Positions 1-64,000 of a stretch of DNA of 64,000 nt are shown here, one piece after another; positions within the stretch are counted from its first letter, which is position 1, and each line of letters begins with the position of its first letter. The notes beneath the pieces are model-generated. The model saw nothing but the letters and a program-made list of their open reading frames with translations. It did no database searches and had not been told where the DNA came from. This DNA comes from Oscillospiraceae bacterium (GTDB lineage Bacteria; Bacillota; Clostridia; Oscillospirales; CAG-272). A program made the translations under genes and the position numbers. Location of the stretch: positions 1,373,520 to 1,437,519 of the forward strand of contig CP091718.1 of the NCBI GenBank assembly GCA_022009675.1. Direction: 5' to 3'.

Positions 1-1
1 C

Positions 2-1870
2 CGCCGCTATTCCGACCTCGCCCTGCGCGAGGCGGCAGAGTGTACCGACTCGGTGCGCAAGGCAGAGCTGCTCAAGATTGCGGATGCCTGCGACCACGTC
101 CCTGCCCATCCGGCGCGTGATTTCCACGAGGCGTGCCAGGCGTTCTGGTTTGTCCAGCAGCTGTTGCAGCTGGAGTCCAGCGGGCACTCCATTTCGCCCG
201 GACGCTTCGATCAGTATATGTACCCCCTGTTCCGGCAGGGGATGGACGATGGCTCCCTGACGCTGGAAAAGGCGCAGGAACTGCTGGATTGCATCTGGGT
301 CAAGCTGAATGACCTGAATAAGGTGCGCGATGCTGCCTCCGCCGAGGGTTTTGCAGGCTACGGTCTGTTCCAGAACCTGATTGTCGGCGGACAGGACGAG
401 CAGGGCATGGATGTCACCAACGAGCTGTCCTATATGTGCCTGGAGGCTCAGCTGCACGTGCGGCTGCCCCAGCCGTCGCTGTCTATCCGTGTATGGAATC
501 TGACGCCGCACGCCCTGCTGATCAAGGCGGCATCGGTCACCCGCGAGGGTCTGGGTGTTCCCGCTTTCTACAACGACGAGGTTATCATTCCGTCCATGAT
601 GTCCCGCGGCTACACGCTGGAGGACGCACGGAATTACTGCATCATCGGTTGCGTGGAGCCGCAGGCGTGTGCAAAGACAGACGGCTGGCATGATGCCGCC
701 TTCTTCAACATGCTGCGCCCCCTGGAGCTGGTTTTCTCCAACGGCGTGGATAAGGGCGAGCAGATCGGTCCCCGCACCGGCGACGTTCTGAAAATGACTT
801 CCTTTGAGGAATTCTATAAGGCATACACCACGCAGGAGTCTGCGCTCATCGAGATGATGGTGCAGGCGGACAATGCGGTGGATGTGGCGCACGCGGTGCG
901 TTGCCCGCTGCCCTTTGAGTCCTGCCTGATCGACGACTGCATCAGTCGCGGTAAGAGCGTGCAGGAGGGCGGCGCGCACTACAACTTCACCGGACCGCAG
1001 GGCTTCGGTATCGCCAATGTGGCGGACTCGCTGGCTGTCGTGCGGGAGCTGGTCTTTGAGAAGAAGCTGGTCTCCATGGCAGAGCTGAAGCAGGCGCTGG
1101 CGGATAACTTCGGCAAGGGATATACCCCCAAGAAGGCAGGCGAGCTGACGGCAGCCGCCGCCACGCAGATGGACAAGCAGGGCGTGGATGTCAACGAGGA
1201 CATTATCCGGCGCCTGTACAACGGGTTCCGAACCAACAGTGCGGTGTCCGCCGAAAAGAAGGCACGCTACGAGGAGATCCTCAAGCTGATCGAGGGTGTG
1301 CCGAAGTACGGCAATGACCTGCCGGAGGTGGATATGTTCGCCCGGGAGATCGGACAGACCTATACCAAGCCTTTGCTGGCGCACACCAATCCGCGCGGCG
1401 GTATGTTCCATGCCGGGCTGTACCCGGTGTCCGCCAACGTGCCGCTGGGCTATGACACCGGCGCCTCGCCGGACGGCAGACTGGCAAATACGCCGATCGC
1501 CGACGGAGTCGGTCCTATGGCGGGACGCGACACGCACGGTCCCACAGCGACCGCCAACTCGGTGTCGCGCCTTGATTTGGGCGATGCCTCCAACGGCACC
1601 CTGCTGAATCAGAAATTCCATCCCTCCGCACTTGCCGGCGAGGCGGGACTGGAGAAATTTGTCGCCTACCTGCGCGGCTTCTTTGACCGCAAGGGTATGC
1701 ACGTGCAGTACAATGTCGTCTCCCGCGAGACTCTGCTGGACGCGCAGGCGCATCCCGAAAACTATAAGACGCTGGTCGTGCGGGTCGCGGGGTATTCCGC
1801 CCTGTTCACCACGCTGTCCCGTTCGCTGCAGGACGATATCATCAACCGTACCGAGCAGGCGGGACTGTAA
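2..1870 (+). CDS. Glycyl radical enzyme, PFL2 / B12-independent diol-dehydratase-like; N-terminus lies upstream of the window
   Basis: The frame is open from base 2 to TAA 1868-1870 (track ORF 53..1870). It has the thiyl loop IIGCVEPQ and the C-terminal glycyl-radical fingerprint VRVAGYSALF. The cognate activase and a BMC shell gene follow. Confidence 0.9.
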   Translation, partial: RRYSDLALREAAECTDSVRKAELLKIADACDHVPAHPARDFHEACQAFWFVQQLLQLESSGHSISPGRFDQYMYPLFRQGMDDGSLTLEKAQELLDCIWVKLNDLNKVRDAASAEGFAGYGLFQNLIVGGQDEQGMDVTNELSYMCLEAQLHVRLPQPSLSIRVWNLTPHALLIKAASVTREGLGVPAFYNDEVIIPSMMSRGYTLEDARNYCIIGCVEPQACAKTDGWHDAAFFNMLRPLELVFSNGVDKGEQIGPRTGDVLKMTSFEEFYKAYTTQESALIEMMVQADNAVDVAHAVRCPLPFESCLIDDCISRGKSVQEGGAHYNFTGPQGFGIANVADSLAVVRELVFEKKLVSMAELKQALADNFGKGYTPKKAGELTAAAATQMDKQGVDVNEDIIRRLYNGFRTNSAVSAEKKARYEEILKLIEGVPKYGNDLPEVDMFAREIGQTYTKPLLAHTNPRGGMFHAGLYPVSANVPLGYDTGASPDGRLANTPIADGVGPMAGRDTHGPTATANSVSRLDLGDASNGTLLNQKFHPSALAGEAGLEKFVAYLRGFFDRKGMHVQYNVVSRETLLDAQAHPENYKTLVVRVAGYSALFTTLSRSLQDDIINRTEQAGL

Positions 1871-1894
1871 CCGCAAAGGGGAAAGGGCTCCGGT

Positions 1895-1921
1895 CGGGAG
1901 TCTGCCGCAGGCAGACTCCCG
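1895..1921 (+). other. Perfect 11-bp stem-loop between the GRE and activase genes; no U-tract, so more likely an mRNA processing/stability element than a terminator
   Basis: cgggagtctgc / cgcag / gcagactcccg, read directly from the sequence. Confidence 0.4.
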
Positions 1922-1949
1922 GAGGGGCTTCCCGCAACTATTCCGGCTT

Positions 1950-2762
1950 ATGAAGGAATTGGATCATGATGGAAAACGTATACGACCAGACCGGTCGGAT
2001 TTTTTTGATATACAGCGCTACTCCCTGCATGACGGTCCCGGTATCCGCACCATCGTTTTCTTCAAGGGATGTCATCTGCGCTGTCGCTGGTGCTGCAACC
2101 CGGAGTCGCAGGAGTACGGCATCCAGACCATGAACATGAACGGCACGACCAAAACGGTCGGGCGCGATGTGACGGTCCGGGAACTGATGAGCGACTTGGA
2201 AAAGGATCGCGTGTACTACGAGCGCTCCGGCGGCGGTATCACGCTGTCCGGCGGCGAATGTATGGCACAGCCGGATTTCGCCGAGGCACTCCTGATTGCG
2301 TGCCATCGGTACGGCTTGACGACTGCCATTGAAACGACGGCATTTGCCGATCGAGCCGTGGTGGAGCGCCTGATCCCGCACGTGGACTATGTGCTGATGG
2401 ATATCAAGCACATGGATCCCGACAAGCACCGGGCGTTTACGGGGCAATCCAACTAGCAGATACTGTCCAACGCCCGCTGGATAGCGGAGCACGCCGCCAG
2501 CCTGACTATCCGCGTGCCGACCATTCCCACCTTCAACGCTACAGAGGAGGAGATCACTGCCATCGCCCGCTTTGCGGCATCCCTGCCCGGCGTGCGTGCG
2601 CTGCATCTGCTCCCCTACCACCGTCTGGGGCAGGATAAGTACGCCGGCATCGGACGCGAATACACCCTTGCGTCGCTGACGCCGCCGACAAACGAGCAGA
2701 TGGCAGCGCTCAAAGCCGCCGCCGAGGCAGTTTCGCATCTGCACGTGCAGATCGGCGGCTGA
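1950..2762 (+). CDS. Glycyl-radical enzyme activating protein (radical SAM); frame interrupted by one in-frame TAG at 2454-2456
   Basis: Motifs DIQRYSLHDGPGIRT, CHLRCRWC (CX3CX2C cluster) and LLPYHRLG. ORFs 1632..2456 and 2514..2762 are in the same frame, and activase-like sequence continues across the TAG. An alternative ATG at 1966 (MMENVYDQTGRIF) would join the frame through the T7 run at 2000-2006. Confidence 0.85.
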
Positions 2763-2828
2763 ACAGACGGGGAACCGACGAAAAACAGAGCCGCCTGAAT
2801 ATGCGGCTTCCGACGGGAGGAATACTCT

Positions 2829-3197
2829 ATGCAGGATTTTGAACTCAAAGATAAGATGCGGATAGTCCAGGAGCTGGTGCCCGGTCGGCAGATTACGCTC
2901 CTGCATATCATCGCCAATCCGGATCCTATCCTGTATCAGAAACTGGGACTTGACCCCCGGCTGGATTACTCGCACTCCGCCATCGGGGTGCTGACCGTCA
3001 GCCCTGCCGAGACGGCTGTCATCACGGCGGATATCTCCATGAAGACAGCCAACGTGGAGCTGGGCTTTGTGGACCGTTTTTCCGGTACGCTGATACTCAC
3101 CGGACGTGTGGCGGAGGTGGAATCTGCCTTTCAGCATATCGCGGATTACTTCCGGGATAAGCTGCACTTCACGGTCTGCGAGCTGACCCGCACCTGA
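2829..3197 (+). CDS. BMC shell protein, circularly permuted BMC domain (EutS/PduU family)
   Basis: 122 aa. RIVQELVPGRQITLLHIIANP...GVLTVSPAETAVITADISMKTANVELGFVDRFSGTLILTG...FTVCELTRT matches my recollection of EutS/PduU. Confidence 0.85.
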   Translation: MQDFELKDKMRIVQELVPGRQITLLHIIANPDPILYQKLGLDPRLDYSHSAIGVLTVSPAETAVITADISMKTANVELGFVDRFSGTLILTGRVAEVESAFQHIADYFRDKLHFTVCELTRT

Positions 3198-3214
3198 CAG
3201 GAAGGCTGCCCGGC

Positions 3215-3727
3215 ATGAAGAAGCTGATTCTCATGGGGCGCGTGGCGGCTGGCAAGACTACCCTGACGCAGGCACTCAAGGGCGAGCAGCTGCACTACTG
3301 CAAGACCCAGTATATCAATTACTACGACACCATCATTGACACCCCCGGTGAGTATACCGAGGTTCATGCGCTGGGGGCGGCGCTTGCCGTCTACTCCTAT
3401 GAGGCGGACGTGGTCGGCATCGTCATCAGTGCGAACGAGCCGTTCTGCGTTTTTCCTCCCGGCTGTGCCGCCATGGTCAACCGGGACGTGATCGGCATTG
3501 TCACAGGAATCGACAAGCCGGATGCCAACGTGCCGCAGGCAACCCGCTGGCTGGAGCTGTGCGGGTGCCACCGGATATTCTACATCAGCTCCTACACCGG
3601 TCAGGGGCTGTCGGACATCATGGATTACCTCCGGGAGCCGGGAGACGCGCCGGCACAGCTGCAGACGGCATCCCCGGAGGACAGTGCATCCCGTAATACA
3701 CCGAAAGGACAGGAACGCCATGCGTGA
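3215..3727 (+). CDS. EutP/PduV-family small GTPase
   Basis: P-loop MGRVAAGKTTL, DTPGEY, and overall EutP/PduV layout. Lies directly downstream of the shell gene. Confidence 0.85.
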   Translation: MKKLILMGRVAAGKTTLTQALKGEQLHYCKTQYINYYDTIIDTPGEYTEVHALGAALAVYSYEADVVGIVISANEPFCVFPPGCAAMVNRDVIGIVTGIDKPDANVPQATRWLELCGCHRIFYISSYTGQGLSDIMDYLREPGDAPAQLQTASPEDSASRNTPKGQERHA

Positions 3728-4547
3728 CACGAGCAAGACCCCCGTACCAACCCCGACTACGGTTATCTGCTTCGCCAACAATAAAGGCGGAAGCGGCAAG
3801 TCCACGACCTGTTGCAACATCGGCTACAGTCTGGCGTCTGAGGGAAAGCGAGTTCTGCTGATCGACGGCGATATGCAGATGAATCTCACGCTGTCCTTGT
3901 TTGACGACGAGACCTCTCTGGAGTTTGCCCGCGGCGGGAACAACCTGTATACCGCCGTCAGGGAACAGCGCGACCTGACGCCGTACATACGCCAGACCCC
4001 CTACGAGGGGCTGGATCTGATTCCGTCCTCCACGCTGATGAGCGGCATTGAATTCGACCTGTTCACCAAATGGCAGAGGGAATTCATCCTCCGGCAGGGG
4101 CTGGAGAAAATCCGCAGCTCGGGTGAGTACGATTACATCCTGATTGATTCTCCCCCTACGTTGGGTTGCTGGGTCATGAATATTCTCTGCGCATCGGACT
4201 TTCTCATCGTGCCCGTGGAGGCGTCGCCGTGGGGGCTGTTCGGCCTTGCCAATATGTTTGAGTTCTGTGAGCAGGTCCGGAAAATATCCCCTTCGCTGAC
4301 CATCCTCGGCGTTGCCGTGACCAAGGTCAACGAACGCAAGAACTACTTCCGGCAGACGGTCGATGTGCTGACCGACATGGAGGAGGAGCGCGGCATCCAT
4401 CTGTTCCGCAACTACGTCCGGGTGGACAGCAGTGTGGAGCACGCGCAGGATGACAGCAAGCCCGTGATGGCGTACAAGCGCACCAGCCGGGCGGCTCTTG
4501 AATATCTGGCGTTAGCCAAGGAGGTAATGGAATATGCCCATCGGTAA
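3720..4547 (+). CDS. ParA/MinD-family ATPase (McdA-like candidate)
   Basis: Deviant Walker A NNKGGSGKST, plus LLIDGDMQ and DYILIDSPP. The ATG at 3720 overlaps the upstream stop at 3725-3727. Confidence 0.85.
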   Translation: MRDTSKTPVPTPTTVICFANNKGGSGKSTTCCNIGYSLASEGKRVLLIDGDMQMNLTLSLFDDETSLEFARGGNNLYTAVREQRDLTPYIRQTPYEGLDLIPSSTLMSGIEFDLFTKWQREFILRQGLEKIRSSGEYDYILIDSPPTLGCWVMNILCASDFLIVPVEASPWGLFGLANMFEFCEQVRKISPSLTILGVAVTKVNERKNYFRQTVDVLTDMEEERGIHLFRNYVRVDSSVEHAQDDSKPVMAYKRTSRAALEYLALAKEVMEYAHR

Positions 4548-4948
4548 AGACAGTATCCGGAAGCGCGTTATCGGTTCGGACTGCGCCGCCTGCGGCGAGT
4601 GTACGGACAAGGCGCCGCTGGCAGAGAAGACCACCGTGTCGGAGCGCGCTCCGCTGGCAGGCAAGGCACCCGCCGCCGGGAATGCGCCCGCCGGGCAGGC
4701 GCCCGTCCGCCGTTCGCCCGGCAGACCGCGCAAAAACGCCTCAGACACAGACCGCCGCGTCCGGCTCGGTTGTACCGGCGCAGTCGGCTCCGGCGCCGGC
4801 TCAGAAGCCCGCGTCCGCGCCTGCCGTCACGGAATCCGTGCTGACCAATGTTTCCCCCGAGGTGGTGGAAAAGGTGACCGGACACGCGGAAGGTGCGACC
4901 TCTGACCACGTGCAGATCACAGACAGAATGCCGGATTACCTGCTGTGA
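4534..4948 (+). CDS. Small basic/Pro-Ala-rich ParA-partner candidate; needs one frame change (about the A5 run 4732-4736)
   Basis: The ATG at 4534 lies inside the parA 3' end. The N-terminus is MPIGKDSIRKRVIGSDCAACGEC (frame of ORF 4534..4905). The C-terminus, ...APAQKPASAPAVTESVLTNVSPEVVEKVTGHAEGATSDHVQITDRMPDYLL, is in the frame of ORF 4682..4948 and stops just before the terminator. Confidence 0.4.
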
Positions 4949-6842
4949 ATCTCCGGCGGGAAAAAGGGTGTTAAAAAAACTCGTGCAGAGTTTTTTAACA
5001 CCTTTTTGCGCTTCCATGCCGTTACCGTATCGGCAGCCAGCTTTGCAAAACTGCCGCCGTCCCAACCGGAGCCGGCGGACATATAGTCCACCAATGTGAG
5101 CGTTTCGCCGCCCACCTGCAGGTGCGCGGTCAAAAGCCCCGGACGTTCCGGCAGCTCCACGCGCCAGTCCCCGATCCCGGCATCCGGAACCGGCGCAAGC
5201 GGATCGGCACAATCGCGGCTGTCGCGCGCCAGCAGAATGGGACCGTAGGTAAAGGCAACGAATCCGTCACCCGCGCGGTCACTGCCGTGCGGGGCGGCGT
5301 GCCGGATCGGGGAGTAGTCCAGCGAAATAATGAACTCATCCCCGTCGGACACGGTATCGGCTATGCGCAGGTAGGTGCCCGGCACGCCGGTCAGCATCCG
5401 TGTGGGATCGCCGCCCGGCAGGACGGCGAAATGCTCCGCATAGCCGGGTACGCGCAGATCCAGCGCAAGCGGCGTCCCGGCGGGCAGGTCGCCTGCTTCG
5501 ATTGTCAGCCGGGCGTACCCGACGCGCGGAAACTCGGACTGCATGGACAGCACCACCTGCCCGCCCGGAACCGGAACGCGGGCGCATCCCGTCATGTACA
5601 GGTTGACGGCAACGCCGTCCGGCGTGCCCGCAAAGGCGATATCAGGTGCCAACGCCAGCCCGGTCGGACCGTTGGCGGTACAGCAGGACAGGTCAAAGCC
5701 TTTGATGTTGAAGGAATAATTGACGCGCGGGTTCCGTGCTCCGTTGAAGCGCGGGAAGTATTCAAAGAAGGCGCCGTCCGGGCGGAGCGCACCGAAAATG
5801 GCGTTATACAGACTGACCTCCATGGCGTCCGCGTACCGGACTTCCCCCGTCAGCCGCAGGAGCTGGTGGCACAGCCGCATCCAGTACACCGTCACGCAGG
5901 TTTCCATCATCAAATCAATGGCAGGGTTGGTCTGCTCCAGACGGGTCCGATTCCACTGTTCCCCGGTTCCGGGACCGAGATTGAAGGGCGCATCCGCCCC
6001 GCCGGAGCCGAGCAGTGTGATCTCCTCCTCCCTGACCTTGTCCCAGAACAGCCTGACCGTTTCCAGGTCGCGCGCATCACCCGTCGCCCGGTAATACTCG
6101 CACAGACCTTCAAAGCAGGACATCATCTCGTATGCCTTTGCGATACTCTCGCGCGGATTCCCGTTGTCCCCGATCCGGTATGGCGATTTCCTGCCCGGAT
6201 TGCTTCAAAAATATTCTCGCGCCCGCAGCAGCCGCTCCGGACGATGTGCGTAGCCAGCTCCAGCGCCGCCGGTTCCCCGGTCGCGTGGTATACCCGCATG
6301 ACAGGTTCCAGGATGGAGGAGGATTCAATACCGCAGAATGCCCATCCCGTTTCGGTGATGGGTGTCCGGGGCGGGTCACCGACCTGCGCATTGGTGTAGC
6401 GCACCAGCCGGACGCAGGCATCCAGCGCCGCCGCGGAGCCGGACAGCTCATAGTAGGAGAGCAACCCCATCAGTGCATACTTGCGCTCCCACAGGTCGGA
6501 GCCGTGCGTGCCCTGTGGCTGGAGTGCATCCGGAACGGTGGATAGACATCCGTCCGGTCGCTGAATGCCCATCATGTCGGCGGCAGAATCGTCCACGATG
6601 CGCCGCAGGTCAGCATCGCCGGTGTAGGCGCACAGCATGCACGCGGCACGCATCAGCTTGCCCCAGAACTCGCCGGTGGCGAACTGGTCGGCGGTGTTGC
6701 GGAAATAATCCGCCAACGCCCGCATATCAATCCTTTTGAGCGTGCCCTCGCACACAAGGCGGATCTTGCTGTCCGCCGGACCGTCCAGCCGGACGCATCC
6801 TGCGCCGAGAGAAAACTGTCTGTCTGTGGAATGCCGGATCAT
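4936..6842 (-). CDS. GH127/DUF1680-family glycoside hydrolase (beta-L-arabinofuranosidase-like), split by frame breaks
   Basis: ORFs 6123..6842 and 4936..6126 join as ...IGDNGNPRESIAKAYEMMSCFEGL, with a break near 6165-6175. The E-x-C (METCVT) and CC (DLSCCTANG) motifs are typical of the GH127 Zn site. The natural end is probably ...WLPIR-TAA at 5022-5024, because the listed ORF reads through the terminator. Confidence 0.7.
4961..5007. terminator. Bidirectional rho-independent terminator between convergent genes
   Basis: aaaaagggtgttaaaaaaactc / gtgca / gagttttttaacaccttttt: a long stem flanked by an A-run and a T-run. Confidence 0.7.
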
Positions 6843-7810
6843 GGTTGTTCCTCCTGTCGTATTCCTTCTTTGAAATCGGGGGTGTAGAGTGCCTGTGCCG
6901 AGGCGCGCCCCTGCCGGTAGCCTGTGATGCCCAATCTGTCCGCCTCGTCCAGCACCGAGCGGTATTCAAAATCCGTCAGCCTCCGGCGGAGCGCCGGACG
7001 GATGCCCTGCCGCTCCAGCTCTGCCCGGGAGGTTTCCGGAAGCGCGAAGCCGGGATCGAGGAAATCCGGGGTGTACTGACTCATAACCGATACGCGGATA
7101 TCCCGCACGGGGAGCAGTCGGGCGATCCGCCCCAGTACGGCGCAGGAATCCCGCCGGCAGCCCGGCAGAACCAGATGCCGCACCAGGACTCCGCGCCGCA
7201 GCAGGGTACCATCCTCTGAGAACTGCACGCCGCCGACCTGTCGGTACATCTCGGCAAGTGCCGCTTCCGCCGTTTCCGGATAGTCCGGAGCGCCGGAAAG
7301 AGCTCCAGCCAGCGCGGGAGAGGCATACTTGAAGTCGGGCAGGTAGATGTCCACCAACCCGTCCAGCCTGCGCAGCGTCGCAGGGCGCTCGTAGCCGCCG
7401 CTGTTCCAGACGACCGGAATGTGCAGACGCGGCTTGACCTTTTCCAGAACACGCGCGAGAGGCTCGGTGTAGTGCGTCGGCGTGACCAGATTGATGTTGT
7501 GGACGCCGCTGTCCGCCAACGCCAGCAGGCGGTGGGCAAGTGCTTCCTCAGTCAGCGGAGTTCCCAGCCGCGTGCGGCTGATGTCCCGGTTCTGGCAGAA
7601 GACGCAACGCAGACTGCATCCGGTAAAAAACACGGTTCCGGAGCCGCACGTCCCGCTGATGGGCGGTTCCTCCCAGCGGTGCGGTGCGATGCGGGATACA
7701 TACAGTTCAGCCGGCATCCCACAGTAGCCGATCGCACCAGCCGCCCGCGGTACGCCGCAGTTGCGCGGGCACTGGTGGCAGCCGCCCGAAGGGCATTGCG
7801 CGTTGTCCAT
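6839..7810 (-). CDS. Radical SAM protein, PflX/COG1313-type (PFL-activase-related, function unknown)
   Basis: N-terminal Cys cluster CHQCPRNCGV, HRWEEPPISG, and FFTGCSLRCVFCQN (CX3CX2C). Its stop overlaps the GH127 start (ATGA). Confidence 0.85.
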   Translation of the reverse strand: MDNAQCPSGGCHQCPRNCGVPRAAGAIGYCGMPAELYVSRIAPHRWEEPPISGTCGSGTVFFTGCSLRCVFCQNRDISRTRLGTPLTEEALAHRLLALADSGVHNINLVTPTHYTEPLARVLEKVKPRLHIPVVWNSGGYERPATLRRLDGLVDIYLPDFKYASPALAGALSGAPDYPETAEAALAEMYRQVGGVQFSEDGTLLRRGVLVRHLVLPGCRRDSCAVLGRIARLLPVRDIRVSVMSQYTPDFLDPGFALPETSRAELERQGIRPALRRRLTDFEYRSVLDEADRLGITGYRQGRASAQALYTPDFKEGIRQEEQP

Positions 7811-7867
7811 GACGGTCTCCTTTCGAACTTTTACGACGCAGAAAGCGGTTTTACTGTGCCTTGTGCG

Positions 7868-7960
7868 TCAAAGTGCCGGCGCGGTTGTTGCATTGCAGGC
7901 ACCGGAGCACAGAGCCGTCAAAATACAAACCAGCAACAGTGCTGTGCGGAGTCGTTTCAT
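7868..7960 (-). CDS. 30-codon ORF with a signal-peptide-like sequence (MKRLRTALLLVCILTALCSGACNATTAPAL)
   Basis: Its ATG overlaps the TGA of the upstream CapD-like gene (ATGA at 7957-7960). Too short to appear in the ORF track. No homology judgement is possible. Confidence 0.25.
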   Translation of the reverse strand: MKRLRTALLLVCILTALCSGACNATTAPAL

Positions 7961-10035
7961 CGGGTGATTCCCTCTTTCTTTTTTTCGTCCTCTTTTTCGT
8001 CTTGGGACTTCTGCGCCCTGGCACGTCCGGGGTTCTCCAAATCAATGGCATTCTGCATTTCCGCCGCATTTTCGGCGTCCCGGTTGACTTCGTCCGGCTC
8101 CTTGAAGGTCGGCACGACCTGCTTGAGCGCTTCACGGATAAGCGGCGACTCCACTTCGTCGGCGGAAGCCTCTACCGCCTGACGCAGGATATCCAGCTCG
8201 CCGTCCACTTCCTCGCGGGTGGGCGGCTGTTCGGTCTCAATGTAGATGAGGTCATTCGCCGTTTTCCGGCAGGTTTCCCGATCGGTCAGCAGCTCCTCGT
8301 ACAGCTTCTCGCCGGGGCGGAGTCCCGTCTCGATGATCTGCATACTCTTATACGGCACATAACCGGACATATAGACGAGGTTTTCCGCCAGACTGCGGAT
8401 ATGTACCGGGGCGCCCATGTGCAGGACGAACAGTTCACCCGCGTTAGCCATGGCGCCCGCCTGCATGACGAGCTGGCTCGCCTCCGGAATGGTCATGAAA
8501 TACCGCGTGACGCGGAAATCCGTAACGGTTACGGGACCGCCCGCCGCAATCTGTTGCTGGAACAGCGGCACAACGGAGCCGCTGGAGCCCAGCACGTTCC
8601 CGAAGCGCACGGCGGTGAACACGGTTCCGGAGTCCCGCCGGCACTGGATCACGCGCTCGCACATCCGTTTGGACGCACCCATGATGTTGGTGGGATTGAC
8701 CGCCTTGTCGGTGGAGATCAGCACAAAGCGGCTGACGCCGTACTTCTCTGCAACGTTGGCGGTGTTGTAGGTGCCGATGACGTTGTTCTTGATCGCCTCA
8801 CAGCCGTTGCACTCCATCAGCGGCACGTGCTTGTGCGCGGCGGCGTGGAACACGACGTCGGGGCGGTAGCGGCGGAAGGTTGCATCCAGCCGCCGGACGT
8901 CCCGCACGGAACCGATCTCGTCGATCAGCTCAAACGCGTCCTTATACTTCCTGCGCAGTTCCAGGCACAGCTTGTAGACGCCCTCCTCCTGGATATCCAG
9001 CACGATCAGCTTCTTCGGGTGGCACCGGGCAATCTGCCGGCAGATTTCACTGCCGATGGAACCGCCGCCGCCCGTGACCAGCACGGTCTTGTCCCGATAG
9101 AAGGCGCGGGTAGCGTCGTCGTTGACCTTCAGCGCATCGCGCCCCAGCAGGGACACATAATCCTCCTCGGTCAGGGACCGGATCAGTCCCGGCTCGCGCG
9201 GCTCGGAGCATACCTTGACCTTACAGCCTGTCCGGCTGTACATATCGCACAGCGCAGTCAGTGCCTCCGCCGGGAGCTTGGGGAGCGCGATGAAAATTTC
9301 CTGTACCGGCATACTTTGCAGGCGCTCCACGATACCGTCCTTTTCATCGTACACCCTGAGTCCGCACAGGGTCGAGCCGATCTTTATCGGGTCAATGTCC
9401 ACGAAGCAGTAGGGCTTGTAGTGCGACTCCGGATTACAGTTGAGCTGCTCTGCGAGAAGCTGCCCCATCTGCCCTGCGCCCACAATGGCGATATTGATGC
9501 GGTTCTCCCGCTCCGCCGTGGGGCGGAACAGGCGCCCGCCGTTCTCGTTCAACCGGGCATGAACCAACTGGTAGGAAAAGCGCATGGAGAGCGTTCCCAG
9601 TGCGAACAGAGCCATGACGCAGAAGGTCTGCCAGAAGCCGATATGGATGCCCGTCACCTTCTCATGCAGGTTGCGGTTGATGATGTAGGCGATCATACCG
9701 CTGACCGTATCCGAGACGAGCATGGTCATGTACGCCGTGACGTTGGGGTAGCGCCAGATATTCGCATAGGCACGGACCAGCAGGCGTCCCGCCATGATGC
9801 ATACCGCTATTACGAGCAGGCAACGCCAGTACGTCCGGATGGAGTACATGCCGCCGCCGGCTTCCTTGTCGGCAAAGAACAGCACCAGCAGGAACATCAG
9901 GCACAGCCATGCAATGTCGATCAGTGCAAGCAGAAACCGCCGCCCCTTGCCGCTGAGCGGTCCGAATGGGAACCGCCGGCGCGCGGTCTTTGCCTCTTTG
10001 GTTTCGTCACTGTGTTTTACATTGCGCTCTGTCAT
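7957..10035 (-). CDS. Membrane-anchored polysaccharide biosynthesis NDP-sugar 4,6-dehydratase/epimerase (CapD/WbpM/PglF family)
   Basis: N-terminal TM segments, two Rossmann motifs (IVGAGQMG, VTGGGGSIGSE) and TNIMGASKRMCE. Has a Lys/Glu-rich C-terminal tail. Confidence 0.85.
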   Translation of the reverse strand: MTERNVKHSDETKEAKTARRRFPFGPLSGKGRRFLLALIDIAWLCLMFLLVLFFADKEAGGGMYSIRTYWRCLLVIAVCIMAGRLLVRAYANIWRYPNVTAYMTMLVSDTVSGMIAYIINRNLHEKVTGIHIGFWQTFCVMALFALGTLSMRFSYQLVHARLNENGGRLFRPTAERENRINIAIVGAGQMGQLLAEQLNCNPESHYKPYCFVDIDPIKIGSTLCGLRVYDEKDGIVERLQSMPVQEIFIALPKLPAEALTALCDMYSRTGCKVKVCSEPREPGLIRSLTEEDYVSLLGRDALKVNDDATRAFYRDKTVLVTGGGGSIGSEICRQIARCHPKKLIVLDIQEEGVYKLCLELRRKYKDAFELIDEIGSVRDVRRLDATFRRYRPDVVFHAAAHKHVPLMECNGCEAIKNNVIGTYNTANVAEKYGVSRFVLISTDKAVNPTNIMGASKRMCERVIQCRRDSGTVFTAVRFGNVLGSSGSVVPLFQQQIAAGGPVTVTDFRVTRYFMTIPEASQLVMQAGAMANAGELFVLHMGAPVHIRSLAENLVYMSGYVPYKSMQIIETGLRPGEKLYEELLTDRETCRKTANDLIYIETEQPPTREEVDGELDILRQAVEASADEVESPLIREALKQVVPTFKEPDEVNRDAENAAEMQNAIDLENPGRARAQKSQDEKEDEKKKEGITR

Positions 10036-10832
10036 GAATCAACACCCGTATTTCCCGTCGCACGGGAATTCCTCTCACACGAATAAGTTTCTGCTGTTTC
10101 CGACGGTGCTTCCGGTTTTCCGGTAGCCCAGAACGCGCCCGCCAGCAGACAGCGCGGCGCGGCGTACAGGAGAAGCGGGACAAAGACGCCGAGTGCGCAG
10201 ACAAGGCAGCATCCCAGCATCCGCACACGGAGACGGAATGTGTCGCGGAGTCCGCGCGTGCGTCGCCAGCCGCAGGCAAGGTGCCCAGCCGCCAGTGCGG
10301 TGCCGGCGTAGCCTGCACGCAGACCCGAAAGCCACAGGATAAACAGTCCGTACCCGATCGCCGGCAGGATCAGTGCGGCGCGCGGAAAACCGTCAGTCAG
10401 CCGCAGTGCAAGTACCGGGGGCAGGACTGCCAGCGCCGACCATGCCGCCGCTTCCAGCCCGACGGTCAGGCAAAGCCCGTATGCGCCGGGGGAGGTGAAG
10501 GGGTACAGGCATTCCGAAAGCCGCATTGCCATGCCCGGTGCACCGTCTGCCCGGACGTCCGGTGCCACCGCCAGCAGGATCGCCAGCCGGTACACCGCCG
10601 CGCCCAGCGGCAATGCGAACACGACAACAGGAAGAAGGCGGACTGCCCACAGCCACGGGGGCAAGGGGATTCCGCACTGTTCCAGAGCCGCCTCTGCACA
10701 GGCGAGCATCCACTCCCCCGTGTACAGGAATATCAGGTACAGGATCAGTGCCAGCATCAGGGTGAAGCGCGGCGATGCCCGACCGGAGAGTCGGTCCCCC
10801 GCCTGACACCATGCTTTCCGGGGGGCGTTCAT
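10032..10832 (-). CDS. Polytopic membrane protein, unknown function
   Basis: Hydrophobic, multi-helix sequence beginning MNAPRKAW. There are ATGA overlaps at both ends, with nagA upstream and the CapD-like gene downstream. Confidence 0.5.
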   Translation of the reverse strand: MNAPRKAWCQAGDRLSGRASPRFTLMLALILYLIFLYTGEWMLACAEAALEQCGIPLPPWLWAVRLLPVVVFALPLGAAVYRLAILLAVAPDVRADGAPGMAMRLSECLYPFTSPGAYGLCLTVGLEAAAWSALAVLPPVLALRLTDGFPRAALILPAIGYGLFILWLSGLRAGYAGTALAAGHLACGWRRTRGLRDTFRLRVRMLGCCLVCALGVFVPLLLYAAPRCLLAGAFWATGKPEAPSETAETYSCERNSRATGNTGVDS

Positions 10833-12025
10833 ACGGCACCCCGGTTTGCGGAGCCGCAGAACACGCCGCCGCACATGACCTGCGCGGGGGTTCCGTCGGC
10901 GTTCAGAATCAGCAGGTCGGCGCGCTTGCCCGGCTCCAGCGAGCCGATCTCGTGCTCCAGCCCGACCTCTATGGCAGGTGCCATGGTTGCGGCGTACACC
11001 GCCGTCCCGAAGCTGACGCCGGCAAAGGCGGCGTAATTCCGCACGCCGTCCAGCAGGGAGAGGGTGCTTCCGGCGATTGCACCGTCGTGCGTGCGTGCCT
11101 TGCCGTCCTTCACCGTGACGGGCATCCCGGCGATCCGATACTCGCCGTCCGGGCAACCGGTTGCCTCCATGGAATCGGTTATCAGCACCAGCCGCTCCCG
11201 CTTGAGCGTTGCCGCCAGCCTGACCATCTCCGGGGCGATATGGAACCCGTCGCAGATCAGTTCACAGGAGATGTCCGGTGACAGCAGTGCCGCGCAGACC
11301 GCACCGCCCGCCCGATGATGCAGGGGCGGCAGGGCGTTAGTACAGGTGCGTGACAGCGGTTGCGCCGTCGGCGAACGCCCGCATTGCCTGCTCGTAGGTT
11401 GCCATTGAATGCCCGAGACCTACGGTCGCGCCGCAGGACAGAGCCCGCCGGAGAAAGCTGCCGTCGGCATCCAGTTCCAGTGCAGCCGTCACGTGCCGCA
11501 CGCCCGGCATGGCACGGAGGAAGCCCTCCAGCTCATCCGCATCCAGGGGTGCCAGCAGCTCCGGCGCGTGGGCGCCGCGCTTGGCGGGGTTCAGGTACCG
11601 CCCCTCCAGATGGACACCCGCAATGTGTGCCCGCCGACCGGCAAGCGAGGGATCGCTTTCCTGCGCCGCCGTCTCGCCGATGCGCCGGATGGCTTCACGG
11701 AGCGCTGTCGGCTCCGCCGATGCCAGCGTCGGAAGAACCGTTGTCACGCCGGAGGCAAGGTAGCTTGCCAGCATCTGCTCCAGCATGGCACCGTCAGCGG
11801 AGCCGAAATCCCCGCCTGCCCTGCCATGGGTGTGTATATCCACCAGTCCCGGCAGGACAGTCCGCCCGCCGACGTCCAGTACGGCACCGTCAGGCAGTTT
11901 TTTTCCCTGCGCGCGGAGATGCCGCGCGAGACCTCCGCAATGCGTCCGCCCTCAAGGAGCAGATCACCGCGAAAGAATCCGCGCGCGGCGGCATCATATA
12001 TAGCAGCGTTTGCAATCAGCAGCAT
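10829..12025 (-). CDS. nagA: N-acetylglucosamine-6-phosphate deacetylase, broken into three ORFs
   Basis: Motifs LPGLVDIHTHGRAGGDF, HLEGRYLNP, THLY|NALPPLHHR and LITDSMEA. One frame break is at 11337-11340 (an extra T creates TAA); another is near 11890-11915. Confidence 0.8.
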
Positions 12026-12335
12026 AAATAACGGCACCCTTTTCCTGCATTTCTGTCCGTCCCGGACAGCCTGCGGCATTCAGTCCCTTCATTATAGCAG
12101 ATATTCACCTTTTTTTCAAGAGGAAATCATGTTTTTCTGCGGAAACAACACTTGCTTTTTTTGCTTCGCGGTAACGGGCGGAACCGGCGCCGTCAGGCAG
12201 GCAAAATCCGAAGGCTGCATGACTGTCCGGCAGCGCGCAGAAATTGCGCTGACAAATTCCATAAAAAGGTATTTACAAAACCGGCGCCGTATGGTAAAAA
12301 TAGGTACAACGTAAGGGAAGGAGGTGCGGGAACCC

Positions 12336-13152
12336 ATGAGACTGGACAAATTTCTGAGCCTGTGCGGCAAGGCAAGCCGGAGCGAAACGCTTCGTTCCGT
12401 CCGCCGCGGAGAGATAACAGTCAACGGGGTGCCTGCCCGACGGGGCGATTGCCCGGTGGAGCCGGACACGGACACGGTTGTGTTCCGGGGCGAAACCGTC
12501 GTGTACCGACCGTACACCTACGTCATGCTCCACAAGCCGGACGGAGTGGTCAGTGCTACCGAGGACAGGCTGGCAGGGGAGCCGACGGTGCTGGATCTGC
12601 TCCCGCCGGAGCTGACGCGCCTGCGGCCGGGGCTGTTTCCCTGCGGGCGGCTGGACAAACATACAACGGGACTCATGCTGCTGACCAACAACGGCAAGCT
12701 GGCGCACCGCCTGCTGTCGCCGGCACGCCATGTGGATAAAAACCTATGCCTTTACGGTGAAGTTTCCGCTGTCGGCGGAGGATGTTGCCGCACTGGAGTC
12801 CGGCGTGAGCCTCCGGAACGCGGACGGCGGTACGGACTGCGTAACGGTTCCCTGCCGCGTGGAGCTGACGGACTGCACCGGCAGGGGTGCCGCCGGGCGC
12901 ATCACCCTGCACGAGGGCAAGTACCACCAGATCAAGCGCATGATGGAGGCGCGGCACAATCAGATAACCTCGCTCGCGCGCCTGACCTTCGGTCCGCTGG
13001 TGCTGGATCCCGCGCTCGCGCCCGGCGCGTGGCGCCTGCTGACCGACGCCGAGACGGCGGCACTGGAGAACTGCGGCGGCGCGGATACAGGAGCACCTGC
13101 CGACGCGACCGACGTTTCCACAGCTTCCCGGAATACGGAAAAAGATAAATAA
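12336..13152 (+). CDS. Pseudouridine synthase, RsuA/RluB family with an S4 domain; one frame break near 12738-12745
   Basis: MRLDKFL S4 start, catalytic GRLDKHTTGLMLLTNNG, and HEGKYHQIKRMM. ORFs 12324..13148 and 12730..13152 together cover the gene. Confidence 0.8.
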
Positions 13153-13178
13153 ATCATTATTTGAGAAGGAGAAACACT

Positions 13179-14432
13179 ATGGCAGACCGTTTTCTGATCA
13201 CACACTGGTGCGGAGTTCCGCACAAATATGTCCGCCATGCCGACGGCACGCTGGCAACAGAGCGCTTTGAGGAAATGAAAGCGGCGGGCATCAATCTGAT
13301 CGGCACCTACGATTACGGCTACGAAACGAACTGCGAGGTGCTGGCGCTCTGTGAGCGGCTGGGACTGCGCGTCACGCTGTCCGACGACCGTATCGGTCGG
13401 GCAATCGGCGACGGGAACCACCGTGCCGAGCTGCTGCGTGCGGTCGTGCGGGATTACGCCGGCTATCCGGCTCTGCACGGTTACCACATCACGGATGAGC
13501 CGAACAGCGGCGCTTTCCCCGCGCTGGCGGCGGTGCGGCAGATCCTTGCCGATCTGGATCCGGTACACGAAGCGTACATCAACCTGTTCCCCAACTATGC
13601 TTCTGCGGAGATGCTGGGCAACCCCACCTACTATGACCACGTGCGGCAGTTTGCCGATACCGTCAGCCCTGCAATCATCAGCTATGACCACTACCATTTA
13701 ATCAAGGGTGAGCCGATGGAATCGGACGATATGGGCAGCCGGCGTGAGAATCAGATATACGAGGCGGCGTTCCGCAAGGTCGAGCGCCCCGGCTTCTTTG
13801 ACAACATCGAGGACGTCCGCCGTGTCAGTGCCGAGACGGATACGCCCTTCATGGTTATCGTGCTTGTGGTGGAGCATGGTCCCTACCGCAACCTGACCGA
13901 GGCGGAGATCCGCTGGGAAGTGTTCCAGTCCCTGGTGTACGGTGCCCGCCGGCTGTCCTACTTCACCTACTGGACGCCCGGCGTGGACACCGAGGAGGGC
14001 GACGATATGTGGCACTGGCGGAACGGCATGATTTCCAAGACCGGCGAGCAGACCCCGCACTATCACATGGTGGCACGCATCAACCGTGACCTGTCCGTGC
14101 TGGGCGATACGCTGATGGGGCGCGAAAGCCGCGCGGTATTCCATCTGGGGCAGGTGCCGGACGGAAAGGTGACCTACTGGAGCGGTGCCTTCCGTGATGT
14201 GATGTCCATGCAGGCAGAGGCGGTAACGGCAGGCTTCTTTGACGGCGGGTATGTCCTGCTGGCAAACAAGGACTATGAGAATCCTTCCCCGGTGACATTT
14301 ACCGTCACGCCCGGAAGGCGCGTCATGCATATGGACAAGGCGACCGGACTGTGGGTCGTTACGCATGAGCAGGACGGTGCCTATACCCTGACGCTGGCTC
14401 CCGGCGACGGCGAGCTGGTTCGCATAGACTGA
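13179..14432 (+). CDS. Hypothetical protein, possibly a glycoside-hydrolase-like TIM barrel
   Basis: Intact 417-aa ORF with an RBS (agaaggag) 7 nt upstream of ATG 13179. The call rests only on weak recollection of GH42-like motifs (HITDEPN, FPNY). Confidence 0.4.
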   Translation: MADRFLITHWCGVPHKYVRHADGTLATERFEEMKAAGINLIGTYDYGYETNCEVLALCERLGLRVTLSDDRIGRAIGDGNHRAELLRAVVRDYAGYPALHGYHITDEPNSGAFPALAAVRQILADLDPVHEAYINLFPNYASAEMLGNPTYYDHVRQFADTVSPAIISYDHYHLIKGEPMESDDMGSRRENQIYEAAFRKVERPGFFDNIEDVRRVSAETDTPFMVIVLVVEHGPYRNLTEAEIRWEVFQSLVYGARRLSYFTYWTPGVDTEEGDDMWHWRNGMISKTGEQTPHYHMVARINRDLSVLGDTLMGRESRAVFHLGQVPDGKVTYWSGAFRDVMSMQAEAVTAGFFDGGYVLLANKDYENPSPVTFTVTPGRRVMHMDKATGLWVVTHEQDGAYTLTLAPGDGELVRID

Positions 14433-14464
14433 TAAATATGCTCTCTTGATAGGAGGTTTTTTCC

Positions 14465-15254
14465 ATGAAACGCATTCTTTCTGTTGCCCTGATTCTGCTG
14501 CTTTCCGCCTCAACGCTGGCATCCTGTAACCCGGATACCGGCTCGGAATCCGGCACGACTGCCGCAATCGATGCGATCGGCGGATCCGTGACGGGGACCG
14601 CGACCGAAACGCAGACCGAAATGCCCACCGAGACCGTCACGGAGCCCGGGACGGACGCGCCCACGGAGCCTCCGACCGAGGCTTCCGCCGAGCCGTCCGA
14701 TACCGAGGCGCCCGACCCGCTCGAGACGCCCGTGCGCGTCGGAACCAGCTATGACGGCAAGACAGCCTGCTATGACGGCAGACTGCGCCATATGTATGAG
14801 TCCTTCTCGACCAGCTACGGCGGAACCTTTGATTCGGTGCAGGAAGCGATGGACAGCCTTGCCGGAATAGGCGGCGCTATCAGTGCGGCTTCTAACGGTG
14901 ACATCGGGCTTTGCCTGTCTGTCAAGGTTCCGGATGACGGCAAGAAGTACATCCTGTACTACAACTTCAACAACTGCGACTTCGTGTTCAACTTCGGCTG
15001 TACGTTTGACGACGGGAACGGCGGCTATGCGTACTACTCCGCACTCAATATTCTGGACGATATGCCAGAGGATCTGGACGGCTGTCATGTGTACGTCTGG
15101 AGCGAGGAGGAAGGTCTGGAGCCCGGTTACTACCTCATGACATGGGTCGGAAACAGGGAAGGGAACCGTCGGTCGCAACTACCGCTACGATAAGGAGGGC
15201 GACCTTGCCGAGACGTGGGAGGGTCTGCCCAAAGGCGAGTCATACTTTGACTGA
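14465..15254 (+). CDS. Lipoprotein with a Thr/Glu/Pro-rich linker, unknown function; frame break near 15155-15165
   Basis: Signal peptide plus lipobox LASC. After the break the frame reads GKGTVGRNYRYDKEGDLAETWEGLPKGESYFD-TGA (15252-15254), followed by hairpins. Confidence 0.6.
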
Positions 15255-15262
15255 TGCTTCCG

Positions 15263-15288
15263 AAGGACCGGGCGCGCCCCGGTCCTTT
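15263..15288 (+). terminator. Stem-loop after the lipoprotein gene; a second hairpin lies at about 15310-15337
   Basis: aaggaccggg / cgcgc / cccggtcctt. The second hairpin is ggcaatgccgcac..tgcggcattgcc. Confidence 0.5.
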
Positions 15289-15375
15289 CCGACTGCCGCC
15301 CTGCTTTCCGGCAATGCCGCACACTGTGCGGCATTGCCTTTCATAACCACGAGAACTGAAACGGAGAGATAGTAA

Positions 15376-17531
15376 ATGGATATCATACAGACACTGGCAC
15401 AGCAACTGAACCTGACTGCGGAGCAGGTCGGAAAAACGGTACAGCTGATCGACGAAGGGAACACCATTCCCTTCATTGCCCGGTACCGCAAAGGAGGTCA
15501 CGGGCAGTCTGGACGACAGCGTCCTGCGCACGTTGGACGAAAAGCTGACAGCACTGCGCAACCTTGCCCAGCGGAAGCAGGAGGTGCAGGATCTGATCGG
15601 CGCGCAGGGCAAGCTGACCGAGGAGGTTCGCGCAGCCATTGAGCGTGCCGCCACCGTCACCGAGGTGGACGACATCTACCGCCCCTTCCGCCCCAAGCGC
15701 AAGACCCGCGCCTCGGTCGCGCGGGAGCGGGGATTGGAGGATCTGGCGATCCTGCTGTTCGCGCAGGAAAAGAGCTATACGCCGTCCATCGAGGAGCAGG
15801 CGGCAGGTTTTGTGGATCCCGAACGCGAGGTGCCGGATGTTGCCGCCGCCCCTGCAGGGAGCCATGGACATCGTGGCGGAGGAGGTGTCTGACAATGCCG
15901 ACTATCGGCGTGAATTGCGCCGCCTGACCTTTGACGCCGGCTCGCTGACCAGCAAAGCCGCCAAGGAGGAGGATTCGGTGTATGCCATGTACTATGATTT
16001 CTCCGAGCCGCTCCGCAAGCTGCCCGGGCACCGCATCCTTGCCATCCACCGCGGCGAGAAGGAGGAGTTCCTCAAGGTGGCGCTGACGGTGCCGGAGGAT
16101 GTCGTGTTGGGATACCTGTACAACCGGGTGCTGTCCGGCAACCGCTCGCCGGCGGAGCCTTACGTGCGGGAAGCCGTCACCGATGCGTACAACCGGCTGA
16201 TAGCCCCCTCCATTGAGCGCGAGATCCGGAACGACCTGTTTGACACCGCCTGTGAGGGCGCCATCAAGGTGTTCTCGGACAACCTCGGGCACCTGCTCAT
16301 GCAGCCGCCGCTCAAAGGGAAGGTTGTACTGGGCTTTGATCCCGGCTACGCGCACGGCTGTAAGCTGGCGGTGGTCGATCCGACCGGCAAGGTGCTGGAT
16401 ACCGCCGTGGTCTATCCGACCATCAAGCCCCGCGCGGAGGAGGCGGCACGCGTGGTCAAGCGGCTGATCCGCAACTACGCCGTGGACGTGGTCGCCATCG
16501 GAAACGGCACTGCATCACGGGAGAGTGAGGCATTCATTGCCGGACTGCTGAAGCAGATTGAGAAGCCCTGCAAGTATATCATCGTCAGCGAGGCGGGCGC
16601 GTCGATCTATTCCGCGTCCCAGCTGGCGGCGGAGGAATTCCCGGATTTCGACGTGATGCAGCGCTCCGCCGTGTCCATTGCGCGGCGACTCCAGGATCCG
16701 CTGGCGGAGTTGGTCAAGATCGATCCCAAGGGCATCGGCATCGGGCAGTACCAGCATGACATGAAGCAGGCGCGGCTGGATGAGGCGCTGGGCGGTGTGG
16801 TCGAGTCCTGCGTCAATGCGGTCGGCGTGGACATCAATACCGCCTCCTACTCCCTGCTTTCCTACATTGCCGGCATCAATCAGACCGCCGCGAAGAATAT
16901 CGTGAAGTACCGGGAGGAAAACGGAGCCTTTACCACGCGCGGGCAGGTGACGAAGGTGCCGCGCATCGGTGCCAAGGCATTCCAGCAGTGCGCCGGATTT
17001 CTCCGCGTTCCCGGCGGGCGCGAGGCACTGGACAACACCGGCGTGCATCCCGAATCCTATGACTGCGCGCGCCGCCTGCTTTCCATGTTCGGGTACAGCG
17101 AGGCGGATATTGCGAACGGCGGGCTGACCGGACTGCGGCAGAAGGTTACAAGGAAAGGGATGCAGTCGGTCTGCGAGGCGCTGGAGGTTGGGGAGCCGAC
17201 GCTTGCCGACATCATCACGGAGCTGGAGAAACCGGGACGCGATATCCGCGAGGGCTTTGACGCGCCCGTACTGCGGGAGGACGTCCTGTCGATGGAGGAT
17301 CTCAGACCGGACATGATCCTGACGGGGACGGTGCGCAACGTGACGGATTTCGGCGCGTTTGTGGACATCGGCGTCCACCAGGACGGGCTGGTTCACCTCT
17401 CCCAGCTTGCCGACCGGTTCATCCGGCACCCCTCCGAGGTCGTCTCACTGGGCGATGTCGTGCGCGTCAAGGTGCTGGCGGTGGACGTGAAGAAGAAGCG
17501 CATCTCGCTGACCATGAAATTCAAAGAGTAA
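15376..17531 (+). CDS. tex: Tex-like RNA-binding transcription accessory protein (YqgF/HhH/S1 domains), two frame breaks
   Basis: IPFIARYRKE|VTGSLDD, with a break near 15493-15497; ...VAAA|LQGAMDIVAEEV, with a break at the C4 run 15849-15852. The C-terminal S1 domain reads GTVRNVTDFGAFVDIG. Confidence 0.85.
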
Positions 17532-17711
17532 CAGGTTTTTCAGCGTTTTCTAAAAAATTGCCGATTCATTCACATGGAGTTCATCAATGTGGTCTATAAT
17601 AAGAGCGTATTAAAGGAATTTCGCCGCGTGCGGTTCCGATAGCAGGTGTGTATGCCGGTGTGCAGGCATCGCGCACGCAGACCTGCAAGAAAGAGAGAAG
17701 GAGGATATACC

Positions 17712-17979
17712 ATGTGCCCGTTCTGGAAGAGGAAAAAGAAGAAGTACACCGCGCTGAAGGTCGTCGCCATTGTTTTTCACTGCGCTTGCCGCGCTGGCGG
17801 GAGCCTATGTGATCTTTTGAGAAGTTTTTTTCAAGGAAAAGCTTCTGAAGAAGCTGGGTAAGGGGTGCTGTGAGGACGAGTGTGCCGGTCTTGCCGATGA
17901 GGTCGAGGATGCGGACGACACTGCCGAGTGCCAGGTCGTAGAGCCTGCCGCCGAGGAAGTCCCGGCAAACGAGGCGTAA
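17712..17979 (+). CDS. Small single-pass membrane protein with a Cys-rich acidic tail (conceptual; frame break plus an in-frame TGA or compensating indels)
   Basis: RBS gaaggagg precedes ATG 17712. Conceptual reading: MCPFWKRKKKKYTALKVVAIVF|TALAALAGAYVIF*EVFFKEKLLKKLGKGCCEDECAGLADEVEDADDTAECQVVEPAAEEVPANEA-TAA. Confidence 0.35.
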
Positions 17980-18065
17980 TCGGTCGTGTCCGACAGCCAT
18001 CTCGGACCGGATTCCGTTTTCGCTGGTGCAATGCCGCCCAATGACGGTGACACAGAAGATGGGTA

Positions 18066-18100
18066 GGGGAAACCGGTTGCGGTTTCCCCCTTGCTTGTTT
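18066..18100 (+). terminator. Rho-independent terminator
   Basis: ggggaaaccg / gttg / cggtttcccc followed by cttgcttgtttgc. Confidence 0.65.
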
Positions 18101-18245
18101 GCAGATATCAGTGGTGGCGGCGGGTATCCGGGGGTGACGCCGCACGGCGTGTCGGCTCCCGGTACAGGTAGCCGCGCCGCAAGCCGGAGTAGCCCGGGTT
18201 ATCAGAAAGGTGCCTTTGACTTATGGAGAAAGGAAATTGATACCT

Positions 18246-20213
18246 ATGAATATCAGACACTGTATGCGCCGCGGTTTGTCGGCGGGGCTTGCCTGCCTGC
18301 TGTTGTTTGCCGCTTCCTGTAGCCCGGATGCCGATATGCCGGGGACCACCACGGGAACAGACAGGGAAACGGGAACTGCCGCCGGAACGGCAGCTTCGGA
18401 GACCGTATCGAAGGAGGAAAGCGCGGAAATGAGTACGGAAGAAGAAACCATGCCTGTGGCGCCGACGGAGGCGGGGCATTTTGCAGACCCGGCGCATCTG
18501 CACGGCTTCGACAGCGAGCGGAACGGCGCCTACCTGAAGACCACGCAGTGTGCCGCGACCTTCAACGGGGACGGATCCCTGACGCTGACCGGTACATGGA
18601 GCGAGGGCGAGCATTTCAGCCCGTCGCTCAGGATTTCCTACTATTCGCTTATGAAAAACTGCCTGGATGGGTACAGCTCGGCGGAGGATATCGTGAATGG
18701 CGGGGAGGATCGGCGGTCGGTCGTTGTGTTTACGGTCAGCGTGGACGCATCGGTTGCCGGGGATACCGCGCTGAGCTATACGGCGGGAAGAAAGCGCGAG
18801 GTAACCGGCAGTGCCATTGCCGCCCGGGAGCCGGTCGGAACCGGTGAGCGGGAGTATATCCTGTTTGATTTGTCTGACAGTGATTTTTCGTCCGCCTACC
18901 TGCACACACTCCAGCTGGACTGGGGCTGGGGAACCGGGGACGCGGACAATATCGGCGCATCCGTGACGCTGTACGCCATTGATTTCTATGCATCTCCGGA
19001 GGAGGCAGCTGCCGTCATCGGGCAGGCGCCGCAGCCGGAGGACAATGGCAACTACCCGCTGGGCGTGGCGGCGGATCGGCTGGATACGCTGATGGCTGAC
19101 ATATTCTCCGGGAACACCGTCCGGAACGAGACGGTCATGTTCCTGGATCCGGGCGATGTCCGTTCGCTCCTGTTCCGCATCGACGAGGTGCTCTCCGTGA
19201 CCTCCTATGACGGCAGTCGAGTCTACGAGGAGGGCATTGACTACGCGGTGGATGACGGAAAGCTGATCGCGCTGGAGGGTGGCTCCATCCCCTGCATCAC
19301 GAGCGGGAAGTATTACGGAGCCGACTCGGATTCACTGCTGGTCACAAGGCATGACGGGAAAAAAACGTCCCCCACCCACTGGGGCGAGGGCAGAGCCATG
19401 ACCGATTGGCAGGTCAATGTTACCTATACCCATTCCGATACGTGGGAGGGCTTCCGGCAACCGTGTTCCGCCGGCGTGTACGCGGACTTTTTCCGGAAAC
19501 TGCAGAATGGGGAGGACGTGACCGTAATCTTTTACGGGGACAGCTGTACCTATGGGGCGGCATCCTCCTTTGCCTACGGCTATTCGCCGTTCCAGTATTC
19601 CTACGCACTGCTCGTGACCAATGCGCTGGCGGATCTGTTCGACTATACGGTGCACTATGCGTCCGCTGTCGGTCCGATGCCCGGCAAGGATTACGTGCGC
19701 GGGACGCGGGGGACCATTACCTACATCAATCCGTCCGTCGGCGGCTGGAATTCGGCTGACGGCGTCGCGCAGTATGACACCGACCTTGCCCCGCTGATCG
19801 CCCGGTACGGCTGTGATCTGTTCGTTCTGGATATAGGCGGAAACGACGGCGATCGGGCGGCACGGGAGGTTCGGTTGAATGACGAGACCATCCTGAACCG
19901 GGTGCTGGAGGATGCGCCGGGGACGAGTCTGCTGGTCATGTCCACCATGGTGCCGAATCCGAGCGCGACCAACGGCTGGTTCGGCAAGGAGTACCTGCAG
20001 GAGCCGCAGCTTATCCGCATGGCGGAGCGGTATCGCAAGCGCGGCATCCCCTGCGCGACCTGCTGCATGACTTCCATGACGCTCTCGGTGCTGGAGCGGG
20101 TGGATTTCCGCGATATCAGTGGCAACAACATTAACCATCCCAACGATTTCCTCGCCCGTATCTATGCGTGTACCCTGTTCCGCACGCTGGTCGGGTATGA
20201 TAATCTGACGTGA
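18246..20213 (+). CDS. Lipoprotein with a C-terminal SGNH/GDSL hydrolase domain
   Basis: Signal peptide plus lipobox FAASC. GDS block VIFYGDSCTYG, GGND block LDIGGNDG, and DxxH-like NHPND. Confidence 0.75.
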   Translation: MNIRHCMRRGLSAGLACLLLFAASCSPDADMPGTTTGTDRETGTAAGTAASETVSKEESAEMSTEEETMPVAPTEAGHFADPAHLHGFDSERNGAYLKTTQCAATFNGDGSLTLTGTWSEGEHFSPSLRISYYSLMKNCLDGYSSAEDIVNGGEDRRSVVVFTVSVDASVAGDTALSYTAGRKREVTGSAIAAREPVGTGEREYILFDLSDSDFSSAYLHTLQLDWGWGTGDADNIGASVTLYAIDFYASPEEAAAVIGQAPQPEDNGNYPLGVAADRLDTLMADIFSGNTVRNETVMFLDPGDVRSLLFRIDEVLSVTSYDGSRVYEEGIDYAVDDGKLIALEGGSIPCITSGKYYGADSDSLLVTRHDGKKTSPTHWGEGRAMTDWQVNVTYTHSDTWEGFRQPCSAGVYADFFRKLQNGEDVTVIFYGDSCTYGAASSFAYGYSPFQYSYALLVTNALADLFDYTVHYASAVGPMPGKDYVRGTRGTITYINPSVGGWNSADGVAQYDTDLAPLIARYGCDLFVLDIGGNDGDRAAREVRLNDETILNRVLEDAPGTSLLVMSTMVPNPSATNGWFGKEYLQEPQLIRMAERYRKRGIPCATCCMTSMTLSVLERVDFRDISGNNINHPNDFLARIYACTLFRTLVGYDNLT

Positions 20214-20255
20214 AGGATTTTTGATAGCCTTCGCCGCGTCATACAGTCCGACCGC

Positions 20256-22292
20256 TCACAAAACCGGGGACGTCTCTGCATAGCGGACGCCCCCGGCCTT
20301 TTTGTTTATACGTTGGCTTTCGCCGTGCTGCACGCGTCCAGCGCGGCGGTGAGAATGTCGCGCTCCCGGAAGGGGAGACGGCTTTGTCCCGATCAGCTGG
20401 TAGTCCTCGTGCCCCTTGCCCGCCAGCAGGATCATGTCGCCGGGACGCGCCAGTGCGACTGCCGCGCGGATAGCGTCCGCCCGGTCGGGAATGCGCAGGC
20501 GCGGGCAGGCGCCCGGCGGGAAGGATGCATCAATTTCTCGGATGATGTCCTCCGGCGGCTCACAGCCGGGGTTGTCCGACGTCAGAATGCAGAGGTCTGC
20601 ACGGTTCGCCGCAGCCAGTGCCAGCTCCGCGCGCCGCCCGGTTGTGCGTTCGCCGACCGAGCCGAACAGGCAGATCAGCCGTGTGGGGCGATAAGCACGC
20701 AGTGTGTCCAGAATGGCGGCAAGGCTCAGTCCGTTGTGCGCGTAGTCGATGATATACGTGACGCCCGGCTGTGCGGGATGCGTGACGGTCTCAAACCGTC
20801 CCGGTACCGCCGCGTCCGCGAGCGCCTCCGCCGCCTGCGCGACCGGAACGCCGAAGCCCTCCCGGCACAGCGCCAGCGCACCCAGCGCATCGGACACGTT
20901 GAATACGCCCGGAAGAGGCAGAAAGCACGGCGAGGAGCCACCGGGCGCGGTCACGGTAAATGCCATCCCCGGCACGCCGTCCCGCTGTACCGGACGGATG
21001 TCTGCTGCCAGCCAGTCCGGGGATACGCCGCCGGGAACGGCGGGCTTGTCCGACACCGAAAAGCCCTGCACGGGTGCGGTAACGCCGCCCATCATGAACG
21101 CCGCCTCCGCGTCATCCGCGTTGCACAGCGCAAGACCCAGGGGATAGTCGGTGAACAGGCTTTTCTTGCAGGCGCGGTAGTGGGCATAGTCCGGATGCTC
21201 CACCCCGCCGATATGGTCGGGCGACAGATTGGTGAACAGGCAGGCGTGAAAGGGGATGCCCCGCACGCGTCCCATCCACAGCCCCTGTGAGGACACCTCC
21301 ATGACGCAGGTGCGCACGCCCGCGTCCAGCATCCGGCGCAGAATGCGGTGCAGCTCCAGGCTTTCCGGGGTGGAGTTCACGGTCGGGAGATGCAGCCCGG
21401 CGAAATCGGCACCGTTGGTGCCGATATACCCGGTCGGGATGCCGCACCGGTTCAGAATATGCGCCGCCAGGCAGGCGGTCGTGGTCTTCCCCTTGGTTCC
21501 GGTGATGCCGACTATGCGCATAGACCGTGCCGGATAGCCGTAGAATGCCGCCGCGCCGTCTGCCAGCGCCGCGCGGCTGTCCGGAACCCGGATGACGGCG
21601 GCGTCCCGGGGCAGGGCGGGGAGCGGCTGCTCGACAACGAAAGCCCGCGCGCCCTGCCGATAAGCTGCGGATGCGAAGTCGTGCCCGTCGCTCCGCATTC
21701 CGCGCAGGCAGAAGAACAGGCTGTCCGCTCCGGCGGCGCGGGAATCACAGCAGACAGAGCGGATGGGGGCATCCAGCAACCGTTCCCGGTCGCTCTCTGC
21801 GGCGGGTGCCAGCAGGTGCGGGGACGGCAGAGCGTCTATCAGTTCGCGCAGCGTGCAGGTCATGAGGCGCACCGCCTCGGTCTGCGCGGCGCCGTGTGCC
21901 GGCTGCTCTGCCATCAGGAGCCCCTCCAACGGATCGTACGACCGACCGGACAGCAGAACATAATCGGTGCCCAGCTCCCCGCCCCAGCGGGCAAGGAATG
22001 CCTCGGCGCTCGCCGAGCAGGGGATCAGTGCCAGCAATTTGCCGCTCTGCTCCGGAGCGGCGGCAAAGTCACGCAGGGCGCGCACACGCAGCCTGTCATT
22101 CAGCGTGCCCAGCGACACGGGGCGGTGGCGCGTATACAGGATCAGACTGAGGGACAGCCGTTGCCCGAACCACCAGCACATCACCTGGTGACGGCGAAAC
22201 AGTCGGCGCGCCAGACGCCCGGCGGCGGGGGAATCCGCTGCTGTTCCCAGCAGGACGGGGACGGCGGTATCGTACAGCCAGGGGGACTCCAT
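20256..22292 (-). CDS. murE: UDP-N-acetylmuramoyl-L-alanyl-D-glutamate--2,6-diaminopimelate ligase with an in-frame N-terminal extension of about 126-150 aa
   Basis: Mur ligase motifs GITGTKGKTT, DYAHNG and GKGHEDYQ. A C4/G4 run at 20372-20375 shifts the tail. The repaired end is ...KPSPFRERDILTAALDACSTAKANV-TAA at about 20306-20308. An internal RBS plus ATG sits at 21914. Confidence 0.85.
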   Translation of the reverse strand: MESPWLYDTAVPVLLGTAADSPAAGRLARRLFRRHQVMCWWFGQRLSLSLILYTRHRPVSLGTLNDRLRVRALRDFAAAPEQSGKLLALIPCSASAEAFLARWGGELGTDYVLLSGRSYDPLEGLLMAEQPAHGAAQTEAVRLMTCTLRELIDALPSPHLLAPAAESDRERLLDAPIRSVCCDSRAAGADSLFFCLRGMRSDGHDFASAAYRQGARAFVVEQPLPALPRDAAVIRVPDSRAALADGAAAFYGYPARSMRIVGITGTKGKTTTACLAAHILNRCGIPTGYIGTNGADFAGLHLPTVNSTPESLELHRILRRMLDAGVRTCVMEVSSQGLWMGRVRGIPFHACLFTNLSPDHIGGVEHPDYAHYRACKKSLFTDYPLGLALCNADDAEAAFMMGGVTAPVQGFSVSDKPAVPGGVSPDWLAADIRPVQRDGVPGMAFTVTAPGGSSPCFLPLPGVFNVSDALGALALCREGFGVPVAQAAEALADAAVPGRFETVTHPAQPGVTYIIDYAHNGLSLAAILDTLRAYRPTRLICLFGSVGERTTGRRAELALAAANRADLCILTSDNPGCEPPEDIIREIDASFPPGACPRLRIPDRADAIRAAVALARPGDMILLAGKGHEDYQLIGTKPSPLPGARHSHRRAGRVQHGESQRINKKAGGVRYAETSPVL
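20264..20296. terminator. Bidirectional terminator shared by the SGNH gene (+) and murE (-)
   Basis: ccggggacg ... cgcccccgg stem, flanked by aaaa and ctttttgttt. Confidence 0.65.
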
Positions 22293-22443
22293 CGGCGTTA
22301 TCTCCTTCTCCGCGCCCGAGCAGTCTGTCGGGCACTATGCTTTCCGGCTTATTATACCACACAATCCGGCGCCTGTCATCGGTTTGGAAGAAAATTTATG
22401 CGTTTTTTACCGATTCCGGCGAAAAACGCTGCGCCGCCTCCGG

Positions 22444-23635
22444 TCAGCGCTTCCCCAGCACCCGCGCACAGACCGTATCGGCGAAAGCCGTGACGGCGCG
22501 GAAGTCCATGGCGGCAGTGTATACTTTTCTCAAGGGCGAAGTGCGCCTCGGCGGCGGATGCCAGATGGCGGTCGGCGGCGCGCAGTGCCCCCTCGCGCAG
22601 GTGTTCCGCTTCGCGCAGGAGCGGACGGATCTGCCGCAGGCTGTCCGTGTCCAGGCAGGGGCGCAGGGACAGCATCCGGGGGTGCTCCGGGGTGGATGCA
22701 TCTGTCGCGGCATCGGCGCGGGACGGCTCACCGGGGGTGTACAGGATGCAAAGACCGCTGTCCCGGAACAGGATGCCGTCTGCGCGGTCGGGGCGCAGGG
22801 GATCGCAGAATGCCGACGCCGCGATGCCGCGCTCTGCCGCCTTGTGCCGGAGCAGGTGCAGGAGACGGTACCCGGCACCGGTGCGGTCGCTGATGCAGAG
22901 CAGTTTTGCCGCCAGCCGTTCGGGTGTGTCCAGCCGCGCACGCCCCGTCATGGCAAACGCCCGCCGGAATACCCCGGGCGGAACAGCCCCGGCGACCGCG
23001 CGCGTCCAGTCTCCGCCCCGGATTGCCAGCCGCAGGAGCCGCTCCGCCAGCGCGTCCAGCTTTGCCTCCCGCAGGCAGGGAGCTGTCAGACTTTCCGCCA
23101 CGCGGTCAGCTTCCCCTGCCGCCCGCAGACAGCGGTATGCGCGCTGGTACGCGGCGGATTTACGCAGATTCAGCCGCACGATGGCGTCCCGCTGTGCCGT
23201 CAGCATCCGGACGTCCCAGAAGGCGCCGAGGTCGAGCAGGTTTTCCCGCGTGCCGGGCAGTGTCGGCTCCCATGCGTGGGGGGCGGTGCCGTCCAGCATC
23301 CCGACAGTCCGCCCGTCCGGCGCGGTCAGGAGCAGGCCGTCCAGCGAGGCAGGGTCGGAGGAGCAGAGCAAGAACACGATCTGCCAGCCTGCCTCCCCGG
23401 CACACCGCGCTACCCGGCGCATAAGACCGCTTTTCCCGGTTCCGGGGCCTCCCTTGACGATGTACAGTGCGTCCGCCCCGGCGCCCGCGCTGAACAGAGC
23501 GGGGAAGTGATTCTCAAACCCGTGCTCCGAATTGGCGGCGGCAAACCAGATCTGCCGCGTCCCGCCTGCGTTTTTTTCTCCGTGTCCATACCGATTTCCT
23601 CCCGTTGCGCCGGCTGTGCCGGCAGTTTTACTCAC
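22444..23635 (-). CDS. P-loop NTPase of an uncharacterised Firmicutes family; frame break at the T4 run 22525-22528
   Basis: Walker A IVKGGPGTGKS, then CSSDPASLDG and DGTAPH. The repaired C-terminus is ...AHFALEKVYTAAMDFRAVTAFADTVCARVLGKR, with the stop at 22444. Confidence 0.6.
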
Positions 23636-23822
23636 AGAGTATGGAAAACGGGACGCTTCGGTGACAGGAACGGCGAAAAAATCGCGGTTTCCTGCAACCG
23701 CCGTGCGGCGGATTCTGTCTATACAGGTGAAGGGCCTTTCTGCGGGAGTGCCGATCAGACCGACTGCGCAGCTGCGGCGCGGAAGCGATCGGCGGTTTCC
23801 AAAACAATCGGAGGTAATGCAT

Positions 23823-24398
23823 ATGAAGGACGGTAATCAATCCCGGTACGCCTCGGATGAGGATATCCTGACTCTGTACAACCGTCGTGACGAGCAGGCA
23901 ATAGCCGCGACGCAGAGCAAGTACGGTTCCTACTGCCGTGCTGTTGCCGACCGCATCCTGCGTGTCCGGGAGGATGCCGAGGAATGCGTCAACGACACCT
24001 ACCTGCACGCATGGAACGCCATACCGCCCGCCCGACCGGGGAGTCTGCGGGCATTCCTCGGCGCAATCGTGCGCAATCTGGCAATCAACCGGCTGAACTA
24101 CAACCGGGCGAGGCGCCGCAATGCGGCAATCGTCGCGCTGGACGAGTTTGCCGCATGCCTGCCGGACGGCATCGAGCCGATAACCGACACGGTCGCTCTG
24201 CGGGCGGCGTTTGACAGCTTTCTTGCCTCCCTGCCGGAGCGGGAGCGCGTGATATTCGTGCGGCGGTACTGGTACCTATGCCCGGTGGCTGAGATTGCGC
24301 GGGGAATGGATATTCCGGAGGGGACGGTCAAGAGCATCCTGTCCCGCACGCGGGAGCGATTCCGGATACATCTGGAGAAGGAGGGTATTTTTGTATGA
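23823..24398 (+). CDS. ECF-type RNA polymerase sigma-70 family factor
   Basis: Region 2 reads DAEECVNDTYLHAW; region 4 reads LPERERVIFVRRYWYLCPVAEIARGMDIPEGTVKSILSRTR. GGAGG lies 8 nt before ATG 23823. Confidence 0.85.
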   Translation: MKDGNQSRYASDEDILTLYNRRDEQAIAATQSKYGSYCRAVADRILRVREDAEECVNDTYLHAWNAIPPARPGSLRAFLGAIVRNLAINRLNYNRARRRNAAIVALDEFAACLPDGIEPITDTVALRAAFDSFLASLPERERVIFVRRYWYLCPVAEIARGMDIPEGTVKSILSRTRERFRIHLEKEGIFV

Positions 24399-26278
24399 AA
24401 AAGAAGCAATGGGCGCAGAGCTTTTCCCTGATAGACGAAAAGTATGTTGAGGAGGCGGATCCGATGCGCGACGCGGGATGCGTCTCTGCCGTGCGGCGTC
24501 TCCGCCGCCGCATAATCACGCTGGCGGCGTGCGCAGCCGCCGTACTGCTGGGGCTTATCCTGTTTGTCCCGTACCGGACGGAGGTTCCGGACGTGTCCCG
24601 GTACGCGGACAGCGAGTACTATGCCGTCATTCAGCGGTTGAATGATGGGCAGGTGATAAAGCCGCGCTACCGCAACAATCTCGACTACCTGCTTTCAAAA
24701 ACATTATCCAAGACGGATGGGGATGATAAGAACTACGCGACTGGTGGGACGGGCACCGCAAACGGCGGAGAGGCGCGTCCGGAAACCGGTGCCTACCGGG
24801 AGACGACCGACAATCAGGTGGCGGGCATTGTTGAGGGTGACCTGCTCAAGCGGACCGATACCCGGATATACTACGCGGATAAAGACAGCGCGATGCTGCG
24901 CGTATATTCGGTCATGGGGGAGGATTCTGCCCTGCTTGGCAGCTTTGACCTGACACAGGTCACTGTCTACCCGTGCGAGATGTACCTGTCTGCCGACGGC
25001 AGATCCGTGACGCTCCTGTGCAACGGCGGGAATAACCAATCCATGATACTGCTTCTGGATGTGACGGATCCCGCCGCCATCCGGGTCACGAAGCAGGTAT
25101 CGCTGAGCGGAACACTGGTGACGTCCCGGCTGACCGGGAACGGGCTGACGCTGCTGGTGGTGACTTCCTCGCGTGCCGGCAGGAGGCAGGATTACAGCGA
25201 CCCGCTGAGCTTTGTTCCCGGCATAAACCGGGGTGACGGGCAGGGTATGCGTCCGCTGACGGCGGACTGCATCACGGTTCCGGCGGAGATGAGCGGCACC
25301 CAGTACAGCACGCTGACTGCCCTGCATGCGGAGACGTTGGATGTGCTGGATACCCGGTCGGTGCTGGCAGGAAAATTGGATGCCGTGTACGTGAACGCCG
25401 GGACAGTGTACCTTGCGTGGCGGTATACGGCTACGGAGACCGTCGGGGCGGATATCGTCACGCGGTTGCGCACCGGCATTCTGGGCATCGCCTATGACGA
25501 CGAGGGACTGACCGTCCGCGGCTCGGTCGCACTGGACGGCTACCTGCGAAACCAATACTGCATGGATGAGCGGGACGGCATCCTGCGTGTCGTGACGGGA
25601 ACCGCGAAAGATCGGTATCCCGCCGCCGCACTGGTCGGGCAGAACAACGCCGGCTTTGTGAGCAGTCTGAATGCCAACCTGTACTGCGTGTCGCTGGCGG
25701 CGGACGGCTGGCAGGTGGTCGGGCAGGACATCGGCTTTGCCCCGGATGGCGAGACGCTGCAGTCGGTTCGCTTTAACGGGCAGTATGCCTACGTCTGCAC
25801 GGCTGTGACAGTGACATTGATCGACCCCGTGTACTTCTTCGACCTGTCCGACCCCGCGCGCATTGTCCGGAAGGACACCGGCACCATCCCGGGCTCCTCG
25901 CACTCGCTGGTGCAGCTGCCGGACGGCAATCTGCTGGGGCTTGGCGTGGGCGAAACGGGAAGAACCTTCAAGGCGGAGGTGTACGCAGAGAGCGCGACCG
26001 GTGTCACGTCCGTATGCACATGGACACGCTCCAGAACGCGATTCAGTCAGAACTACAAGGCATACCTGATCGACCGGGAGGCGGGACTGTTCGGCGTTCC
26101 GCTGTACGAGACCTATGTACTGCTGCATTACGACGGGCATAGCCTGACATCTGTTCTGGAGGCAGACATTCCCAGCCCATTCTCGATCAGTCCGGACCTT
26201 GTGCGTGCGTTCCTTGCCGATGGCTGGCTGTATATCCTCAGTGGAGACAGCCTGATTGTGCGTGCTGTCGTGGCGTGA
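24395..26278 (+). CDS. Single-pass membrane protein with an extracytoplasmic beta-propeller domain (COG4880/Beta_propel-like); possible anti-sigma partner
   Basis: ATGA overlap with the sigma gene. A short cytoplasmic N-terminus is followed by a TM segment (ITLAACAAAVLLGLILFV) and DNQVAGIVEGDLLKRTDTRIYY, typical of this family. Confidence 0.7.
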   Translation: MKKKQWAQSFSLIDEKYVEEADPMRDAGCVSAVRRLRRRIITLAACAAAVLLGLILFVPYRTEVPDVSRYADSEYYAVIQRLNDGQVIKPRYRNNLDYLLSKTLSKTDGDDKNYATGGTGTANGGEARPETGAYRETTDNQVAGIVEGDLLKRTDTRIYYADKDSAMLRVYSVMGEDSALLGSFDLTQVTVYPCEMYLSADGRSVTLLCNGGNNQSMILLLDVTDPAAIRVTKQVSLSGTLVTSRLTGNGLTLLVVTSSRAGRRQDYSDPLSFVPGINRGDGQGMRPLTADCITVPAEMSGTQYSTLTALHAETLDVLDTRSVLAGKLDAVYVNAGTVYLAWRYTATETVGADIVTRLRTGILGIAYDDEGLTVRGSVALDGYLRNQYCMDERDGILRVVTGTAKDRYPAAALVGQNNAGFVSSLNANLYCVSLAADGWQVVGQDIGFAPDGETLQSVRFNGQYAYVCTAVTVTLIDPVYFFDLSDPARIVRKDTGTIPGSSHSLVQLPDGNLLGLGVGETGRTFKAEVYAESATGVTSVCTWTRSRTRFSQNYKAYLIDREAGLFGVPLYETYVLLHYDGHSLTSVLEADIPSPFSISPDLVRAFLADGWLYILSGDSLIVRAVVA

Positions 26279-26292
26279 TGACCGATGCGGAT

Positions 26293-26332
26293 CCGGGGGA
26301 GCCTTTCCTACGAGAGGCTCCCCCGGGTTTCT
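26293..26332 (+). terminator. Rho-independent terminator
   Basis: ccgggggagcc / loop / ggctcccccgg followed by gtttctt. Confidence 0.6.
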
Positions 26333-26398
26333 TCCCGGGAAATTGTGACCGTTCTGAAAACTCTTGCAGTCTGTTCCGGCGATTTGTGAAAAAAACTC

Positions 26399-26427
26399 TT
26401 GACAAGTGCCCGCCTTTATGCTATAAT
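26399..26427 (+). promoter_or_regulatory. Consensus sigma-70 promoter for the tRNA cluster
   Basis: TTGACA (26399-26404), 17-nt spacer, TATAAT (26422-26427). Confidence 0.65.
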
Positions 26428-26452
26428 AGGCGGCGGTTCGTGAGAGCGGTCT

Positions 26453-26526
<74 letters not shown>

Positions 26527-26530
26527 ATAT

Positions 26531-26607
<77 letters not shown>

Positions 26608-26670
26608 TCCCGGCACGCCGCAGGTGTTCGGGCAGGAGCTCTCGCGTTCCGCGGATTTTGTTTCCCCTAT

Positions 26671-26748
26671 GGTGGGTATAGCTCAGTTGGTTAGGGCGCC
26701 AGGTTGTGGCCCTGGAGGTCAAGGGTTCGAATCCCTCTACTCACCCCA
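26671..26748 (+). tRNA. tRNA-His (anticodon GTG) with G-1, CCA encoded
   Basis: An extra 5' G pairs with C73. Anticodon arm CCAGG-TTGTGGC-CCTGG, T-loop TTCGAAT. Confidence 0.9.
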
Positions 26749-26776
26749 TACTGTCAGGCGGTGTTCTGCCGCCGCG

Positions 26777-26803
26777 AAAAAGTCCCGGAAGCGGGGCTTT
26801 TTT
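26777..26803 (+). terminator. Terminator after the tRNA cluster
   Basis: agtcccg / gaag / cggggct followed by a T6 run. Confidence 0.6.
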
Positions 26804-26879
26804 GCGTTTCGGGGCTTTCACCGGGTGTCTCCGCCTGACGTCCCTGCCGTTCCGGCATGGGAAACAGAGCAAATAACTC

Positions 26880-26908
26880 TTGCTTTCCATGCCGGAATGT
26901 GCTATAAT
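26880..26908 (+). promoter_or_regulatory. Sigma-70-type promoter upstream of the ABC ATPase gene
   Basis: TTGCTT, 17-nt spacer, TATAAT (26903-26908). Confidence 0.5.
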
Positions 26909-26964
26909 GAACGGGAGAGATGTCGAAGCCGGGGATCGCGTCCCGGAAGAAAGGACAGGATACC

Positions 26965-28056
26965 ATGAAGGTGGAACTGCGGAATCTGACAAAGGTGTTT
27001 CCCGCCAGGGACAAAAGATCCGGCGAACCGGTCGTGGCGGTGGATCATTTCAATTTCACAATCCCGGACGGGGAACTGATCGGATTGCTGGGACCCTCCG
27101 GATGCGGCAAGAGCACCACGCTGTACATGATCTGCGGGTTGCTGGAGCCGTCGGAGGGGCAGATATTCTTCGGGGAGGATGACGTGACGGACCTGCCGCC
27201 CGAGGAACGCGGCGTGGGGCTGGTATTCCAGAACTATGCGCTGTACCCGCACCTGACGGTCAGGCAGAATATCCTGTTCCCGCTTCAGAATTTCAAGGGC
27301 GCGGATAAGCTCTCCAAGGAGGAGATGAACGCGAGGACGGAGGCGGCGGCACGCCTTGTGCAGATCGAATCCTTGCTGGATCGCAAGCCCGCCGAGCTGT
27401 CTGGCGGACAGCAGCAGCGGGTCGCCATTGCGCGGGCGCTGGTCAAACGGCCGCGCGTCCTGCTTTTGGACGAGCCGCTGTCCAATCTGGACGCGCGCCT
27501 GCGCCTGCGGACGCGCGAGGAGATCAAGCGCATTCAGCGGGAAACCGGCATCACGACCGTGTTCGTCACGCACGACCAGGAGGAGGCAATGTCCATCTCC
27601 GACCGCATCGTGGTCATGAAGGCGGGCGTCGTACAGCAGATCGGCAAGCCGCAGGAGGTGTACGATGCGCCGGTTAACCTGTTCGTTGCGCGCTTTCTCG
27701 GCACCCCGCCCATCAATGTGTTTGAGGGACGCGTGGCAGACGGCGCCCTGTACATCGGCAATGACCGGGTGCTGGACGCACCGGGACAGCCGAATCGTGC
27801 CGTGTGGGTCGGCGTGCGCCCGGAGGGCTTTTTGCCGGACGCGGAGGGCGGACTGCACTGCGCCCTGACCGGAACCGAGGTCATGGGGCGGGATACCAGC
27901 ATCATCGCCACGCACCCTGTCGCACAGAGCCAGACCATCCGTGCCATCATTAACGCCGATACCTGCCCGCCCCTGACGGCGGGGGAGGTGCACTTCTCGC
28001 TCAAGCCGCACAAGGTTCTGGTATTTGACAGGGAAACGGAGGAGCGGGTATTCTGA
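26965..28056 (+). CDS. Sugar-type ABC transporter ATP-binding protein (MalK/MsmX/UgpC family), no adjacent permease
   Basis: Walker A GPSGCGKST, Q-loop, signature LSGGQQQRVAIARA, Walker B LLLDEPLSNLD, and a C-terminal TOBE-like region. Confidence 0.9.
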   Translation: MKVELRNLTKVFPARDKRSGEPVVAVDHFNFTIPDGELIGLLGPSGCGKSTTLYMICGLLEPSEGQIFFGEDDVTDLPPEERGVGLVFQNYALYPHLTVRQNILFPLQNFKGADKLSKEEMNARTEAAARLVQIESLLDRKPAELSGGQQQRVAIARALVKRPRVLLLDEPLSNLDARLRLRTREEIKRIQRETGITTVFVTHDQEEAMSISDRIVVMKAGVVQQIGKPQEVYDAPVNLFVARFLGTPPINVFEGRVADGALYIGNDRVLDAPGQPNRAVWVGVRPEGFLPDAEGGLHCALTGTEVMGRDTSIIATHPVAQSQTIRAIINADTCPPLTAGEVHFSLKPHKVLVFDRETEERVF

Positions 28057-28098
28057 CCGCCCTGCGGCTCCTACGTCCAAACTGAAGTAAAAAATCAA

Positions 28099-28149
28099 CA
28101 GTCACCCCGCGTCTTCCGTCACTTTGACGCTTGCGCGGGGTGGCTGTTT
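28099..28149 (+). terminator. Long-loop hairpin with a short T-run after the ABC gene; a possible -35/-10 (TTGCGC-17-TATAAT, 28131-28159) overlaps it
   Basis: cagtcaccccgcg ... cgcggggtggctg followed by ttt. Confidence 0.4.
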
Positions 28150-28204
28150 GTAGTATAATAGAAAGGGAGGGGTATGCCCTTCATAGAAAGCGAGATAAAG
28201 CAGT

Positions 28205-29132
28205 ATGTTTACGGATTTGACCGGAAAGAGACGGTATAAAATCAACCTGCATTGCCACTCGACCCGCTCGGACGGACGCATTTCCTACGAGGAGGTGCTC
28301 GCCGCCTATGCGCGCGCGGGATACGATATGCTTGCCGTGACCGACCACTGGGTGTGGGGCGAGGCGGGCACATTCACCGGAAGCCTGCCCGACGGCACGC
28401 CGCAGACCATGCGGATCCTGTCCGGCTGTGAATTCAATGTCGGCGGCGGGGGACAGCCTGGAGGGTGTTCTCCATATTCTCGGGTTGGATTGTCTCCAGC
28501 GACCGGCGCTGACGATGGCGCTGTACAACGATGCACGCCTGTCGCCACTGGAAAAAGCGCGTATCGTCATCAAGGAGATACACCGCGCGGGCGGTGTTGC
28601 CGTGCTGGCGCATCCCGCGTGGAGCCTGAATACACCGGAGCAATTCTACCAGCTCGGTGCCTATGAGGCGACCGAGATATACAATTCGGTGTCCGCGTGG
28701 GGAATGTCCGATCGTCCCTACTCCGGCGTCCTGATTGATGAGGTGGCTGCCCGCGGGCTGTGCCTGCCCCTGCTTGCCACCGATGACACGCACTACTATG
28801 ACGGGGATCAGTTCCGCGGAATGATTATGGCGGATGCGGATTTCGTGGATTCGGTCGGCTTTTCGCAGATGATCCGCGAGAACCGCTTCTATGCCACCAT
28901 GGGACCGGAGGTACACCTGGAGCGGGTGGACGAGGATACCGTGCGGTTGCGTTGTACGCCTGCTGCCAAAATCGTTTTCCTGTCCAATCTGGTTTGGACG
29001 GACGGGCGCGTCCGGCGCGGCAGCGGGCTGACCGAGGCGTCCTATAACTTCCAGGACGGGGAGACATACGTCCGCGCAGAGGTGACGGACGAAAACGGGC
29101 TGACCGCATGGAGCCGCATTGAGGTCAGGTAA
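28205..29132 (+). CDS. PHP-domain metal-dependent phosphoesterase; frame break in the G5 run near 28444-28451
   Basis: INLHCHSTRSDG and AVTDH are N-terminal PHP motifs; HPAW and ATDDTH lie later. ORFs 28205..28666 and 28428..29132 join at ...CEFNVGGG|DSLEGVLHILG. The start is uncertain, because a strong RBS precedes ATG 28174 in another frame. Confidence 0.7.
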
Positions 29133-29178
29133 ACGCGGCTTGCGCCTGTCGGGAGCCGATGAGAGAGGAGGTGTGCCC

Positions 29179-29910
29179 ATGCCGGAGGTTTGCGACGGTA
29201 TCCGGGCACGCCTCTTTTTGCTTGCCGATCCGGCGTACCGCGCGTTTCAGCAACCGCTGATCCCGACGGTGCCGCCGGAGCGTGTGATCGGTGTCCGGAC
29301 GCCTGCCCTGCGGGCGCTGGCGCGGGAGCTGGCAGGAACGTAGGCGGCGGAGACATTCCGCGCCGACCTGCCGCACCGGTATTTTGAGGAGAATCAGCTG
29401 CACGCCTTCCTGATCGAACGGATCCGCCACTTCGGGGAGACTGTAGCCGCGCTGGAAGCCTTCCTACCATATGTGGATAACTGGGCGACCTGCGATCAGA
29501 TGCGACCGCCTGCACTGGGGCAGGACGGGGCGGCGTTGGCAATCCGGTGCCGTGCATGGCTGGCGTCCGGGCGGGTGTATACCGTCCGGTTCGGGCTGGT
29601 GACGCTGATGCGGTATTTTCTGGGGGCGGGGAAGAGCGCCTTTCCTCCCGATCCGGAGGTTCCGGCACTGGCAGTCGCGGCGGCGGGAGAGGATTACTAT
29701 ACCCGCATGGCGGCGGCTTGGCTGTTTGCGGAAGGGCTGACGTGGCAGTACGAACTGTTCCTGCCATGGCTGACCGACTGTCGCCTGCCGCCGGAGCTGC
29801 ACCGCATGACGGTCCGGAAGGCGCTGGACAGCTACCGCGTGCCCGCCGAACGGAAGGCAGTTATCCGCCGGACGTGGACAGCCCGGACGCAGGCAGCGGA
29901 CAGGACATGA
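29179..29910 (+). CDS. DNA alkylation repair protein (AlkD/HEAT-repeat family); frame interrupted by one in-frame TAG at 29341-29343
   Basis: ORF 29119..29343 and the open frame leading into ORF 29473..29910 are the same frame, with no other stop between them. ...RTPALRALARELAGT*AAETFRADLPHRYFEENQLHAFLIE...VDNWATCDQ reads as one continuous family-like sequence. Confidence 0.7.
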
Positions 29911-30027
29911 CCGGCACGGCACGGCGCGGTGCCGCAGAGGAAAAGATCTCCGGACGGAAACCGGAGGTTTTTTCTTTTGCGGCACCGCTTTTTGCGATAA
30001 GGGACATACCGGGCGGCGGATCGGCGC

Positions 30028-30261
30028 TCACTCCTCCCCGTGCAGCTGCTTCGGGTAGCGGCGTGGCTCCTCGGTTTCGCCGAGCAGGTAATCCACGCTG
30101 GTGCCGTAGAAGCGCGCCAGCCGGATCAGAATGGCGGTCGGGATATCGTTTTCCCCTGTTTCGTACTTGGAGTAGCCTGTCTGCGACATGGAAAGCATCT
30201 TTGCCACCTGCGTCTGCGTCAGGTCGCGGTCTTCCCGCAGGTCACGGATTCTCGGATACAT
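30028..30261 (-). CDS. XRE-family helix-turn-helix transcriptional regulator
   Basis: MYPRIRDLREDRDLTQTQVAKMLSMSQTGYSKYETGENDIPTAILIRLARFYGTSVDYLLG is a classic HTH_3 sequence. Confidence 0.85.
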   Translation of the reverse strand: MYPRIRDLREDRDLTQTQVAKMLSMSQTGYSKYETGENDIPTAILIRLARFYGTSVDYLLGETEEPRRYPKQLHGEE

Positions 30262-30312
30262 CGGTCGGCTCCTTCGATTTCTTAAAAAGTAATACAAATA
30301 TCATAATTTAAT

Positions 30313-30354
30313 CTGTTTCAGGGTATTGACATTTAACCTGAAACAGGTTATAAT
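30313..30354 (+). promoter_or_regulatory. Consensus promoter bracketed by a perfect 10-bp inverted repeat (candidate XRE operator)
   Basis: ctgtttcagg (30313-30322) and cctgaaacag (30337-30346) flank TTGACA (30326-30331); a 17-nt spacer leads to TATAAT (30349-30354). Confidence 0.6.
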
Positions 30355-30572
30355 GGAGGGCAGACAGGGGAGAAAAGCGCCAAACTATTTGTTAAAATGC
30401 AAAATCACTAAACTAAAGAGGGGGAATTCGGGTGCTACAATCCCCGCCCGAAACCGTGCCGTGCCTTCGGAATTCTGGCGGTGGCTGGCACATACAAGCC
30501 CTCCCATATAGTTATCCGTCACACAAAGCAAAGCCAACGGTCAAAAAAATTCAGAAATCTTTCAAATTACCC

Positions 30573-30601
30573 TTGACAAATCAGCCGAAAGGCTGTATAA
30601 T
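30573..30601 (+). promoter_or_regulatory. Consensus sigma-70 promoter for the zinc-ribbon gene
   Basis: TTGACA, 17-nt spacer, TATAAT. The spacer contains the small palindrome cagcc-gaaa-ggctg. Confidence 0.6.
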
Positions 30602-30660
30602 GAGCGTAATCGTGCAGGATGTCTGCAACAGCAGCTGCACAAAAAGAATTGAGGTATTAC

Positions 30661-30939
30661 ATGTACACTGACAAGACTTTGGTCTGCAAGGATTGCGGAC
30701 GGGAATTCGTTTTTTCTGCGAGCGAGCAGGAGTTTTACGCCGAGAAGGGCTTCGAGAACGAGCCTCAGAGATGCCGGGACTGCCGGGCTGCACGGAAGGC
30801 AAACCGCGGTCAGGGCAACGGTCGTCCTATGTTCGACGCTGTGTGTGCTGAGTGCGGCAAGCCCTGCAAGGTTCCCTTCGAGCCTCGCAACGACCAGCCC
30901 GTGTTCTGCAGCGAGTGCTTCAAGAACCACAGAGGTTAA
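30661..30939 (+). CDS. Small double CxxC zinc-ribbon protein (zf-trcl-like)
   Basis: MYTDKTLVCKDCGREFVFSASEQEFYAEKGFENEPQRCRDCR...CAECGKPCKVPFEPRNDQPVFCSECF. The ATG at 30661 lies downstream of the promoter. Confidence 0.75.
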   Translation: MYTDKTLVCKDCGREFVFSASEQEFYAEKGFENEPQRCRDCRAARKANRGQGNGRPMFDAVCAECGKPCKVPFEPRNDQPVFCSECFKNHRG

Positions 30940-31041
30940 GGAAACCGCTGACTGATTCGGCGGCACGTCTCCGGCACGGCTTTCCCCGCCTTCCGGTGGG
31001 GAGGAACGACGCCCGGAGGGATGCCCCCTGAAAGTCAACAG

Positions 31042-31095
31042 AACGCCGCGCACGTATCTTTTTGGGGTACGTGCGCGGCGTTTGTGCGGTTTTCT
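31042..31095 (+). terminator. Rho-independent terminator
   Basis: 15-bp stem aacgccgcgcacgta / tacgtgcgcggcgtt, then tgtgcggttttctg. Confidence 0.7.
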
Positions 31096-31168
31096 GCGTC
31101 GGAAAGGGCTCTTTTGTCGGTCGGGGAAGTGAACACCCCAAGAAAATTTGAATTTTTGCAAAAACCCC

Positions 31169-31198
31169 TTGACAAACAGACCCCTTTTCGGGTATAAT
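31169..31198 (+). promoter_or_regulatory. Sigma-70 promoter for rpmH-rnpA
   Basis: TTGACA (31169-31174), 18-nt spacer, TATAAT (31193-31198). Confidence 0.6.
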
Positions 31199-31288
31199 AC
31201 AATGGTCATTGCCGATGTGTGTAACTATGCCCGCCGCATGGAGGGATCCCGGAACACAGGACGGTAAATCTTACAAGGAGGTGCAATC

Positions 31289-31423
31289 ATGCTCAGAACT
31301 TACCAGCCGAAGAAGCGCCAGAGAAAGAAGGAGCACGGTTTCCGCAAGAGAATGAAGACTGCTGACGGCAGACACGTTCTCAAGAGAAGACGCGCAAAAG
31401 GTAGAAAAAGACTGACCTACTAA
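31289..31423 (+). CDS. rpmH: 50S ribosomal protein L34
   Basis: [44 protein letters not shown]. 44 aa, below the ORF-track cut-off. An AAGGAGG RBS is present. Confidence 0.95.
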
Positions 31424-31624
31424 GGAGCACCGACCGCTTCAGCCACGCGCTGCATGCCGGACGGTACCCTGGGATTGTCTGTGGGCGCAAGGCGTCCGGA
31501 TGAGCTTCACCGCATAAACCACCGAGATCGGATAGACCAAGAGAGCGCAAGCGCCGTCTGGCTGTCTCGCCTCGGTGTTTTTTGACGGACGACTGCCCGC
31601 GGGTGCAGAGAGACCCGCACCGCT

Positions 31625-32044
31625 ATGAAAGAAATCGCAATTCGGGAAAATCACCTTTACCAGAAGGTCTTTCGCCGGGGCAAGCGCGCCGGGGGAAGAC
31701 TGGTGTCGGTCTGCGTCCTCCGGGACCTGTCCGCCAACCGCCTGCGCCGGGCTAACCCGCGCAAGCAGGCTGTCAACCGCATCGGGCTGTCGGTTCCCAA
31801 GCGGGAAAGCGGCGCCATCGGGCGTAACCGTGTCAAGCGCATCATCCGGGAGGGGCTTCGGCAGGTCACGCGCGAGCGTCCGCTCAGAACTGGCTTTCTC
31901 ATCGTCATCGCCGCCCGCCCCGGTATCGAGAAGCGGAAAAGCACCGAGATTGCCGCCGAGCTGCGATACCTGTTCCGCAAGCTGGATATGTTCCGCCCGG
32001 AGCCGGATGCACCTGCGGACGGCACGGACAGCGGCAAGCCATGA
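31625..32044 (+). CDS. rnpA: Ribonuclease P protein component
   Basis: Contains the RNR-type motif ([14 protein letters not shown]) and sits in the conserved position after rpmH. Confidence 0.85.
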
Positions 32045-32439
32045 AACGCGTCTGCATGGCGCTGATCCGTTTCTATCAGCGCGCGCTGTCTGCACGCAAG
32101 CCCTACCCTACCTGCCGCTTTACCCCTACCTGCTCCGCATACGCCTACGAGGCGTTTGAAACGCGGGGCTTCTTCGCCGGATTTGTCCTTACAGTGTGGC
32201 GCCTGCTGCGTTGCAGTCCGCTTTCGCCGGGCGGCTATGACCCCGTCCCCCGCACCGGCTTCCGCACCATGCCCCTTCGCTGGAGCAAGTACGACCCCAA
32301 GCCCCCGGCGGACGAGCCGCCCTGTGGCGATGCGTATGACGGCGCGAACAGCAATGCGCCGGAGTGCCCCCGACCCCGCCGGATACCGACAACGACCGGG
32401 ATGCCGAAGCATGACAGTCCCGGCACTCATACCGGATAA
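32041..32439 (+). CDS. yidD: Membrane protein insertion efficiency factor YidD with a long C-terminal tail
   Basis: [36 protein letters not shown]. The start overlaps the rnpA stop. Confidence 0.85.
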
Positions 32440-32535
32440 GCAGCGGTCAGAATCAGAGGAACCGCGCCCGATCCGCGCCCTTGCAGCCGTGCGCCGCGCG
32501 TTGTATCGGATGAAACAGGAAAGGAATCCACGATA

Positions 32536-34299
32536 ATGATGAAGAGATCAAACAAGCGCACCCTTACCCGCGCCGTTCTATTCCGGACGGGACTTATTCT
32601 CCTGGCGTTGGCGATCCTGGGTGGGGTGCTGGTCAGCTGTGCCGGCGGGACTGTTGCGCCGACGCTGACCCTCAACAAGGAAGCCATCACGCCGAGCGAG
32701 GAAAACGGCAATGCCATGAACAAGGAACAGCTGAGCACGTTGGCGGAGAATATTCTGAAGAATTCCGCCGCCGTGACCATCCGGCAGCAGCTGGTCGCCG
32801 CCCTGAACGGGTACGACATGACGGCGGAGGGCTTTGACGATGCCGCTCTGCCGGAGGCACAGCCGGACAAGAGCGTGGAGTTTGCCCTCAACGTGCTTAA
32901 GTCCGAACAGTACAAGGTCGAGGTGTACGAGTCTGCCGACAGCATGACGCGGGCAGATCTGGAGATGCTGGTCAACAGCTTCCGTACGACCGTCAGTCTG
33001 GATGAGAACGTCAGCTTCCTGACCCGCATCCTGATGTGGATTGCGGTCGCTTTTGAGTGGATGATCAAGGTGCTGGGTTTCGGAAACTTCCTCCTCGGAA
33101 CCGTGTTCTTTGCCATCGCGGTGGAGATCATCATGCTGCCCATTGCCATCATTCAGCAGAACAACGCCCGCAAGCAGGCGCGGTTCCGTCCCAAGGAGAT
33201 GGCGATCCGCAAGAAGTACGCCGGGCGCACCGACCAGGCGACCATGCAGGAGATGCAGCGCGAGATCCAGGAGATGTACCAGAGGGAGGGCTACAACCCC
33301 ATGAGCTCCGGCTGCCTGCCGCTGCTGGTATCCCTGCCTATCGTGTTCGCCCTGTACTACGTGGTCATTGACCCGCTGAAGTATATGATGGGTTGCCCCA
33401 CGGATCTGGCGAACGCCCTTACCACCTTTGCGACCGCGCCCCGCGCCGCCGGCGGTCTGGGAATGACGCTCCAGTCCAACCGCGGCACCATCGAGATCCT
33501 GTCCAAGATCCGGGAGATGGGCGTCTCCACCCTGGAGCCGATGAAGGATTTCCGCTTCTTCACCAACGGTGCGGACTGCTTCAGCAAGATCAGCGAGGTG
33601 CTCAACACGCACAGCATCCCGGATTTCAGTATCGGTTCGCTCAACTTCGGACTGACGCCGGACATCGCGCACCCGAGCCTGCTGCTGCTCATTCCCGTGC
33701 TGACCTTCGGCGTCTACTTCGGAACCTCCAAGCTGACGCGCAAACTGACCTACCAGCCCACCACTGCCAATGACCCCGGAATGGGCTGCTCCACTACCGT
33801 GATGGATATCTCCATGCCCCTGATGTCCGCTGTGTTTACGCTTTGGGTACCCGGCGCGGTCGGTCTGTACTGGGCGATCAAGAGCATCGTGGGACTGGGC
33901 AAGCAGTTTATTATGAGCAAGGTTATGCCGATGCCTACCTTCACGGAGGCGGATTACAAGGCGGCAGAACGCGAGCTTGCAGGAAAGAGTAAGAACAAGC
34001 CGGTCAAGAAGAGCGGCACCCGCAACCCCAACGTGCGCTCCCTGCATCACATTGATGACGAGGATTATGACACGTCCGCCAAGCCGGCAAAGTCCGGCAA
34101 GCCGACGGCAACAGAAACGCCGGATGCCGACAAGCCCGCAGAGGCACCTGCCGAGACCCGGATGGGGGAGGGCGCTGTGCTGAAGGAGGATGTGTCTGCC
34201 GAGGAGCGGCGCGCAAACCGGAAAAAGAAGAAGGGCGGAGAGTCTCCCGCCGAAACAGACAAGCAGGATGAGGTAAACGGACATGAAGAAGGAAATTGA
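32536..34299 (+). CDS. yidC: YidC/Oxa1-family membrane insertase (lipoprotein type), unusually long at 587 aa
   Basis: Lipobox LVSC. The conserved core includes QQNNARKQARFRPKEMAIRKKY...MYQREGYNPMSSGCLPLLVSLPIVFALY. The C-terminal tail is long and charged. Confidence 0.85.
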   Translation: MMKRSNKRTLTRAVLFRTGLILLALAILGGVLVSCAGGTVAPTLTLNKEAITPSEENGNAMNKEQLSTLAENILKNSAAVTIRQQLVAALNGYDMTAEGFDDAALPEAQPDKSVEFALNVLKSEQYKVEVYESADSMTRADLEMLVNSFRTTVSLDENVSFLTRILMWIAVAFEWMIKVLGFGNFLLGTVFFAIAVEIIMLPIAIIQQNNARKQARFRPKEMAIRKKYAGRTDQATMQEMQREIQEMYQREGYNPMSSGCLPLLVSLPIVFALYYVVIDPLKYMMGCPTDLANALTTFATAPRAAGGLGMTLQSNRGTIEILSKIREMGVSTLEPMKDFRFFTNGADCFSKISEVLNTHSIPDFSIGSLNFGLTPDIAHPSLLLLIPVLTFGVYFGTSKLTRKLTYQPTTANDPGMGCSTTVMDISMPLMSAVFTLWVPGAVGLYWAIKSIVGLGKQFIMSKVMPMPTFTEADYKAAERELAGKSKNKPVKKSGTRNPNVRSLHHIDDEDYDTSAKPAKSGKPTATETPDADKPAEAPAETRMGEGAVLKEDVSAEERRANRKKKKGGESPAETDKQDEVNGHEEGN

Positions 34300-35326
34300 A
34301 GTCAGCGCAAGGACTAAGGAAGAAGCCATTGCCCAGGCAGTCGCTGAACTGGGCGCACCGAGTGAATCGGCACTGGTCATTACAGTGGTGCGTGAGGCAC
34401 GCAAAGGCTTTTTGGGATTCGGCGCCGTGGACGCGGTGATTCATGCGGCTTATCAGGTTCCGGACGAGCCGGCGGTTTCTGCCGGGGAGGACGGGGATGC
34501 CGAAGCCGCCGTGCGTCCCGCACGCGAGCCGCGCTCCGATAAGCCCCGCCGTCCGCGCGGAGACCGCCGGGGACGTCCTGCACGCGCACCGCGCCAGGAG
34601 GGCGAGACGGAGGAGACGTCGGAGGCTACGCCGGAGACACCTGCCCGCCCGCGTCCGGAGCCGATTGATCCCGAGACCGCTACCGCAAGCGAACAGACGG
34701 CATACCGCTTTGTCTGCAAGCTGGTGGAGGATATGGGGCTGTCCGACGTGACGGTCGCCATGCACCCGGGAACCAATGACGATATGGTCATCACGGTGGA
34801 CGGCAAGGAAGCGGGCGTGCTGATCGGGCATCACGGCGACACGCTGGATGCTCTGCAGTACCTTGCCAATCTTGCCGCAAACCGCAAGGAGGAGGGTGAG
34901 AAGCGGGAGTACGCCCGTATCACTGTGGATGTGGAGGATTACCGCGCCAAGCGTGAGGATGCACTCCGTGCGCTGGCACGCCGCAAGGGTGCGCAGGTGC
35001 TCAAATACAAGAAGAGCATCATGATGGAGCCCATGAATCCCTACGAGCGCCGCATCATCCACTCCGAGATCCAGATGATGGAGGGTGTTTCCACCAACTC
35101 CATCGGCGCCGAGAATAACCGGCGCGTGGTCATTTTCCTGGAGGCGGAGGGAATGCCTACCGCCGGGATCCGTCCTGTTGCGGAAGGCAAGGGTGACAGA
35201 CCTGCCGGGGAAAAGACGGGGCGCAATCGCCGGCGCCGCAAGCCGAAGTCCGAGCGGACGGTAGACCCGCTGGCACCGGCGATCCGCCGGGAGCCGCAGC
35301 CGTCGCTGTTCGGCGAGGGACGATGA
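34283..35326 (+). CDS. jag: Jag/KhpB RNA-binding protein (Jag_N, KH, R3H); probably continues to 35468 after a frame break near 35316-35320
   Basis: R3H motif RRIIHSEIQMMEGVSTNSIGAENNRRVVI. The next frame reads DDEHDPFDIDLSAALPPEEDAG...DGHDDAE-TAA (35466-35468), ending just before the terminator. Confidence 0.8.
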   Translation: MKKEIEVSARTKEEAIAQAVAELGAPSESALVITVVREARKGFLGFGAVDAVIHAAYQVPDEPAVSAGEDGDAEAAVRPAREPRSDKPRRPRGDRRGRPARAPRQEGETEETSEATPETPARPRPEPIDPETATASEQTAYRFVCKLVEDMGLSDVTVAMHPGTNDDMVITVDGKEAGVLIGHHGDTLDALQYLANLAANRKEEGEKREYARITVDVEDYRAKREDALRALARRKGAQVLKYKKSIMMEPMNPYERRIIHSEIQMMEGVSTNSIGAENNRRVVIFLEAEGMPTAGIRPVAEGKGDRPAGEKTGRNRRRRKPKSERTVDPLAPAIRREPQPSLFGEGR

Positions 35327-35474
35327 GCATGACCCGTTCGACATTGACCTGTCCGCCGCCCTGCCGCCTGAGGAGGATGCAGGCGATGCGGTTGCGTCCG
35401 GGACCGAAGTCGTAGCAGAGACTGAGGTCACGTCCGACGTTGCCGACGGGCACGACGACGCAGAGTAACGCGAG

Positions 35475-35514
35475 GAGGGCAGACTTTCCGTTTGGGGGGT
35501 CTGCCCTCTTTTTT
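35475..35514 (+). terminator. Rho-independent terminator
   Basis: gagggcagac / loop / gtctgccctc followed by a T6 run. Confidence 0.7.
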
Positions 35515-35524
35515 GGGAGGAAGT

Positions 35525-36914
35525 ATGAGTACCTACGCTTTTTTTGATACGGTTGCCGCTGTGGCAACGCCCTTTGGAAAGGGCGGCGTTGCGGTCATCA
35601 GGCTGTCCGGTACGGATGCGGCGGCGGTCGCCGCGCGGCTGTTCCGCCCGCGCTCCGGCAGGGCGCTGACCGATTACCCCGCCCGTGTGGCGGTCTGGGG
35701 GATATCCTGTCCCCGGACGAGCCGGGACGTGTACTGGATGACGGGCTGTGCACCCTGTTCCCCGCACCGCACTCCTTTACCGGGGAGGATGTGGCGGAAA
35801 TATCCTGCCACGGCGGCGTTCTGGTCACGCGCAGCGTGCTGGACGCCTGCCTGCGGGCGGGTGCGCGGCAGGCTTTGCCGGGCGAGTTCACGCGTCGGGC
35901 GTTCCTGAACGGTCGGCTGTCCCTGGACGAAGCGGAGGCGTTGGGCAACCTGCTGGAGGCGGGCAGTGATGAGCAGCTGCGCCTGTCCCGCGCGGGCATG
36001 AGCGGGCATTTGGCGCGCGAGACCGAGGCGATTTACGGCGCCCTGTGTCCGGTGCTGGCGAATCTTGAGGCGGGCATTGACTTCCCGGAGGAAGATCTGA
36101 CAGAGCTGACTCCGGCGGAACTGGCGGCGGCAGTCGCGGAGGCGGAGGGCACGTTTGCCGCCTGCTGGCGACATACCGGACGGGGCACGCCATTGCGGAA
36201 GGCATCCCGACTGCCATCTGCGGGGCGCCCAACGCGGGAAAAAGCTCGCTGTACAATCGGCTGGTGGGGCGGGATGCCGCCATCGTGACCGCTGTTGCCG
36301 GCACGACGCGGGACGTGCTGTCCGAGACGGTGCCGCTGGGGCGCGTGACACTGCGGCTGTCGGACACGGCGGGACTGCGTGAGAGCACGGATGAAGTGGA
36401 ACGCATCGGCGTCAGCCGCGCCCTTGCCGCGCTGGAGGCGGCAGAGCTTGTGCTCTGGATTGCCGATCCGATCGCACCGGCAGAGGCAGACGCGGATGGG
36501 GCGGCGGAGGCGGTTGCCGCAGCCGAGGCGTCCGGCAAGGCGGTCATCCGGATCCGCACCCGTGCCGACCTGTTGCCGCACCCTTTGCCGACCGGGGACG
36601 GCTGGCTGTACATCTCGACCGTGACCGGGGAAGGGATGGACGCTCTGCGCGAGGAGGTGGAGCGGCTGTTCATTGACGGCGCACTGCGCACGGGCGAGGA
36701 CGCCGTTGTGTTCAGTGCCCGGCAGGCGGCGGCGCTTTCGGACTGTGCCGATGCACTTCGCCGCGTTGCCGGGAGCCTTGCCGCCGGGCTGACTGCCGAC
36801 ATTTGTGCGGAGGATGTGCGCGTGGCGTTGGACGCGCTGGGGGATGTCTGCGGGCGCAATGTGCGGGAGGATGTCATTTCCGAGATTTTTTCCCGGTTCT
36901 GCGTCGGGAAATGA
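35525..36914 (+). CDS. mnmE: tRNA modification GTPase MnmE, split into three ORFs
   Basis: N-terminus FDTVAAVATPFGKGGVAVIRLSG, G-domain ICGAPNAGKSSLYNRLVGRDAAIVT, and C-terminal FCVGK. Frame breaks are at the G5 run 35697-35701 and near 36150-36165. Confidence 0.85.
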
Positions 36915-37075
36915 GTGCCTGCGACTGCGGGACGTATGCAAAGTGGGGGTAAAGACTCAAAATGAGTTTTTGACCCCTCCTTCTCTCTGACGGCGTTGGT
37001 TTTTCTGATTATCGGCTTCCGTGCCGGATCGGGATCGGCGGAAAATGCGCGGAGAGTGCGGTGGCGCGAAACAAG

Positions 37076-37106
37076 AAAAAATCCCGCACACAGGTGCGGG
37101 ATTTTT
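37076..37106. terminator. Bidirectional terminator (ends the minus-strand tRNA operon)
   Basis: aaaaa-atcccgcac / acag / gtgcgggat-tttt. Confidence 0.7.
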
Positions 37107-37190
37107 GGTGGGGGATGGTGGGTTCGGACCACCGAAGTCAGAGACAACAGATTTACAGTCTGCCCCCTTTGGCCACTCGGGAAATCCCCC
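37106..37190 (-). tRNA. tRNA-Tyr (anticodon GTA), long variable arm, CCA encoded
   Basis: The reverse complement is GGGGGAT...GCAGA-CTGTAAA-TCTGT...ATCCCCC-A-CCA, 85 nt. The T-loop reads TCCGAAC, which is atypical at position 55. Confidence 0.8.
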
Positions 37191-37193
37191 ATA

Positions 37194-37268
37194 TGGAGCT
37201 GGTGAACGGAGTCGAACCATCAACCTGCTGATTACAAATCAGCTGCTCTGCCATTGAGCCACACCAGC
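37194..37268 (-). tRNA. tRNA-Thr (anticodon TGT), CCA encoded
   Basis: The reverse complement is GCTGGTG...GCTGA-TTTGTAA-TCAGC...TTCGACT...CACCAGC-T-CCA, 75 nt. Confidence 0.9.
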
Positions 37269-37309
37269 ATTGACTGTTCGATCTGACAGCACATCAGCGG
37301 AACAGCACT

Positions 37310-37338
37310 ATTATATCACATTGCCGCGGGTTTGTCAA
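37310..37338 (-). promoter_or_regulatory. Consensus sigma-70 promoter for the tRNA-Thr/Tyr operon
   Basis: On the minus strand: TTGACA (37338-37333), 17-nt spacer, TATAAT (37315-37310). Confidence 0.65.
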
Positions 37339-37487
37339 GGGGTTTTTGAAAAATAATACGGGTAAGGCGCCACTTCCTGCGCCGGGCGGGTGGCTGCTTG
37401 ATCTGCCGTTTCGGCGCCCGCCGGGGACTTGCCCTCCTGCCTTGCCGGCATATTCTGCCGGGGAGCGGGAGGGCAGCCGACCGGTCG

Positions 37488-38639
37488 TTACCAGATCCGG
37501 CGGTAGATCTCCATGACCTCTTCCTTGAGAGGCTTGCGGGGATTGGTGGCGGTGCAACCGTCGGCAAGGGCGGCTTCAGCCATGGATTCAATCGCCGCCT
37601 CGTACTGCTCCTGCGTGATCTTACCTGCCGTCGCGGCAGAAACGGACTTGGGAATGTTCATTTCCTCGTTGAGGAAGTGGATATAGCTGATGAGCGACCG
37701 GACGGTCGTGACCTCGTTGAGGTTGTTCACGCCGAGAATGCGCGCCATGTTGCAGTACTTGCGCACGCAGGCGGGATACTCGCCCTGCGAGCGCGACACG
37801 GGACCGATGCCGGTGTTGTACTCCACGATGTGGGGGAGCAGGATGGCGTTGGCGCGTCCGTGCGGGATGTGGAAGCGCGCGCCCAGCTGATGCGCCATGC
37901 CGTGGTTCAGACCCAGCGATACCGAGTTGAACGCCAGTCCTGCCAGGCAGGAAGCGATGTGCATCTTGCGCCGCGCGTGCGTGTCCTGGTTGCTGCTGTA
38001 AGAGCGATACAGGAACTGCCCGATGATCTCCACAGCCTTCTCTGCCAGAGCACCGGAGAATTCGTTGTTGTTGATGCTGACGTATGCCTCCAGCGCGTGG
38101 GTCAGGACGTCCATGCCGGTGTCTGCCGTGACCGATGCAGGCACGCTCTTGACCAGCTCCTCGTCCAGAATCGCCTCGTCAGGCGTCAGGCTTTCGGAGA
38201 CAAGCGGGTACTTGCGTCCGGCGGCAGGATCGGCGATGACGGCAAAGGAAGTCACCTCGCTGCCGGTGCCGCTGGTGGTCGGGATGGCAATCAGGTGGGG
38301 CGCATAGCCCTCGGTCATCTTGCCGGCAAAGATACGGATCGCCTTGGCGGTGTCGATGGCGGAGCCGCCGCCGACGGCGATGATGCAGGGCGCCTTCTTT
38401 TCCGAGACGGCGGCGATGCCGTTTATGACCTTCTCAATGGGCGGGTCGGGCACAACGTCAGTGAACACGTCAAAGGCGATGCCTGCACGTGTCAGCGGGT
38501 CGGTGACCAGCTTAATCATGCCGGAGGAAACAACGAAGGGGTCGGAGACGATGAAGACCCGGTCATAGTGCAGCTGGGCAAGCCTGTCCAGCGCCCGTTC
38601 ACCGAAATAGACTTCTGTGTTTACGTGAAATTCTTTCAT
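37488..38639 (-). CDS. Iron-containing alcohol dehydrogenase (PduQ/EutG-like)
   Basis: GGGSAIDTAK, and metal-site regions VLTHALEAY and HGMAH...HGRANA. Intact at 383 aa. Confidence 0.85.
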   Translation of the reverse strand: MKEFHVNTEVYFGERALDRLAQLHYDRVFIVSDPFVVSSGMIKLVTDPLTRAGIAFDVFTDVVPDPPIEKVINGIAAVSEKKAPCIIAVGGGSAIDTAKAIRIFAGKMTEGYAPHLIAIPTTSGTGSEVTSFAVIADPAAGRKYPLVSESLTPDEAILDEELVKSVPASVTADTGMDVLTHALEAYVSINNNEFSGALAEKAVEIIGQFLYRSYSSNQDTHARRKMHIASCLAGLAFNSVSLGLNHGMAHQLGARFHIPHGRANAILLPHIVEYNTGIGPVSRSQGEYPACVRKYCNMARILGVNNLNEVTTVRSLISYIHFLNEEMNIPKSVSAATAGKITQEQYEAAIESMAEAALADGCTATNPRKPLKEEVMEIYRRIW

Positions 38640-38697
38640 GGGTATGCGTATCCTTTCGTCGGATGGTTTGTATATATTAGGGGAGGGAAGCAGAAGA

Positions 38698-39282
38698 TTA
38701 TGTATCGGCGTTGTTCCCGATTACACGTTCCGCCATGCGCAGAAGCCGTTCGCGCAACCAGTCCGGCTCTACGATGCGGATGCCGGAACGTGCGGTCAGA
38801 ATGGCGCACAGGAAGCGGTCGATGTTGCGGAACTCACACAGATAGGTGCCGGCGCGTTCGCGGGAGAGAATGTAGCTCCGCATTTCCAGAACCGTCAGCC
38901 TGTCCTCGATCCGCAGAACGGCGGTATAAGGAATCTGGCTCTGGATGATGACGCTGTCCGCCTCGGGGTGCTCGGCGCCGTCTTGCGTATCGGCGAAGCC
39001 GTTGTCCCGGACGTGTGACCGGGACTCATCGTTCTCAGACACCAGTATCACCGGCAGGGAGAACGGAGTCGTGTATGCATACCCCTGCCGACCGGCATCA
39101 TATTGCAGGGGCGCACCCAGATCGGTGCGCATGTATGTGATGTCGCGCTGCGCCTGCCGCACGGATATGTCGAACCGCTCGGAGAGCCGCGCCGCGTTGG
39201 GGTATGTTTTCCGCGTCAGCTCGTCGTGGAACCACTGGATGCGGATGTAAGGAGACACTTTCATGGCTGTCCCACTGCTCAC
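38698..39282 (-). CDS. YafY/PafC-like HTH transcriptional regulator (short form)
   Basis: N-terminal HTH YPNAARLSERFDISVRQAQRDITYMRTDLGAPLQYD, and a C-terminal IRIVEPDWLRERLL (WCX-like). The GTG start overlaps the upstream stop. Confidence 0.6.
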   Translation of the reverse strand: MSSGTAMKVSPYIRIQWFHDELTRKTYPNAARLSERFDISVRQAQRDITYMRTDLGAPLQYDAGRQGYAYTTPFSLPVILVSENDESRSHVRDNGFADTQDGAEHPEADSVIIQSQIPYTAVLRIEDRLTVLEMRSYILSRERAGTYLCEFRNIDRFLCAILTARSGIRIVEPDWLRERLLRMAERVIGNNADT

Positions 39283-40145
39283 ATCTGCGGAGGCAGGTCG
39301 TCCGTGACGTCCCCCTCGTTGGCTTCCGGCTCCGCTTCAACCGGGACATCGGATGCCCCGGCGGCGAACACGCACTGCGCCAGCCGAATCAGCATATATA
39401 CCCCCATCAGGGCAGAGAAGCAGAGGTACACGAAATACAGCTGACCGCCTTCGGCGCGTCCGGAGGGAATGCACCCGGCGATCCGGGCGATCAGGCAGGG
39501 GAGTGCCCCCGCCACACCGAAGAAGGATCCGGCAGACAGGACAGTCAGCGCCAGACGCGGCGCCGGCTTGCAAAGCAGCATACGCAGATCGGCTGTCATG
39601 CCCAGCATAACGCCGGCGCAGGCGAACTGTACTGCCAGTTTGACCGGGCTGTTCATGGTGACGTAGGGGTCGTTGTAGGTGCGCCCGATGACGAGCATGC
39701 AGAGCAGGATCACGGCAAAGCCGAGCAGTCCGCGCACGTTCCTGCTGCCCACGCCGAGCAGCGCGAGCAGAAAGTGTGCGGCGGCACATACCGCCAGCAC
39801 GGCACCCAGGATGGGGGTAACTGCCTTGCCGGAACTGCTTTGCAGGAAAAACGGGACGGTTATCAGGGATGCGATCAGCGGAACAGAGGCAGCCAGGTCA
39901 CGCCCGACGCCGATGCGCGGGGCGGACAGACTGCCCTCCGGAATGAGCATACCGCACACCGCCGGGATCAGCACAATGCACAGGCACAGTACCCGGTACA
40001 CGACCGTCACGGCGGCACTGCGGAAATACCCGATGTCGCCATCATAGCCGGTGAGGAATGCCGCAGTGCGCAGACAAACGGCTGCCAGCGTCAATGCCGC
40101 AACCGACCAGAAAGCAACGCGAGGGAGCACCCGTGCCTTGTTCAT
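39279..40145 (-). CDS. Polytopic membrane protein, unknown function
   Basis: About 8 hydrophobic segments. Intact 288-aa ORF; first gene of a three-gene minus-strand unit. Confidence 0.5.
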   Translation of the reverse strand: MNKARVLPRVAFWSVAALTLAAVCLRTAAFLTGYDGDIGYFRSAAVTVVYRVLCLCIVLIPAVCGMLIPEGSLSAPRIGVGRDLAASVPLIASLITVPFFLQSSSGKAVTPILGAVLAVCAAAHFLLALLGVGSRNVRGLLGFAVILLCMLVIGRTYNDPYVTMNSPVKLAVQFACAGVMLGMTADLRMLLCKPAPRLALTVLSAGSFFGVAGALPCLIARIAGCIPSGRAEGGQLYFVYLCFSALMGVYMLIRLAQCVFAAGASDVPVEAEPEANEGDVTDDLPPQM

Positions 40146-40465
40146 GACAGATACCTTCCTTAATATAACAGCAGCTACAGCAACAACCCGGAATGACAGC
40201 GCCGCAGGCGCCCGCTTTTGCTCTCTGCATTCATCCGTATATTATACCGCGAATTTGTGAATAAATTGTATCAGAAATGGCGATCGAGAAACTTTTTTTG
40301 CGTTTTTTTCGTCCGAAACGGCAGCCGTACCAAACTGTGCGGGCGGAATACGGAGCCGAGGCACCCTACAAGCGATGACGCGGCATTGTGCGAATTGCAT
40401 AAATGACGGCGCACAAAACCGCTGAAATTCTGCACGTAAACCGCCTGCAAAGTTTTGAATTTCTC

Positions 40466-40494
40466 TTGCAATTACCTGCGGTTTATGGTATAAT
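40466..40494 (+). promoter_or_regulatory. Sigma-70 promoter of the S10 operon
   Basis: TTGCAA (40466-40471), 17-nt spacer, TATAAT (40489-40494). Confidence 0.6.
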
Positions 40495-40640
40495 CTGAAA
40501 GCTTGATGTGCGTAGATGTGAGAGGTTGCCTGCCGGTTTACCGAGACCGGACAGGGGAATTTTCACGGAGTATGTCCGAAAATCGGGCGAAGCAGTTCAG
40601 CCTGCTGCCCGCGCGCGCCTTGCTTTCCACGAAAGAGAAT

Positions 40641-40662
40641 GGCGGTTGACCGCCGTTTTTTT
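40641..40662 (+). terminator. Intrinsic-terminator-like hairpin inside the ~305-nt S10 leader (candidate attenuator)
   Basis: ggcgg / ttga / ccgcc, then g and a T7 run. Confidence 0.5.
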
Positions 40663-40799
40663 ACAGGGGACGCAAGAAACGCCCGGGAGCGTGCTGAATC
40701 GGTCAGCCCTCGCTTCACACATCGTGCCGGGGAATCAATTTTTCTGTATCGGTCAAGGAAAATCCGCGGCGCGAAATCTGAAAAGGAGGCAGAAAACAA

Positions 40800-41111
40800 A
40801 TGGCACTGAAAGAGAAGATCAGAGTCCGGCTCAAGAGCTACGATCACACCCTCATCGACACGGCGGCAGAAAAGATTGTCGCAGTGGCGAAGGCGAACGG
40901 CTGTGAGGTTTCGGGTCCCATCCCGCTCCCCACTGACCGCGAGATCGTCACCATCCTGCGGTCCGTCCATGTCAACAAGGACAGCCGCGAGCAGTTCGAG
41001 TACCGGACCCACAAGAGACTCATCGACATCATGAAGCCGTCTCAGAAGACAGTGGACGCTCTGATGAACACAGAGCTGCCCGCCGGCGTTGAGCTCGAAG
41101 TCAGACTGTAA
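40800..41111 (+). CDS. rpsJ: 30S ribosomal protein S10
   Basis: [22 protein letters not shown]...RTHKRLIDI. Confidence 0.95.
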
Positions 41112-41328
41112 TCAAGCGCCTGACTCCGACCGGAGCGCCGGAACCCGGTTGCATCGCCGCGACCGGCGCCGGAGAAAGACCGGCACAATTTCCACCAGGC
41201 GCCTGTCGCAGGCGCAGCAAAGACAACAGCCGAGGGAGCTTTTCTCCGGTTCGGCAACTTTGTAAGTCATGTTGACCGCCGCCGCATGACGGCAGCCAAC
41301 CAATAATTTACAGGAGGAAAAACAGCAA

Positions 41329-41964
41329 ATGAAAAAAAGGGCATTATCGGTAAGAAAATCGGTATGACACAGATCTTTGACGAGAACGGAAACGTGATTC
41401 CCGTGACCGTCGTGGAAGCTGGTCCCTGCGTGGTCGCTCAGAAGAAGACCACCGAAAAACGACGGCTATGACGCCGTTCAGCTTGGTTTCATGGATGCGA
41501 AGGCGAAGCAGACAACCAAGGCTGAGAAAGGTCATTTCGAAAAGAACCAACTCAGCGTCAAGAAGCACCTCAAGGAGTTCCGCTTCGATGACTGCTCCGG
41601 CTACAACGTGGGCGATGTCATTACAGTCGATACCTTCGCCGCAGGCGACAAGGTCGACGTTACGGGTATGACAAAGGGTCACGGTTTCTCCGGTGTCGTC
41701 AAGAGATGGGGCTGCCACAAGCTCAGAATGACGCACGGTGTGGGCCCTGTGCACCGCCAGCCCGGTTCCATGGGCGCAAACTCCACCCCGTCCCGCATTT
41801 ACAAGAATAAGAAAATGGCAGGACAGTACGGTAACGTGCAGGTCACGGTTCAGAATCTGAAGGTTGTCCGCATCGATACCGAAAAGAACCTGATTGCAAT
41901 CAAGGGTGCCGTTCCCGGCGCCAAGAACGGCATCGTGTTCCTCCGCGATTCGGTAAAAGCGTAA
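41329..41964 (+). CDS. rplC: 50S ribosomal protein L3 (two compensating frame breaks)
   Basis: The repaired N-terminus is [39 protein letters not shown]. Breaks are at the A7 run 41332-41338 and the A5 run near 41453-41458. The remainder is ORF 41491..41964. Confidence 0.9.
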
Positions 41965-41985
41965 GCGGAAGGAGGAAACTGAATC

Positions 41986-42612
41986 ATGGCAAATGTAAAA
42001 GTATTTAACATGGCCGGCCAGGAGGTCGGAACCATGGAGCTGTCCGACGTCATCTTCGGCGCGGATATCAACGGAGCCGTCCTTCATGCCGCAGTCAGAG
42101 CGTACCTTCTCAATCAGAGACAGGGCACTCAGTCCACGCTGACCCGCACCGAGGTTTCCGGCGGCGGCAGAAAGCCCTGGAGACAGAAGGGCACCGGTCG
42201 CGCCCGTCAGGGTTCCACCCGTTCTCCCCAGTGGACACACGGCGGTATCGCGCTGGGTCCCAAGCCCCGCAGCTACCGCACCGGTCTGAATAAGAAGACC
42301 CGCAGAGCGGCTCTGTTCGGCGCTCTGTCCGCCAAGGTCGCGGAGGGTAAGCTCATCGTGCTGGACGATCTGACCTGCACCGAGTATAAGACCCGCCCGA
42401 TGGTGGCTATGCTGAACGCGCTGGGTGTGGACAGCCGCGCCCTGATCGTCATGCCGGAGGTCAATCCCTTCGCCGTGAAGAGCTGCGCAAACCTGCCCCG
42501 CGTCGAGACGTCGCTTGCCACCAACCTGAATGTCTATGAGGTCATGAAGGCAGACAAGATGGTCATCACCGCCGCGGCTGTCAAGAAGCTCGAGGAGGTA
42601 TACAACAAATGA
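41986..42612 (+). CDS. rplD: 50S ribosomal protein L4
   Basis: [19 protein letters not shown]. Confidence 0.95.
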
Positions 42613-42920
42613 AACGGATCGAAGATGTCATCATTAAGCCGGTGATCTCCGAGGCCTCCATGGATATGCTGTCTCAGGAGGAGGGGAAGGCGAAAAAGTA
42701 CGTCTTCCACGTTCACTCTGCGGCAACCAAGCCCGAGATCGCAGCCGCCGTTGAGTATATGTTCGCCGGCACCAAAGTGGCGAGCGTCAACGTCATCAAC
42801 ATGAAGAAGAAGCCGAAGAGAATGGGTGTGCATTTCGGATACACCTCCGAGTGGAAGAAAGCCATCGTCACCCTGACGGCGGATTCCAAGACCATCGAGT
42901 TCTTCGAGGGTCTGAACTAA
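42609..42920 (+). CDS. rplW: 50S ribosomal protein L23
   Basis: Conserved position, plus the sequence [14 protein letters not shown]...KKAIVTL. Confidence 0.9.
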
Positions 42921-42938
42921 GCGGAGGAGGTTGAAGAA

Positions 42939-43771
42939 ATGGCAACGATTAAGTACAAACCCACAACACCCGCCAGACGGAATATGACGGTTCCCGCCTA
43001 CGGTCAGATCATCACCAAGGATACGCCCGAGAAGAGCCTGGTTGTTATCAAGAAGAAGCACGCCGGACGCAACAGCTACGGCCGCATCACCGTCCGTCAC
43101 AGAGGCGGCGGTAACAAGATCAAGTACCGTATCATTGACTTCAAGCGCGCGGATAACACCCCCAATACCGTCATCGCCATCGAGTACGACCCCAACCGTA
43201 CCGCCTACATCGCTCTGTTGCAGAACGAGGCAGGCACCAAGAGCTACATCATCGCACCGGATGGTCTGAAGGTCGGCGATGTGATCTACTCCGGCTCGAA
43301 TGCCGATATCAAGGTCGGCAACGCACTTCCCCTGACCAACATCCCCACCGGTACCTTCATCCACAACGTGGAGCTGTACCCCGGCAAGGGCGCGCAGCTG
43401 GTCCGTTCCGCAGGCGTTTTCGCACAGCTGATCGCGAAGGAAAACGGCGTGGCACAGGTGAGTCTGCCCTCCGGCGAGGTGCGCCTCATCCGGCTGGACT
43501 GCAAGGCGACCATCGGCCAGGTCGGCAACGTCGAGCACGACACCGTGAAGGTCGGCAAGGCAGGTAAGACCCGTCATAAGGGTATCCGCCCGACTGTCCG
43601 CGGTTCGGTTATGAACCCCTGCGACCACCCGCACGGCGGTGGTGAGGGTAAGTCCCCATCGGTCATCCGTCGCCCGTTACCCCTTGGGGTAAGCCCGCGC
43701 TGGGTTATAAGACGAGAAACAAGAAGGCGCGCACCGACAAGTTGATCGTCAAGCGCAGAAACGCTAAATAA
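42939..43771 (+). CDS. rplB: 50S ribosomal protein L2 (frame break near 43648-43655)
   Basis: [12 protein letters not shown] and [56 protein letters not shown] at 43769-43771. Confidence 0.9.
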
Positions 43772-43785
43772 GGAGGGAATATATC

Positions 43786-44061
43786 ATGAGCAGAAGCTTG
43801 AAGAAGGCTCCGTATGTGGAAGCAAAGCTGTACGCACGGATTTGCGCCATGAACGAGAAGCATGAGAAGAAGGTGCTCAAGACCTGGTCGAGAGCATCCA
43901 CTATATTCCCGGAATTTGTCGGTCACACCATCGCGGTTCACGACGGTAAGAAGCACATTCCGGTGTATATCACGGAAGATATGGTCGGACACAAGCTGGG
44001 CGAGTTCGCACCCACCCGCACGTTCAAGGGCCACTCCGGAACCAAGACCGCGAACTCGTAA
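43786..44061 (+). CDS. rpsS: 30S ribosomal protein S19
   Basis: [11 protein letters not shown]...[38 protein letters not shown]. Confidence 0.95.
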
Positions 44062-44077
44062 GGGAGGAGACTGAAAC

Positions 44078-44413
44078 ATGGAAGCAGTTGCATATCTGAA
44101 GCATGCCAGAATCTCTCCCCGCAAGGTACAGATTGTTCTGGATCTCATTCGCGGCAAGGATACCGATACGGCTATGGCAATCCTGAAGAACACCCGCCGC
44201 GGCGCCTCTGAGTACCTGATTAAGTTGCTGAAGAGCGCGGTGGCAAACGCCGAAAACAATTTCCAGATGGACGCCTCGAAGCTGTATGTCTCCGAGTGCT
44301 TCGTTACCCCCGGACCTACCATGAAACGCATGCTGCCTCGTGCCAAGGGAAGCGCCGACCGCATCCTCAAGAGAACCAGCCATGTGACCATCGTGGTCAA
44401 GGAAAAAGACTGA
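44078..44413 (+). CDS. rplV: 50S ribosomal protein L22
   Basis: [18 protein letters not shown]. Confidence 0.95.
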
Positions 44414-44432
44414 GAAAGGGAGGCCAGAATCA

Positions 44433-45364
44433 ATGGGACAGAAAGTCAATCCCCACGGCATGCGCGTGGGTGTCATCAAGAACTGGGACTCCAGATGGTA
44501 CGCAAGTAAGGAGTACTTCGGCGACACCCTCGTGTCCGACTACCAGATCCGCAAGTACCTGAAGAAGGCGTTGCAGGATGCCGGTATCCCCAAGATCGAG
44601 ATCGAGCGTGACGCGCGCCGCGTGCGCGTGTTCATCCACTGCGCTAAGCCGGGCATGGTCATCGGCAAGGGCGGCAGCGAGATCGACAACTACAAGAAGG
44701 AGCTGGAGAAGATGACGGGTATGCCCGTCTCACTCAAGGTCGTTGAGATCCGCCAGCCCGACCTGAATGCCCAGCTCGTGGCAGAGAACGTCTGCGCTCA
44801 GCTGGAGCGCCGCACGTCCTTCCGCCGTGCCATGAAGATGGCAATCCGCAACACCATGCGGAACGGCGCCAAGGGTATCAAGATCGCCTGCTCCGGCCGT
44901 CTGGGCGGAGCCGAGATCGCACGTGCCGAGCACTACCATGAGGGTACTATCCCGCTGCAGACCCTGCGTGCGGACATCGACTACGGCTTCTGGGAAGCCA
45001 ATACCACCTACGGCAAGATCGGCGTAAAGGTCTGGATCTACAAGGGCGAGATCCTCAGCGAGGTCAACCGCTCTGCGGCTGCCGCTGACGGCGCTGCCCG
45101 CCCGGACCGCAAGCCCGGTGAGCGCCGCGACCGCCGTCCCGGCGGAGACCGCCGCCCCGGTGGCGACCGTCGCCCCAGCGGTGATCGCCGTCCCTAGCGG
45201 AGACCGCCGCCCCGGTGGTGACCGTCGCCCCGGCGGAGACCGCCGCTTCGGCGACCGCAACGGCAAGCCTGCCAACGTGCGTCCCGCCGAGAGAACCCCG
45301 AGAACCGTTGCCGCTCCGGCGGCAGCTCCTGCCACTGCCCCCGAAAGAAGGAGGCGAGAACTGA
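44433..45364 (+). CDS. rpsC: 30S ribosomal protein S3 with a long tandem GDRRP-type C-terminal tail (at least two frame breaks in the tail)
   Basis: [13 protein letters not shown], plus the KH and S3_C core. The listed ORF stops at TAG 45195-45197, created by an extra T. The repeat continues in the next frame ([26 protein letters not shown]...). The probable true stop is TGA 45362-45364. Confidence 0.85.
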
Positions 45365-45366
45365 TT

Positions 45367-45786
45367 ATGTTGATGCCCAAGAGAACAAAGTTCCGCCGTG
45401 TACAGCGCGGAAGAATGAAGGGTAAGGCAAGCCGCGGCACCACCCTTTCCTACGGCAGCTACGGCCTGATGGCGACTGAGCCCGCATGGATTTCCAGCGT
45501 GCAGATCGAGGCAGCCCGTATCGCTATGACGCGGTACATCAAGCGTGGCGGACAGGTCTGGATCAAGATCTTCCCCGACAAGCCTATCACCGAGAAGCCT
45601 GCCGAGACCCGAATGGGTTCCGGTAAGGGCTCCGTTGAGTACTGGGTCGCTGTTGTGAAGCCCGGCCGCATTATGTTCGAGATGGACGGTATTGATGAGG
45701 CAACTGCCAAGGAGGCTATGCGCCTTGCCAGCAACAAGCTCCCCATCAAGACCAAGTTCGTCACCAAAGCAGCAGAGGAGGCGTAA
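45367..45786 (+). CDS. rplP: 50S ribosomal protein L16
   Basis: [21 protein letters not shown]. Confidence 0.95.
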
Positions 45787-45789
45787 GTC

Positions 45790-45978
45790 ATGAAGGCAGA
45801 AGAACTGAGAAAACTGACGGCTCCTGAGCTTGAGACCAAGCTCGGCGAGCTGAAGAAAGAGCTTTTCAACCTCCGCTTCCAGCACGCGATCAACCAGCTT
45901 GACAATCCTCACCAGATCACCGAGGTCAAGCATGACATCGCACGAGTAATGACCGTTCTCAACGAGAAGAACGCGTAA
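45790..45978 (+). CDS. rpmC: 50S ribosomal protein L29
   Basis: [27 protein letters not shown]. Confidence 0.95.
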
Positions 45979-45993
45979 CGAGGAGGAATTGTC

Positions 45994-46254
45994 ATGACAC
46001 AGGAAAGAGCACTGAGAAAGACGCGTGTCGGCATCGTTGTCAGCGACAAGATGGACAAGACTGCCGTCGTCGCCATTGAGGACAATGTAAAACACCCCGT
46101 TTACGGCAAGATCATCAAACACACGCTGAAGATTCACGCACACGACGAAAACAACGAGTGCGGCGTCGGCGACCGCGTCGAGGTTATGGAGACCAGACCC
46201 ATGTCCAAGACCAAGAGATGGAGACTGGTTCGGATCATCGAAAAGGCGAAGTAA
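45994..46254 (+). CDS. rpsQ: 30S ribosomal protein S17
   Basis: [19 protein letters not shown]...[13 protein letters not shown]. Confidence 0.95.
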
Positions 46255-46368
46255 GCCAACTGCACACAAGCTGCGCTACCTGCCACGGAGCCCGGCAGGA
46301 TAAACGGGGGTTCCGGAATTCGAATAGTAGATACGTTGTGGCGTACTGAAACAGTAGGAGGAAGAAAA

Positions 46369-46737
46369 GTGATTCAGCAACAAACACTGATGAAAGTTGC
46401 CGATAACACCGGTGCCAAAGAGCTGATGTGCATCCGCGTACTGGGCGGCTCCGGCCGTCGCTACGCGAACATCGGCGACGTGGTGGTGGCCTGCGTGAAG
46501 AAAGCGGCTGCCGGCGGCACCGCCAAGAAGGGCGAGGTCGTCAAGGCTGTCATCGTCAGAAGCACCCACGGCGTCCACCGTGCGGACGGCTCGTACATCA
46601 AGTTCGATGAGAACGCCGCCGTCATCATCAAGGACGACAAGACCCCGCGCGGCACCCGTATCTTCGGGCCTGTCGCCAGAGAGCTTCGTGAGAAGGATTA
46701 CCTCAAGATCCTGTCGCTGGCTCCGGAAGTACTGTAA
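46369..46737 (+). CDS. rplN: 50S ribosomal protein L14 (GTG start)
   Basis: [34 protein letters not shown] lies 7 nt upstream of GTG 46369. Confidence 0.9.
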
Positions 46738-46752
46738 GGAGGTATCGCACAA

Positions 46753-47088
46753 ATGGCTAATCTTCATATCAAAAAGGGCGATACCGTCATCGTTCTGAGC
46801 GGAGACGACAAGGGCGTTCAGGGCGAGGTCATCGCTACGTCCCCTGAGGAGGGCAAGGTCCTCGTCAAGGGTGCGAACATCATTCACAAGCACGTCAAGC
46901 CCCGCCGGCAGGGTGAGGCTGGCGGTATCGTGGACGCCGAGGGCGCTATCTACGCCAGCAAGGTCGCCCTGTACTGCCCCGATTGCAAGAAGGGCGTGCG
47001 TACCCACACCGAGACCGTGGACGGCAAGAAGGTCCGCGTTTGCTCCGGCAAGCGCGACGGCGCTCCCTGCGGTCACAAATTTGACTGA
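46753..47088 (+). CDS. rplX: 50S ribosomal protein L24 with a C-terminal Cys-cluster extension
   Basis: KOW motif [16 protein letters not shown]. The tail reads CPDCKK...[13 protein letters not shown]. Confidence 0.9.
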
Positions 47089-47102
47089 GGAGGAGAGAGA
47101 TC

Positions 47103-47648
47103 ATGGCAAGAATCAGAGATATGTACACCAGTGAGATCGCTCCTGCCCTCATGCAGCAGTTCGGCTACAAGAGCGTGATGCAGATCCCGAAGCTGGATAA
47201 GGTCGTCATCAATGTCGGCGTCGGCGAAGCCAAGGAGAATTCCAAGGCAATCGACGCGGTCATGAAGGACATCGCCACCATCACCGGTCAGAAGCCCGTC
47301 CCCACCTACGCACGCAAGTCCGTGGCAAACTTCAAGCTCCGTCAGGGGATGAAGATCGGCGCGAAAGTCACCCTTCGCGGCGACCGGATGTATGAATTTA
47401 TGGATCGTTTGTTCAACTTTGCACTGCCCCGCGTGCGTGACTTCAAGGGCATCAATCCCAATGCCTTCGACGGCAGAGGTAACTACTCCCTGGGTCTGAA
47501 GGAACAGCTCCTGTTCCCCGAGATCGAGTACGACAAGGTGGAGAAGATCCGCGGTATGGACATCTGCTTTGTCACCACCGCGCAGAACGACGAGGAGAGC
47601 CCGCGAGCTTCTCCGCCGCATGGGCGCTCCCTTCGCGAAAAAAACTGA
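47103..47648 (+). CDS. rplE: 50S ribosomal protein L5 (short out-of-frame stretch near the 3' end)
   Basis: [31 protein letters not shown]. The tail repairs to ...[18 protein letters not shown] through breaks near 47595-47600 and in the A7 run 47638-47644. Confidence 0.9.
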
Positions 47649-47663
47649 TGGAGGTAAACGGAA

Positions 47664-47850
47664 ATGGCTAAGAAGTCGATGATTCTGAAGCAGCAGGCAG
47701 AGCCGAAGTTCTCTACCCGCCGCTACAACCGCTGCAAGATCTGCGGTCCGCCCTCACGCGTATCTCCGTAAATTCGGCATCTGCCGTATCTGCTTCCGGA
47801 ATCTTGCCTATAAGGGCGAGATCCCCGGCGTGAAGAAGGCTTCCTGGTAA
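47664..47850 (+). CDS. rpsZ: 30S ribosomal protein S14, type Z (one extra base near 47747-47755)
   Basis: The repaired sequence is [61 protein letters not shown]. Not in the ORF track. Confidence 0.9.
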
Positions 47851-48096
47851 AACGGTAAACGGTAAACCGGTTACCTTTCACCGGGAGACCCACTTTGCCG
47901 CCCGTTGCTACGGCACGGACGGTATCTATCCCGCCCGCGGCAGGCGCTCGCATGGCGGGAGCCCCCCAACCTATCGGTAGGAAACAACGCGGACAATCGT
48001 CCGCCGGTGTTTAACCCCCGGTATGCCGCCACGGACGCCGTCCGGCGCCTTCAGTGGCAGCAAGATTATGATAACTTGCATCAGGAGGAAACAGTT

Positions 48097-48495
48097 ATGC
48101 AAATGTCAGATGTAATTGCCGATATGCTCACCCGCATCCGCAACGCGAATACCGCGAAGCACGCTACCGTTGACATCCCGGCATCCAACATGAAGAAGGC
48201 CATCGCGCAGATCCTCGTTGACGAAGGCTACATCAAGAGCTTTGCCGTCGTGGATGACGGTAAGCAGGGCACCATCCGCGTGACCCTGAAGTATCTGGCG
48301 GGTAAGCAGAAGGTTATCCGCGGGATCAAGCGCGTGTCCAAGCCCGGTCTGCGTATCTACGCAAGCTGCGAGGACCTGCCCAAGGTGATGAACGGTCTCG
48401 GCATTGCCATCGTCTCCACCTCCAAGGGCATCATGACGGACAAGAAGGCTCGCACCCTCAACGTGGGCGGCGAAGTCCTCGCGTTCGTCTGGTAA
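48097..48495 (+). CDS. rpsH: 30S ribosomal protein S8
   Basis: [28 protein letters not shown] precedes ATG 48097. Confidence 0.95.
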
Positions 48496-48514
48496 GGAAC
48501 GGAGGTGCAAAGAA

Positions 48515-49140
48515 ATGTCAAGAATTGGTAGAATGCCGGTTGCGATCCCCTGCCGGTGTCACGGTTACGGTCGCGGAAGGCAATGTTGTCACAGTCAAGG
48601 GCGCCCTGGGAACCCTGACAAAGAACCTCAGTCCCATGATGGACATCAAGGTCGAGGATGGTCACGTCCACGTCACCCGCCCCAACGATGAAGCGGAGAT
48701 GCGTGCGCTGCACGGTCTGACCCGCGCACTGCTGCACGATATGGTCGTCGGTGTGTCCGAGGGCTATAAGAAGGTGCTTATGATCGTCGGCGTCGGCTAT
48801 AAGGCAGTCAAGCAGGGCAATAAGCTCATGCTGTACCTGGGTCACTCGCTCATGCCCGTGACCGGTCTGCCGCAGGATAAGTTCATCATGGAGGATACCG
48901 ACACCGTCAAGCTGGAGGTTCCCTCTGAGGACGAAATCAAGAAGCAGGGCATCGACAAGATGACCACCGAGAAGATCAGCTCCAGCCTTATCATCGTCGT
49001 CAAGGGCGTTGACAAGCAGGAGGTCGGTCAGACGGCTGCGGTCATCCGCGGCAAGAGACCCGCCCGAGCCGTACCATGGCAAGGGCGTGCGCTATATCAA
49101 CGAGTCTGTCCGCCGCAAGGTCGGTAAGACCGGTAAGTAA
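48515..49140 (+). CDS. rplF: 50S ribosomal protein L6 (two frame breaks; contains an internal insertion of about 25 aa)
   Basis: [19 protein letters not shown]..., with a break at the C4 run near 48541-48546; ...[34 protein letters not shown] (49138-49140), with a break near 49058-49066. Confidence 0.9.
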
Positions 49141-49159
49141 ATGAGGGGAGTGCAACAGT

Positions 49160-49519
49160 ATGGTGACGAAAAAGGATTCTAACCAGGCGCGTCTGAAGCG
49201 CCACATCCGCATCCGGAGCAAGATCTCCGGGACGGCTGAGCGCCCCCGCCTGGCAGTGTACCGTTCCAATGCGAACATCAGCGCCCAGATCATCGACGAT
49301 GTGAAGGGCGTGACCCTGGTCGCCGCTTCCACCTACGGCGCCGGCTTTACCGCCAACGGCGGCAACAAGGCGGCAGCCCGCGAGATCGGCAAGCAGCTTG
49401 CCGAGAAGGCGGTCGCACAGGGTATCACCGAAGTCGTTTTCGACAGAGGCGGCTATCTCTATCACGGACGTGTATCGGAGTTGGCTGAGGGCGCGCGCGA
49501 GGGCGGCCTGAAGTTCTGA
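49160..49519 (+). CDS. rplR: 50S ribosomal protein L18
   Basis: [27 protein letters not shown]. Confidence 0.95.
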
Positions 49520-49602
49520 TTGCGTATTCCGCGCAGTCAGTCCGGTTTGTACACTGTTCAAACGCTTGTTTGAACATCAATTCAGAAGGAGAGAAAACAG
49601 AA

Positions 49603-50106
49603 ATGGCTAACAAGTTCAATCCGGGCGAGAACGAGCTGAAGGAAACGCTCGTCTGCCTGAACCGTGTATCCAAGACGGTCAAGGGTGGTCGTGTTGCCCG
49701 CTTCGCGGCACTGATGGTCGTGGGCGATGGACACGGACACGTTGGCGTCGGTCTGGGTAAGGCCGCCGAGGTCCCTGAGGCTATCCGCAAGGGCATCGAG
49801 GATGCCAAGAAGAATATGATTACCGTTTCCCTCAAGGGAACCACCATTCCCCACGAGGTTGTGGGTATTTACGGCGCCGGCAAGGTTATGCTCAAGCCCG
49901 CTGCCCTCGGTACCGGTATCATCGCCGGCGGTAAGGTACGTGCGGTTCTGGAGTGCGCAGGCATTTCCAACATCCGCGCAAAGTGCCTGCGGTCGGATAA
50001 CCCCACCAATGTGGTGAAGGCTGTCATGGCAGGTCTGCAGGAGCTGCGCTCCATCGAGGAGGTCGCGCGTATCCGTGACATTCCTGTGGATCAGGTCAAG
50101 GCGTAA
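49603..50106 (+). CDS. rpsE: 30S ribosomal protein S5
   Basis: [36 protein letters not shown]. Confidence 0.95.
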
Positions 50107-50121
50107 GGAGGGCAGAGAGAC

Positions 50122-50304
50122 ATGAAAAAAAGGTCACACTCAAGAAAAAGCCTTATCGCCGCGAAGCCCAATCAGATCAAGACCGCTGAGTCCCTCGGAC
50201 TGCGGAAGATCGGAGACTGCATCGTCCATGAGGACAACGCCGTTCTGGCGGGCAAGATCCGGGTTCTCGCTCACCTTGTCACGGTCGAGACCGTCAACGA
50301 CTGA
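50122..50304 (+). CDS. rpmD: 50S ribosomal protein L30 (probable compensating A-run errors at codons 3-9)
   Basis: ...SLIAAKPNQIKTAESLGLRKIGDCIVHEDN. The listed N-terminus MKKRSHSRK would read MKKKVTLKK with A-run corrections at 50125-50131 and 50144-50150. Confidence 0.9.
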   Translation: MKKRSHSRKSLIAAKPNQIKTAESLGLRKIGDCIVHEDNAVLAGKIRVLAHLVTVETVND

Positions 50305-50322
50305 TGAAGGAGGGATAAGAGA

Positions 50323-50766
50323 ATGAAACTGAATGAGCTCAGACCCGCAGAAGGGTCCAGCAAGGCTGCCTGGAGAAAGGGCAGAGGCGCCGGCTCCGGC
50401 AACGGTAAGACTGCCGGTAAGGGCCACAAGGGTCAGAACGCCCGTTCCGGCGGCGGTGTCCGTCCCGGCTTTGAGGGAGGTCAGCTCCCCCTGTACAGAA
50501 AGCTCCCGAAGCGGGGCTTCCACAATAAGTTCGCAACCGAGTACGCGGTGGTGAACCTGAGCACGCTGGAGCAGCGGTTTGCCGACGGTGATACCGTCAC
50601 CCTGGAGACCCTGCTGGAGAAGAAGATCGTCCGTAAGCCTTACGACGGTCTCAAGGTTCTCGCAAACGGAGAACTCACCAAAAAACTGACGGTAAAGGCT
50701 GCCAAGTTCACGGCAGCGGCGAAGGAGAAGATTACGGCGGCAGGTGGACAGGCAGAGGAGGTATAA
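50323..50766 (+). CDS. rplO: 50S ribosomal protein L15
   Basis: [38 protein letters not shown]. Confidence 0.95.
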
Positions 50767-50769
50767 ACG

Positions 50770-52148
50770 ATGTTTCAGACCTTAAAAAACGCATGGAAAA
50801 TTCCCGAGCTTAAGAATAAGCTCCTGTTTACCCTGCTGATCATCGTTCTGTACCGTCTCGGTTCCGCCATTCCGCTCCCGTGGGTCAACAGCGACACACT
50901 GCAGAGCTGGTTCAGCAGTCAGGGCGGCAACGCGCTGGGCTGGCTGAACGTGCTCTCCGGCGGTGCGCTGTCCCGTGCAACGCTGTTTGCACTGTCCGTT
51001 TCGCCCTACATCACGGCATCCATCGTGGTGCAGCTGCTGACCATCGCCATTCCGAAGTTCACCGATTGGAGCAAGGAAGGCGAGAGCGGTCAGAAGAAGC
51101 TCTCCCTCGTTACCCGCTGGCTGACTGTCGTGCTGGCTCTGGTCACGGCTGTCGGCTACACGCTGTATATCTCCAACTCGTGGATGGTGCAGACCTACAA
51201 GAGCACGTGGGAAAAACGTGGTGGTCAAGATCGTGCTGGTGGCTTGCTACTGCGCCGGCGCAGCCCCTTATCATGTGGCTGGCTGAGCGTATCAATGAGT
51301 TCGGCATCGGCAACGGTATCTCCATCATCCTGTTTGCCAACATTATTTCCCGTCTGCCCGCTATGGCAGAGAGCCTGTGGAAGCGTTGCTTCACCTCCGA
51401 CGTCGTGGTTGCCAACAGCACCTACAAGTCGGTCGGTCTCGGCGCTAAGCTGAGCGGCGCGCCGCTGTATATCGTCGGTTCGCTGCTGTTCCTGCTGTTC
51501 ATCGCTATCCTGCTGTTCTTCACCGTGCTGGTCGTCTGGTTCTCCAACTCCGAGCGCCGGATTCCCGTCCAGTACGCGAAGCGTGTTGTCGGACGCAAGA
51601 TGTACGGCGGTCAGTCCTCCACCCTGCCCATCAAGCTGGATATGTCCGGCGTTATGCCGATCATCTTTGCCAGCTCCATCGTGAGCATCCCTTCGACGAT
51701 CGCCGGCTTCGGCGGCACGAGGGCGTGGGCAACGTGGATCAATGACTTCCTCGGTTACACCAGTTTCCCCTATATCGCCATCTACCTGATCCTCATCGTG
51801 GCGTTCGCATACTTCTATATCATGATCTCCTTCAACCCCGTTGAAGTGGCGAACAACCTGCAGCAGAACGGCGGCGCCGTTCCCGGTATCCGTCCCGGCA
51901 GACCGACCGTGGCGTATATCACCAAGATCCTGAACCGGATCACCCTGCTGGGTGCCCTGTTCCTGATCGTGCTGTCCGGTGTGCCCATGATCGTCAACGC
52001 CGTCTGGTACTCCATCGACGGCTACGGGCTGTCGGAGCTGGCATTCAGCGGCTCGTCCCTGCTGATCGTGGTGGGCGTTGCGCTGGAGACCTTCCGTGCG
52101 GTGGAAGCGCAGATGAAGCTGCGGAACTACAAGGGCTTCCTTGACTGA
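50770..52148 (+). CDS. secY: Preprotein translocase subunit SecY (two frame breaks at 51213-51268)
   Basis: MFQTLKNAWKIPELKNKLLFTLLIIVLYRLGSAIPLP... joins ...NVVVKIVLVACYCAGAA... and then ...LIMWLAERINEFGIGNGISIILF. ORFs 50770..51453 and 50880..52148 cover the gene. Confidence 0.9.
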
Positions 52149-52257
52149 TCCGCACGCGCAGCATCGGAGCAGGTAAGAGCGATGGCTGTGTATCCGCATA
52201 GCCCCAAAAGGAAAGACACATCCCATCCAATACAGAAAAACAAGAGGAGGAAACAAC

Positions 52258-52894
52258 ATGAAGCTGATTCTGTTAGGCGCCCCCGGCGCCGGTAAGGGCA
52301 CTCAGTCCGCCCGTATTTCCGAAAAGTACGGCATTCCCGCCATTGCCACCGGCGATATTCTCCGCGCGGCAATCAAGGAGGGAACCGAGCTCGGCAAGTC
52401 TGCGAAGAGCTACATCGACGCCGGCAAGCTGGTTCCGGACGAGGTGGTCATCGGCATCATCCGGGATAAGCTCAACAGCGACGCCTGCCGGAACGGATTC
52501 ATCCTGGACGGCTTCCCCCGTTCCATCCCCCAGGCAGAAGCTCTGGACGCCATGGGCGTGAAGATGGACGCGGTGCTCTCGCTTGAGGTGCCGGATGAGA
52601 CCATCATCCAGCGCATGAGCGGGCGGCGGGTCTGCCGTTGCGGTGCGTCCTATCATGTTGTTTACCTGCCTCCCCAAGCAGGATAATCTTTGTGATAAAT
52701 GCGGCGATACCCTCTACATTCGTGATGACGATGCCGAGGAGACCGTCCGGAAGAGACTGGAGACCTATCACGCACAAACGGAGCCGCTCAAGGCGTTCTA
52801 CGCCGCGAAGGGCATCCTGATTACCGTGCAGGGCAGAGAGGACGTGGAGGATACGACCGCCGATGTCTTTGCCGCTCTTGCCGGTGTGCAGTGA
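52258..52894 (+). CDS. adk: Adenylate kinase (frame break in the C4 run near 52670-52676)
   Basis: [16 protein letters not shown]. The lid reads [37 protein letters not shown]. Confidence 0.9.
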
Positions 52895-52930
52895 ATTGCC
52901 ACCTCCGGTTTCTGAGGTGGATGAAAACGT

Positions 52931-53693
52931 ATGATTCAACTCAAAAACAGTGAACAGATCAAGGCTATGATGGCGGCGGGACGCATCACGGGCGAGGCTT
53001 TGCTACGCGCCCGTGATGCGGTGCGCCCCGGCATCAGCACATGGGAGCTGGACCGCATCGTGCGGGAGAGCATCGAGCGGGCGGGCGCCAAGCCCTCCTT
53101 CCTCGGCTATGGCGGATTCCCCGGATCGGCGTGCATCAGCATCAATGATGAGGTCATCCACGGCATCCCGTCCCATACCCGCATCCTGCAGGAGGGCGAT
53201 ATCGTCAAGATCGACGTCGGCGCCTTCTACAAGGGCTTCCACGGCGACTCCGCCCGCACGGTCCCCCGTCGGGCGCGTCAGCGAGGAGGCACTCCGGCTC
53301 ATCCAGGTTACACGTGACAGCTTCTTCGCCGGGCTGGCTCAGCTCCGGGTGGGAAACCGGCTGGGCGACATCGGCGCCGCAATCGACGGACTGGTCGTGC
53401 AAAACGGCTATTCCACGGTCAAGCGCTATGTGGGGCACGGGGTAGGTCATGAGCTGCATGAGTCCCCCGACGTGCCGAACTACGGCACACCCGGCAGAGG
53501 TCCCCGCCTGTGCGTGGGTATGACCCTTGCTATTGAGCCGATGGTCAACATCGGACGCGAGGAAGTTCGGGAGCTGCAGGACGGCTGGACGGTCAAAACC
53601 GCCGACGGCAGCCTGTCCGCTCACTATGAAAACTCGGTGGCTCTGACCTCCGAGGGCGTTATCAACCTAACCGGTATCGACCCTGCGTTCTGA
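52931..53693 (+). CDS. map: Type I methionine aminopeptidase (frame break in the C5 run near 53260-53266)
   Basis: ...GDIVKIDVGAFYKGFHGDSARTV|PVGRVSEEALRLIQVT...GHGVGHELHE...LAIEPM. Confidence 0.9.
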
Positions 53694-53756
53694 TTCCGGT
53701 CGTATCACAACGAATACTGCACGGGTGTGCAGCTGCACAGAAAGGGAGGGATTTTT

Positions 53757-53975
53757 CTGCCGAAGGATGATGTCATTGAGTTTGAAGGCGTAGTTGAGGA
53801 GGCTCTGCCCAACGCAACCTTCAAGGTCAGGCTTCCCAACGGGCACCAGGTGGTCGCCCATATTTCGGGGAAGCTGCGTCTGAACTATATCCGGATTCTG
53901 CCGGGGGATCATGTGACCGTCGAGGTTTCGGTGTATGACCTCGGGAAGGGTCGCATCACCTGGAGATCCAAGTAA
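53757..53975 (+). CDS. infA: Translation initiation factor IF-1 (no canonical start codon; CTG 53757 or ATT 53751)
   Basis: [71 protein letters not shown]. The GGGAGGG RBS ends at 53750. Confidence 0.85.
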
Positions 53976-54014
53976 ACAACCCCCAACAACGCAAGAAAGG
54001 CATGGTAATCACCA

Positions 54015-54129
54015 ATGAAAAGTGAAACCATCCGTCAAGAAAATCTGCGAGAAATGCAAGATCATCAAGAGAAAAGGCAAGATCATGGTCATCTGCGAAA
54101 ACCCGAAGCACAAGCAGAGACAGGGTTGA
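54015..54129 (+). CDS. rpmJ: 50S ribosomal protein L36 (one extra A at 54018-54021)
   Basis: The repaired sequence is [37 protein letters not shown]. Not in the ORF track. Confidence 0.9.
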
Positions 54130-54217
54130 TCGACAGCCAAGACCGAATTTACACCCCCCTCTCCGGGCATACGTCCGGCGGGGAATAAAAAATCACACAG
54201 AGAGGTGAAAAAAGAGA

Positions 54218-54586
54218 ATGGCTCGTATAGCTGGTGTTGATATTCCCAACAACAAGCGCGTTGAGATTGCTCTGACCTACATCTACGGCATCGGTCGCAA
54301 GAGCGCCAACGATATCCTGGCAGCCACCGGGATCAATCCCGATACCCGTGCCAAGGATCTGACCGAGGATGAGATCGCAAAGCTGCGTGACGAGATCGAG
54401 AGAAACTACCACGTGGAAGGTGATCTGCGCCGCGAGGTGTCCATGAACATCAAGAACCTGGTCGAGATCAATTCCTACACCGGTATCCGTCACAGAAAGG
54501 GTCTGCCGGTCAGAGGTCAGCGCACCAAGACCAACGCAAGAACAAGAAAAGGCCCTGCCAAGACCATTGCAAACAAGAAGAAGTAA
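54218..54586 (+). CDS. rpsM: 30S ribosomal protein S13
   Basis: [26 protein letters not shown]. Confidence 0.95.
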
Positions 54587-54601
54587 AGGAGTGGCATAAC
54601 A

Positions 54602-55003
54602 ATGGCAAGAAACGATAAGGCCGCCAAGGTTACGAAGAAGCGCCGCGAGAGAAAAAATATTGAAAAGGGCACGGTGCATATTCAGGCTACCTTCAACAAC
54701 ACGATTGTTACCATCACCGATGTGAACGGGAATGCGATTTCCTGGGCATCTGCCGGTGAGCTGGGCTTCAAGGGCTCCCGTAAGTCCACGCCGTTCGCTG
54801 CTCAGTCCGCCTCCGAGGCTGCTGCCCGCATCGCGGTCGATCACGGTCTGAAGACGGTTGAAGTGTACGTGAAGGGTCCCGGCGCCGGTCGTGAGTCGGC
54901 TATCCGTGCTCTGGAGACCGTGGGTCTGAACATCACCCTGATCCGTGACGTGACCCCCATTCCCCACAACGGATGCAGACCCCCCAAGCGTCGCCGCGTC
55001 TGA
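54602..55003 (+). CDS. rpsK: 30S ribosomal protein S11
   Basis: [30 protein letters not shown]. Confidence 0.95.
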
Positions 55004-55030
55004 TTTATAGTTGAAGGAGGAGAAATAACC

Positions 55031-55657
55031 ATGGCAAGATATACAGGTCCGGCATGCAAGCTCTGCCGCAGAGAGGGCAAGAAGCTGTACCTCAAGGGCG
55101 ATCGCTGCGTCAGCGGCAAGTGCGCTCTGGAGCGCAGAACATCGGCTCCCGGTCAGCATGGCGCGGATGTCAAGAAGATGAGAGAGTACGGTATGCAGCT
55201 GAGAGAGAAGCAGACTGCCAAGAGATACTACGGCGTGCTTGAGGCTCAGTTTGCCAACTACTACAAGGAGGCAGACCGCCGCGAGGGTATGACCGGTGAG
55301 AACCTGCTGATCCTGCTGGAGCGCAGACTGGACAACGTCGTTTACCGTATGGGTATGGCTGAGTGCCGCCGCGATGCCCGTCAGCTCGTGCTGCACGGTC
55401 ACTTCACCGTGAACGGCAAGAAGGTCAATATTCCGTCCCTGATCGTGAAGCCCGGCGATGTGATTGCTGTTAAGGAATCCAGCCGTTCTTCCGTCAAGTT
55501 CAAGACGCTGGCGGAGTCCGAGGGCGGCGTTCGTATCCCCAAGTGGATCGATTCCGACAAGAAGAACTTCACCGCCAAGGTTGTGGCTATGCCTGCTCGT
55601 GAGGACATCGACTTCGAGTTCAATGAGCAGCTGATCGTCGAGCTTTATTCCAAGTAA
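55031..55657 (+). CDS. rpsD: 30S ribosomal protein S4
   Basis: [26 protein letters not shown], plus an S4 domain. Confidence 0.95.
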
Positions 55658-55840
55658 TCTGAATCTCCCATAGGCCCGCTGACCGGTGGGGGAGCAGACG
55701 CGGCGAACGCGCCGCGGACAGTTGACCCCTGTGACGCGCGCCTTCGGGCAAACCCCTGCGCCGGCGCGTTATAACCGGAGCAGGTGCCGGCAATTCGGAA
55801 ACTTGTTTTCCCAAAATAGCAGAAGGAGGTATTATTTGGA

Positions 55841-56815
55841 ATGATTGAGATTGAGAAGCCTAATATTACGACTGCCAACCTCAGTAGCGACGGTACGGAA
55901 GGTACGTTTATCGTAGAGCCTCTGGAGCGGGGATACGGCATTACGCTGGGGAATTCCCTGCGCCGCGTGCTGCTCAGCTCGCTGCCCGGCGTAGCTGTGA
56001 CCAGCATCAAGATCGACGGTGTTCTGCATGAGTTTTCCACCATTCCCGGTGTTGTGGAGGATGTGACCGAGATCGTCCTGAACGTGAAGGGCATCACTGC
56101 CAAGCTGCACGGTCAGGAACCCAAGACCGTGGTCATTGACGTGACCGGCGACCATGACGTGACCGCCGGGGACATCAAGCAGGATTCGGATATCGAAATC
56201 CTGAACCCGGAGCATCACATCTGCACGCTTTCCGGCAACGACCGGTTTTACATGGAGCTGACCTTTGACAGCGGTCGCGGATATGTGTCCCAGGATCGCA
56301 ACAAGCAGCTGCATAACGACCCGGCCGGCATGACCGTTTCGGCTCCTCTCGGCACGATCTTCACGGATTCCATCTACACGCCGGTCTACAAGGTGAGCTA
56401 CACCGTGGACAATACCCGCGTGGGCAATATCACGGACTACGATAAGCTGACACTGGATGTAGTGACCAACGGTACTATTTCCGCAAAGGAAGCGATTTCT
56501 CTCGCAGCCAAGATTCTCAACGAGCATCTCAACTTGTTTGTTGATTTGTCAGATGAGGCAAAGAAGGCAGAAATCATGGTAGAACGTGAAGAGACCAAGA
56601 AAGAAAAGGTTCTTGAGATGACCATTGAGGAACTTGACATGTCCGTGCGCAGCTTCAACTGTCTGAAGCGCGCGGGCATTGACACGGTGGAGGATCTGAC
56701 CAACCGCACCGAGGAGGACATGATTAAGGTCCGCAACCTCGGTAAGAAATCCCTGGAGGAAGTCATCCAGAAGCTGCACTCGCTCGGACTCGACCTCAAA
56801 AAAGAGGAAGACTAA
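55841..56815 (+). CDS. rpoA: DNA-directed RNA polymerase alpha subunit
   Basis: [30 protein letters not shown]. The C-terminal domain reads [22 protein letters not shown]. Confidence 0.95.
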
Positions 56816-56917
56816 GCCGGAAGCGTTTGCGGCAGGTGCGCCCGAGCGTAACGTCCGAACGCACTACCCGAACCATGAATTTCAGAAGTAAAGATACAGC
56901 AGAAGGAGGCAACGAAA

Positions 56918-57349
56918 ATGCCCGGAACCAGAAAACTTGGCAGACCGACCGCGCACAGAATTGCAATGCTGCGCGGAATGGTCACGCTGTTGCTTGAGAA
57001 CGGACAGATCGTGACGACCGTCACGAGAGCCAAGGAAGTCCGCTCCATCACCGAAAAGATGGTTACGCTCGGTAAGGAGAATACCCTTGCCAGCCGCCGC
57101 GCCGCTCTTTCCTACATTACCAAGGAGGCGGTCGTGGTGAAGCTCTTCACGGAGTACGCTCCCCTGTATGCCGACCGCAAGGGCGGCTACACCCAGATGT
57201 TCAAGCTGGGTCAGCGCCGCGGCGACGGCGCAGAGACTGTCCTGCTCTGCATGGTGGACTACAAGAAGCCCACTGAGGCGGCAGACGACAAGAAGAAGTC
57301 CAAGAAGGAAGCCAAGGCTGAGCCCGCTGAGCAAGCTAAGGCGGAGTAA
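56918..57349 (+). CDS. rplQ: 50S ribosomal protein L17
   Basis: [30 protein letters not shown]. Confidence 0.95.
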
Positions 57350-57370
57350 TTCCGAAAACTTCAAAAACAC

Positions 57371-57410
57371 TGCCCCCCGACAGGAGTGCATCCTGCCGGG
57401 GGCAATTTTG
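57371..57410 (+). terminator. Terminator of the ribosomal super-operon
   Basis: tgccccc...cagg/cctg...gggggca followed by attttg. Confidence 0.6.
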
Positions 57411-57441
57411 GCTGTAGCCTGTCGTCGGTCGGAAATCGGAA

Positions 57442-57610
57442 TTAAGGCATTACCGCGCAATCCACGCATGGCACACTTGCTTGCGTCTTTTCCGTCATAC
57501 TTCACAAAAATCCTTGTCAGTAGCTCTACTACAGCCTGCGAATTTTTGTATTGTCTGACGAAAAATCCGACTGCGCAATTGCACCATCGGAATTGCGCGG
57601 TAATGCCTTA
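57442..57610. repeat. Element of about 170 bp bounded by perfect 20-bp inverted repeats
   Basis: ttaaggcattaccgcgcaat (57442-57461) is the exact reverse complement of 57591-57610. Both copies are preceded by tcggaatt. Confidence 0.7.
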
Positions 57611-57614
57611 AGAA

Positions 57615-57653
57615 ATGCGGGGAGCAGCTTCCGAAGGAAGCTGCTCCCCGCAT
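57615..57653 (-). terminator. Terminator of the minus-strand ABC ATPase gene (perfect 18-bp stem)
   Basis: atgcggggagcagcttcc / gaag / ggaagctgctccccgcat. Confidence 0.7.
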
Positions 57654-57716
57654 AGTAGTTGCGGTGCCCCGTGTTTCAGGGAACCGAAATGTCGGATCGA
57701 CAACCAGAGCGGCGTC

Positions 57717-58829
57717 TTAGTGCGCGATGCAACGCTCGGTGTCCTTGTCGAAGATATGGATGCGGCTGGTGTCAAAGGCGACCTTGATGGTGTCGCCGGC
57801 GCGGGAAGTGGAGCGGGAGGAAACGCGGGCGATCAGGTTGGTCTCGCCGACCGTCAGATACAGGTAAATCTCGGCGCCCATCAGCTCGGTCACGTCCACA
57901 TAAGCATCAATGGTGCTGTCCGGCAGAACCTCGACCTGTGCGGGCTGGTCATGGATGCACTCCGGACGCAGACCGACGATGACCTCACGGTCAACATACT
58001 CCTTCAGCGCGGGATCGTTTGCCTTCTCGGCGGGCAGCTTGATGGACTTGTCCTCAAAGTTGAAGTACATATCCTCGCCCTTCTTGGTCAGCGTGCCGTT
58101 GATGAAGTTCATCTGGGGCGTACCGATGAAGCCGGCGACGAACAGGTTGCAGGGGCTGTCGTACAGGTTCTGAGGCGTATCGACCTGCTGAATCAGACCG
58201 TCCTTCATAACGACGATACGGGTTGCCATCGTCATAGCCTCGACCTGGTCGTGCGTGACGTAAACAAAAGTGGTACCGACACGGTTATGCAACTTGGTCA
58301 GCACGGTTCTCATGGAAGCACGGAGCTTCGCGTCCAGGTTGGACAGAGGCTCGTCAAGCAGGAAGACCTTGGGGTTACGCACGATGGCACGACCCAGCGC
58401 GACACGCTGCTTCTGACCGCCGGACAGAGCCTTCGGCTTACGGTCGAGCAGGTGGGTGATATCCAGAATGCGGGCAGCCTCCTCAACGCGGCGCTTGATC
58501 TCCTCCTTCGGGGTCTTGTTCAGCTTCAGACCGAATGCCATGTTGTCAAACACGGTCATGTGCGGGTACAGAGCGTAGTTCTGGAACACCATGGCGATCT
58601 GGCGGTCTTTCGGTGCCACATCGTTGACCAGCTGGTCGCCGATGAAAAGCTCACCCTCGGTGATTTCCTCCAGACCTGCGATCATACGCAGGGTCGTGGA
58701 TTTACCGCAACCGGAAGGACCGACCAGAACCAGAAATTCCTTGTCCTTGATCTCCAGGTTAAAGTCGGACACGGCGGTGACGCCGCCGGGGTACTTCTTA
58801 TAAATGTGACGAAGAGATACGCTTGCCAT
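57717..58829 (-). CDS. Sugar-type ABC transporter ATP-binding protein (MsmX/MalK family), second orphan copy
   Basis: MASVSLRHIYKKYPGG..., GPSGCGKST, LSGGQKQRVALGRA, FLLDEPLSNLD. AGGAGGA RBS before ATG 58829. Confidence 0.9.
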   Translation of the reverse strand: MASVSLRHIYKKYPGGVTAVSDFNLEIKDKEFLVLVGPSGCGKSTTLRMIAGLEEITEGELFIGDQLVNDVAPKDRQIAMVFQNYALYPHMTVFDNMAFGLKLNKTPKEEIKRRVEEAARILDITHLLDRKPKALSGGQKQRVALGRAIVRNPKVFLLDEPLSNLDAKLRASMRTVLTKLHNRVGTTFVYVTHDQVEAMTMATRIVVMKDGLIQQVDTPQNLYDSPCNLFVAGFIGTPQMNFINGTLTKKGEDMYFNFEDKSIKLPAEKANDPALKEYVDREVIVGLRPECIHDQPAQVEVLPDSTIDAYVDVTELMGAEIYLYLTVGETNLIARVSSRSTSRAGDTIKVAFDTSRIHIFDKDTERCIAH

Positions 58830-59094
58830 TGAGATTTTCCTCCTAAAAATTTTGGAATCGGTACAGCTTCCCATTACACGCAGTTTTAACGGGGATGAAC
58901 GCCGCGATGGGTAGCCGCGGCGAGAAGTATTTTATTCACCCGTATATTATAGCAGAAACCGAGACAAAAATAAAGTGTTTATTCCTCCAAACTTTCAGAA
59001 ACCGATTTGTATAGTCTGCACAACGCTTTCCGCCGTCCGGCTACGGGCGCGGACCGGTGTCCCGGGACGGATTTTAATATATTAAGATTTGCTT

Positions 59095-59563
59095 TCAGCG
59101 GAGGTGGCGGTGGTTGCGCAGACGCTCCCGCAGGGAGCGGTAGAGGATAGCCAGCACCGATCCTGCGACGATGCCGCTGGCAATTCCCAGCGCGACGGTG
59201 ACGGTGTTGAGACCATAGGTGACGGCATCGCTCAGGCGGCTCTGCACCAGACTGCTCATGGTGCGGTACAGGACGCTTCCCGGCACCAGCGGGATAACGC
59301 AGGGGATGGTATACACTGTCACCGGGACGCGGGTGCGGCGGGCGAGCAGCTCGGCGTACAGGGCGCCTGCCAGCGAGGCAAGCATATTGCAGACGAATTC
59401 ACTGGCAAGGACAGTGTGCACGAGCAGGTAGACGGCATAGGTCAGGAAGCCGCCCAGCGTTGCCAGCGGCAGTCGCCGCGGGCGGATATAAAAGAGAATG
59501 GACAGTCCCACGGTGCTGACCGTGGAGAATACCAACCGGATGACGATCTCGCGTGCGCTCACA
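59095..59563 (-). CDS. Threonine/serine exporter family protein, small subunit (ThrE_2/DUF3815-like)
   Basis: Four hydrophobic helices. The GTG start overlaps the upstream TGA (GTGA at 59559-59563). Confidence 0.65.
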
Positions 59564-60450
59564 GCAGGACACCTCCTCCCAGATGCGTATACAGTGCCAG
59601 TGCCGCCATGTAGCCCAGTGCCATAATCAGTGCCCGCAGGAGAGCCTGGACCAGCCGCAGGGAGCCGGAAACGGTATCTCCGCACAGAAGGTCACGCAGG
59701 GCGTCGCCGAAGGAAAGACCGGGGATCTCGGGCATGATGGTGCCTATGATGATGGTGTCCAGATTCTGCCCCAGCCCGCAGACAATGCACAGCACCGCCA
59801 GCAGTCCGGAAAGAAACGAACCGACCGCCGTGATGCCCATCGGGTTGATGTTCTCGCGCACCAGCTTGTGGTGCTGTCCCAGTACGATCATGGCGCCGAT
59901 CAGGGCGGAGCACAGCCCGTCCCGCCACGTGCCGCCGGCAAATACGGTAAACCCGCCTGCTCCCAGCATTCCGCCGACATAGCACAGCCATTCCGGAATC
60001 CGCCGCAGCTTGCGGATGGCTGTCAGTCGCTCGCGGACGCGGTCGGGCGGCTCCGGCACGGCGCAGACCGCGCGTGAAAGCGCATTGATCTCCTCCAGCC
60101 GCGCAAGGTGCAGGTACGCGCTCTCAACGCGGCACATCCGGGACACCGTTTCACCGTCCGGCATGGTGACTTCCGCCGTGATGAGCGACGGAATGGCGAA
60201 CACGCCGACCCGGACGGCTCCGTAGGCGCGGCATATGCGTGTCATGGAGTCCTCGACCCGATGCACGTCGCCGCCGCTGCGCAGGATGGCTAATCCGATC
60301 TCCATGGCAACGTCCAGCGTGTCCTGTCCGCCGGGGCGGTATGCGTCGCCTGCGCCGGGCGGCGTGCCGACCGCGGCGGCGTTTGCCGCATCCGTATCGC
60401 GCACAGTCCGATCGGCGGGCTGGCTGTTGCTGTTCTCCACAGGTTCCAAG
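59559..60450 (-). CDS. Threonine/serine exporter family protein (ThrE/DUF1212-like)
   Basis: LDVAMEIGLAILRSGGDVHRVEDSMTRICRAYG is typical of the family. The preferred start is TTG 60450 (AGGAGGA 6 nt upstream); the listed ORF extends to 60542. Confidence 0.7.
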
Positions 60451-60648
60451 GATATTCCTCCTATCGGTTCTCCGGGCGGTGTCCGCCGCACGGAACCATT
60501 GGATTTCACGCATATTATACCGCATTCCGGTCGCTTTGTCAACGAAAAACCGCAAAGCTGCGGGGCGTTGCAGGGGCAGGGAAGGGAGGCGTCGGGGCTT
60601 CCTGAATGAATTTTTTGGAAGCACGCTAAAAAAATATCGCAAAGACAC

Positions 60649-60677
60649 TTGCATATAAGAGCAAAATGTAGTATAAT
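60649..60677 (+). promoter_or_regulatory. Sigma-70 promoter upstream of pssA
   Basis: TTGCAT, 17-nt spacer, TATAAT (60672-60677). Confidence 0.55.
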
Positions 60678-60822
60678 GGAGACGTCCCTGCGGCGCGATT
60701 GTGCTTTTCGCGAAAAAAAGACGCCGCAGACTGCCCCGGCGGGGTTCCTGCGTGCGAGACGGACTGCCGCCCCCTGTGAATTGCCATGATGAATCCGTGT
60801 GAGGCTGATAAAGGAGTATCCT

Positions 60823-61519
60823 ATGATTGGTTTTTATAATTATACCGTGTACCTGACGTATTTCAGTCTGATCGTGTCCGGCGTGGGACTGTACCAGGCT
60901 GCCAACGGCAGACCGCTGGTCGCCATTTTTTGCCTGATGGTGTCCGGACTGTGCGATATGTTCGACGGAAAAATCGCACGCACCCGACATAAGAGCACCG
61001 AAATGGAGCGGAATTTCGGCATCCAACTGGATTCCCTTGCGGATATTGTGTGCTTTGGTGTCCTGCCTGCCGTCATCGGCAAGAGCTTTTTCGATGAATT
61101 CGTGGAGAGAAAGAACATACTCATGCCCCCGCCCCGCGCTGACTGCCAGCCATGTGGTGGTATGCAGCCTCGGTTGCCTGCTCATCCTGTGCGCGCTGAT
61201 CCGCCTCGCTTACTTCAACGTCACGGAGGAGGAGCGGCAGAAGAATACCGACGAGCGCCGCACTTCCTATATCGGTCTGCCCGTGACCTCCGCATCGCTG
61301 ATCTTCCCGCTGGTGTATGCGCTGACCTACACGCTGGCGCGCGTCCTGCCGGATCACGTGATACTGTATTTCTATGCGCTGGTCATGCTGGTGGTGGCGG
61401 TTTGCTTTGTCGCCCCCTTCTCGGTCCGCAAGCCGCACGGTAAGGCGCTGATTTTCCTCAGCTTTGTCGGCGTGGCGGAAATCGCCTATCTTATCTGCGT
61501 GATCCGGTTCCTGCGGTAA
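60823..61519 (+). CDS. pssA: CDP-diacylglycerol--serine O-phosphatidyltransferase (frame break in C-runs near 61126-61135)
   Basis: CDP-alcohol transferase motif DMFDGKIAR...GIQLDSLADIVCFG. ORFs 60799..61443 and 61037..61519 join at ...ILMPP|ALTASHVVV...IRLAYFNV. Confidence 0.85.
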
Positions 61520-61539
61520 GCCCCCGAGCCGGATGCCGG

Positions 61540-61585
61540 CACCGCCCTCCTGCGGTAAGCGGGAGGGCGGTGTTGATTTATTTTG
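61540..61585 (+). terminator. Rho-independent terminator
   Basis: caccgccctcc / loop / ggagggcggtg followed by ttgatttatttt. Confidence 0.7.
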
Positions 61586-61640
61586 GGGGATTTTCCGCGT
61601 CCGACGCCCTCCGTATTCAGACAAAATATGCATTTGCGGG

Positions 61641-61669
61641 TTGACTTTCCCGGACGCATATGCTATAAT
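61641..61669 (+). promoter_or_regulatory. Sigma-70 promoter of the large lipoprotein gene
   Basis: TTGACT, 17-nt spacer, TATAAT (61664-61669). Confidence 0.6.
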
Positions 61670-61765
61670 GAAGTCATGAAACGCATTGCCGCCGGATTCC
61701 CGGCACGGCATCTACCGGATACAACCGCCATGCAGACGGCAAGGTCTGCACGGAAAGGAGTTACT

Positions 61766-64000
61766 ATGAACCATCGCGCCCCTGCCAACCGCCGCTTGTT
61801 TTTTTGCCGATCCGCCTTTGCTTGCTTGTGCTGACTGTCGCAGTGTTTGCAGGTGGGGCGGTGTTTTTGTCTGCCTGCCGGACACCCGGGCAAGCTCCCG
61901 ACTCTCCGTCCGCTACCGCCACGGAAACGGAAACCGTCACAACTGAGATGTCCGGCGTTACGGAGCCGGGGAATTCCGAAACGGAAACCGAGCCGGAATC
62001 GGGTGCCGGCGAGGAGACCGCCCATCTGCACGCCTACGGCGACTGGGCAATCCTGCGAGCCCCCACCTGTACGGGGGCTGGCGAACGCACGCACACCTGC
62101 ACCGTCTGCGGGCACGTTGAGACCGAATCCGTTCCCGCAACCGGGCACACCTCGGTCGAGGATGCCGCCGTTCCGGCAAGCTGTACCGAGGACGGCAAGA
62201 CTGCCGGGGCGCACTGCGCCGTGTGCGGCGACGTGCTGACCGCGCAGGAAACCGTTCCGGCGCTGGGACACCTGTCCGAAAAAACAGAAGCCGTACTGCC
62301 CACCTGCACGCAGAACGGGCATGGCACCGGGGTTCGTTGCGGTCGTTGCGGGCTTGTGCTGGCGGAGCCTCCGGAGATTCCGGCAACCGGGCATCAGCCC
62401 GAGACTGTACCCGGAAAAACTGCCCACCTGTACCGAGGCGGGGCTGACGGACGGGGCTATTTGCTCGGTCTGCGGCACCGTGCTGACCGCACAGACCGAA
62501 CTGCCCGCTGCCGGACATCACCCGGACGGAGAAGCATCCTGCACGCAGGAGGTACACTGCACGGTATGCGGTGCGCATCTGGCGGACAAACTCCCGCACA
62601 CGCCGACTGCCATCCCGACGCAGGAGCCAACCTGCACGCAGGACGGGCACACGGGCGGCACCGCCTGCGCGGTCTGCGGGGAGATCCTGACACAGCCCAC
62701 TGTCACGCCTGCCACGGGGCACGCCTTCGGTCCTGATGCGACCTGCACGGAACCGCAGGTCTGTCTGATCTGCGGGGAGATCATCTCGCCCGCATCGGGA
62801 CACTTCCCGGCTGTTGAGCCGGGAAAAGCGCCGACCTGTACCGAGCCGGGTATTTCGGACTATATCCGATGTGCCGTATGCGGTGAGGTTCTGCAGGAGC
62901 GGACCGTCCTTCCGGCGACCGGGCACACTGCTGTGGATACGCCCGAAATCGCACCGACCTGTACCGAACCGGGATACCGGGGCGGCACGCACTGCGCGAC
63001 CTGCGGCACGGTTCTGACTGCTCCCACGCGTGTAATGCCGACCGGACACCGGTTGGTGTATGACCGTCCGGTTGCTGCTACCTGCACAGAGGACGGGCTG
63101 ACGGACGGCTTCCACTGCGACGTCTGCGGCGTTGTCACGCAGCCGCAGCAACGCATTCCTGCCACCGGTCACTCGCCGGTGACCGACCGATCCGTCCCGC
63201 CGACCTGTACGGCGGCAGGGCGAACCGAGGGCTCGCATTGCACCGTCTGCAACGCCGTGCTTGTCCCGCAGGTCGAGATCCCGGCTGTCGGACACACCTT
63301 CGGAGCCTGCCCCGAAACCCCGCCGACCTGTACGCGCCCGGGCTATGAAGCCGGCGAGCACTGCCTTGTTTGCGGGTATGAGCGCACTGTCCGACCTGTC
63401 ATTCCCGCGACCGGGCACACGCCCGTGACCGATCCCGCTGTTGCCCCGACCGCCGATGACTACGGATGGACGCAGGGTTCGCACTGCGCGGTATGCGGTA
63501 CGGTGCTTGTGGCACAGTCACGCCTGCCCAAAACGGACACCGTCCTGCATCCGGGCGATCCGGAACAGTTCCGGGGTGTCATGATTGTGTCGGTTTATGG
63601 AACAGGCAAGAAAAATACCGATGCCGCCGCTTCGCACGGCTTTGTCCAGTTGTACAACAGTACCGACCGGGACATCCGGCTTGCCGGTGCGGCGCTGTAC
63701 TACCGCAAGGACAGCGGTGGCTATACCGAGTTGCTCTTCCCGGAGGATGCCGTGATTCCTGCCGGGGGCTACTACCTCGTGCGTGCCGCATCGCCCAAGG
63801 GATATAATACCGCCGGTGCCCTCATCAACGTGCTGTATGCCGACCTGGATTGGAATGTCTTTATCGACAACAAGGAGGTACACCTTGTTCTGGCGCCTTC
63901 CGGCTGGGATATTTACCCGACAGAGGATATTACCGCGCTGACCGATGCCGTGTCGGTGTTTGTCTCCTCCGAGAAGGAAACGTATGCCTCGGTCTTTGCC
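61766..64000 (+). CDS. Large lipoprotein with 13 tandem Cys-rich (C..CxxCG..PATGH) modules and a C-terminal lamin-tail-like domain; 3' end lies beyond the window; two frame breaks
   Basis: RBS plus ATG 61766, reading MNHRAPANRRLFF|LPIRLCLLVLTVAVFAGGAVFLSAC (lipobox; break in the T7 run 61799-61805). The frame of ORF 61804..62736 holds until the A5 run 62415-62419. I then translated 62420-64000 by hand as a stop-free frame. That stretch is not in the ORF track because it has no stop inside the window. Confidence 0.8.

Follow-up and report, generated by a model that had tools for sequence, protein, structure and literature searches.

A ParA-family ATPase gene and the small partner gene that overlaps its 3′ end, both on the forward strand of the 64,000-nt stretch of DNA analysed here (the window), probably form a two-gene McdA/McdB-like module for spatial organisation, dedicated to a glycyl-radical 1,2-propanediol-dehydratase microcompartment. 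In the mechanism that we envisage, a ParA-ATP dimer would bind a cellular matrix, most likely the nucleoid; the partner would attach to the compartment surface through a C-terminal amphipathic helix and a (M/L)PxΦL(L/M) tail (Φ = Y, F or H), and its basic N-terminal peptide, MPIGKDSIxxRV, would contact ParA and trigger ATP hydrolysis. Hydrolysis would then clear ParA locally, letting compartments climb ParA gradients as in a Brownian ratchet, remain separated and be inherited by both daughter cells. McdA/McdB-like genes beside GRM (glycyl-radical microcompartment), PDU and EUT operons have been reported independently from bioinformatic work (PMC8359340 section 2.9; PMC8262871; PMC11321042 Fig. 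4). An earlier note on this DNA had known of no experimental characterisation of such a module; our literature search likewise found no experimental test of McdA/B-like genes beside these operons, but the idea itself is not new, having been predicted in the three papers just cited. The BMC catalogue paper contains no text on ParA.

In the genome sequences compared, the pair is tightly, near-absolutely linked to its microcompartment locus. The partner gene was present in 60 of 185,579 species genomes, all of them from uncultured gut Clostridia (MAGs), and in each of the 60 species loci it is directly preceded by a ParA gene of one tight clade. EutP lies directly upstream of ParA in every locus with enough sequence (56/56) and is itself preceded by EutS, while GRE-activase lies upstream of the pair in 43 of 45 loci; an independent metagenome scan returned the identical arrangement. 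This profile shows the co-occurrence with GRM loci, directly behind eutS/pduV, for which the earlier note had proposed to look, and the 60/60 and 56/56 linkage supports its proposal of a dedicated positioning or inheritance module, positioning being the function that we infer. The genes 3′ of the pair differ from locus to locus (GH127 in the window, PadR/DUF2812 in L001, a PRK-family kinase in L002 and MazE in L006), indicating that the pair moves together with the GRM locus on its 5′ side and is independent of what lies 3′ of it. Together, EutS, EutP, ParA and the partner suggest a four-gene cassette for compartment surface and positioning. The carriers are abundant gut Clostridia, and one of them is a common human-gut species.

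The gene order previously read from the window, namely glycyl radical enzyme (GRE), activase, EutS, EutP, ParA and a small ORF, all on the forward strand, was verified in its coordinates and by Pfam matches. The GRE gene (2–1870) is truncated by the window start and retains its C-terminal 622 codons (Pfam PFL-like 3e-163, Gly_radical 1e-33). A full-length orthologue (L001) has as its top PDB match 5I2A, the Roseburia inulinivorans diol dehydratase (1142 bits), against ~483–567 bits for choline TMA-lyase; judged by these matches, the GRE is of the 1,2-propanediol dehydratase type. It is followed by a radical SAM GRE activating enzyme (1966–2762), which is disrupted in the window and intact at 264 aa in conspecific contigs (L074–L077), and by a 122-aa EutS/PduU-type BMC shell protein (2829–3197; Pfam BMC 1.5e-13) for which the top match in NCBIfam is the EutS model NF012012 (1.3e-29; 102.6 bits, below the cut-off of 123). 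EutS directly precedes EutP, an order conserved across related loci. The 170-aa EutP/PduV family P-loop protein (3215–3727; PF10662 1.9e-49) scores 141 bits against TIGR02528, above the cut-off of 138; EutP is annotated as an acetate kinase as well (NCBIfam NF012011). As had been noticed before, the ParA ATG (3720) overlaps the EutP stop, here by 8 nt; this overlap is restricted to the closest relatives, and only that between ParA and its partner is universal. In seven related loci (L001–L003 and L074–L077), GRE and activase cluster with BMC-H/T shell genes, PduL, a PduS-like gene and EutN, and gene calling in the locus stretches examined gave neither Rubisco nor carbonic anhydrase, so the cargo is not that of a carboxysome. 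By its gene content, the locus is a GRM of the propanediol-dehydratase type, subtype GRM3 or GRM5. Rfam and tRNA scans of the window returned five tRNAs only, none of them relevant.

The ATPase (3720–4547, 275 aa) is a ParA/Soj-type deviant Walker A protein. Its scores for AAA_31 (3e-50, 171 bits) and CbiA (5e-19, 69 bits) both exceed the Pfam cut-offs, and the deviant Walker A motif with signature lysine recognised earlier (KGGSGKST) lies at residues 22–29 and is invariant within the clade, whose members share 63–94% identity with the window ParA over the matched stretch across 60 species. Searches of PDB by sequence matched it best to 8RAY ParA and HpSoj, and the AF2 model (pLDDT 82, pTM 0.85) aligned in Foldseek with Soj/ParA structures at TM 0.82–0.84 (8RAY, 6IUB, 9A6N) and with McdA at 0.75–0.78. 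By sequence, chromosomal Soj proteins matched with E values of 1e-26 to 1e-32 and cyanobacterial McdA with 5e-12. MinD structures rank below both, the C terminus is the usual Soj-like last helix (...LALAKEVMEYAHR), and the pair contains neither a MinD-type C-terminal amphipathic membrane-targeting helix nor a MinE-like partner; the former label of ‘ParA/MinD-type’ is therefore kept in its ParA/Soj half and dropped in its MinD half. Weak matches to the NifH, Mrp and ApbC families are limited to the P-loop region and fall far below the cut-offs (e.g. 28 bits versus 450).

Like the chromosomal Soj/ParA proteins of Bacillus subtilis, Helicobacter pylori and Thermus thermophilus, the clade ParA is a small single-domain protein without an N-terminal HTH. 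It departs from Soj in having DMQMN and RxDSxxExxQ where Soj has the motifs DPQGN and IP(K/R)SV(K/R)LAE, and also at the DNA-contact positions. HpSoj binds nonspecific DNA through lysines K199, K227, K230 and K247 (PMC6393308); the equivalents in the clade are K/R for K199, Ser (99%) for K227, Glu (100%) for K230 and Thr for K247. Only one of these four positions is basic, which makes nucleoid binding by ParA a putative step only and weighs against the McdAB-like reading. Other conserved basic residues are found adjacent (K202, R206, K207, R234, K253, K254 and R257).

The partner gene (4534–4948, forward strand) encodes a putative McdB-like adaptor of 137 aa once a single A is deleted from an A5 run. 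Its conservation marks it as a real gene, far beyond a chance ORF, since it has been kept in 60 species as intact ORFs that differ in length and have invariant termini. The ATG at 4534 lies 14 nt inside parA, as had been read from the sequence, and an identical 14-nt overlap occurs in all 60 species loci; it is preceded by a strong Shine-Dalgarno sequence, AAGGAGG (4518–4524), which falls inside the coding part of parA at a spacing of 9 nt from the start codon. The overlap and the Shine-Dalgarno sequence suggest coupled, possibly stoichiometric expression of ParA and partner.

Both ends of the partner are conserved. The first five codons of the N-terminal peptide MPIGKDSIRKRVI (4534–4572) are dual-coded with the ParA C terminus, residues M1–I8 and K10–R11 are invariant in the alignments (A2, A3), and the protein starts with MPIGKDSIxxRV, with K5, K10 and R11 conserved, in 60/60 genome loci. 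By analogy with the N termini of ParB, Spo0J and McdB, we propose that this peptide (MPIGKDSIRKRVIG) binds ParA and stimulates its ATPase. The C-terminal module comprises approximately the last 37 aa (VLTNVSPEVVEKVTGH...HVQITDRMPDYLL; 4835–4945), has V, N, P, E, G, P and L positions that hardly vary in the family alignment, and ends in (M/L)PxΦL(L/M), with Y, F or H at Φ; it may be the microcompartment-binding end. Among 59 readable species sequences, position −3 is occupied by Y in 29, by F in 17, by H in 13 and by W in none; the window partner has Tyr at −3 and Asp at −4 and −7. The two ends are joined by a linker of variable length (~20–250 residues), composed of 50–80% A/K/P/T, that carries a net positive charge in 105 of 132 full-length members and is neutral or acidic, down to −8, in the other 27.

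In the AF2 model of the partner (mean pLDDT 55.6), the predicted disorder is broken only by short helices (residues 6–13 and 108–114), and the C-terminal region has the highest pLDDT (70–78). These values and the invariant N terminus fit the initial description of a disordered protein with a basic N-terminal peptide and an ordered-looking tail. Searches of the window partner against Pfam, NCBIfam and PDB gave no family match (uS19 was insignificant, E ~0.13). Two further features in that description proved to be lineage-specific: CAACGEC, read as a ferredoxin-like remnant, corresponds to a CxxCxxC motif that is found in some lineages and missing from most partners, and the AT-hook-like GRPRK has counterparts (GRP/RGR motifs) in just 48 of 132 members, so neither was retained as a family trait. 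Weak Pfam matches to HC2 (histone H1-like) occur in 25 of 116 members (best E 1.7e-6), lie below the cut-off and reflect low-complexity composition. A new detail is the presence in some partners of an FtsK-gamma DNA-binding domain, a winged helix inserted into the linker: FtsK_gamma was detected in four family members at 50–65 bits (cut-off 30.6), two of which were confirmed in the GRM-EutS-EutP-ParA context. Another FtsK-gamma protein, P0343, recovered with the FtsK-gamma variant P0211 as query, is an unrelated prophage gene that matches the gamma domain only and was set aside.

The pair is reminiscent of McdA/McdB, especially the alpha-type of Halothiobacillus neapolitanus, in that a signature-lysine ParA-family ATPase gene is followed by a small gene in or next to a BMC operon. 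McdB proteins are described as charged at the N terminus, disordered and biased in composition, with an aromatic residue near the C terminus and an acidic one close to it (PMC8359340, PMC11321042), and the partner is similar on each count, being almost fully disordered, compositionally biased and charged at its N terminus, with an aromatic in the last 4–5 positions of its C-terminal motif and an acidic residue close to it. In published non-carboxysome McdB-like proteins, a C-terminal Tyr/Phe replaces the McdB tryptophan (PMC11321042); compared by published descriptions, the partner, with its Tyr/Phe, fits this McdB-like Y/F class and not McdB proper, because its −3 residue is never W. The missing hallmark tryptophan (46 of the 59 readable partners have Y/F and 13 have His) speaks against the McdAB-like reading, as does an ATPase whose sequence is nearer to that of chromosomal Soj than to that of the cyanobacterial McdA of known structure. 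The system differs from McdAB also in its cargo, a catabolic propanediol-dehydratase metabolosome in anaerobic Clostridia, and the partner differs from McdB in having no detectable sequence similarity to it and in its lysine/alanine/proline-rich linker with an occasional FtsK-gamma domain.

The N-terminal Lys/Arg peptide of the partner recalls the ParA-stimulating N terminus of Spo0J, but, unlike Spo0J/ParB, the partner has no HTH or CTPase domain and no parS site accompanies it. As in Pdu systems, PduU/EutS and PduV/EutP homologues are encoded, here by the two genes directly ahead of the pair wherever a locus could be assessed; PduV/EutP belongs to a P-loop family different from that of ParA, and the Pdu systems of Salmonella and Citrobacter involve no ParA.

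The linker, basic in most members, might mean that the tasks are shared out differently between the two proteins. PhaM of Ralstonia eutropha is an adaptor that links PHB granules to the nucleoid, binds PHB synthase and is not known to use a dedicated ParA ATPase. By analogy, the partner might act as a nucleoid tether, its lysine/alanine/proline-rich, H1-like segment binding DNA and tying a protein-bounded inclusion to the chromosome while ParA modulates or mobilises that tether and is not alone in binding the nucleoid; this explanation, in which DNA binding by the partner is hypothetical and which differs from PhaM in involving a dedicated ParA, appears unlikely to us. The net positive charge of most linkers, the AT-hook-like motifs of 48 members, the weak HC2 matches, the four FtsK_gamma domains and a ParA clade in which three of the four canonical DNA-binding positions of Soj are not basic would all be consistent with it. 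However, about a fifth of the linkers (27/132) are neutral or acidic, the HC2 matches follow from composition, the FtsK-gamma variants are rare, and basic disordered regions in McdB have been linked to condensate formation rather than to DNA binding (PMC11321042). A further reading, which also seems unlikely to us, would make the adaptor tripartite instead of a simple McdB analogue, with the N-terminal peptide controlling ParA, the H1-like linker (with an AT-hook or FtsK-gamma winged helix in some lineages) directly binding the nucleoid and the C-terminal motif binding the shell; DNA contact would then have moved at least partly from the ATPase to the adaptor. If true, the two proteins would tether a metabolic organelle to the chromosome in a regulated manner, mechanistically unlike the McdAB Brownian ratchet.

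A role in assembly or maturation, be it in closing the shell, condensing the cargo, recruiting EutS/EutP or supplying Fe-S/cofactors to the activase and the PduS-like protein, seems very unlikely. The pair does adjoin the gene for EutS, a minor shell protein, and that for EutP, and is co-transcribed with the enzymes; the partner helix VSPEVVEKV is amphipathic like encapsulation peptides (PduL of the same locus starts MELNAQSIEAIVRKVISGM); and the CxxCxxC motif in a subset of partners and the weak NifH and Mrp matches would also be in line with it. Yet those matches concern the P-loop only, the cysteine motif is absent from most members, and a basic N-terminal peptide, a disordered spacer and a C-terminal cargo motif make up the architecture of a ParA adaptor; moreover, we know of no ParA-family protein that acts as an assembly factor for BMCs. 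In plasmid partition cassettes of type Ib, a ParA gene is followed by a small overlapping gene (ParA/ParF with ParG or an omega-type RHH protein). The layout of the pair matches theirs, its ParA is generically similar to partition ATPases, and the partner shares a flexible N-terminal tail with basic residues, through which ATPase activation has been proposed here too. It is nevertheless extremely improbable that the pair is a remnant of a plasmid-, phage- or ICE-derived ParA with a small centromere-binding protein left by chance beside the GRM operon. The partner has no RHH or HTH fold or family match and is predicted to be disordered; no parS-like or iteron arrays, direct or inverted, were found in 2700–5300, where just chance-level repeats and the terminator were seen; the best plasmid match to the ParA has 40% identity, and all of the 5000 plasmid records with the highest scores stay below 60%; and no partner relative was found among 2.9 million viral contigs. 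The EutS-EutP synteny of every assessable locus, next to varying downstream flanks, effectively refutes such an origin at the level of gene order. Of the outcomes that the earlier note had named as fatal to its proposal, neither a pair borne mainly on plasmids or integrative elements or away from BMC loci nor a ParB/RHH-type partner with parS repeats was encountered.

Carboxysomes alone have characterised ParA-based positioning, and the spacing and inheritance of Pdu, Eut and GRM compartments are largely open. For the McdAB-like module favoured here, the pair offers a well-delimited candidate, consisting of one tight ParA clade and one family of adaptors whose two linear motifs are sharply defined. 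These motifs supply peptides that can be tested directly, MPIGKDSIxxRV for stimulating the ATPase and the (M/L)PxΦL(L/M) tail for binding to the shell, and they might also be used as portable tags to organise engineered compartments. As McdAB-like pairs beside GRM/PDU operons have already been published as a prediction, the value of the present case is incremental, not conceptual.

As assembled, the partner ORF is split between two frames (4534–4905 and 4682–4948). The single frame change suspected earlier near 4732 was pinned to one extra A in the A5 homopolymer at 4732–4736; the homologous run is A4 in five conspecific contigs (L005, 98.6% identical, and L074–L077), in which the ORF is intact at 137 aa, and the intact protein is recorded in hundreds of contigs. 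Other lesions in the window affect the activase, with T7 at 2000–2006 (T5 in relatives) and an in-frame TAG at 2454–2456 (GAG in relatives), and the GH127 gene, with frameshifts at 5042 and 6186. In total, ~15 indels in 15 kb separate the window from four independent conspecific assemblies; nearly all are A/T homopolymer length changes, and homopolymer indels are found also in intergenic DNA and in unrelated genes at 11.3–12.7 kb. Given this error pattern and the A4 run of the five conspecific contigs, the partner frameshift is most probably a homopolymer sequencing error and not biology, and the ParA-partner module should therefore be intact in the organism. Strain-specific decay, in which the partner, activase and GH127 lesions would be real pseudogenising mutations of the module and the GRM locus, would account for at least four disruptive lesions within 7 kb and for the change from GAG to TAG at 2454, which is a substitution and not a homopolymer indel. 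Against it stand the spread of A/T homopolymer indels to intergenic DNA and unrelated genes, a signature of sequencing error, and the intactness of these genes in all conspecific contigs, and we regard decay as quite unlikely.

The transcription unit is closed by a bidirectional intrinsic terminator (4961–5007) between the convergent partner and GH127 genes, confirming the strong terminator described earlier. The hairpin arms (4962–4978 and 4991–5007) are 17 nt long and 94% complementary, with an A-run on the 5′ side and a T-run on the 3′ side, and the structure folds at −26.8 kcal/mol (z = −4.4), a value equalled by none of 200 shuffled sequences. This A/T-rich hairpin was missed by a simple promoter/terminator scan and recovered by folding; in intact relatives, it sits in a 76-nt intergenic gap.

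Within its first 5 kb, the window carries, all on the + strand, the 3′ portion of a glycyl radical enzyme (GRE) gene (2–1870; PFL-like 3e-163, Gly_radical 1e-33), the radical-SAM activase of the GRE (1966–2762), a EutS/PduU-type bacterial microcompartment (BMC) shell gene (2829–3197), a EutP/PduV gene (3215–3727; PF10662 2e-49, passing TIGR02528) and a ParA gene (3720–4547; AAA_31 3e-50) whose Walker A motif, KGGSGKST, contains the signature lysine. The ATG of a small partner ORF (4534–4948, + strand) lies 14 nt inside parA and is preceded by AAGGAGG at 4518–4524. A hairpin with 17-bp arms (4962–4978/4991–5007) closes the operon unit; its folding energy of −26.8 kcal/mol (z = −4.4) was matched by none of 200 shuffles, and the A- and T-runs on either side make it able to terminate both convergent transcripts. 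Gene calls, domain matches and the sequence itself thus confirm the layout described in the earlier note, including its bidirectional terminator. EutP is 170 aa long here, compared with 151 aa in most relatives, on account of a C-terminal extension of ~20 residues (3650–3727) that causes its stop to overlap the ParA start by 8 nt; in most other species, the two genes are separated by ~10–200 nt. Apart from two tRNA clusters, Gly-TCC, Arg-TCT and His-GTG (26453–26748, + strand) and Tyr-GTA and Thr-TGT (37106–37268, − strand), the window gave no Rfam matches.

In the window, the partner ORF is split into two frames (4534–4905 and 4682–4948). The frame change previously noted near an A5 run was borne out, as the window reads A5 at 4732–4736 where metagenome contig L005 (98.6 % identical) reads A4 and encodes an uninterrupted 137-aa partner. 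Four more conspecific contigs (L074–L077, 220–425 kb) side with L005, and the intact protein is recorded in hundreds of contigs. Comparison with the four conspecific assemblies revealed ~15 indels over 15 kb, nearly all of them A/T homopolymer length changes, which also hit intergenic DNA and unrelated genes. The activase loses its frame after codon 13 (T7 at 2000–2006, T5 in the four conspecific contigs, where the gene is intact at 264 aa), and a GH127 beta-L-arabinofuranosidase-like gene (4936–6842, − strand; intact, 606 aa, in L005 and L074–L077) is interrupted by two homopolymer indels (6186 and 5042). A further gene, near 11.9 kb, is likewise broken, and nine further homopolymer indels are grouped at 11.3–12.7 kb (11339–12738), some within an amidohydrolase gene. 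Systematic A/T homopolymer length errors appear to run through the window assembly and, given this pattern and the intact conspecific genes, the partner frameshift most probably arose in sequencing or assembly. Genuine gene decay in this strain is an unlikely alternative, considered in that one lesion is a substitution rather than an indel: the activase has an in-frame TAG at 2454–2456 (GAG to TAG at 2454), where relatives encode Glu (GAG/GAA).

ParA homologues number in the thousands, of which the best 120 form a tight group, mostly of 261–277 aa and ~70–99 % identical to the window protein over the aligned stretch (one exception: 357 aa, 64 %). The order EutS-EutP-ParA-small ORF was present in all four contexts inspected (those of ParA homologues P0001, P0003, P0009 and P0065), preceded, wherever the contig extends far enough, by a full glycyl-radical enzyme microcompartment (GRM) locus running alcohol dehydrogenase, several BMC-H, PduL, EutN, PduS-like flavoprotein, BMC-T, GRE, activase, EutS, EutP, ParA and small ORF. 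Scanning one genome for each of 185,579 GTDB species with an alignment of the small-ORF products returned 60 partner loci, all from uncultured Clostridia, Oscillospiraceae or Eubacteriales metagenome-assembled genomes (MAGs) of animal and human guts. By tblastn, ParA lies immediately 5′ of the partner in 60/60, always with the 14-nt overlap, EutP adjoins ParA upstream in all 56 loci with enough sequence and GRE-activase lies upstream in 43 of the 45 assessable loci, which bears out the co-occurrence with GRM loci anticipated by the earlier note. In the species-genome locus L060 (1–7200), glycerol-3-phosphate dehydrogenase, a heparinase-like gene and sugar ABC transporter genes precede the activase-EutS-EutP-ParA-partner block with no GRE in front, while in L051 (1–994), the same block lacks a GRE in the 994 nt upstream; each represents a satellite arrangement or, alternatively, a MAG misjoin. 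A separate metagenome scan yielded 26 loci, many from human gut, with ParA upstream in all 25 having any upstream sequence. The downstream neighbours vary from species to species, indicating that the pair is part of the GRM locus, and the constant order suggests that EutS, EutP, ParA and the partner form a cassette of four genes with a role at the compartment surface. The possibility that the pair resides mainly on mobile elements found no support: no partner relatives were found among 2.9 million viral contigs, and a search of plasmid records returned no ParA more than 40 % identical to that of the window. Only 94 partner clusters emerged when 1.84 billion representative proteins were searched exhaustively with a profile; the partner is a small, clade-restricted family.

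Family alignments and the 60 species loci show a partner with an invariant N-terminus (MPIGKDSIxxRV), whose first five codons double as coding sequence for the ParA C-terminus (...YAHR*), a poorly conserved Ala/Lys/Pro/Thr-rich linker of ~20–250 residues and a conserved C-terminal module of ~37 residues, V(M/L)xNVSPEVVEKVxGH...(V/I)xIxDxMPxΦLL, in which position −3 (Φ) is occupied by Tyr in 29 species, by Phe in 17 and by His in 13. The partner is predicted by AF2 to be disordered (mean pLDDT 55.6) except for two short helical segments (residues 6–13 and 108–114), and no matches were found in Pfam, NCBIfam or PDB; a ParB/RHH fold, which would have pointed to a centromere-binding protein, did not emerge. 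The CAACGEC and AT-hook-like GRPRK motifs noted previously are indeed present in the window partner; however, they are lineage-specific and not family-wide. A CxxCxxC motif (CAACGEC, CEDCGSC or CAECGAC) comes immediately after the N-terminal peptide in a single sub-lineage (window 4579–4602, residues 16–23; relatives P0165, P0171–P0173 and P0261), where it could serve as a metal site or be functionless.

The AF2 model of ParA (pLDDT 82, pTM 0.85) is closest to Soj/ParA structures (TM 0.82–0.84), followed by Cyanothece McdA (0.75–0.78) and then MinD, FlhG and BcsQ, and sequence searches rank the matches in the same order. The ParA half of the original ParA/MinD-type assignment therefore stood, while MinD ranked lower; no NCBIfam equivalog model was passed. 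The GRM-linked clade has an invariant DMQMN in place of Soj DPQGN (residues 49–57 region) and R-x-D-S-x-x-E-x-x-Q in place of IP(K/R)SV(K/R)LAE (residues 234–243 region), replacements that remove two conserved DNA-patch and ATP-loop lysine positions. In HpSoj, four lysines (K199, K227, K230 and K247) make up a nonspecific DNA-binding patch (PMC6393308); the corresponding residues here are K/R, Ser, Glu and Thr, keeping one basic position. Several other conserved basic residues lie on the same helices. This ParA may plausibly bind the nucleoid.

With a flexible spacer between its basic N-terminal peptide and a putative C-terminal cargo motif, the partner has the architecture of a ParA adaptor. 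It agrees point for point with published descriptions of McdB, above all with the McdB-like proteins beside non-carboxysome BMC operons, in which Tyr/Phe stands in for the invariant Trp, close to an acidic residue (PMC8359340 section 2.9; PMC11321042 Fig. 4). This match leads us to favour, as the probable function, an McdAB-like Brownian-ratchet system in which ParA and the partner would position GRM metabolosomes and keep them from aggregating. We think it rather unlikely that the adaptor itself touches the nucleoid as a PhaM-like tether, a role consistent with the loss of three of the four canonical DNA-contact lysine positions in the ParA clade and with a net positive linker in 105/132 members; however, the linker is neutral or acidic in the other 27, and for McdB, basic disorder has been connected with condensate formation instead (PMC11321042). 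Weak histone-H1-like (HC2) matches in 25/116 members also point towards DNA, as does a genuine FtsK-gamma winged-helix domain (50–65 bits, cut-off 30.6) within the disordered linker of four members, P0208 (L069:10001–10696), P0211 (L070:10001–10594), P0233 and P0280. These four retain the common N- and C-terminal motifs, and the standard GRM-EutS-EutP-ParA context was confirmed for P0208 and P0211.

The McdAB-like positioning hypothesis is not new here: reports of McdA/McdB-like genes neighbouring GRM, PDU and EUT operons go back to 2021 and are cited in a 2025 review (PMC13052382). In agreement with the earlier note, we found no experimental characterisation of such pairs in the literature searched. 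Our analysis adds the exact delimitation of one such family by strict linkage and clade restriction, together with its universal 14-nt coupling, Y/F/H tail, divergent ParA motifs and FtsK-gamma variants. As for the organelle, the top match of a full-length GRE orthologue was the B12-independent 1,2-propanediol dehydratase of Roseburia inulinivorans (5I2A, 1142 bits), followed by glycerol dehydratase and far above the choline TMA-lyases (483–567 bits), and it is thus most likely a propanediol-type GRM.

Follow-up and report, generated by a model that had tools for sequence, protein, structure and literature searches.

The region from 61766 to the end of the window (the whole stretch of 64,000 nucleotides that was analyzed) is the front part of a single gene for a 1340-residue surface lipoprotein, of which the reading frame is most likely broken by sequencing-type indels only and the 13 tandem Cys/His beads probably form a zinc-pinned rod, holding a lamin-tail domain (LTD) and a CotH kinase-like head off the cell.

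Results

Extent of the gene and its control signals

The gene starts with an ATG codon at 61766 on the plus strand and runs to about 65791, encoding 1340 amino acid residues after repair of three frame breaks; the window covers its 5′ two-thirds. The original prediction, made from the letters of the window, had described a hidden, stop-free frame reaching the window edge, together with a 508-aa antisense ORF. Both are present. The plus frame contains no stops from 62240 to the window end and appears in the ORF list only in an open-ended form (62321–64000, 560 aa, 3′-open); the hidden frame is real. The gene does not stop close to the window edge, running on for 1.8 kb past it. Following the stretch at 63890–64000, in which the gene continues on the plus strand, the coordinates, read from the genome and given on the scale of the window, are about 64180–64470 for a CHB_HEX_C_1/Fn3_assoc domain, about 64670–65705 for a CotH domain, and about 65790–65792 for the stop codon, all on the plus strand. 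The antisense ORF (61958–63484, minus strand) is not a gene but a by-product of the GC-rich coding strand, because it is the plus frame that is conserved and under purifying selection, the dN/dS ratio of the gene being 0.13–0.24 against three orthologs, with the array and the head alike in this respect.

Upstream of the gene, a hairpin resembling an intrinsic terminator and followed by a T-run (61537–61585, plus strand; 17-pair stem with 12 G-C pairs) ends the preceding gene for a CDP-alcohol phosphatidyltransferase, the gene order being that read in the intact relative L003. A σ70-like promoter sequence, TTGACT-17-TATAAT with an extended TG (61641–61669, plus strand), agrees at 11 of 12 positions and is the only promoter-like site within 61400–61900, where 0.3 would be expected. 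A ribosome-binding site (AAGGAG) is located 6–11 nt upstream of the ATG codon.

Lipoprotein anchor and linker

From 61766 to 61876 on the plus strand lie the start codon, the signal peptide, and the L-S-A-C lipobox, whose Cys codon is at 61874–61876; the T7 run at 61799–61805 interrupts this stretch. The N-terminus reads MNHRAPANRRLF(L)PIRLCLLVLTVAVFAGGAVFLSAC, in which a positive n-region, a hydrophobic h-region, and a lipobox of the [LVI][ASTG][GA]C type are recognized by inspection. The lipobox is conserved in L004–L007, including the orthologs L004 and L005, and the organism's own genome encodes Lgt (107 bits) and LspA (145 bits). Judged from these sequence features, with every hallmark of the class in place, the protein is a bacterial lipoprotein. 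The earlier view that a single gene encoding an exported lipoprotein lies here is supported. The lipid-anchored Cys is followed by an acidic, low-complexity linker of roughly 50 aa rich in Thr, Glu, Ser, and Pro (61877–62028, plus strand), as seen in the translation.

Origin of the frame breaks

Comparison with L003, a contig from a short-read assembly that is 98.7% identical and carries the gene intact (1340 aa), located the three breaks and agreed with the two homopolymer breaks predicted originally. Thus, the T7 run at 61799–61805 is two bases too long (T5 in L003), the A5 run at 62415–62419 is one base too long (A4 in L003), and one extra base is found near 64052, beyond the window. Removal of the four extra bases gives the 1340-aa product, which differs from P0001 at 10 residues; the 90% cluster of P0001 has 1474 members, the 15 listed being 1336–1340 aa in length. 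Over the 9.2 kb compared with L003, there are six further indel events outside the gene, mostly in homopolymer runs, at least one of which splits the neighboring phosphatidyltransferase gene and one of which is intergenic. Since the gene is intact in the relative and full-length in its cluster, and since these six other indels lie nearby, the breaks most likely reflect indel errors of the homopolymer type in the assembly rather than biology, and the "hidden frame" is most likely a product of such errors in an error-rich assembly. If the breaks were real, the gene would be either a pseudogene in this strain or phase-variable, with slippage of the T and A runs turning it on and off; in favor of this, two of the three breaks sit close to the 5′ end in homopolymer runs, the classic layout of a contingency locus. 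Against it, besides the indels outside the gene and the full length of the cluster members listed, stand the marker completeness of only 59% for a genome of one 1.78-Mb contig, the position of the third break outside any long run, the fact that three simultaneous breaks do not make a switch, and the T5 and A4 runs of the intact form, which are short for slippage; we therefore regard real breaks as highly improbable.

Sequence and layout of the His/Cys3 units

The array consists of 13 tandem copies of a unit with the pattern H-x11-12-C-x10-C-x2-C. Units 1–3 and the His of unit 4 (62392) lie at 62029–62418 on the plus strand in the frame of 61804 (module HMM, 3 domains, 165.5 bits), and units 4–13 at 62420–63541 on the plus strand (10 domains, 545 bits), the scores of the 41-column module profile for the two frame pieces being far beyond chance. 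Much of the original description of the array held: the two peptides quoted there are found in the translation, 13 CxxC[GN] motifs are counted, two copies are shortened (units 5 and 7, starting at 62519 and 62720), and in the last copy (unit 13, starting at 63416) the first Cys is replaced by Ala and the trailing GH is also missing. The module length of about 30 aa given there is wrong, as full units repeat every 41 aa; the successive CxxC-to-CxxC spacings are 39, 41, 41, 32, 36, 32, 36, 41, 41, 41, 41, and 41. The set of H, C, and CxxC is complete in 12 of the 13 units, with unit 13 as the exception, and over five units aligned across 26 diverse sequences the His and the three Cys are invariant or nearly so. 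Tandem Repeats Finder detected no 123-nt DNA repeat; in their DNA the units are old and diverged, and are neither a recent expansion nor an assembly artifact.

The original prediction had grouped the His with the Cys residues preceding it, whereas the three Cys that follow are its likelier partners. Unit 1 has an upstream His of its own, and no GH follows unit 13. In a register test on 41 arrays from 30 proteins, an upstream His was present in 83% of the first units, and a downstream His in only 44% of the last units, the level expected by chance being about 26%. From these sequence comparisons, the most likely grouping is that of the His with the three Cys after it, which would place the metal site at the joint between units.

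Predicted fold and nature of the unit

The AlphaFold2 model of units 8–12 (62795–63445) has a pLDDT of 93.1 and contains strands only, with a pTM of 0.50, a low value that is expected for a rod. A Foldseek search of this five-unit model against the PDB gave no match at E ≤ 1e-3, with TM-scores of at most 0.16. The structure prediction that had been proposed for the array thus yields a confident all-β model with no PDB homolog. The low pTM, together with published small-angle X-ray scattering (SAXS) of an IgA protease (see below), suggests that the array would be elongated, with small β-sheets arranged end to end. The ligand is probably zinc, and the geometry in which it would staple the joints is a predicted one; the published zinc sites of the IgA protease are likewise predictions, as its zinc-binding domains (ZBDs) were resolved neither by crystallography nor by cryo-EM.

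The unit had been suggested to be either a metal-binding or a disulfide bead, and zinc-ribbon-like. The first part of this stands insofar as the units are small Cys3/His beads and probably bind metal, as indicated by the conserved quartet; disulfide knots are unlikely. The likeness to a zinc ribbon was not upheld. A classical zinc ribbon has two CxxC-type knuckles on two β-hairpins, whereas each unit here has a single CxxC knuckle with one further Cys and a His; the zinc-ribbon Pfam models (Zn_Ribbon_TF, DZR, and RUBY_RBDX) all scored below their cut-offs, and no zinc-ribbon fold was matched.

Extracellular beads knotted by disulfides (EGF-like or knottin-like) in place of metal sites would suit a protein that is Cys-rich and exported; Pfam gives EGF-model matches on family members, spurious and cumulative ones, and zinc in family members is a prediction only. 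EGF-like and other disulfide-knot modules, however, have an even number of Cys residues, typically six, that form intramodule disulfides, whereas the unit has an odd number (three) and an equally invariant His, and the EGF_LMN_ATRN matches on relatives contain no individually significant stretch. In addition, no DsbB, VKOR, or DsbA-like gene was found in the organism's own genome, while control genomes gave the expected results; the hosts are gut or rumen anaerobes; and the IgA protease has no disulfides in its experimental or predicted structures despite 24 Cys residues. Disulfide-knotted beads are accordingly very unlikely.

A large family and its precedent in an IgA protease

When the three frame pieces were scanned against Pfam and NCBIfam, no model fitted the unit, and the only matches were sub-threshold ones to zinc-ribbon, rubredoxin, and S27e models. 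The precomputed Pfam labels on relatives (EGF_LMN_ATRN, DUF4907, and RNase_II_C_S1) represent cumulative scores with no significant single stretch. When 1.84 billion representative proteins were searched with the module profile, 40,867 matched at E ≤ 1e-3 and 22,139 at E ≤ 1e-10. The longest arrays have up to 80 copies, and family members bear many different heads or no recognizable one. A survey of Clostridia with a module HMM, as had been proposed, also shows the family to be very large, the module being present in 59 members of a 300-genome sample of the same class and in 42 of 178 genera.

Among the PDB sequences, hmmsearch gave a sole significant match, 9qa6_A, the IgA protease of Thomasclavelia ramosa, with three stretches for the one-unit profile (E = 5.8e-5) and chain residues 853–986 and 1100–1143 for the five-unit profile (E = 6.2e-7). 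These stretches fall on its ZBD1 and ZBD2 regions, named so in one report (PLoS Pathog 2025, PMC12237041) and CTD2 and CTD4 in another (PNAS 2025, PMC12415215). With E values of 1e-5 to 1e-7, the sequence evidence that the unit is related to ZBD1/ZBD2 is convincing but not overwhelming. In both reports, Cys/His zinc sites are predicted between small β-sheets, and in the latter SAXS revealed an extended rod, a "periscope" role was proposed, and the metal sites were predicted to be fully coordinated, with no free coordination position (PMC12415215). The two arrays share the motif TCTxxG...CxxC...PAxGH, proposed ligands consisting of Cys and His only, small β-sheets joined end to end, and the lack of a structural homolog in the PDB; both proteins are extracellular and cell-anchored, with the array between the anchor and an enzymatic head. 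They differ in that the protease has two or three irregular subdomains with mostly 2His+2Cys sites, located C-terminally of an M64 protease head and attached by a sortase anchor, whereas the present protein has 13 regular 41-aa units, each with 1His+3Cys, located N-terminally of an LTD-CotH head and attached by a lipoprotein anchor. The original statement that no described family can be named for the module is thus right as to Pfam and NCBIfam models and is overtaken by this 2025 precedent; because the function of the matched repeat is itself only proposed, the match goes halfway toward a described repeat family with known function. The unit is not new and belongs to a barely described kind; its combination with CotH is new.

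The head

The domain following the array (63572–63889, plus strand), earlier described as lamin-tail-like, is supported as a lamin-tail domain, its Ig-like β-sandwich fold being confirmed by Foldseek. Its PF00932 score of 32.3 bits fell short of the cut-off of 34.3 (E = 1.4e-7; profile positions 6–95 of 109), and PF00932 is assigned to P0001 and the orthologs in precomputed annotation. The AlphaFold2 model is of moderate confidence (pLDDT 66), and its top 15 Foldseek matches in the PDB are all tail domains of lamin A/C, B1, or B2, with a probability of 1.00, E values of 1e-4 to 1e-3, and target-normalized TM-scores mostly of 0.5–0.67.

The array carries a CotH kinase head, short of which the window of the original prediction stops. 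Beyond the window end, CHB_HEX_C_1 matched with 28.6 bits (cut-off, 22) and CotH (PF08757) with 109.5 bits (cut-off, 23.8; profile positions 3–320 of 322). Six homologs share two invariant motifs, DWPxNNxKxWR and LLDxD, which presumably correspond to the kinase catalytic loop and the metal-binding Asp; in Bacillus subtilis CotH, the catalytic and metal-binding Asp residues are D228 and D251, respectively. Searches of the CotH part against PDB sequences with phmmer and with a six-sequence profile gave no match, the domain being too diverged from the solved CotH. The head may have kinase activity. Bacillus CotH (Nguyen et al. 2016; PMC7821199) is a Ser/Thr kinase of the spore coat. The two share the Pfam domain, but the Bacillus protein is single-domain and works within the mother cell, where its targets are CotB and CotG of the coat, whereas the present one is exported and multi-domain.

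The same exported head cassette (lamin-tail, Fn3-associated/CHB_HEX_C, and CotH) occurs in other Clostridia proteins, for example in Cthe_0239 from the cellulosome of C. thermocellum, for which the domains LTD, LTD, Fn3, CotH are given (PMC6083626). Those proteins are anchored by a dockerin or by a lipobox with a short or low-complexity linker, and none has been reported with a His/Cys3 array. Among the matches seen, only orthologs with 65% identity or more combine the array with LTD-CotH.

Discussion

In the homologous LTD-CotH lipoproteins L006 and L007 (38% identity), modules are absent, and a Pro/Thr/Glu-rich or short linker occupies the same position. As linkers replace the array in these distant homologs, the array would be a stalk; the role of a pure spacer is argued from position and analogy. 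In an uncultured gut or rumen bacterium of the Clostridia class, the product would be a membrane-anchored surface lipoprotein in which each unit is a tiny predicted β-sheet, and the His after the last strand of one unit and the three Cys of the next would most likely bind one structural Zn(II). With every joint so stapled, the array would become a stiff rod, tens of nanometers long, that serves as a stalk ("periscope") and lifts the head, comprising the lamin-tail, CHB_HEX_C/Fn3_assoc, and CotH atypical-kinase domains, off the membrane, across the cell wall, and out past it. The G5-E rods of SasG and Aap, the staphylococcal periscope proteins, are similarly elongated single-layer β-sheet repeats that lack a classical hydrophobic core and hold a head out from the wall; the IgA protease region has been likened to them too (PMC12415215). 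They appear among the weak Foldseek matches of the array (3tiq, 4fun, and 8deo), none of which is significant (E > 0.1, TM ≤ 0.16). In Aap, zinc bridges two molecules via His, Asp, and Glu, whereas an intramolecular Cys3His staple is proposed here.

The array might instead be mainly a binding surface, that is, an adhesin or a repeat capturing glycans, host molecules, or metal. The variety of heads in the family, including none recognizable, and arrays of up to 80 units, beyond any apparent need for spacing, would fit such a role, and periscope-type domains of other proteins can bind ligands as well. Yet the exposed positions vary freely between units, only the H/C/G/T framework being conserved; low-complexity linkers stand in for the array in distant homologs; and the full coordination predicted for the published metal sites leaves no position free for a ligand. 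On balance, we consider a binding surface unlikely and prefer the stalk.

Because each joint of the proposed stalk needs a metal shared by two units, bound via thiolates that are stable only under anoxia, the rod could conceivably be an environmental switch controlling the extracellular CotH kinase, stiff and extended in the anoxic, zinc-replete lumen and collapsing under zinc withholding by the host or under oxidants. We offer this as a speculation with little probability of being correct; if it were true, the collapse would retract or expose the CotH kinase, and substrates outside the cell wall would be phosphorylated only under permissive conditions.

The repeat ranks among the most common components from which the Clostridia of gut and rumen build their surface proteins. 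Protein clusters that contain it number in the tens of thousands, and roughly one in five of the sampled species of the class has it, with no database model, no solved structure, and a mention, in 2025, for one enzyme only. The present gene indicates that extracellular CotH-type kinases can be mounted on such stalks, and its regular 13-unit array, of modest size and with a defined head, is suited to experiments on zinc binding by the units, on rod formation, and on the length of the rod.

Reading frames and frame breaks of the array-CotH gene

The plus-strand frame is free of stop codons from 62240 to the window end and appears in the ORF list only if open-ended frames are allowed, as expected for the hidden frame of the original prediction; the 508-aa antisense ORF that it named (61958..63484) is also in the list. 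We explain this hidden frame by a gene that was fragmented in the assembly and encodes a surface lipoprotein with a probable stalk. In three-frame translation, ATG 61766, preceded by an AAGGAG site, opens a signal peptide that is broken by a T7 run (61799-61805) and continues in the frame of 61804, which holds a lipobox reading ...AVFAGGAVFLSAC and three array units, while the other ten units lie in the frame of 62420, beyond an A5 run (62415-62419). The translated frames therefore connect through the two homopolymer breaks that had been proposed. The frame is open to the window end as stated, but the gene itself extends farther in the genome sequence, with a third break near 64052, after which reading resumes to a stop at ~65790. 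The gene is served by a sigma-70-like promoter of its own (TTGACT-17-TATAAT, 61641-61669), 3' of the neighbour's terminator, and the lipoprotein pathway genes Lgt and LspA are both in the genome.

A search with the joined protein returned P0001, an intact, 99% identical protein of 1340 aa in a 90% cluster of 1474 member sequences, and the 15 members listed are 1336-1340 aa long and come from independent assemblies. Its contig (L003), which was assembled from short reads, is 98.7% identical to the window across 9.2 kb with identical gene order. Pairwise alignment gave nine indel events, eight being extra bases in the window, most in homopolymer runs. Three of them break the array-CotH gene (T7 versus T5, A5 versus A4, and one base at 64052; L003 second). 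The other six fall outside it, including 60611, 60713, 61126, 61580 (intergenic) and, past the window, ~67720; at least one (61126, C5 versus C4 in L003) splits a CDP-alcohol phosphatidyltransferase gene, which thereby forms two overlapping ORFs (60799..61443 and 61037..61519). Once the four extra bases are deleted, the encoded protein has 1340 aa and differs from P0001 by 10 substitutions. Moreover, dN/dS is 0.13-0.24 against L003 and two further contigs with orthologs (L004 and L005), in array and head alike. By these sequence comparisons, the breaks in the array-CotH gene are most likely artefacts, with which the marker completeness of only 59% for a genome of 1.78 Mb in one contig (C1) is consistent, and indel errors seem to be frequent throughout the assembly. 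The window itself covers C1:1373520-1437519. At the end of the contig lies a run of 100 N (C1:1781425-1781524), perhaps a spacer from circularisation or scaffolding.

Register of the repeat unit

Thirteen CxxC[GN] motifs were counted, matching the predicted copy number, with successive spacings of 39, 41, 41, 32, 36, 32, 36, 41, 41, 41, 41 and 41 residues; the repeat thus has a period of 41 aa instead of the ~30 aa first estimated. The two copies described as shortened are units 5 and 7, and the last copy, unit 13, indeed lacks its first Cys and is followed by no GH. The family consensus is GHTxVxDxAVxPTCTExGLTEGxHCSVCxxVLxAQExIPAxGH. Tandem Repeats Finder detected no DNA-level repeat in the array, so the units are of old origin and each has been maintained individually. 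A His of its own precedes Cys1 of unit 1 by 13 residues (HAYGDW...PTC), and among 41 arrays of 30 proteins an upstream His occurs at the first unit in 83%, whereas a downstream His occurs at the last unit in only 44% (chance, ~26%). Together with the missing GH after unit 13, these results indicate that the unit is best written H-x11-12-C-x10-C-x2-C.

Predicted fold and putative metal sites

Structure prediction had been suggested along with an HMM. For AlphaFold2, units 8-12 (window 62795-63445) were aligned without gaps to 25 five-unit segments of diverse family members. The model consists of strands only, with a mean pLDDT of 93.1 and a pTM of 0.50, the latter as would be expected for an elongated multi-bead chain. 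Foldseek of this model against the PDB gave no match at E<=1e-3 (TM-scores <=0.16), SasG/Aap and invasin rods being found only in insignificant matches.

Searched against all PDB chain sequences, the unit profile matched one entry only, the IgA protease of Thomasclavelia ramosa (9qa6_A; E = 5.8e-5 with the one-unit and 6.2e-7 with the five-unit profile), in two regions termed ZBD1/ZBD2 (PLoS Pathogens) or CTD2/CTD4 (PNAS), to which the array units are similar in profile. In both studies (PMC12237041, PMC12415215), tetrahedral Cys/His zinc sites were predicted at interfaces of small beta-sheets, and neither found a structural homologue of these regions. The ZBDs are absent from the experimental maps (PMC12237041); CTD2 was a fully extended rod by SAXS, and a metal-associated "periscope" domain was proposed (PMC12415215). 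The module could not be named from any database model, as Pfam and NCBIfam contain none for the 41-aa unit, but a described precedent exists.

The original prediction had allowed either metal-binding or disulfide modules. The three Cys and the His of each unit are equally invariant, no DsbB, VKOR or DsbA-like gene was found in the genome by searches to which control genomes responded as expected, and the lifestyle of the hosts is anaerobic. The odd Cys count and the missing Dsb/VKOR genes speak against disulfides, and these observations collectively favour the units being putative metal sites. Since the array His is placed directly behind the last strand of the preceding unit, each putative site would tie neighbouring units, an interface placement that would agree with the published prediction for the IgA protease subdomains.

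The head and the presumable role of the array

The lamin-tail-like domain predicted to follow the modules was found by Pfam just under the cut-off (LTD, 32.3 bits against 34.3; E=1.4e-7), followed by CHB_HEX_C_1 (28.6 bits, together with Fn3_assoc) and CotH (109.5 bits; cut-off, 23.8). The LTD model has a moderate pLDDT of 66, and its best 15 Foldseek matches are all lamin tail domains, so that the assignment is confirmed by the predicted fold. The LTD-Fn3-CotH cassette is already known from extracellular proteins of Clostridia, for example the cellulosomal Cthe_0239 (PMC6083626). CotH is an atypical Ser/Thr kinase of Bacillus spore-coat assembly (PMC7821199). The motifs DWPxNNxKxWR and LLDxD are conserved without exception in six homologs; searches of PDB sequences with the CotH part, by phmmer and by a six-sequence profile, gave no match through which it could be aligned to characterised CotH proteins, and kinase activity of this head is putative. 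The genome has three CotH genes in all, the others being at C1:597139-599062 (-), a 1254-aa frame in which one stretch also resembles LTD (67% identical in DNA to 63766-63960), and C1:1090697-1091233 (+).

The L004 and L005 orthologs (75% and 65% identity; uncultured Clostridia-type MAGs) have 13 and 12 units. Lipoproteins on L006 and L007 (38% identity; rumen Clostridia MAGs) have the same LTD, CHB_HEX_C/Fn3_assoc and CotH head with zero units, and in place of the array carry Pro/Thr/Glu-rich low-complexity linkers or almost nothing. Such interchange with unstructured linkers is as expected of a spacer, and we infer that the array probably serves as a stalk for the head. In the distant homolog encoded by L006:2578-6540, the CHB_HEX_C/Fn3_assoc-CotH cassette is joined to an RCC1-repeat propeller at the C-terminus, and a second LTD-CotH lipoprotein gene lies directly 3' of this gene; a tandem pair likewise occurs in L007.

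Extent of the unit family

The suggested module survey, run with a 41-column profile built from the 13 units against 1.84 billion representative proteins, revealed a very large family, with 40,867 proteins at E<=1e-3, 22,139 at E<=1e-10 and 6,651 at E<=1e-30, and up to 80 matched unit stretches per protein. A word-indexed search was saturated (7,952/8,000 scored candidates significant). Pfam families listed on relatives in the protein collection were rejected as the unit's identity, being summed sub-threshold scores. Array partners among the relatives include cohesin, SLH, Listeria-Bacteroides repeats, choline-binding repeats and Fn3. Of 300 species genomes sampled evenly from the same class, 59 carry the unit, as do 42 of the 178 genera.

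Outside the window, the genome has two further genes for large surface proteins, C1:1284558-1288460 and C1:1291089-1294355, which carry 6 and 22 units, also with Listeria-Bacteroides-type and choline-/glucan-binding-like repeats; a Trp-bearing unit variant (GHSWNEGEITTSPTCENAGVKTYTCTVCN...) occurs in their region, and a second Lgt paralog lies between them (C1:1288572-1289204; 57.9 bits). A 625-aa frame rich in CxxC, HxxxC and GH (C1:40810-42684, -) gave only four weak profile matches; it may encode another kind of extracellular protein, rich in Cys/His but less regular.

Collectively, the unit belongs to a very large family that is uncurated and was first described in 2025, by prediction and SAXS only. 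The combination of array and CotH head is apparently new but confined to a narrow lineage; it is the unit family as a whole that merits attention.
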